Shown here: in pieces, positions 1 through 20,000 of the stretch
Layout of the letters: every line of letters begins with the position of its first letter
Numbering within the stretch: the first letter of the stretch is position 1
IMG/VR virus record: IMGVR_UViG_3300022925_000015
Strand: one strand, 5' to 3'
Origin: an uncultured virus (IMG/VR IMGVR_UViG_3300022925_000015)
Taxonomy: Duplodnaviria; Heunggongvirae; Uroviricota; Caudoviricetes
DNA length: 20,000 nt
Notes under the pieces: model-generated
Told to the model about the DNA's origin: nothing
Seen by the model: only the letters and a program-made list of their open reading frames with translations
Databases searched by the model: none
Made by a program: the position numbers and the translations under genes

Positions 1-103
1 TAACATTGTGGCCAGCAGACTTTAGAACTTTAGGAAACTCAGTTTTCCATTGTTTTGTGTAACGTGTTTCTACTGCTTCTAAGTCAACTAACCAAATGTT
101 CAT
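1..103 (-). CDS. 5' part of a gene running off the window edge; probable glycosyltransferase
   Basis: Not in the ORF track. ATG at 103 follows AAAAGGAAATAACA (SD). Frame reads MNIWLVDLEAVETRYTKQWKTEFPKVLKSAGHNV, open to the edge. The N-terminal beta-strand/helix/GHxV pattern resembles GT-B glycosyltransferases I recall from large phages. Only 34 aa are visible. Confidence 0.55.
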   Translation of the reverse strand, partial: MNIWLVDLEAVETRYTKQWKTEFPKVLKSAGHNV

Positions 104-105
104 TG

Positions 106-306
106 TTATTTCCTTTTGTTAAAATTTCTACCACGCTTCTTATAGTGGTTATTGTTCCGCTTGGTAAATGCACGCCACTCTCTACTAGAGTTGTTGTACA
201 AATTTTTCTCATCGAATGGCAACCATTCAAAACGACAAAAATCACGGAACTTATCAAGGTCATTGAACACCTTGACAATCTTGGGATTGTCTGCAAAATA
301 AGACAC
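106..306 (-). CDS. hypothetical protein, 66 aa, basic C-terminus
   Basis: GTG start with AAAAGGAG SD upstream (AGGAG at 313-317); packed between neighbouring genes. Confidence 0.8.
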   Translation of the reverse strand: MSYFADNPKIVKVFNDLDKFRDFCRFEWLPFDEKNLYNNSSREWRAFTKRNNNHYKKRGRNFNKRK

Positions 307-320
307 TGTAATCTCCTTTT

Positions 321-761
321 CTATCTTGCATACTCAATGTGGGCACCGTTTTCTCCATCTTCACTTACGTCAATATGGACTTCACGGCCTGGATGTTTTG
401 CAATAATCTGTTCGTATAGATCATCGCATATCATTTCACAACTTTTATAATCTAGTTCAAGGGTTTTCTCCTCATACAGTTTTTCTAACCAACGTTTAAA
501 TTGAATGAACTCAATATCTCTGTCGTTGTGTGTTACAGTGATACCGACCTTAAAGTGGAATATGTGTCTATGGGGATATCCCAAAAACGAAACATCATAT
601 TCATCACCTGTTGCAAGTGCTGGATCTTCCAGTGCCGCAGGATATTTGTGGATACCTTCCTTTCGGAACGTTACCCAAATCATTCTTTTTGCTGTAGACA
701 TAATACGTCTATGATTGTCTTCTGCCATTGCTTCTTTCATCATTGTATCAGTTATACCCAT
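321..761 (-). CDS. dpdL: QueD-like T-fold protein, DpdL-type (putative 7-carboxy-7-deazaguanine decarboxylase)
   Basis: QueD-like layout (EGIH...LGYPHRHIFHFKV...DIEFIQFK...KSCEMI). It has LxxxHRHxF where canonical QueD has CxxxHGH. Lies next to a DpdA-like gene. The start could be the later MMKEAM. Confidence 0.7.
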   Translation of the reverse strand: MGITDTMMKEAMAEDNHRRIMSTAKRMIWVTFRKEGIHKYPAALEDPALATGDEYDVSFLGYPHRHIFHFKVGITVTHNDRDIEFIQFKRWLEKLYEEKTLELDYKSCEMICDDLYEQIIAKHPGREVHIDVSEDGENGAHIEYAR

Positions 762-779
762 AGTATACTACCTTTTGTT

Positions 780-1310
780 CTAGTTGTCATCCACTATTTT
801 ATCGTTTTTATATTCTTCCCAATTAGTGAATCTTTCTTCATCCATTAGTGTGTGCAATCTATGACACCATACACCTGGATTTGTTGCTTGGAAATCTTTA
901 TCATCAATCTTAATCATTGTGTTGTAGTTCCATTGTTTTATATAAGGAATTGGAACACGTAGTTGCGGAATAAAATTTTCGTATTCAATTAATGGTCCAT
1001 CTAAAAACATTTCTGCTGCATTAATTGGAATATCTAAACTACATAGATATCCTTCTTGTAAAAATGGTTGAATCATCTTCTCCCATTCTTCATAATAATC
1101 TGCACTATGGTTTTCAGTAGCAGGATCAAAACTATGATTAGCACCAAAGAAAATATGCTTGTGAGTATCTAAATGTCCTCTAATAATTTGTACATCGTTA
1201 ATGCCTGTGACAAATAATGTAAGTTTCAAATGTGCAGGAGTCTTTTCAACTTCAAAGCCTGAAAAGAATCTAACATTGTCTGCTTTGCCATTTTCGTAAT
1301 CACGGTTCAT
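780..1310 (-). CDS. hypothetical protein in DNA-modification cluster (176 aa)
   Basis: Long ORF with an ATGA overlap with the upstream stop; globular alpha/beta-like sequence (HIFFGANHSF, IKIDDKDF, NPGVWCH). No family recognised. Confidence 0.85.
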   Translation of the reverse strand: MNRDYENGKADNVRFFSGFEVEKTPAHLKLTLFVTGINDVQIIRGHLDTHKHIFFGANHSFDPATENHSADYYEEWEKMIQPFLQEGYLCSLDIPINAAEMFLDGPLIEYENFIPQLRVPIPYIKQWNYNTMIKIDDKDFQATNPGVWCHRLHTLMDEERFTNWEEYKNDKIVDDN

Positions 1311-1486
1311 ACTGTATGTTCCTTTTCAATCCTTTCAATTTGATCTTTAAGTTTAAGACGTTTCTTTTTCATTTCACTTAATTCTTCGTCTTTAAAATTA
1401 CCAGTCTTTTCCATTTTGTCTACTTGTGTATTTAGGAATTTGTGTGATTCTTTTAACCAAAGTAAACGTTTTGTATAGTCGGACAT
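1307..1486 (-). CDS. small coiled-coil protein, DUF465/YdcH-like (59 aa)
   Basis: Start reassigned to ATG 1486 with AGGAGG SD (1493-1498). Sequence LKESHKFLNTQVDKME...LSEMKKKRLKLKDQI matches the DUF465 pattern (H..L...I; KK.KL.LKD.I). Confidence 0.75.
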   Translation of the reverse strand: MSDYTKRLLWLKESHKFLNTQVDKMEKTGNFKDEELSEMKKKRLKLKDQIERIEKEHTV

Positions 1487-1487
1487 A

Positions 1488-3035
1488 TTACGCCTCCTGT
1501 AATTGTTCCTCAAGTTTATCAAGTTCAGTATCTTCTCTATCATCAGTCCACGGAACTTCTTCTTCACCGTTCTCGTCAACTTCTACAAACAAACTATCAG
1601 AAATGTTAGTTACACCACCACGCAGTCTAGCACCTTCAAGATCTTTTAGGAAACTGTCTGCTTCTTTAATCATTGCAAACGCTGCCTCTTTAGTTGGCTG
1701 CCCGAATAGTTCTTTTACAAATCTATCAAAGTATAAGATGTTACGTGGAACCCATTCAGAGTATTCATCACTCTTATCTGCTTCTTTTACTTTACGCCAT
1801 TGTCTCCAATCAGGCTGTGCTTTTGCAATCTCAATATCCATAAGTGTATTTGCACGTTGTACTGCTTTAATATGACATTCTACATTGTGCGACATCATAA
1901 GTGCATACGCAAAACTATCCCAACTTGTTTTGCCTTCTTTACCGATCTTATTCAACATACCCGGAGCATAATGACAGATGTCAGCAATTGTCATACGTCT
2001 TCCAACTTCACTTTCAAATGGAAACTGTATATCGTGACGTTGAGCAAGTGCTTTATTGTCCGGAGCCTTGTCCATAATCACTGACCAACGTTTGCTTGAA
2101 TGTTGTGCATTTGTATATACAAGTCCGTGTGCTGTTGCAATAAACGGAGATGCACAATCAAAACTAATAGTAAAGTTAGGATTAATTTGCTCTCTAATAA
2201 TTCTTTGAATACTTGTTAAGTAACACGACCAATCTAGTTGTGCTGTACCTAAGAAGTGCATCCAGTCTTTACCTTCAAGCATACCATCAAACTTCATTGT
2301 AATCAATCTACGTAGTGTAATTGGCATCTTGCACATATTAGCACCACCCATTGCCCAACCTTCAGCAGCCTTATCACCATATACCGCAGGATCGGAGAAT
2401 TCTTTTACACCTTCGTACCACCTTTCAGCAGTATCCCAGTTTGAACCCTGCAATACATTTAAGAACTTAGTTTGACCTAAACGATTATCAAGGAAGTATT
2501 TGTTATTGTAACGAGTCTTATCAAGACAGTCTTCAAATGTTTTTAGTCCTGTTTTAGGAGAGTGAATATGATCACAAGCCCAAGTTGGAACATCAAGCAT
2601 CATCGACCAGTCAGCAGTTAGTTCTAACCATTCTAAGATACGTTGCCTTACTTTAGTTGCTTCAGCACCTTCAAAATTTAACCAATCAAACTTAATAACA
2701 CCTTTACCAATCTGATATCCGCCGGAGTCTCCAAGTATCATCGTCTTGTCTCGATTTCTATCTTGGATCATACTTTCTTGTACTAGACTTTTTTGCAAAT
2801 CAAGTTGTGCGTGACCTGCACTATAAAGTCCATACTTGTATGTAAAGTACCCTGCTTCTTCATTCAAAAAGTTCATACCTTCAATACCTCTATCGAATCC
2901 TTTAGGAATACGATCTTGCGGAACAAATTCTTCTAGTCTTTGTTTCGCAACATAGGTACTAAAGAAAGAACTAATCGCAGGAAGAAACACTGCGTAATCT
3001 TTCTGTAGTGGTGATAAGTTTGTTTGATCTTTCAT
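1488..3035 (-). CDS. dpdA: TGT-fold guanine transglycosylase, DpdA-like (possibly DpdA3 subfamily)
   Basis: TGT motifs ILGDSGGYQ, MMLDVP, NVLQG, WAMGG, MHFLG and ISFDCASP. No CxCxxC zinc site typical of tRNA TGT. Acidic C-terminal tail. Phage replication-gene context favours a DNA substrate over tRNA. Confidence 0.8.
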   Translation of the reverse strand: MKDQTNLSPLQKDYAVFLPAISSFFSTYVAKQRLEEFVPQDRIPKGFDRGIEGMNFLNEEAGYFTYKYGLYSAGHAQLDLQKSLVQESMIQDRNRDKTMILGDSGGYQIGKGVIKFDWLNFEGAEATKVRQRILEWLELTADWSMMLDVPTWACDHIHSPKTGLKTFEDCLDKTRYNNKYFLDNRLGQTKFLNVLQGSNWDTAERWYEGVKEFSDPAVYGDKAAEGWAMGGANMCKMPITLRRLITMKFDGMLEGKDWMHFLGTAQLDWSCYLTSIQRIIREQINPNFTISFDCASPFIATAHGLVYTNAQHSSKRWSVIMDKAPDNKALAQRHDIQFPFESEVGRRMTIADICHYAPGMLNKIGKEGKTSWDSFAYALMMSHNVECHIKAVQRANTLMDIEIAKAQPDWRQWRKVKEADKSDEYSEWVPRNILYFDRFVKELFGQPTKEAAFAMIKEADSFLKDLEGARLRGGVTNISDSLFVEVDENGEEEVPWTDDREDTELDKLEEQLQEA

Positions 3036-3773
3036 TTAAGCCGCCTGTGCTGGAATAATATATTTGTATTTTGCTAATCCGCTATCTAGTGTAATTTGCA
3101 CTGCACCTTCATTGGAAATGCTCATCTTGGTATTGTTAACATCTGCAATCTTAAGGATTGCTAGAATACTTGCTACAGGCCAAGTCCAGCCTCTGTCAAG
3201 TGTACCAGTTACATCAGTTGCAAAAATAAATTCGCCACCGTGTGTACTTGCATCACCAAAGATAAACTTTAAGTTACCATCTTCAGTTTTTGCTAAGAAT
3301 GTTGGATGCTCTGGATTAGCCCCTGCTTGGAAATTAAAACGCTGTACGCCTGCAAGTGTAGGAACAACTTCTACGTCCCAGTTTACACCACGAAACTTTA
3401 CAGTTTTCATTTTCTCATTAATAATTTCTTGATTCATAAAACGATAGTCGTTTTTAAAATCACCATCTGCATTTTCAAAGTGAATACCTACAGGAATATT
3501 TGCACCATTACGTTCTGCGTTTGTAATAGTAATCTTTGCGTCCTTTTGATATTCAGTACCGTCAATCAAGTATTTCAACTTGTTTAATTGTGGCATACCA
3601 AATGTGCCAATCATATCTGCATATGGGTTATGTGTATCTGCTTCCATAATAACTGATCTATCATCAGCCATTGAAAACATCGATGTGCCTGCTTCTTCGC
3701 CAGTCACTTTCACAGTAGTTAGAAAACCTAAGTTCTGTGTATGACTAACAATATCTTGTAAGATGTCTTTCAT
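3036..3773 (-). CDS. probable DNA polymerase sliding clamp (gp45/PCNA-like)
   Basis: 245 aa with a two-domain beta/alpha pattern ending in a beta-strand (KYKYIIPA), directly downstream of PolB; SD GAGGAG. Confidence 0.7.
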   Translation of the reverse strand: MKDILQDIVSHTQNLGFLTTVKVTGEEAGTSMFSMADDRSVIMEADTHNPYADMIGTFGMPQLNKLKYLIDGTEYQKDAKITITNAERNGANIPVGIHFENADGDFKNDYRFMNQEIINEKMKTVKFRGVNWDVEVVPTLAGVQRFNFQAGANPEHPTFLAKTEDGNLKFIFGDASTHGGEFIFATDVTGTLDRGWTWPVASILAILKIADVNNTKMSISNEGAVQITLDSGLAKYKYIIPAQAA

Positions 3774-3795
3774 TGAATTCTCCTCTGTAACTTAC

Positions 3796-3824
3796 ATTAT
3801 ATTTAGGTTTGATTGAAAGTGCAA
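3796..3824 (-). promoter_or_regulatory. sigma70-type promoter for clamp/dpdA genes, overlapping a TAAATA motif
   Basis: Minus strand TTGCAC-17 bp-TATAAT with an A-tract upstream; TAAATA at 3800-3805 overlaps the -10 box. Confidence 0.55.
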
Positions 3825-3832
3825 GAATTTTT

Positions 3833-6496
3833 TTACTCAAAATCAAACAAATTGTTAAAATTATTATCGGAACGGGTTGAACTTATATCCCACTCCAATA
3901 CACCAATCAAGTTCTTGAGTTTTTCATCAATCACTGTATTTTCCATTGTTGCGTCATCAAATGGCAAATCTTTGAACCATTCAGGCAAACGCAACTCATC
4001 CACAGGATATGCAATACTTGTATAGCCCATTGGATTGTCCTTTACCTTACAGACAATAACTTTTGCACCATCTGTAATATTCATAGAGTATTTGTCTCCG
4101 TTCATACGTTTAAGCGTCATCCAATTGATACTTGCTCTTACGTGTCCAGGCATATTCACTTTGCCTGCTTTCTTTTCCTTTGCTTCATACTCTGTGATCT
4201 TGTTTGCACGTTTTGGAGAACCTTTCTCCCAACCTGGACGTGACTTAAATTCTGTTCTAAATTCTGTAATGTAATCTAGTACTGCTTCTTTCTCTTTACC
4301 GGACAGTACCATTTCTAACACATTGCTTAAGAAATCTTGTATAACAACTGGAGTATCTGAACGTTTAAGATCAAGACCCATTGCTTTAATTTTACCTGGC
4401 TTGCCTTCTGTATCTGTTCTAAAGCCTTCAATGTCATAGTAAAGAACTGCATAACGTTTCTTTGTAATGAACAAGCCTTTACTTGCAACAATCTCTCTAG
4501 CAGCAGCAATAACTTCTGAACGCTTCTTAGGGCAGTGAAATGCATCACTCATAAACTTCGGAAACGTAGAGTTAGTATTCTCACCAATTGTATCATACAA
4601 CTCCATAACACTATCTTTTGTCCAAGGAATAGCACCTGCTTCAATATCTTTCTTTAGTGTACTATATGCGCTGAAGTATGTAGAATCAGTATCACCATAT
4701 ACAATTGCTTTACCTGTATGATCATAAGTGCCAGTAATTATCTCATTGATCTTTGCAGCCATATGCTGTGTAATGGATCTGCCTGTAAGTGTAACACTTT
4801 GACCAATCCTATTGTCGAAAAACCTACAACCAGGATTAAGAATAGCACCATACAAACTGTTAAGTAGAATCTTCTTAACCAACTGCCTTTTTGCCCAGTA
4901 TTCTTCTTCAATTTTGTTCCCTGCATTTTGACTTTCTTTCTGCTTCGCCTGCATTTCTTTACGTTCTTTATACCAACGTGTTAGCAGTCCTGGAATGACT
5001 CCTTCTTTTTCATATGTAAAGATTGTGCCGTTAGCACTAAGCATCCAAGGCTGGTTGCTTTCATAAATTAAGTCATAAACTTGTGCGGCACTAATTTTAT
5101 CTTCTCCGCCACGTTCCCAGTCAATAGTAATTTCTCTACTAACTTCTTTATCCATTACACTTGAATATTCTACACTGCCAAACATACCTTCCCAAGCAGA
5201 AGCAAATGATTTGCCTTTTGCCATTTGTCCTTCAATATGTGCTTTAGTACCATCTTGTCGCAACTGTCCAACAACTGTTTCAGGACCCATATTCAATGCT
5301 CTAATAACAGATGGATACAGTGAATTCAAGTCAACACTACCTATCCATTCGTGAATACCTTTCTTAGGATATGCAACATAAGCACCTGCCGCAGGCTCAC
5401 TGCCTGGCTCACGTTTCACTCTGTTGGGAACAATCATTCCACGTCTGTGTGCTTCGTTGATAATACCTTGTTCTGTAACAGCAACAGCACCCATTGTTGT
5501 TTGTATAAGCACTGTATTTTCGTGTGCAATAGTATTTGCAAGATCAATAAACTTTAGTTTTTTATCTAGTTTGTCAAGTAGTGCAGTATCTTGTCTGTTG
5601 TATTCAATAAATGTTCTAAAGTCATTGTTATAAAGAGCATCAAGACTACCTTCATAAACAGTCTTTTTCTCGCCAATCTCTAGTTCACCAATAGCATCTA
5701 GTCTGTATGTATGTCGTTCTTCATAGTTATACTTTCTGTAAAGTTCTAAACTATCAACGTGTACACGCCCAATTAGATCATATGTAGTTGATTCTTTACC
5801 AAACTTTTCATATGTTCTTTTCTTAGGTTTTTGATCCCACAAACATAAACGTCTAGTATCATCTGCACTTAAAACTTTGATAATACGGTTAACAGTGTAA
5901 GGCATATCATAACCTTCACTGTTCCAGCCACTTAGTACGTCAGCATCTTGTATAAGATCTAAAAACGCATCAAGCATATCTGCTTCATTGTCATACAGTA
6001 TAGTATTAGGAATACCTTCAATTGCTTTATGTGCTTCTTCCATACTTAGAGTCTTTGGAGGAATCGCTAAACAAATTAGTTCATCCATCCACTGCAAGTG
6101 TACAGCAATTGATGTAATAGGCATAAATGCATCTTCTGGAGATGCATATCCACGCTCAGGATCAAAGTCAACCTCGATATCCCAAAACGCTACATTTAGT
6201 TTAGGAGCATCAACATTTAAGTAGTTGTCTTCTAAACATCGATAAATTGGATTTATATCGCTTTCATATAATTTTTTGTTTGAATGAATTGCAAGTTCTT
6301 TACGCAGTTCTTTAATATTCTTTGCGTTTACTCGCGACAGTGGTTCCCCGTAAATACTTTGATACTTACCTCTTTGGTCTGGGAAATAAAATATGTGTCT
6401 TGGATTGTATTCGTGGAATACACGTTTTCCGTCTTTTCGCTCGACAACTCTGATTGTGTCTTCACCGCGATCATAGAATGCATCTACGTAGCTCAT
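3833..6496 (-). CDS. family B DNA polymerase (T4 gp43-like) with 3'-5' exonuclease
   Basis: ExoI WDIEVD, ExoII GWNSEGYDMPY, ExoIII YNRQD; polymerase motifs SVDLNSLYPS, KKILLNSLYG, YGDTDS, KKRY; C-terminal clamp-binding-like peptide FNNLFDFE. Confidence 0.98.
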   Translation of the reverse strand: MSYVDAFYDRGEDTIRVVERKDGKRVFHEYNPRHIFYFPDQRGKYQSIYGEPLSRVNAKNIKELRKELAIHSNKKLYESDINPIYRCLEDNYLNVDAPKLNVAFWDIEVDFDPERGYASPEDAFMPITSIAVHLQWMDELICLAIPPKTLSMEEAHKAIEGIPNTILYDNEADMLDAFLDLIQDADVLSGWNSEGYDMPYTVNRIIKVLSADDTRRLCLWDQKPKKRTYEKFGKESTTYDLIGRVHVDSLELYRKYNYEERHTYRLDAIGELEIGEKKTVYEGSLDALYNNDFRTFIEYNRQDTALLDKLDKKLKFIDLANTIAHENTVLIQTTMGAVAVTEQGIINEAHRRGMIVPNRVKREPGSEPAAGAYVAYPKKGIHEWIGSVDLNSLYPSVIRALNMGPETVVGQLRQDGTKAHIEGQMAKGKSFASAWEGMFGSVEYSSVMDKEVSREITIDWERGGEDKISAAQVYDLIYESNQPWMLSANGTIFTYEKEGVIPGLLTRWYKERKEMQAKQKESQNAGNKIEEEYWAKRQLVKKILLNSLYGAILNPGCRFFDNRIGQSVTLTGRSITQHMAAKINEIITGTYDHTGKAIVYGDTDSTYFSAYSTLKKDIEAGAIPWTKDSVMELYDTIGENTNSTFPKFMSDAFHCPKKRSEVIAAAREIVASKGLFITKKRYAVLYYDIEGFRTDTEGKPGKIKAMGLDLKRSDTPVVIQDFLSNVLEMVLSGKEKEAVLDYITEFRTEFKSRPGWEKGSPKRANKITEYEAKEKKAGKVNMPGHVRASINWMTLKRMNGDKYSMNITDGAKVIVCKVKDNPMGYTSIAYPVDELRLPEWFKDLPFDDATMENTVIDEKLKNLIGVLEWDISSTRSDNNFNNLFDFE

Positions 6497-6500
6497 TTGT

Positions 6501-6556
6501 TCTCCTTGTATGCAATTTCAGGCTTGCAAATACCAACGTGTCGCTTATTGGCCGAC
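6501..6556 (-). promoter_or_regulatory. structured 5' leader of the DNA polymerase gene (putative translational operator)
   Basis: Hairpin GTCG-GCCAATAAG-CGAC (6540-6556) and hairpin GTA(TT)TGCAA-GCCTGAAA-TTGCATAC (6508-6533) directly abutting the SD AAGGAGA (6501-6507). Confidence 0.55.
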
Positions 6557-6575
6557 TTTACCATCTTCATATTAC

Positions 6576-6830
6576 TTATCCTGTAAAAACACTTAGTAAA
6601 TGTTTTGTGACTCCGTATGTATAAATTAAGGAAAGAACTCCGTTCAAAACAATTAAACTTTTTTCTTTCCACAACACACCTACCACTGTCCAAATAACAG
6701 AAGCAAAAAAGAAACCATACACTCCGTACATTTCATTTGGAAATGCACTTATAAGCACTGCCGCTGTAAGCAATACTGTAGTGCCTGACCACGCTAATGG
6801 TTGATATGGTTTACTCACTTGTACTGTCAT
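6576..6830 (-). CDS. small integral membrane protein (about 3 TM helices)
   Basis: Three hydrophobic segments; ATG 6830 is better spaced from GAGG than ATG 6836. Confidence 0.8.
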   Translation of the reverse strand: MTVQVSKPYQPLAWSGTTVLLTAAVLISAFPNEMYGVYGFFFASVIWTVVGVLWKEKSLIVLNGVLSLIYTYGVTKHLLSVFTG

Positions 6831-7101
6831 TATCATCCTCTTCTATATTATCAGGTTTCAAAATAGGCATACCGCCATTATCAAAATAACGTCCATCGTC
6901 CGTTACATAAATGTGCGTTGTAATGTTAGTTCCGTCAATTACACTCTTTTTATAGATACGCTTTCTTTTAATGTTACCTTTGTAACTTGTGTAATCAGCA
7001 TTTACTAATCTAACATTGCCATTTAGATTACCATAAATTCTATCAGCAGGTTCGCCGCCTGGACCAATATGATTAGACACAATAAGTTCTTTATTTGACA
7101 T
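6811..7101 (-). CDS. hypothetical protein
   Basis: ORF with ATG at 7101 (MSNKEL), overlapping its neighbours in operon-like fashion. Confidence 0.75.
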   Translation of the reverse strand: MSNKELIVSNHIGPGGEPADRIYGNLNGNVRLVNADYTSYKGNIKRKRIYKKSVIDGTNITTHIYVTDDGRYFDNGGMPILKPDNIEEDDNDSTSE

Positions 7102-7285
7102 TTGCAATCTTTCCTACATCCCAACCAAAAACTTTTGCAATCTCTAGACCGTCTTGGGTTGGGCCCTTGCCAGTCTGTTGCGGCTTTTTATTCTTCTTAG
7201 TTTTCTTCATTTGGTAACCTGATCCTCCTCCACCTTTGAAATGGATACGTGGGTCGAATGTTGTGTATTCTTTCCTTTTAGACAT
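7091..7285 (-). CDS. small basic hypothetical protein (64 aa)
   Basis: Lys/Gly-rich ORF immediately downstream of a near-consensus promoter. Confidence 0.7.
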   Translation of the reverse strand: MSKRKEYTTFDPRIHFKGGGGSGYQMKKTKKNKKPQQTGKGPTQDGLEIAKVFGWDVGKIANVK

Positions 7286-7295
7286 AATTGTTTAT

Positions 7296-7324
7296 ATAAT
7301 AACACAACTATATCCTGTTGTCAA
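7296..7324 (-). promoter_or_regulatory. sigma70-type promoter
   Basis: Minus strand TTGACA-17 bp-TATTAT with TGTG just upstream of the -10 box, in an intergenic gap. Confidence 0.8.
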
Positions 7325-7333
7325 GTGTTTATT

Positions 7334-7510
7334 TTAGTGGATTGTATCTACAAGAGGATTTGGTGTTGGATGTTCTTCAACCATTAGCAAATCCTTTACA
7401 TTGATGTTTGGTTCTTGTTCTTCTAATGTAAGACAAGCATCTTTGAAGTCCATTGCAACGACTTCATATACTTCGTTGTTATCCATAGTAAAGTGATATA
7501 ATTTAGGCAT
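7334..7510 (-). CDS. small acidic hypothetical protein (58 aa), missed by ORF track
   Basis: AAAGGA SD then ATG 7510; MPKLYHFTMDNNEVYEVVAMDFKDACLTLEEQEPNINVKDLLMVEEHPTPNPLVDTIH*; fills the gap between genes. Confidence 0.75.
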   Translation of the reverse strand: MPKLYHFTMDNNEVYEVVAMDFKDACLTLEEQEPNINVKDLLMVEEHPTPNPLVDTIH

Positions 7511-7521
7511 TGTAGTCCTTT

Positions 7522-7803
7522 CTAGATCCAGTTAGCCGCTACAGCATAACCGAATACGTTTACACAAGCAAAGTAAAAAGTTAATAGTGTTACCCAAGCA
7601 GCACCTCTACGTAAAGATGCGTAGCATTGAGTAATACTACCTACAAAGAACCCTGGGTACACAATTAGCATATTAGGATCCCTTGCTGTAAGAGCAAGTG
7701 TCATACTTGCACCTACTGTAAAGATAAAACTCACAAGTTCAAAACCAAATGCAACTTTGTCGCTTTGGTAACTGTTTACCCAAAAGTTTTTGATCTTTTC
7801 CAA
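7522..7803 (-). CDS. small integral membrane protein (about 3 TM helices)
   Basis: TTG start directly after the upstream stop; three hydrophobic segments. Confidence 0.8.
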   Translation of the reverse strand: MEKIKNFWVNSYQSDKVAFGFELVSFIFTVGASMTLALTARDPNMLIVYPGFFVGSITQCYASLRRGAAWVTLLTFYFACVNVFGYAVAANWI

Positions 7804-8100
7804 TTATTCGTCGTCCGCACGTGGACCGGACACATCATCTGGTAAGTTCTTAGTAATGCCTAAGATACTTTCAATCTCTGTCCATTCTTCTTCGTGCTTT
7901 TGCCAGTCACCTTTATGTGCAATTTTAATTGCTTTATTGATTGTGCTAGGTTTAATTTGAAGTTCTTCTGCTACTGCTTTTACAGTATCTTTAAGTCCTT
8001 CGTTTAGGTCTTCTACTTCACGCAACACGTTAGAACCCTCTTTGATTAAACGTTCTAGTTTTGCTTTTTCTTCAGGCCCGTAACTTGATCTTGCTGTCAT
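7804..8100 (-). CDS. dsDNA-binding protein, T4 DsbA/GapR-like
   Basis: 98-aa helical protein (LREVEDLNEGLKDTVKAVAEELQIKPSTINKAIKIAHK) with the DsbA/GapR pattern; SD AGGAG; first gene after a promoter. Confidence 0.7.
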   Translation of the reverse strand: MTARSSYGPEEKAKLERLIKEGSNVLREVEDLNEGLKDTVKAVAEELQIKPSTINKAIKIAHKGDWQKHEEEWTEIESILGITKNLPDDVSGPRADDE

Positions 8101-8128
8101 AAAATAATACTCCTGTTAGTGTTTTAGT

Positions 8129-8157
8129 ATTATATAGTCACAAAAAAAGCCAGTCAA
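8129..8157 (-). promoter_or_regulatory. sigma70-type promoter heading the replication block
   Basis: Minus strand TTGACT-17 bp-TATAAT. Confidence 0.8.
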
Positions 8158-8175
8158 GTGTTTAACTGGCTTTTT
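8142..8175 (-). terminator. rho-independent terminator, possibly bidirectional
   Basis: Minus strand AAAAA-GCCAGTTAA-ACAC-TTGACTGGC-TTTTTTT: 9-bp stem with one U-G pair and a U7 tail, about 20 nt after the stop of the 335-aa gene. Confidence 0.85.
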
Positions 8176-8196
8176 ATATAATTTTGGTTAAATTAA

Positions 8197-9204
8197 TTAG
8201 CAGTCTGGTCCGCAGTTGCAATTATCATCGCATTTGCCTTTGCAGTCACATTCTGGTCCGCAGTTGCAGTCTTTATTTTCTGTAAGACTTTTTTCTACAA
8301 CGTCATACATTTCAAAACGTCCACCGTTTCTTTCATAAAGCATTGCAGCAAAAATTTCTTGTTTGTTTGACTCTTCAATTTTAGAAGCAGCAACTCTGTT
8401 AGCCCAATTCCAAAGGATATCGTCCATAGGATCAATTGCTTGTTGTCCACCGCTTTCTTTTACTAATTTCATCATCTCTACAAATGACATTTTAGTTTCT
8501 TTAGGCTCTGCTGATTCTTTTACAGTTTTCTTTTTCTTCTTGCCATACGCACCTTCGTCCATTTCTTTATCGTCGGACTTTTTGCCTTTGACCATATTCT
8601 TAAATTTTTCTTGTGCTTTCTTTTGAGCAGCGGATTTTGCTTCTACAATTTCGCCTTCCATATCTACAAAAGAAACTGACTCGTCTTTTTTCTTCTTGTA
8701 TTCTTCCATACAAGATTCACACATTTCTTTTAGTTTCTCTTGATCACAATCTGGATGTGCTTCACACATTTCTTTTACTGACATACCTTTACTGCACATC
8801 ATTAAAATGCTTTTCTTGCTAGGTAATTTTGCTTTCTTCTCTGCTTTAATTACTTGCTCTGCTTCGTCTACTTTTTTCTTTTTCTTAGCATCTTTAGCAG
8901 CCTTCTTCATAGGCTCTTTTTTGTCACCGTCGCCATCGATGTCAATGTAGTCTGGCTTTGCTTCTTCAACTTTGGACTCAGTTACAACTTGCTTTGTTTG
9001 AGGAACAGTAACACCTGCAAGTTTTGTAATATCATTTACTTCGTCTCTCGGAGCAACGTTTTGTGCTGCTTCCATAAGTTTTGTATCAGTAGGCTGTACA
9101 AATATACCTGTTGATTCTGCTAATTCTGTTAAACGATTCAAATCCTCTTTTGGCGTAGTAGGATCGATCTCATATAATTTTTTTAATAATTCTCTATTGT
9201 CCAT
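8197..9204 (-). CDS. charged low-complexity modular protein; probable head-internal/prohead core protein
   Basis: K/E-rich; many [LIV]xE sites (LAE, LME, VTE, VEE, VDE, IVE, VKE, LTE); DIDGDGD motif; Cys-rich tail; TAAATA and SD upstream. Confidence 0.7.
   Translation of the reverse strand: MDNRELLKKLYEIDPTTPKEDLNRLTELAESTGIFVQPTDTKLMEAAQNVAPRDEVNDITKLAGVTVPQTKQVVTESKVEEAKPDYIDIDGDGDKKEPMKKAAKDAKKKKKVDEAEQVIKAEKKAKLPSKKSILMMCSKGMSVKEMCEAHPDCDQEKLKEMCESCMEEYKKKKDESVSFVDMEGEIVEAKSAAQKKAQEKFKNMVKGKKSDDKEMDEGAYGKKKKKTVKESAEPKETKMSFVEMMKLVKESGGQQAIDPMDDILWNWANRVAASKIEESNKQEIFAAMLYERNGGRFEMYDVVEKSLTENKDCNCGPECDCKGKCDDNCNCGPDC
8204..8268. repeat. 17-bp direct repeat encoding duplicated CNCGP(E/D)C
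   Basis: tctggtccgcagttgca at 8204-8220 and 8252-8268. Confidence 0.9.
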
Positions 9205-9225
9205 AGTTGTTCCTCTCTATAGAAG

Positions 9226-9231
9226 TATTTA
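9226..9231 (-). promoter_or_regulatory. putative late-promoter motif TAAATA
   Basis: GATAAATAC upstream of the SD/ATG of the 335-aa gene; recurs upstream of several genes; resembles the T4 late promoter TATAAATA. Confidence 0.55.
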
Positions 9232-9660
9232 TCTTCTTACAGGATTCTCTCCAAAAATACTATTCTTCATATCTAGCGCATTTTTGGCAGTTCCGTTGGC
9301 TGCTTTTGGTTGATTTACTTTAGGTTGTGGTGGTGCTTTTGTACCACTTTTGCCCGGAGATCCTGTATATGACTTTTTACCACGTGCTTTACCTGGGCTT
9401 AAATGCGGTGCTTCAACACTAGCAATACTACCTGCTGCTGTAGCGCCTGCTGTTGCAGATTCGCTTTTATAACCCTTTTCACCTGCTTCTTTCTCTAATT
9501 CAAACTTTCTGCGCATAAGTTCTTTCTTTAACTTTTCGCTTTTGTGTGTTTCAGGATCCAACTGAATATCCTGCAATGCTTTACGCTTTGCTTCATAATC
9601 TGCTTTATCTTTAGTAATAGACGTTCTGCTATCTTCTGTAAATAATTCACTCAGTTTCAT
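9229..9660 (-). CDS. hypothetical protein with MKLSELFTE leader; probable head-internal protein
   Basis: N-terminal motif shared with neighbours; ESATAGATAAGSIASV segment; basic, Pro-rich C-terminal half. Confidence 0.7.
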   Translation of the reverse strand: MKLSELFTEDSRTSITKDKADYEAKRKALQDIQLDPETHKSEKLKKELMRRKFELEKEAGEKGYKSESATAGATAAGSIASVEAPHLSPGKARGKKSYTGSPGKSGTKAPPQPKVNQPKAANGTAKNALDMKNSIFGENPVRR

Positions 9661-9664
9661 AATA

Positions 9665-9790
9665 CTATTTAGCCTGTTTACGTTCTTCTAGATACTTTTT
9701 CCAATAAGCCATACGCTCATTAAAACTAAGACGTTTTTCATCGTGTTCCTTTAATTTAGCAACATAATGCTTAATGTCTATTTCTTCCAT
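9665..9790 (-). CDS. small charged hypothetical protein (41 aa), missed by ORF track
   Basis: AAGGA SD, ATG 9790; MEEIDIKHYVAKLKEHDEKRLSFNERMAYWKKYLEERKQAK*; fills the gap between genes. Confidence 0.6.
   Translation of the reverse strand: MEEIDIKHYVAKLKEHDEKRLSFNERMAYWKKYLEERKQAK
9666..9671 (-). promoter_or_regulatory. putative late-promoter motif TAAATA
   Basis: GCTAAATA-GTATT-ATG: motif 5 nt before the start codon at 9660, with no SD. Confidence 0.5.
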
Positions 9791-9971
9791 CTAATATATC
9801 CTTCATTACACGCGATGCTGTATTTGTAAAGAATCTTGGAGCAATACTGTGTACAATTAGTGCAGGTACTAAGCATTGCAGTTTTACAGCAGTCTTAAGT
9901 GCTTTAAGCATATGCTGTGTTCCAGTTTCTCCTACTTTCTCTAGGTGTAGTTTACATTGTTTACTAAACAT
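9771..9971 (-). CDS. DUF6356-like small protein
   Basis: Pattern HLEKVGET..QHM..A......L.....LIVHSIAPRFFTNTAS with three spaced His residues, recalled as DUF6356-like. Confidence 0.65.
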   Translation of the reverse strand: MFSKQCKLHLEKVGETGTQHMLKALKTAVKLQCLVPALIVHSIAPRFFTNTASRVMKDILDGRNRH

Positions 9972-11380
9972 TATTTCTTCTTCTTTCCGCTTTTCATATT
10001 AGCACACCAGTGGTACATCTTTGCACGTTCGCCTGATGCGTTCTTTGCTTTTTTACGTAATGATGTAACGGACCCGTTACAACTAGCACCTGAACGTTTT
10101 ACACGTCCTGGTCTGCTTTTGCCTTTTTTCTTACCATCTGCAAAGTTTTCTTCAATATGTTCTCTTATTAAATGATGGAAACTTTCTTCTATCTCTGCTT
10201 TTAGTTTTTTGGCAGTCCTTTCAAACTTGTGATCCTTATGCTTGAACCCTATGCCTCCGGCACTTTCCCACGCACTTATGTTTACACCATAATCGTCAAT
10301 TAGGATATTAGGTGTGCCGTCGGAGTTAGTAGCATACTTCGCCTTATCCTTTGTTATGATGACTTCGCTTGGCGGGAAGAAGTCTAAATTCTTTTTAATC
10401 CATTCACGCTTATGTGGTTCTGAATTAGGATCATTTGCTAATGGTGAACTTAGAATTTTGTAATCGCCTTTTACTTGTTTAATAATACCAAGTAAATTTT
10501 TAGCATTAGAAGTAAAAGGAATGTTTAACCAAAAATCCTTTTCGTCTCTAATTTTTTTAAGTGCTGGTTCAATTTCATCTTTACCTAGTTCGCGCCAATC
10601 TTTGCCAACTAGTCTTTTCCACTCGCCAAAAAAGTCTGCGAGTACTCCGTCCATATCTACATATATTTCTGACTTAGGATTAAGTCCTTGAAACATATCT
10701 TCATATGTTTTCTTTTTCTTTTTCTTAGGAAACAGTTTTTTAACATTCATATATTCGCCGCCTACAGGAACATCTGCGGTAGCATTTTGTTTTGTAACAA
10801 TACCAACGCCAGCGGCTTCTTCATACATAGATTCTGGAACATCATCACGCCAAGTTAAATCTTTTGGATCAGCAATAACTGCACGTATCTTATCTGCGTT
10901 TGCTTTTAGATGTGCAAAATATCTGTGATGTCCGTCAACAATTAGTAACTTACCTTCGTGTGGCACAATCACAATAGGTTTGATCTTATCGCCTGCTTTG
11001 ATCCTATCAACAAACTTCATCATATTGTCGTGATTGTCTTTAGCATCCATTTTATCAGCAGGTTCAAATGGTGTAAGTTTAGATACGTCTATTACTTTTA
11101 CTGTTTGCTTTTTGTAATAATCATCATCAACATCAGCGCCTTGATACTCGGGATTAGTCCACATAGTTATTTCTGCGCCTTCTGTTTTCTTTTTAGTTGG
11201 TAATCCTTTGTGCTTTGTTTTAGCAAAGTCTTTTGCATCTGCCTTTGAAATATCTTTAGCAACTTCGCCTGCTTCGCCAGACTTTTTCATATCGCCCTTT
11301 TGCATTGCTCTTACAATACCAAAGAACTGTTGTTGCTTTTTGCTAACTGCTTTTTCAGATATGATTTCGTATGCTCTCAT
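9971..11380 (-). CDS. multidomain protein: DUF3008-like + ParB/Srx-like + HAD 5'(3')-deoxyribonucleotidase-like + basic C-terminal module
   Basis: AVSKKQQQFFG...KDFAKTKHKGLP (DUF3008-like); PIVIV...LIVDGHHRYFA (ParB N-terminal motif); IYVDMDGVLADF, ILSSP, K, ILIDD (HAD motifs I-IV); tail SRPGRVKRSGASC...HWCANMK. Confidence 0.85.
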   Translation of the reverse strand: MRAYEIISEKAVSKKQQQFFGIVRAMQKGDMKKSGEAGEVAKDISKADAKDFAKTKHKGLPTKKKTEGAEITMWTNPEYQGADVDDDYYKKQTVKVIDVSKLTPFEPADKMDAKDNHDNMMKFVDRIKAGDKIKPIVIVPHEGKLLIVDGHHRYFAHLKANADKIRAVIADPKDLTWRDDVPESMYEEAAGVGIVTKQNATADVPVGGEYMNVKKLFPKKKKKKTYEDMFQGLNPKSEIYVDMDGVLADFFGEWKRLVGKDWRELGKDEIEPALKKIRDEKDFWLNIPFTSNAKNLLGIIKQVKGDYKILSSPLANDPNSEPHKREWIKKNLDFFPPSEVIITKDKAKYATNSDGTPNILIDDYGVNISAWESAGGIGFKHKDHKFERTAKKLKAEIEESFHHLIREHIEENFADGKKKGKSRPGRVKRSGASCNGSVTSLRKKAKNASGERAKMYHWCANMKSGKKKK

Positions 11381-11577
11381 TCTACGGGTTTCTCACCTGT
11401 TAGTTTTGGTAATGAGAACCACAACTTAAACCATTCAGGGGTTCCTGGTTGTATGTTGTGTTTCTTTTCTAAATATTGTTTTTCTGTGCCTGTTATCGAT
11501 AGATTGGGTCCGTCATATGCTTTCCAGCCGTGACGTTCATAGATACCCGCTAGTCTTTTTAACTCTTCGATCTCCAT
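11377..11577 (-). CDS. small hypothetical protein
   Basis: ELKRLAGI N-terminal motif and IQPGTPEWFKLWF motif; coupled to both neighbours by start/stop overlaps. Confidence 0.8.
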   Translation of the reverse strand: MEIEELKRLAGIYERHGWKAYDGPNLSITGTEKQYLEKKHNIQPGTPEWFKLWFSLPKLTGEKPVE

Positions 11578-12443
11578 TACATCTTAACACAGTTGTCTAC
11601 AGTCTTGCCGCCCTTTTTCTTAGTTCCCATACGCTTGTAGCCTTTCCAGCATACTTTACCGTCAACACCTTTTTGCTTTTCTTCGTTTACACTTTCATAC
11701 TGCTTTTGCATTTCTTCTGGTAGTGCTGTAAAGCGAGCCTTGCCACACTCAGAACATACTGATTCTTGTGTTGCTTCAGGAACTGCTAGTTCGTTTTCCA
11801 AGTAGTGTTTTGCCTTGCTTAACATCTGCAAACTCTTAGTAACTTTACTCTGCCACCAGTGGGGGAAATCACTGTCTTCAGGTAAGTCATCTAGCATTGT
11901 GAAAAGTTCTTTAGCATACTTTGCTGCTTGGTATAATTCTTTACGAATCATATGACGTTCGTCATCTTCGTGTCCAATTGAAGTTTCCATAGTGTTATCA
12001 GAATCTGGATCGTATCCATCATCTGGCTTTGGATCTTTAACTTTAGAAAGTGAGTCATCTTTTTGTCCCTGTGCCCATTTCATAAGTTTCATAATCTTTT
12101 CTTTAGGCAACTTAGTTCTTTTTTCAAGTTCTTCAATTGACCTTGCACCACCTGGTGCTCCATATCTTGTTAATTCATCACCAACACGTGACATAACATT
12201 TGATAATGCATCGTCCTTTGTTGTTACTGATTTGTCCATAAGTATTCTACCCATTCTGGACAATTCTCCACCTTGTGGATGATCGTAGGCTTCTTCCATT
12301 TCTTTTCCCCTGTGTTTAGATTTACCTTGTTTCATTTCTTTCTTTTTATCTCTATGAGCACCAGCAGCACCACTTTTACGTAGTGCATCCATTTCTTTCC
12401 AGTTTGGATCTCTACTCTTTATCGGCTTCTGCTTCTTGTTCAT
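11577..12443 (-). CDS. modular charged protein; probable head-internal protein
   Basis: Several short modules separated by Glu sites, including ELYQAAKYA...WWQSKVTK...HYLE, CSECGK and C-terminal CWKGYKRMGTKKKGGKTVDNCV. Confidence 0.7.
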   Translation of the reverse strand: MNKKQKPIKSRDPNWKEMDALRKSGAAGAHRDKKKEMKQGKSKHRGKEMEEAYDHPQGGELSRMGRILMDKSVTTKDDALSNVMSRVGDELTRYGAPGGARSIEELEKRTKLPKEKIMKLMKWAQGQKDDSLSKVKDPKPDDGYDPDSDNTMETSIGHEDDERHMIRKELYQAAKYAKELFTMLDDLPEDSDFPHWWQSKVTKSLQMLSKAKHYLENELAVPEATQESVCSECGKARFTALPEEMQKQYESVNEEKQKGVDGKVCWKGYKRMGTKKKGGKTVDNCVKM

Positions 12444-13041
12444 CTGATAATCCCATTCCTTTTCTTACTGCTTTGAAAAGGTCTTCTGCGTGTTCTCCAG
12501 CACCTGTGTGTGCTGTAAATTTTTTTAAATTATTATTGACGGCATCTTCACGTGCAAGTGTTCCGCTAATACCCTCTGTGCCTTCTGCACCATCTTCTCT
12601 TTCACCACTTGAAACAAAATCCATAGTTTCAAATTTATACTTGTGTTCTAATGGTCCTTTCTTTCCTTCTTCTTTTCCGTTGTAACTTTTAATAAGTTCA
12701 CGCATACTGTCTAGTCTATCACTACCTGCTACAAACGTAATGTGTCTAACACCTTCGTCGAATAATGATGCACATACTTTGTCTATAGTGTTTAAGTTGC
12801 TGTTTTGTACTACATCGCCTGCATAGTTAGGATGTATTTTTCTAATAAAATCTATTTTTTGATCGTATGTTAAAGGATTCTTTTTTGTGTCTTGAGATAG
12901 TGTTGTGAAGATTTTCATCTCCCCACCTTGCGCTTTCATAGTATCGAAAAGTTTCTTATGCCCTAATGTTGGTGGATTGAATCTACCAAAGCAAAAGGTA
13001 ACGTGCTTTTCTGTATCTTCAAAAAGCTCATTAATCCTCAT
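12412..13041 (-). CDS. cytidylyltransferase-like (HIGH-class) nucleotidyltransferase
   Basis: FGRFNPPTLGH, NPL...K, VAGSDR and ISGT..R motifs; start reassigned to MRINELFE at 13041. Confidence 0.85.
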   Translation of the reverse strand: MRINELFEDTEKHVTFCFGRFNPPTLGHKKLFDTMKAQGGEMKIFTTLSQDTKKNPLTYDQKIDFIRKIHPNYAGDVVQNSNLNTIDKVCASLFDEGVRHITFVAGSDRLDSMRELIKSYNGKEEGKKGPLEHKYKFETMDFVSSGEREDGAEGTEGISGTLAREDAVNNNLKKFTAHTGAGEHAEDLFKAVRKGMGLSDEQEAEADKE

Positions 13042-13366
13042 AATCGCCACGCTCCATAAAGTTATCTTGCTCTGCTGCAAATTTCTTTGCCATTAGAATA
13101 ATAGTTTGTCTTGGAATTTTTTGTTCACAATCTTCAACATTGAACTTACTAGCATACATTTCTCTACATCCTTCTAAAGGCTTAATATAAATTTTGTATG
13201 CATCTGGATGTCCTTTGTATGTTTCGTGTTTCTTAATAGCAGGAAACATATATTGACTAAGCGCATCATTATCATTGTCGATGAACACTCTCATATCATC
13301 TGGCCAATTGATATCGTCGTTGTCTTTTGGTGCGCCTATTGGCGAGAATAATTCATTTAACTTCAT
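13031..13366 (-). CDS. hypothetical protein with MKLNELF leader (111 aa)
   Basis: Start reassigned to ATG 13366, 1 nt after the upstream stop, with AGGAAG upstream; helical sequence. Confidence 0.75.
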   Translation of the reverse strand: MKLNELFSPIGAPKDNDDINWPDDMRVFIDNDNDALSQYMFPAIKKHETYKGHPDAYKIYIKPLEGCREMYASKFNVEDCEQKIPRQTIILMAKKFAAEQDNFMERGDYED

Positions 13367-13367
13367 A

Positions 13368-14051
13368 TTACCACTTCCTACACGACCAATATCTTGCTTT
13401 TGTTCTTGGTCCTGGGTTTGCACAGTTATGTCTAGCACGGAATGATTTTCTACGTTTTGGGTTTGATTTTTTAATACGCATATTCGGATCACCAAAGTTT
13501 ACTTTTTTAATGTTTTTTGTTTTAGGATCACGAACATATACTTTAAACTTCTTAACATCGCCACGCATTGGTTTGCCTAAAGGAACTTTACGTCCTCTGT
13601 ATTCTGCTTCGTCTATTGGTAGATCTTCGTGCCAAGGTAAGTATCCATAATATTCATAGAACTCTTCACCTTCAAACGTTTGTTCATCGGAATCATCAAT
13701 GCTTTCACCTTGCGAGTATTTGTTATCTGCATTTTTAATTTCGTCCATAGCATCTTCAAATGCTGCTTCCATTGCTGCTTCGTGATCTGTTTCACCTGGC
13801 TGCACAGTGTATGTTGCCAAGTCATCATCTACTTTAGCGTTTCCGTCTGGTTCACATTCGCCTTTTAGTGACTTAGGGTCAACTTCAGCATAGTAACCGT
13901 GTTCATCGCTTTGTTTAATTTCTGCTTTGTAGTGTAAAGTACCCATTTGCGTTTCACCGTCATCTCCGGTAAATTCAAATTCTACTTCACCTTCCATATG
14001 TTCTGGCATAAAGCCTTCTAACATATTAAGTTTGTCCAATAGATCACGCAT
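13368..14051 (-). CDS. acidic N-terminal region fused to a basic C-terminal domain (DUF5754-like)
   Basis: C-terminus KKFKVYV...KKVNFGD...RRKSFRARHNC...ARYWSCRKW follows an IDE site; SD AAAGGA. Confidence 0.75.
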   Translation of the reverse strand: MRDLLDKLNMLEGFMPEHMEGEVEFEFTGDDGETQMGTLHYKAEIKQSDEHGYYAEVDPKSLKGECEPDGNAKVDDDLATYTVQPGETDHEAAMEAAFEDAMDEIKNADNKYSQGESIDDSDEQTFEGEEFYEYYGYLPWHEDLPIDEAEYRGRKVPLGKPMRGDVKKFKVYVRDPKTKNIKKVNFGDPNMRIKKSNPKRRKSFRARHNCANPGPRTKARYWSCRKW

Positions 14052-14080
14052 AGTATAATTCCTTTAATAGATTTATACTG

Positions 14081-14086
14081 TATTTA
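14081..14086 (-). promoter_or_regulatory. putative late-promoter motif TAAATA
   Basis: GCTAAATACAGT in the intergenic gap upstream of ATG 14051. Confidence 0.55.
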
Positions 14087-14102
14087 GCGTTAAATGTAAA
14101 GT

Positions 14103-14459
14103 TTAAAGATTATAACGAATAGCGTTTATTGTGCCATTTTGTATATTATATGCAGCTCTAACCCATACAAAACGCCCTGTAAAGTTAAAACTTTGGTTTG
14201 AACTAAATGCACTACTGTCATCTCCATAGCCTAATTCAGTATCTGCTATGTCTACCCAGTCATTATCTCCTGGATATTGTGCTAATGTACCTTGCATTTT
14301 AATAGATCCAATGAAAGAATCTAGTGAATAATATGCTGTATGTGTACCGTCATTGCCGTGATGATACCCTGCTCCTTTGTCTTTATCTGTGTAAGCATAG
14401 GTACTATCTGCAGAAACTGTATTTGTGTTTTCTAGTAATGTAATTGTTTCAATGGTCAT
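14103..14459 (-). CDS. hypothetical beta-rich protein, possibly virion structural
   Basis: 118 aa with an all-beta pattern (IKMQGTL, WVDI, FNFTGRFVWVRA). Confidence 0.75.
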   Translation of the reverse strand: MTIETITLLENTNTVSADSTYAYTDKDKGAGYHHGNDGTHTAYYSLDSFIGSIKMQGTLAQYPGDNDWVDIADTELGYGDDSSAFSSNQSFNFTGRFVWVRAAYNIQNGTINAIRYNL

Positions 14460-14463
14460 ACTG

Positions 14464-14469
14464 TATTTA
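14464..14469 (-). promoter_or_regulatory. putative late-promoter motif TAAATA
   Basis: AATAAATA-CAGT-ATG: motif 4 nt before the start at 14459, with no SD. Confidence 0.5.
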
Positions 14470-15150
14470 TTTAATAATGTGTTTATATACCTTTCCGATC
14501 ATACCACTTTCACGTAATCTTAACATCATAAGAGTGTGATCATCTTGTACATATATGTATCTTCTATCCCAGTTTTGTCTAGTTTCTATAAGCCACTTAC
14601 GTATACTAGAAGTAAAAGTAATATTAGGAACTTGTAGTTCTAGCCAATCACTTAGTTTTACACGATCTGCGTGATTGCCTAGTTTGTGTGGTAGCAAATA
14701 AACTTTATACAAATATTTATTATGCGGCAAGCGTTTAACAAATACGCTGTTTTTACTATTAAGAAGGTCTTGTTCTGTACCTGGAGCAGGCTCAAATCTA
14801 CGCCATACTATTTTATCATCAGCAAATTCTGCACCTATAGCATCGTATATGCTACGGTCATTTGTATAGACGTCTATGTTATTACCCTCTACACGTAGTT
14901 GTATTTTGTCTTTATTTGCTTGTACTATTAGACCAAGTTTAATCCAATCTGCTGCTGAATACAAAAAGTCATTTGTATTCTTTTCTGCCCAGTAGTTGTC
15001 TTTAGGTTGACTGCCACCTTGTGCTACAGAAATAATATCGTTAATACTCCACACACGTAATGCATAAGCACCGTGTAGAATACAACTTATTTTATAAACG
15101 TATTTGTTGTAAAACTTACGCTTTGTTTTCTTCGGCTTCGGCAGCGGCAT
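14467..15150 (-). CDS. hypothetical protein (227 aa)
   Basis: Long ORF with AAGGAAG SD, overlapping the end of clpA; YNKYVYKI and HNKYLYKV hint at an internal duplication. Confidence 0.8.
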   Translation of the reverse strand: MPLPKPKKTKRKFYNKYVYKISCILHGAYALRVWSINDIISVAQGGSQPKDNYWAEKNTNDFLYSAADWIKLGLIVQANKDKIQLRVEGNNIDVYTNDRSIYDAIGAEFADDKIVWRRFEPAPGTEQDLLNSKNSVFVKRLPHNKYLYKVYLLPHKLGNHADRVKLSDWLELQVPNITFTSSIRKWLIETRQNWDRRYIYVQDDHTLMMLRLRESGMIGKVYKHIIK

Positions 15151-17467
15151 CTTGTTCTTCCTTCAATTTCGCTTTAAGGGCTTTCTTCTCTGCCTTTGTT
15201 AATGGTTTAGGTAAAGGTGTAATATCAAATGTAATTTTTTTACTTTCAATACCTAACTGTACTTTACCACCCTCAACCAAGTCACCAAATAATACTTTTT
15301 TACTAAGTGGTGTTTTAATCTCAGTATCAATTACTCTACCTAAAGGTCTTGCACCTAATTTAGGACTGTATCCTTTATCAGCAAGATAACTTACTACTGC
15401 TGGACTTGCATTGATAATAATATTTTTATCTTTTAGTTGACCGTTTAATTCTTTTAAGAACTTATGAACAATATTACTTACAACAGACTTATCAAGTTTA
15501 TCAAACTTAATAGTGCCATCTAGTCTATTTCTAAATTCTGGAGCAAAGAACTTTTTAGCAGCCTTAGTATCTTCACCTGATTTTTCTTGACTATCAAAAC
15601 CAATTGCATTAGATTCATTATCACTTGCACCTAAGTTTGAAGTCATAATCAAAATAGTGTTACGTCCATCTGCTTGTTTACCGTTCGATCCTGTAACAAA
15701 TCCGTTATCCATAAACTGTAACAAAATGTTTGATACATCTTTATGTGACTTTTCTATTTCATCTAAAAGTAAAATACAGTTAGGATTTTCTTGCAGTTTA
15801 GTAATAAGTTGTCCTGCGTTTTCTTCATAGCCAACGTATCCTGGAGGAGCACCAATTAATCTTGCAACGCTATGCTTTTCTTGATATTCACTCATATCAA
15901 AACGTACTAGTGTAGTACCCATCTTTTCTGCAAGTTGTCTTGCTGTTTCAGTTTTACCACAACCTGTTGGACCTAAAAACAAAAACGAACCAATAGGTTT
16001 GTTAGGTGATTTCAATCCTGCTTGTGCAACAAAAATTTTATCAAGCAATGTGTCTACTGCTGCATCTTGTCCGAATACAACTGATTTCATATTCTTTTCT
16101 AAGCCTTCTAAATTCTTGCTTTCTTTCTGTGCTACAGTTTCTAAAGGCATTTTAATCATTTTAGATACTTCATAACTTATTTGCTCAATATCAACAATTT
16201 GTTGTACACCTTCTGTAGCAGCATCATCAACTAGTCTATATCTTGCTGATGCACAGTCAATAACATCAATTGCCTTATCTGGTAATTTCTTGTCTGCCAT
16301 ATATTTTACAGAAAGTTTTACAGCGTGATCAACTGCTTCGTCTGTAATTACAACATTATGATGTGCTTCATAATACTTACGTAGGCCTTTTATAATTTTA
16401 ATTGTAGTATCTGCACTAGGCTCATCAATAGTCACACGTTGGAATCTTCTCATTAGTGCTCTATCTTTTTCAAAGTACTTGCGATATTCTTCCCAAGTAG
16501 TTGAAGCAATAACTTTCATTCCGCTTTTGCTTAGTGCTGGCTTTAACATATTTGCTAAATCATTAGACTTATCTGTTCCTCCTGCGCCTGCACCACTCAT
16601 CATATGTGCTTCGTCAATGAACAATATAATTTTGCCTTTGCGTTCTAATGCTTTTAAAATTGCTTTAATACGTTCTTCAAAGTCTCCTCTATATTTAGAA
16701 CCTGCTACAAGTGAACTAATATCTAAACTAAAAACTTCGTGATCGTGTAAAAATTTAGGAGTTTTCTTTTCAAAGATTTTACGTGCTATACCTTCAGCAA
16801 TAGCAGTTTTACCTACTCCTGGGTCACCTACAATTAATACATTAGACTTTTGGCGCCTTGCTAATACAAGGGCAATATCTTCAATTTCGTTATCTCTTCC
16901 TATTACAGGATCAATAACTTTTTGTTTTGCTTTTAATGAAAGGTTAGTACAAAATTGATTAATAATTTTATCAACTTGATCATTACTTAATGGTTGTTGA
17001 TCTCCACCATCTAAATCAAAGTCTGAATCCCCGTCAAAGTGTTCTTGGAAATGTTGTACAAACTTTTCTTTAATAATTCCGCCCTTTGTTAAGAAGTAAA
17101 ATGCAAACGAATTCTTTTCACCAAGTATGCTTATAATAACGTCGGCCACTTCCATTTGATTACGACCGCTAAACAGTACTTGTGTAAAACAACGATTAAG
17201 GACACGCTCTACTGCGTGTGTTTTCTTTGGAATAGTACCCGGCTCTAAAGTTTCAATAGTCTTTAGATTTTCTTTCAAATAGTGATCAATATTATGCTTG
17301 ACGTAATCAACATCAGCACCATATGCTTTTAATCCTTCTGCTGATTCTTTATCTGCAACAATAGCCAACAACAAGTGTTCGATAGTAAGATACTTGTGAC
17401 CTGCTTTTTTTGTTACTTCGATTGCTGAATCAAAAATACGTTGTAACTGTTTACTTGGTTCTATCAT
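15116..17467 (-). CDS. clpA: ATP-dependent Clp protease ATP-binding subunit ClpA
   Basis: Clp-N domain (TIEHLLLA), two AAA+ modules (GDPGVGKT/LFIDEAH; GPTGCGKT/LLLDEIEK), GAPPGYVG pore loop, IGF ClpP-docking loop, no ClpB middle domain. Confidence 0.95.
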   Translation of the reverse strand: MIEPSKQLQRIFDSAIEVTKKAGHKYLTIEHLLLAIVADKESAEGLKAYGADVDYVKHNIDHYLKENLKTIETLEPGTIPKKTHAVERVLNRCFTQVLFSGRNQMEVADVIISILGEKNSFAFYFLTKGGIIKEKFVQHFQEHFDGDSDFDLDGGDQQPLSNDQVDKIINQFCTNLSLKAKQKVIDPVIGRDNEIEDIALVLARRQKSNVLIVGDPGVGKTAIAEGIARKIFEKKTPKFLHDHEVFSLDISSLVAGSKYRGDFEERIKAILKALERKGKIILFIDEAHMMSGAGAGGTDKSNDLANMLKPALSKSGMKVIASTTWEEYRKYFEKDRALMRRFQRVTIDEPSADTTIKIIKGLRKYYEAHHNVVITDEAVDHAVKLSVKYMADKKLPDKAIDVIDCASARYRLVDDAATEGVQQIVDIEQISYEVSKMIKMPLETVAQKESKNLEGLEKNMKSVVFGQDAAVDTLLDKIFVAQAGLKSPNKPIGSFLFLGPTGCGKTETARQLAEKMGTTLVRFDMSEYQEKHSVARLIGAPPGYVGYEENAGQLITKLQENPNCILLLDEIEKSHKDVSNILLQFMDNGFVTGSNGKQADGRNTILIMTSNLGASDNESNAIGFDSQEKSGEDTKAAKKFFAPEFRNRLDGTIKFDKLDKSVVSNIVHKFLKELNGQLKDKNIIINASPAVVSYLADKGYSPKLGARPLGRVIDTEIKTPLSKKVLFGDLVEGGKVQLGIESKKITFDITPLPKPLTKAEKKALKAKLKEEQDAAAEAEENKA

Positions 17468-17999
17468 TTTTTAATCTTTTCCTTAGTTTCTTTAATGCTA
17501 ATTGTAACTTCAACCTACCTACTTTGTCAACAAAACAAATGCCATTTAGGTGATCTAATTCGTGTTGAAAACATTTTGCAAGGTATCCATCTATCTTGGC
17601 TTCTTTTGTATCTCCCTTAGAATTCTGATATTGTGCAACAATCCACTTAGGACGACTGATGCTTAGAAACAGTCCTGGGAAACTTAAACAACCTTCTTTA
17701 TCTAAAACTAGCTCATCACTTGTTTCTAATATTACAGGATTAAACAGTGCGAATGGTTGTGGAAAGTTTGGAATATTTAAACTACCCATAACAAACACAC
17801 GTTTTGTAATATCTATTTGATTGGCCGCTAATCCAATTCCGTTATTGTTTAACATAAAATTACACATATCATATTCAAGATGTTCAGGATCATACTTTTC
17901 TGTAGCAAAATCCCACACCTTACTTTCTTGATTAAGTGCTTGATGAAGTCCTAGTTTGTAATCTAAGTCTAATTTAAATTTAGTATCTGTTTCTGACAT
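17451..17999 (-). CDS. def: peptide deformylase
   Basis: All three PDF motifs: GIGLAANQ, EGCLS, QHELDHLNG. Confidence 0.95.
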   Translation of the reverse strand: MSETDTKFKLDLDYKLGLHQALNQESKVWDFATEKYDPEHLEYDMCNFMLNNNGIGLAANQIDITKRVFVMGSLNIPNFPQPFALFNPVILETSDELVLDKEGCLSFPGLFLSISRPKWIVAQYQNSKGDTKEAKIDGYLAKCFQHELDHLNGICFVDKVGRLKLQLALKKLRKRLKNDRTK

Positions 18000-18801
18000 C
18001 TTTTATTTTTTTTATATCCTCTGGTGTTAATGTTTTAGGTGTTCTACCTTTTACTTTAATTAAAAGATTACCAATTTGTTTTGTCCTTACATTTGGCAAT
18101 CCTTCTCCTTTACAACTTAGAACAGTGTCTGGTTGTGTACCAGGAGGAATATTAATTTCAAGGCTTTTACCGTTCAGTGTGTTAACAGTTGCTTTAGTTC
18201 CAATAACTAAGTCCAACACATCAACATTAACGTTACATTGTATATTATCCCCGTAGCGTTCGAAGCGTGGGTGATTACGAATCCGTATATGTACAAATAA
18301 ATCTCCAGGCGGCAATGCATTGTGTACATTATCTCCCATACCTCTAAATCTTATTTGTTGTCTTTCTTCTACGCCGGGCGGTATGTTGACTGTTACTACT
18401 TTAGTTCTTCCATTTGACATACCTATTTCAATCTGTAAGGATTTTCCATTTAGTACATCTTCGAGTGTAATATCTACAGCAACGTTGATTGGATTATTTT
18501 GTGGTCTACGGGCTCTACCCATTCCAAAAAAGTTTTCAAATATATCATCAAAACCACCTTGGCCAAAGTCGCCTGATCTAAAATTGAAACCTTGATTAGG
18601 ATCAGTAGTTCCAAACTGATCATACATTTGCTTTTTTTGGGTATCGGAAAGTGTTTGATACGCTTCGTTTATTTCTTTAAACTTTGTATCGTCACCACCT
18701 GTACGGTCTGGGTGGTGTGCCATAGACTGTTTTTTATAAGCCTTTTTTATATCTTCTTGGCTTGCATTTCTGCCAACGCCTAATGTCGAATAATAGTCCA
18801 T
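17980..18801 (-). CDS. dnaJ: DnaJ-family co-chaperone, class B (no zinc finger, CbpA-like)
   Basis: MDYYSTLGV J-domain with HPD, G/F-rich linker, C-terminal domains (GDLFV, GEGLP); no CxxCxGxG repeats; start set at ATG 18801. Confidence 0.93.
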   Translation of the reverse strand: MDYYSTLGVGRNASQEDIKKAYKKQSMAHHPDRTGGDDTKFKEINEAYQTLSDTQKKQMYDQFGTTDPNQGFNFRSGDFGQGGFDDIFENFFGMGRARRPQNNPINVAVDITLEDVLNGKSLQIEIGMSNGRTKVVTVNIPPGVEERQQIRFRGMGDNVHNALPPGDLFVHIRIRNHPRFERYGDNIQCNVNVDVLDLVIGTKATVNTLNGKSLEINIPPGTQPDTVLSCKGEGLPNVRTKQIGNLLIKVKGRTPKTLTPEDIKKIKDVRNRY

Positions 18802-18836
18802 AATATTATAAGGATCCTCCTTAAGCAATCCTATAG

Positions 18837-18842
18837 TATTTA
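18837..18842 (-). promoter_or_regulatory. putative late-promoter motif TAAATA
   Basis: ATTAAATAC in the intergenic gap upstream of dnaJ. Confidence 0.5.
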
Positions 18843-18870
18843 ATCTATTTCAACGAGGTGCGGAAATTTT

Positions 18871-19170
18871 TTATTTGTCTGACTTTTTAGAAGTACCTGT
18901 GTACAGTCCAAACCAAGCAGCACCAGCACCAACTACGATACTAATTAAACCTGATTGTTCCATAGTAGGAGCAGCCAAATTCATATACCAAATTACACAC
19001 TTGTATAATAGTACAATGTATACAGTCAAAAATAATCTTGGAAAGATTCTCCAAGCATCAACTGCTTTTGCTAAATGAATTAATCCTTGATAAGGATTTT
19101 GCGAACTGTCAGTAGTTGTTGTATCTACTTCTAGATCAATTTGTACGCTCTTTTTGATTGGATCGCTCAT
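18871..19170 (-). CDS. small 2-TM membrane protein, possible holin
   Basis: DAWRIFPR motif, two hydrophobic helices, charged C-terminus; near lipoprotein genes. Confidence 0.6.
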   Translation of the reverse strand: MSDPIKKSVQIDLEVDTTTTDSSQNPYQGLIHLAKAVDAWRIFPRLFLTVYIVLLYKCVIWYMNLAAPTMEQSGLISIVVGAGAAWFGLYTGTSKKSDK

Positions 19171-19451
19171 TTACTTTTTCCCTCTAGTTTCTTAATACGC
19201 TTTTCTAATTCGTCTATCTTTTTAGTTACATATGGATATTTTTTACGCCAAGCATCATCTGGTTGTTGTAACCAAGTCCAGCCATAACGTTCTACTAAAA
19301 AGTCTGCAATACGATCAAAGTGACCGTACATCCATAAACCTATTCTAGTGCTTTTGAAATATGTTGAGAACGCCAAACCAAACAGCGAACCAACTAATGC
19401 AGTGTATATCCACAAGCGATCGCTCGCCATTCTTTCAATCATTTCCCACAT
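19167..19451 (-). CDS. membrane-anchored protein with C-terminal coiled coil
   Basis: One N-terminal TM segment; KKIDELEKRIKKLE tail; SD AAGGAG. Confidence 0.8.
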   Translation of the reverse strand: MWEMIERMASDRLWIYTALVGSLFGLAFSTYFKSTRIGLWMYGHFDRIADFLVERYGWTWLQQPDDAWRKKYPYVTKKIDELEKRIKKLEGKSK

Positions 19452-19474
19452 ATTTGCTCCTTGTATTATGTGTG

Positions 19475-19480
19475 TATTTA
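19475..19480 (-). promoter_or_regulatory. putative late-promoter motif TAAATA
   Basis: GATAAATAC upstream of the SD of the 94-aa gene. Confidence 0.55.
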
Positions 19481-19484
19481 TCTA

Positions 19485-19664
19485 TTAAAAGGAACAATTT
19501 AGGCTTCCGCCGCCCTGTACGTGGTCTTTAAGTTCGTTGGGATCTAGTTCTTCTAGGTTAGTAGGTGCTTTATTGATAGAGATTTCTGGTTCAACTTTAC
19601 AGGTAGTCTTGTGTCCGCAACTACTTGTTAGTATCAGTATCAGTAGTGTCAGTATCGCCTTCAT
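19485..19664 (-). CDS. small lipoprotein (59 aa), missed by ORF track
   Basis: MKAILTLLILILTSS-CGHKTTCKVEPEISINKAPTNLEELDPNELKDHVQGGGSLNCSF*; type II signal peptide with lipobox Cys16; overlaps the 3' end of the upstream gene by 44 nt. Confidence 0.75.
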   Translation of the reverse strand: MKAILTLLILILTSSCGHKTTCKVEPEISINKAPTNLEELDPNELKDHVQGGGSLNCSF

Positions 19665-20000
19665 AGTACTTGCGGTACTGATCTAACGTCATACCTTGTT
19701 GTATCATATAAGCACGGATTTGTGCAAAGTTTTTAGATAATAATTCGTAATCTTCGTCACTTAATCCAAACAGAACAGGATCTTTACCCTGCTCTTTCAA
19801 TTTGGAAAATACTTCTGCTGCATTTTCCGATGTAATAATAATCCAACGAACCTCTTCTAATTTAGGTGTTTCGGGATTAGGAAGATCAAGAGGTGCTCGT
19901 TCTACTTCTGTCTTGAATACATCTAACTTAGATACCGTACTACAACTAGTAAGGAACGTAGTTAGGATTAGCAAGACTAGGACACTCAGAATTGATCTGT
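19621..20000 (-). CDS. lipoprotein, possible outer-membrane spanin; start codon lies outside the window
   Basis: Frame stays open to the edge: RSILSVLVLLILTTFLTS-CSTV (lipobox LTSC), Pro-rich APLDLPNPETP segment, C-terminal helix. Confidence 0.7.
   Translation of the reverse strand, partial: RSILSVLVLLILTTFLTSCSTVSKLDVFKTEVERAPLDLPNPETPKLEEVRWIIITSENAAEVFSKLKEQGKDPVLFGLSDEDYELLSKNFAQIRAYMIQQGMTLDQYRKYYEGDTDTTDTDTNK

Follow-up and report, generated by a model that had tools for sequence, protein, structure and literature searches.

The first genes of a 20,000-nucleotide stretch of DNA from an uncultured caudoviricete (IMG/VR record IMGVR_UViG_3300022925_000015), referred to here as the window, raise the question which modified base this phage places into its DNA, and whether the genes surrounding a putative transglycosylase take that base beyond 7-deazaguanine. 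The original prediction had read this region as a 7-deazaguanine DNA-modification locus that also contains an unassigned gene and the start of a probable glycosyltransferase (GT), and had suggested that a further, e.g. glycosylated, base might be produced. We consider it likely, with a probability of roughly 75%, that these genes, in a marine jumbo phage resembling PA5oct (Wroclawvirus-like), encode the part of a QueC-less pathway for 7-deazaguanine modification of DNA that inserts the base. Their core is predicted to be a DpdA3/DpdL system of the published kind with 2'-deoxy-7-deazaguanosine (dDG) as product. For the relative PA5oct, this core has already been listed in the literature; what is unpublished is the GT.

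Gene order and genomic surroundings

Positions 1-3035 form a compact run of six genes, all on the minus strand (Table 1). The run is as tightly packed as had been described, with intergenic distances of -4 to 18 nt and a Shine-Dalgarno-like motif at every start, and no terminator-like sites were found in positions 1-3800.

Table 1. Genes in positions 1-3035 of the window and the evidence for their assignment.
Feature	Position	Strand	Evidence
DpdA3-type DNA guanine transglycosylase candidate, 515 aa	1488..3035	-	AlphaFold2 model, Foldseek, VIA-align, hhalign, PA5oct orthology
Small DUF465 protein, 59 aa from ATG at 1486	1307..1486	-	Pfam PF04325, E 3.7e-11
X176, 176 aa, conserved alpha/beta core, between dpdA3 and dpdL	780..1310	-	without family match
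DpdL, QueD paralogue, 146 aa	321..761	-	LxxxHRHxF; phrog_17812, E 1.1e-34
66-aa protein with basic C-terminal tail, between dpdL and GT genes	106..306	-	ORF, GTG start, AAAGGAG motif upstream
N-terminal 34 residues of probable 346-aa GT-B (GT4-like) glycosyltransferase	2..103	-	whole gene readable on contig G001

Two small genes, one for a DUF465 protein and one for a 66-aa protein, had been missing from the earlier description. The DUF465 gene begins 1 nt past the stop codon of the DpdA3 gene and overlaps the X176 gene by 4 nt, and an identical 59-aa ORF is carried by contig G001. Only 11 of 80 related loci contain it, so it does not belong to the conserved part of the module. The 66-aa gene is kept at the same position in 62 of the 80 loci; its product had no match in family searches with Pfam and PHROGs and no similarity to PA5oct gp165.

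Contig G001 is identical to the window over all compared bases (4535/4535) and contains the complete GT gene, which extends past the window edge (L003:17167-18207). Beyond the window, G001 encodes, in order, the GT, FolE, an HhH-GPD protein, a cupin, a PRTase, a HIT protein and a QueE-like protein. The gene for FolE (Pfam E 1.1e-36) directly adjoins the GT gene, and the QueE-like gene (phrog_2076, E 1.1e-55) lies about 5 kb beyond the window edge. The PRTase is of the purine type and matched the NCBIfam xanthine PRTase model with an E-value of 3.3e-11, under the cut-off; it would most likely recycle the excised guanine as a xanthine/guanine-type enzyme. Genes for FolE, QueE and DpdA3 share the contig with dpdL. 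No QueC family match was obtained in G001 or in three of four larger relatives (G002-G004), and the fourth, G005, yielded a single weak N-terminal match. The 238-kb relative G002 encodes a true PTPS/QueD at another site, and the phage studied here is covered over about 63 kb only. The original prediction was thus correct in placing folE, queD and queE outside the window, and the search that it proposed for the rest of the contig turned up folE and a QueE-like gene, whereas queC had no match there.

The transglycosylase and DpdL

Searches of Pfam, PHROGs, NCBIfam and PDB sequences gave no match for the 515-aa protein, and its assignment is based on structure prediction and profile comparison. 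The AlphaFold2 model, derived from an alignment of 63 sequences, had a mean pLDDT of 92.1 and comprises a TGT TIM-barrel core (approximately residues 8-438) and a helical, acidic C-terminal extension. With a threshold of E <= 0.001, Foldseek retrieved 183 matches, of which the best 50 were all TGT entries, headed by Z. mobilis TGT (E 5.9e-8, probability 1.00). Superposition on T. maritima TGT by VIA-align resulted in a Z-score of 19.3 with 302 aligned residues and an rmsd of 4.4. In the hhalign comparison with E. coli Tgt (probability 85%), D103, D148 and D293 were placed opposite D89, D143 and D264 of Tgt, which we take to be its catalytic and substrate aspartates. Among the 63 family sequences, D103 and D293 never vary, and D148 is conserved in at least 90%.

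Besides the TIM-barrel and the three aspartates, the 515-aa enzyme has the DSGG[YF]Q motif in common with bacterial Tgt, but it is remote in sequence, lacks the Cys3His zinc subdomain, carries the additional helical and acidic C-terminal region and is encoded in the context of phage DNA replication. None of its seven cysteines is arranged as CxCxxC or CxxC, and the family alignment contains no cysteine column conserved to 90% or more, in line with the TGT-fold enzyme without the zinc site of tRNA-TGTs that had been predicted. The Pfam TGT model (PF01702) was matched by 2 of the 63 family members, both weakly, and not by the 515-aa protein itself. The proposed DpdA-like identity is backed by 40.5% identity across 98% of the length to PA5oct QCG76197.1, which is listed as DpdA3, together with QCG76199.1 as DpdL, in Supplementary Data S1 of PMC10516641. 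By hhalign, the enzyme matches a phage DpdA, that of Xanthomonas phage X1 (probability 96%), better than E. coli Tgt, and it matches phiST DpdA3 weakly (57.6%). Of the 80 related loci, 78 retain a transglycosylase whose catalytic residues are intact.

The 146-aa protein reads ...FLGYPHRHIFHF..., in which LGYPHRHIF is an exact instance of LxxxHRHxF, the motif that had been noted in this QueD paralogue. PMC10516641 gives this motif as that of DpdL, where it replaces CxxxHGH of QueD. Identities of 59% to PA5oct DpdL (QCG76199.1), 54% to ACP17 YP_009609725.1 and 35% to phiST CGPG_00067 confirm the DpdL-like assignment; relatives start around residue 21-26 of the 146-aa protein. As to a QueD/PTPS T-fold, PF01242 was not matched, and hhalign against ACP17 QueD, with a profile of three sequences, gave a probability of 12.6%.

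The predicted pathway and its relatives

In queuosine biochemistry, FolE, QueD and QueE make 7-carboxy-7-deazaguanine (CDG) from GTP. Judged from gene content, the same three enzymes, with QueD encoded elsewhere in the genome, may supply CDG in this phage. DpdL, a QueD paralogue with a presumed T-fold and leucine in place of the catalytic cysteine, would then convert CDG to 7-deazaguanine, a decarboxylation that PMC10516641 puts forward as a proposal only. After replication, the DpdA3-type enzyme would replace guanine in the phage DNA by the deazapurine, and the substituted DNA would presumably be protected from restriction.

The closest published counterpart is PA5oct, for which FolE, QueD and QueE, but no QueC, are listed in Supplementary Data S1 of PMC10516641 (NAR 2023). 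Both phages have genes for PolB, a structural protein and DpdA3 in this order, followed by those for the GT and DpdL, and in both a QueE-like gene and a PRTase gene are nearby while QueC is missing; the identities are 40% for DpdA3, 46% for the GT and 59% for DpdL. Differences concern the arrangement within the cluster. Here, the X176 gene separates dpdA3 from dpdL and the GT gene follows dpdL, whereas in PA5oct the GT gene is located between dpdA3 and dpdL and the X176 homologue about 28 kb from the cluster. Furthermore, folE is part of the cluster only in the phage studied here, PA5oct DpdL has HFH instead of HRH, and a homing endonuclease interrupts the polymerase of PA5oct but not the one here, which is intact. 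In the literature on PA5oct and DpdA3/DpdL, we found no report of the chemical identity of the base in PA5oct DNA.

The dDG system of Cellulophaga phage phiST consists, according to PMC10516641, of QueD, QueE, FolE, a MazG-like protein, DpdL and DpdA3. It resembles the present locus in lacking QueC, in having DpdL and a TGT-like DpdA3, and in its adjoining polymerase block, but phiST DpdA3 has only 259 aa. In the same source, dDG is proven only in the phiST group, namely phiST, phi19:2 and phi13:1, and we found neither the GT nor X176 in these three phages. Both genes are therefore dispensable for dDG.

The probable glycosyltransferase and X176

The edge gene probably encodes a GT-B glycosyltransferase. 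Its 346-aa product had no Pfam match at E <= 0.01 itself, but its nearest ESM Atlas clusters are named 'Glycosyl transferase family 1', and 7 of 28 family members matched PF00534 under the cut-off (best E 2.5e-4). The homologue from Xanthomonas phage X1, which has 25% identity to the 346-aa protein (tblastn E 4e-17), matched PF00534 with an E-value of 8e-12 and 45.5 bits compared to a cut-off of 26.4. Twenty-eight GT sequences, two of them bacterial, share E254 and E262 (E-x7-E) as well as an R-x-x-P-E-K stretch without exception, and we take E-x7-E in the C-terminal domain to be a GT-B (GT4-like) motif. At the same position in five other loci, divergent GTs are encoded that all match PF00534, and in three of the five, genes for NDP-sugar epimerases/dehydratases follow. 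The suggested glycosyltransferase identity of the edge gene, on which the idea of a glycosylated base had been made to depend, has thus held up as probable.

The GT gene is linked to dpdA and dpdL in phage, environmental and prokaryote sequences. Its relatives PA5oct gp167 (46% identity) and ACP17 gp124 (38%) are both encoded between dpdA and dpdL. Among 50,697 phage records, 22 contain a GT relative, 28 a DpdL relative and 17 both, the latter belonging to five lineages (Phosso, PA5oct group, ACP17, X1/BUDD and BCSR5) in all of which GT and dpdL are within about 3 kb of each other. When environmental loci with at least 2.5 kb of sequence on both sides of dpdL were assessed, the GT was nearby in 49 and missing nearby in 13 of 62, and neither GT nor X176 was nearby in 5. 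Thirty GT-containing loci were found in prokaryote genomes; a DpdA3-like gene is present within 3 kb in 24 of these and DpdL anywhere in the locus in only 16, and in bacterial islands the GT stands beside DpdA3-like genes without phage replication genes. This linkage is evidence that the GT is a functional partner of the transglycosylase, and its conservation in both phages and bacteria raises the plausibility of a base that is glycosylated or new in some other way.

The 176-aa protein between dpdA3 and dpdL, previously noted as unassigned, indeed matched no family in Pfam, PHROGs, NCBIfam or PADLOC and no PDB sequence. At E <= 0.001, it has 4239 relatives; among isolated phages, 13 records contain one, all of them from PA5oct-like phages or ACP17. 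Of the 62 assessable environmental loci, 52 encode X176 at a distance of no more than 2.5 kb from dpdL. The model (pLDDT 76.5) had no clear fold match. Comparison with three solved QueE structures gave VIA Z-scores of 5.6, 5.3 and 4.8, under the level that the tool regards as meaningful, a QueE-like entry in BFVD was retrieved at E 0.092, hhalign against the phage QueE family gave a probability of 0.2%, and the sequence contains no Fe-S cysteine motif. In this branch of the pathway, X176 may act as an accessory enzyme or as a binding protein. According to PMC10516641, expression of DpdL and DpdA from phiST and ACP17 in E. coli did not yield dDG. X176 could be the factor missing from these experiments.

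Glycosylated pyrimidines in phage DNA are classic, and the T4 DNA glucosyltransferases are phage enzymes of the GT-B fold that transfer a sugar onto an already modified DNA base, 5-hydroxymethylcytosine. The GT would resemble them as a probable GT-B phage enzyme associated with a modified DNA base. Transfer of a sugar to the inserted deazaguanine is, in our view, its most likely role, a reading that we hold tentatively and at less than even odds. With slightly greater reserve, we propose for PA5oct-, ACP17-, X1- and Phosso-like phages and some alphaproteobacterial islands that 7-deazaguanine in DNA may be glycosylated by a DpdA-linked GT-B enzyme, most plausibly on the exocyclic N2, which is the only nucleophile common to the bases that the different host systems could insert. 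A point against glycosylation is that C7 of 7-deazaguanine offers no obvious sugar acceptor. A precedent by reported function is HuiG of huimycin biosynthesis, which is encoded with FolE/QueD/QueE-type genes and attaches GlcNAc to the 2-amino group of a 7-deazaguanine-derived base; in contrast to the GT considered here, it is an actinomycete secondary-metabolite enzyme that acts on the free O-methylated preQ0 base (PMC7439116).

A somewhat less likely explanation is that the phage has a plain dDG system as in phiST, and that GT and X176 are mere neighbours in the replication block that serve a nucleotide-sugar, protein or host-envelope substrate. The phiST-group phages make dDG without either gene, the GT is missing near dpdL in the 13 loci mentioned above, and the X176 homologue of PA5oct is remote from the cluster. 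However, the GT is almost confined to genomes with DpdL or DpdA, as in the 17 of 22 GT-containing phage records that also have DpdL. It moreover stays adjacent across DpdA subfamilies as different as the 515-aa enzyme and ACP17 DpdA2 (E 0.002), and it accompanies DpdA3-like genes in bacterial islands, where a replication block is missing.

Bacterial DpdA needs DpdB for insertion, and the GT-B protein might similarly be an accessory subunit of the transglycosylase that does not decorate the base. The tightest linkage, that with the DpdA3-like gene (24/30 within 3 kb compared to 14/30 for DpdL), would fit such a subunit, as would the failure of attempts to obtain activity from DpdA3 alone in E. 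coli (PMC10516641). We nevertheless regard this role as unlikely: the invariant glutamates and the R-x-x-P-E-K stretch suggest catalysis, NDP-sugar epimerase/dehydratase genes come after the divergent GT in three of the five loci, and phiST-type DpdA3 functions in its own phage without a GT.

Still more doubtful is a nucleotide route as in tubercidin synthesis, in which the PRTase would join CDG or 7-deazaguanine to PRPP, the product would be processed (e.g. decarboxylated) to 7-deaza-dGTP and incorporated by the polymerase, and DpdA3 would be secondary. A purine-type PRTase and a HIT protein are encoded in the cluster, the PRTase recurs in 47 of the 80 related loci and as gp163 in PA5oct, and tubercidin clusters without QueC rely on CDG together with a PRTase and a decarboxylase, according to a preprint (bioRxiv 10.64898/2026.04.15.718813). 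Against this, the loci of ACP17, X1 and phiST lack the PRTase, an intact transglycosylase is retained almost universally in the related loci, only a base fits the DpdL pocket according to the supplementary text of PMC10516641, and guanine recycling is a simpler explanation for a guanine-type PRTase. That the enzyme acts on host or phage tRNA is highly improbable: its fold and aspartates are those of tRNA-guanine transglycosylases and speak for such a role, but the zinc subdomain is absent, the Pfam TGT model is hardly matched in the family, the orthologue is classed as DpdA3 in print (PMC10516641) and G-containing restriction sites in PA5oct DNA resist cutting.

If the GT does glycosylate inserted deazaguanine, phage DNA would contain a sugar-bearing purine; the literature that was searched on phage 7-deazaguanine/DpdA systems describes neither a glycosylated purine nor a glycosylated deazapurine in DNA. 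The answer may account for the failure of the published DpdL/DpdA reconstitution and is relevant to the feature of PA5oct DNA that END-type nucleases sense. In bacteria, the transporter-like gene, GT and DpdA3-like gene together may represent a new self-marking system. Since PA5oct, ACP17, X1 and Phosso carry the GT, the question of the sugar can be answered directly in cultured phages. Marine and salt-marsh metagenomes are very rich in this family: over 7,600 sequences closely related to the transglycosylase were detected, and the sequence was present in runs of 18 studies.

The gene run and its continuation beyond the window

Every gene in the 20 kb window lies on the minus strand, and the six at positions 1-3035 are closely packed, with intergenic gaps of 1, -4, 18, 14 and 2 nt and a Shine-Dalgarno-like motif at each start. 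The gene for the 515-aa transglycosylase candidate, DpdA3, adjoins the upstream gene for a 245-aa protein with zero gap. No terminator-like sites were found in 1-3800, and a promoter scan returned promoter-like sites at chance level (23 seen vs 24.0 expected). The window derives from a jumbo phage whose relatives include Pseudomonas phage PA5oct, Sinorhizobium phage Phosso and Vibrio phage 2.275.O, and near-identical sequence is present in salt-marsh, seawater and marine metagenome runs.

G001, a virus contig of 62,975 bases, agrees with the window at 4535/4535 compared bases, reaches 52 kb beyond position 1 and completes the probable glycosyltransferase (GT) gene at the edge, which encodes 346 aa. 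On the same strand, GT is followed by FolE (Pfam E 1.1e-36) and three small ORFs, and just past window position 1 a block of HhH-GPD, cupin, xanthine/guanine-type PRTase and HIT genes lies between folE and queE. In the equivalent place, PA5oct encodes gp163, a PRTase, and gp164, a short protein resembling epimerases. The original prediction had noted the absence of folE, queD and queE from the window and pointed to the rest of the contig for these and queC; on G001, FolE and a QueE-like enzyme are indeed encoded, whereas neither PTPS/QueD nor QueC gave a family match. Among four larger relatives searched, the 238-kb G002 carries a true QueD elsewhere in its sequence, and three gave no match to QueC. 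In the fourth, G005, the QueC-family match is weak and N-terminal (L089, G005:C1:52672-52893; E 1.1e-6, profile positions 1-74 only), and the 316-aa ORF concerned may encode another PP-loop ATPase rather than QueC. The deazaguanine cluster of phage X1 contains a PAPS-reductase-family PP-loop protein between folE and GT (L091:2843-3376), which in that lineage could possibly catalyse amidation or activation much as QueC does. At roughly 10-18 kb from the edge of the window, G001 carries a divergent block. It encodes two radical SAM/SPASM proteins with a twitch domain (NF033640, 321 and 392 bits, both over the cut-off), along with four proteins that have no family assignment and an NDP-sugar dehydrogenase.

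Features of the window and of contig G001 (extracted as locus L003)
Feature	Location	Strand	Remarks
ClpB-like double AAA+ protein (783 aa), peptide deformylase (182 aa), DnaJ-type co-chaperone (282 aa)	window 15116-18828	-	chaperone/proteostasis set
469-aa fusion protein	window 9971-11380	-	
Family B DNA polymerase, 887 aa	window 3833-6496	-	single intact gene
245-aa protein	window 3036-3773	-	phrog_12062
DpdA3, 515 aa	window 1488-3035	-	transglycosylase candidate
DUF465 protein, 59 aa	window 1307-1486	-	Pfam E 3.7e-11
X176, 176 aa	window 780-1310	-	
DpdL, 146 aa	window 321-761	-	
sm66, 66 aa	window 106-306	-	
GT, first 34 residues	window 2-103	-	gene continues past edge
HhH-GPD protein, 141 aa	within L003:13772-15851	same as GT	EndoIII-like
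Cupin	within L003:13772-15851	same as GT	phrog_4786
Purine-type PRTase	within L003:13772-15851	same as GT	PF00156 E 5.5e-10; NCBIfam xanthine PRTase E 3.3e-11, below cut-off
HIT protein	within L003:13772-15851	same as GT	
QueE-like radical SAM enzyme	G001, after HIT protein	same as GT	phrog_2076, E 1.1e-55
5'-3' exonuclease	G001, after QueE-like gene	same as GT	
Divergent block	L003:216-8175	+	

The candidate transglycosylase and DpdL

The 515-aa protein had no match in Pfam, PHROG, NCBIfam or PADLOC, and neither the single sequence nor a 63-sequence profile retrieved a TGT from the PDB sequences; PF01702 was matched weakly by 2/63 relatives. The relationship to TGT was reached through fold search and hhalign only. 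The AlphaFold2 model (mean pLDDT 92.1, pTM 0.91) resembles tRNA-guanine transglycosylases, with 183 Foldseek matches up to an E of 0.001 (the best being 5.9e-8) and a VIA-align Z of 19.3 over 302 aligned residues. By hhalign, the family matches E. coli Tgt with 85% probability (E 6.2e-6) and DpdA of Xanthomonas phage X1 more strongly, with 96% probability. In the former alignment, D89, D143 and D264 of Tgt pair with D103 (in GDSGGYQ), D148 and D293, whose columns in the family alignment show either no variation or conservation of 90% or more. This family is large, with at least 7637 proteins at E <= 0.001 among 8000 candidates scored and 889 representatives of 50% clusters. Neither a CxCxxC pattern nor a conserved cysteine was found in the protein and its family, indicating that the zinc site of tRNA TGTs is absent, as the original prediction had stated for this TGT-fold enzyme. 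The 515-aa protein is related to PA5oct QCG76197.1 (40.5% identity over 98% of the length), listed as DpdA3 in Supplementary Data S1 of PMC10516641, a table that also credits PA5oct with FolE, QueD, QueE and DpdL and gives no QueC for it. DpdA3 of phiST (259 aa) reached only 57.6% probability against the 515-aa family by hhalign, and DpdA of ACP17, a DpdA2, belongs to a different subfamily, matching the 515-aa protein at just E 0.002.

The 146-aa protein contains LGYPHRHIF and is 59% identical to PA5oct QCG76199.1, 54% to ACP17 YP_009609725.1 and 35% to phiST CGPG_00067. The first two are named DpdL in the supplement of PMC10516641, according to which the signature LxxxHRHxF replaces CxxxHGH of QueD. 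In that paper the decarboxylase role of DpdL is a proposal; when DpdL and DpdA of phiST and of ACP17 were expressed in E. coli, no dDG (2'-deoxy-7-deazaguanosine; protonated m/z 267.109) was obtained, and the authors considered that further enzymes may be needed.

The probable glycosyltransferase and its genomic partners

The core system is one more member of a kind already in print, and it is the association with GT and X176 that sets it apart as a variant. The 346-aa GT itself matched no family, and its profile gave chance-level rows only among PDB sequences (WlaC, a glycosyltransferase, at E 0.49). Nevertheless, its nearest ESM Atlas clusters carry the name 'Glycosyl transferase family 1', 7/28 aligned relatives match PF00534 below cut-off, and the homologue in X1 (25% identical, tblastn E 4e-17) matches it with 45.5 bits vs a cut-off of 26.4. 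The family has two invariant glutamates in E-x7-E spacing, which we take to be a glycosyltransferase motif. Judged from these sequence features, the protein probably belongs among the GT-B enzymes. All five divergent relatives examined in the GT position match PF00534 (E 2.8e-5 to 2e-3), and NDP-sugar epimerase/dehydratase genes come after them in 3/5. In some related phage loci (L060:10646-13305, L071:5989-8144 and L080:5584-7741), GT is substituted by such a divergent enzyme of 388-403 aa with 20-23% identity, and the gene immediately behind it encodes an NAD-dependent sugar epimerase/dehydratase (Pfam E as low as 1.6e-54); in L080, a pyridine-nucleotide disulphide oxidoreductase adjoins dpdL.

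GT homologues lie between dpdA and dpdL in PA5oct (gp167, 46% identity) and ACP17 (gp124, 38%). Among 50,697 phage records, 22 contain a relative of GT, 28 a relative of DpdL and 17 both, the latter representing five lineages with the two genes at most about 3 kb apart. GT is present in the cultured phages PA5oct, ACP17, Phosso and Xanthomonas X1 and BUDD. In 80 environmental loci collected via DpdL (tblastn E <= 1e-5), many of which are ended early by contig ends, DpdA3 was detected in 78, X176 in 70, FolE in 64, GT and sm66 in 62 each, PRTase in 47 and QueE in 43; the other block genes were present in 37 (cupin), 36 (HIT) and 16 (HhH-GPD). When the count was limited to the 62 loci in which dpdL is flanked by 2.5 kb or more on either side (E <= 1e-4), GT was present in 49, X176 in 52, both in 44 and neither in 5. 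The 66-aa sm66 has no similarity to PA5oct gp165, and PADLOC matched none of four proteins.

A search of prokaryote genomes, one for each species, with the GT profile yielded 35 loci, and in 30 of them the match spans 250 residues or more. A DpdA3-like gene lies within 3 kb of GT in 24/30, while DpdL occurs anywhere in the locus in 16 and FolE in 10, indicating that the constant partner of GT is the transglycosylase and neither DpdL nor the base-synthesis genes. Six of the 30 loci resemble phage contigs in MAGs; the remaining 24, mainly from alphaproteobacteria, have a DpdA3-like neighbour in 20 cases and a Vut_1-like gene immediately before GT in 17. The two copies of this gene that were scanned match YhhQ-type Vut_1 below cut-off (E 3.4e-5 and 1.7e-4). 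The alphaproteobacterial chromosome cassette (loci L102-L120, e.g. L107:7492-12318 in Shimia ponticola and L103:6089-9035 in Pelagibacterium mangrovi) combines a YhhQ/Vut_1-like gene with GT and a DpdA3-like transglycosylase and lacks DpdL, FolE and QueE; nine cassette loci additionally encode a conserved 585-aa unknown protein. The DpdA3-like protein of S. ponticola is 29% identical to the 515-aa protein (E 2e-34), with the motifs GDSGGFQ and SFD preserved; its cassette adjoins an integrase and Lamassu genes (LmuA E 8.5e-114, LmuB E 4e-163). Such cassettes may represent a bacterial DNA-marking system that operates on imported deazapurine.

FolE, QueD and QueE make CDG (7-carboxy-7-deazaguanine), and DpdA enzymes exchange 7-deazaguanines into DNA. 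In the window phage, DpdA3 would replace G with a DpdL-dependent deazaguanine, PRTase would recycle the excised guanine and GT would add a sugar. As an alternative to guanine recycling, we retain a tubercidin-like use of PRTase, based on what is described in bioRxiv 10.64898/2026.04.15.718813. Regarding the sugar step, the presence of GT beside DpdA3-like genes without DpdL implies that its acceptor should be common to several deazaguanines, which points to the exocyclic N2; HuiG of huimycin, as described in PMC7439116, is a precedent for this acceptor. Against glycosylation stand phiST, which produces dDG without GT and X176 and whose dG is reported as fully replaced by dDG (PMC10516641), and the 13/62 assessable loci with no GT near dpdL. 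Complex prediction for DpdA3 residues 1-470 with GT, run without controls, gave a score of 0.00 ('no answer') and bears neither way on binding. PA5oct DNA is described as withstanding five restriction enzymes, from which its authors infer modified G. Our literature searches found no paper tying a glycosyltransferase to DNA deazaguanines.

X176 and other window genes

X176, the 176-aa protein encoded between DpdA3 and DpdL, has 4239 relatives at E <= 0.001. Among isolated phages it is restricted to the PA5oct group (gp121 in PA5oct; 42% identical), where it lies about 28 kb off the cluster, and to ACP17 (gp122; 30%, between folE and dpdA). Strong conservation is seen in motifs such as HIFFGANHSF, FIPQ and KIDDKxF...NPGVW.H.LH. 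The structural model has a pLDDT of 76.5 with a weak C-terminal third; Foldseek against the PDB returned nothing at E <= 0.001, the profile found nothing among PDB sequences, and the ESM Atlas, whose model is poor, offered no usable feature match. In a wide VIA search the top match, STAS/RsbS, scored Z 6.2, inside the background range of the tool. Three solved QueE structures scored Z 4.8-5.6 against the model (VIA), and a QueE-like viral model, ranked after the ACP17 orthologue, reached E 0.092; we treat this likeness to QueE as a lead and no more. When the profile was compared with that of the phage QueE family, hhalign gave 0.2% probability, and by-eye motif matches between X176 and QueE were dropped because two different registers fitted. 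Nor did hhalign find similarity with the Phosso 'glycosylase' gene adjoining dpdL (0.2%) or with phiST CGPG_00066 (0.3%).

In the bacterial Dpd system, DpdA is assisted by the ParB-like DpdB. In the 469-aa fusion protein of the window, a DUF3008-like N-terminus is joined to a weak ParB-N-like segment and to a 5'-deoxyribonucleotidase of the NT5C type. The 245-aa protein is encoded between PolB and dpdA3 in 75/80 related loci, and gp170, its equivalent in PA5oct, carries the annotation of a structural protein of the virion, detected by ESI-MS/MS. The DNA polymerase gene is intact in the window, whereas that of PA5oct (L001:1605-6831) is interrupted by a Hef-like homing endonuclease gene.
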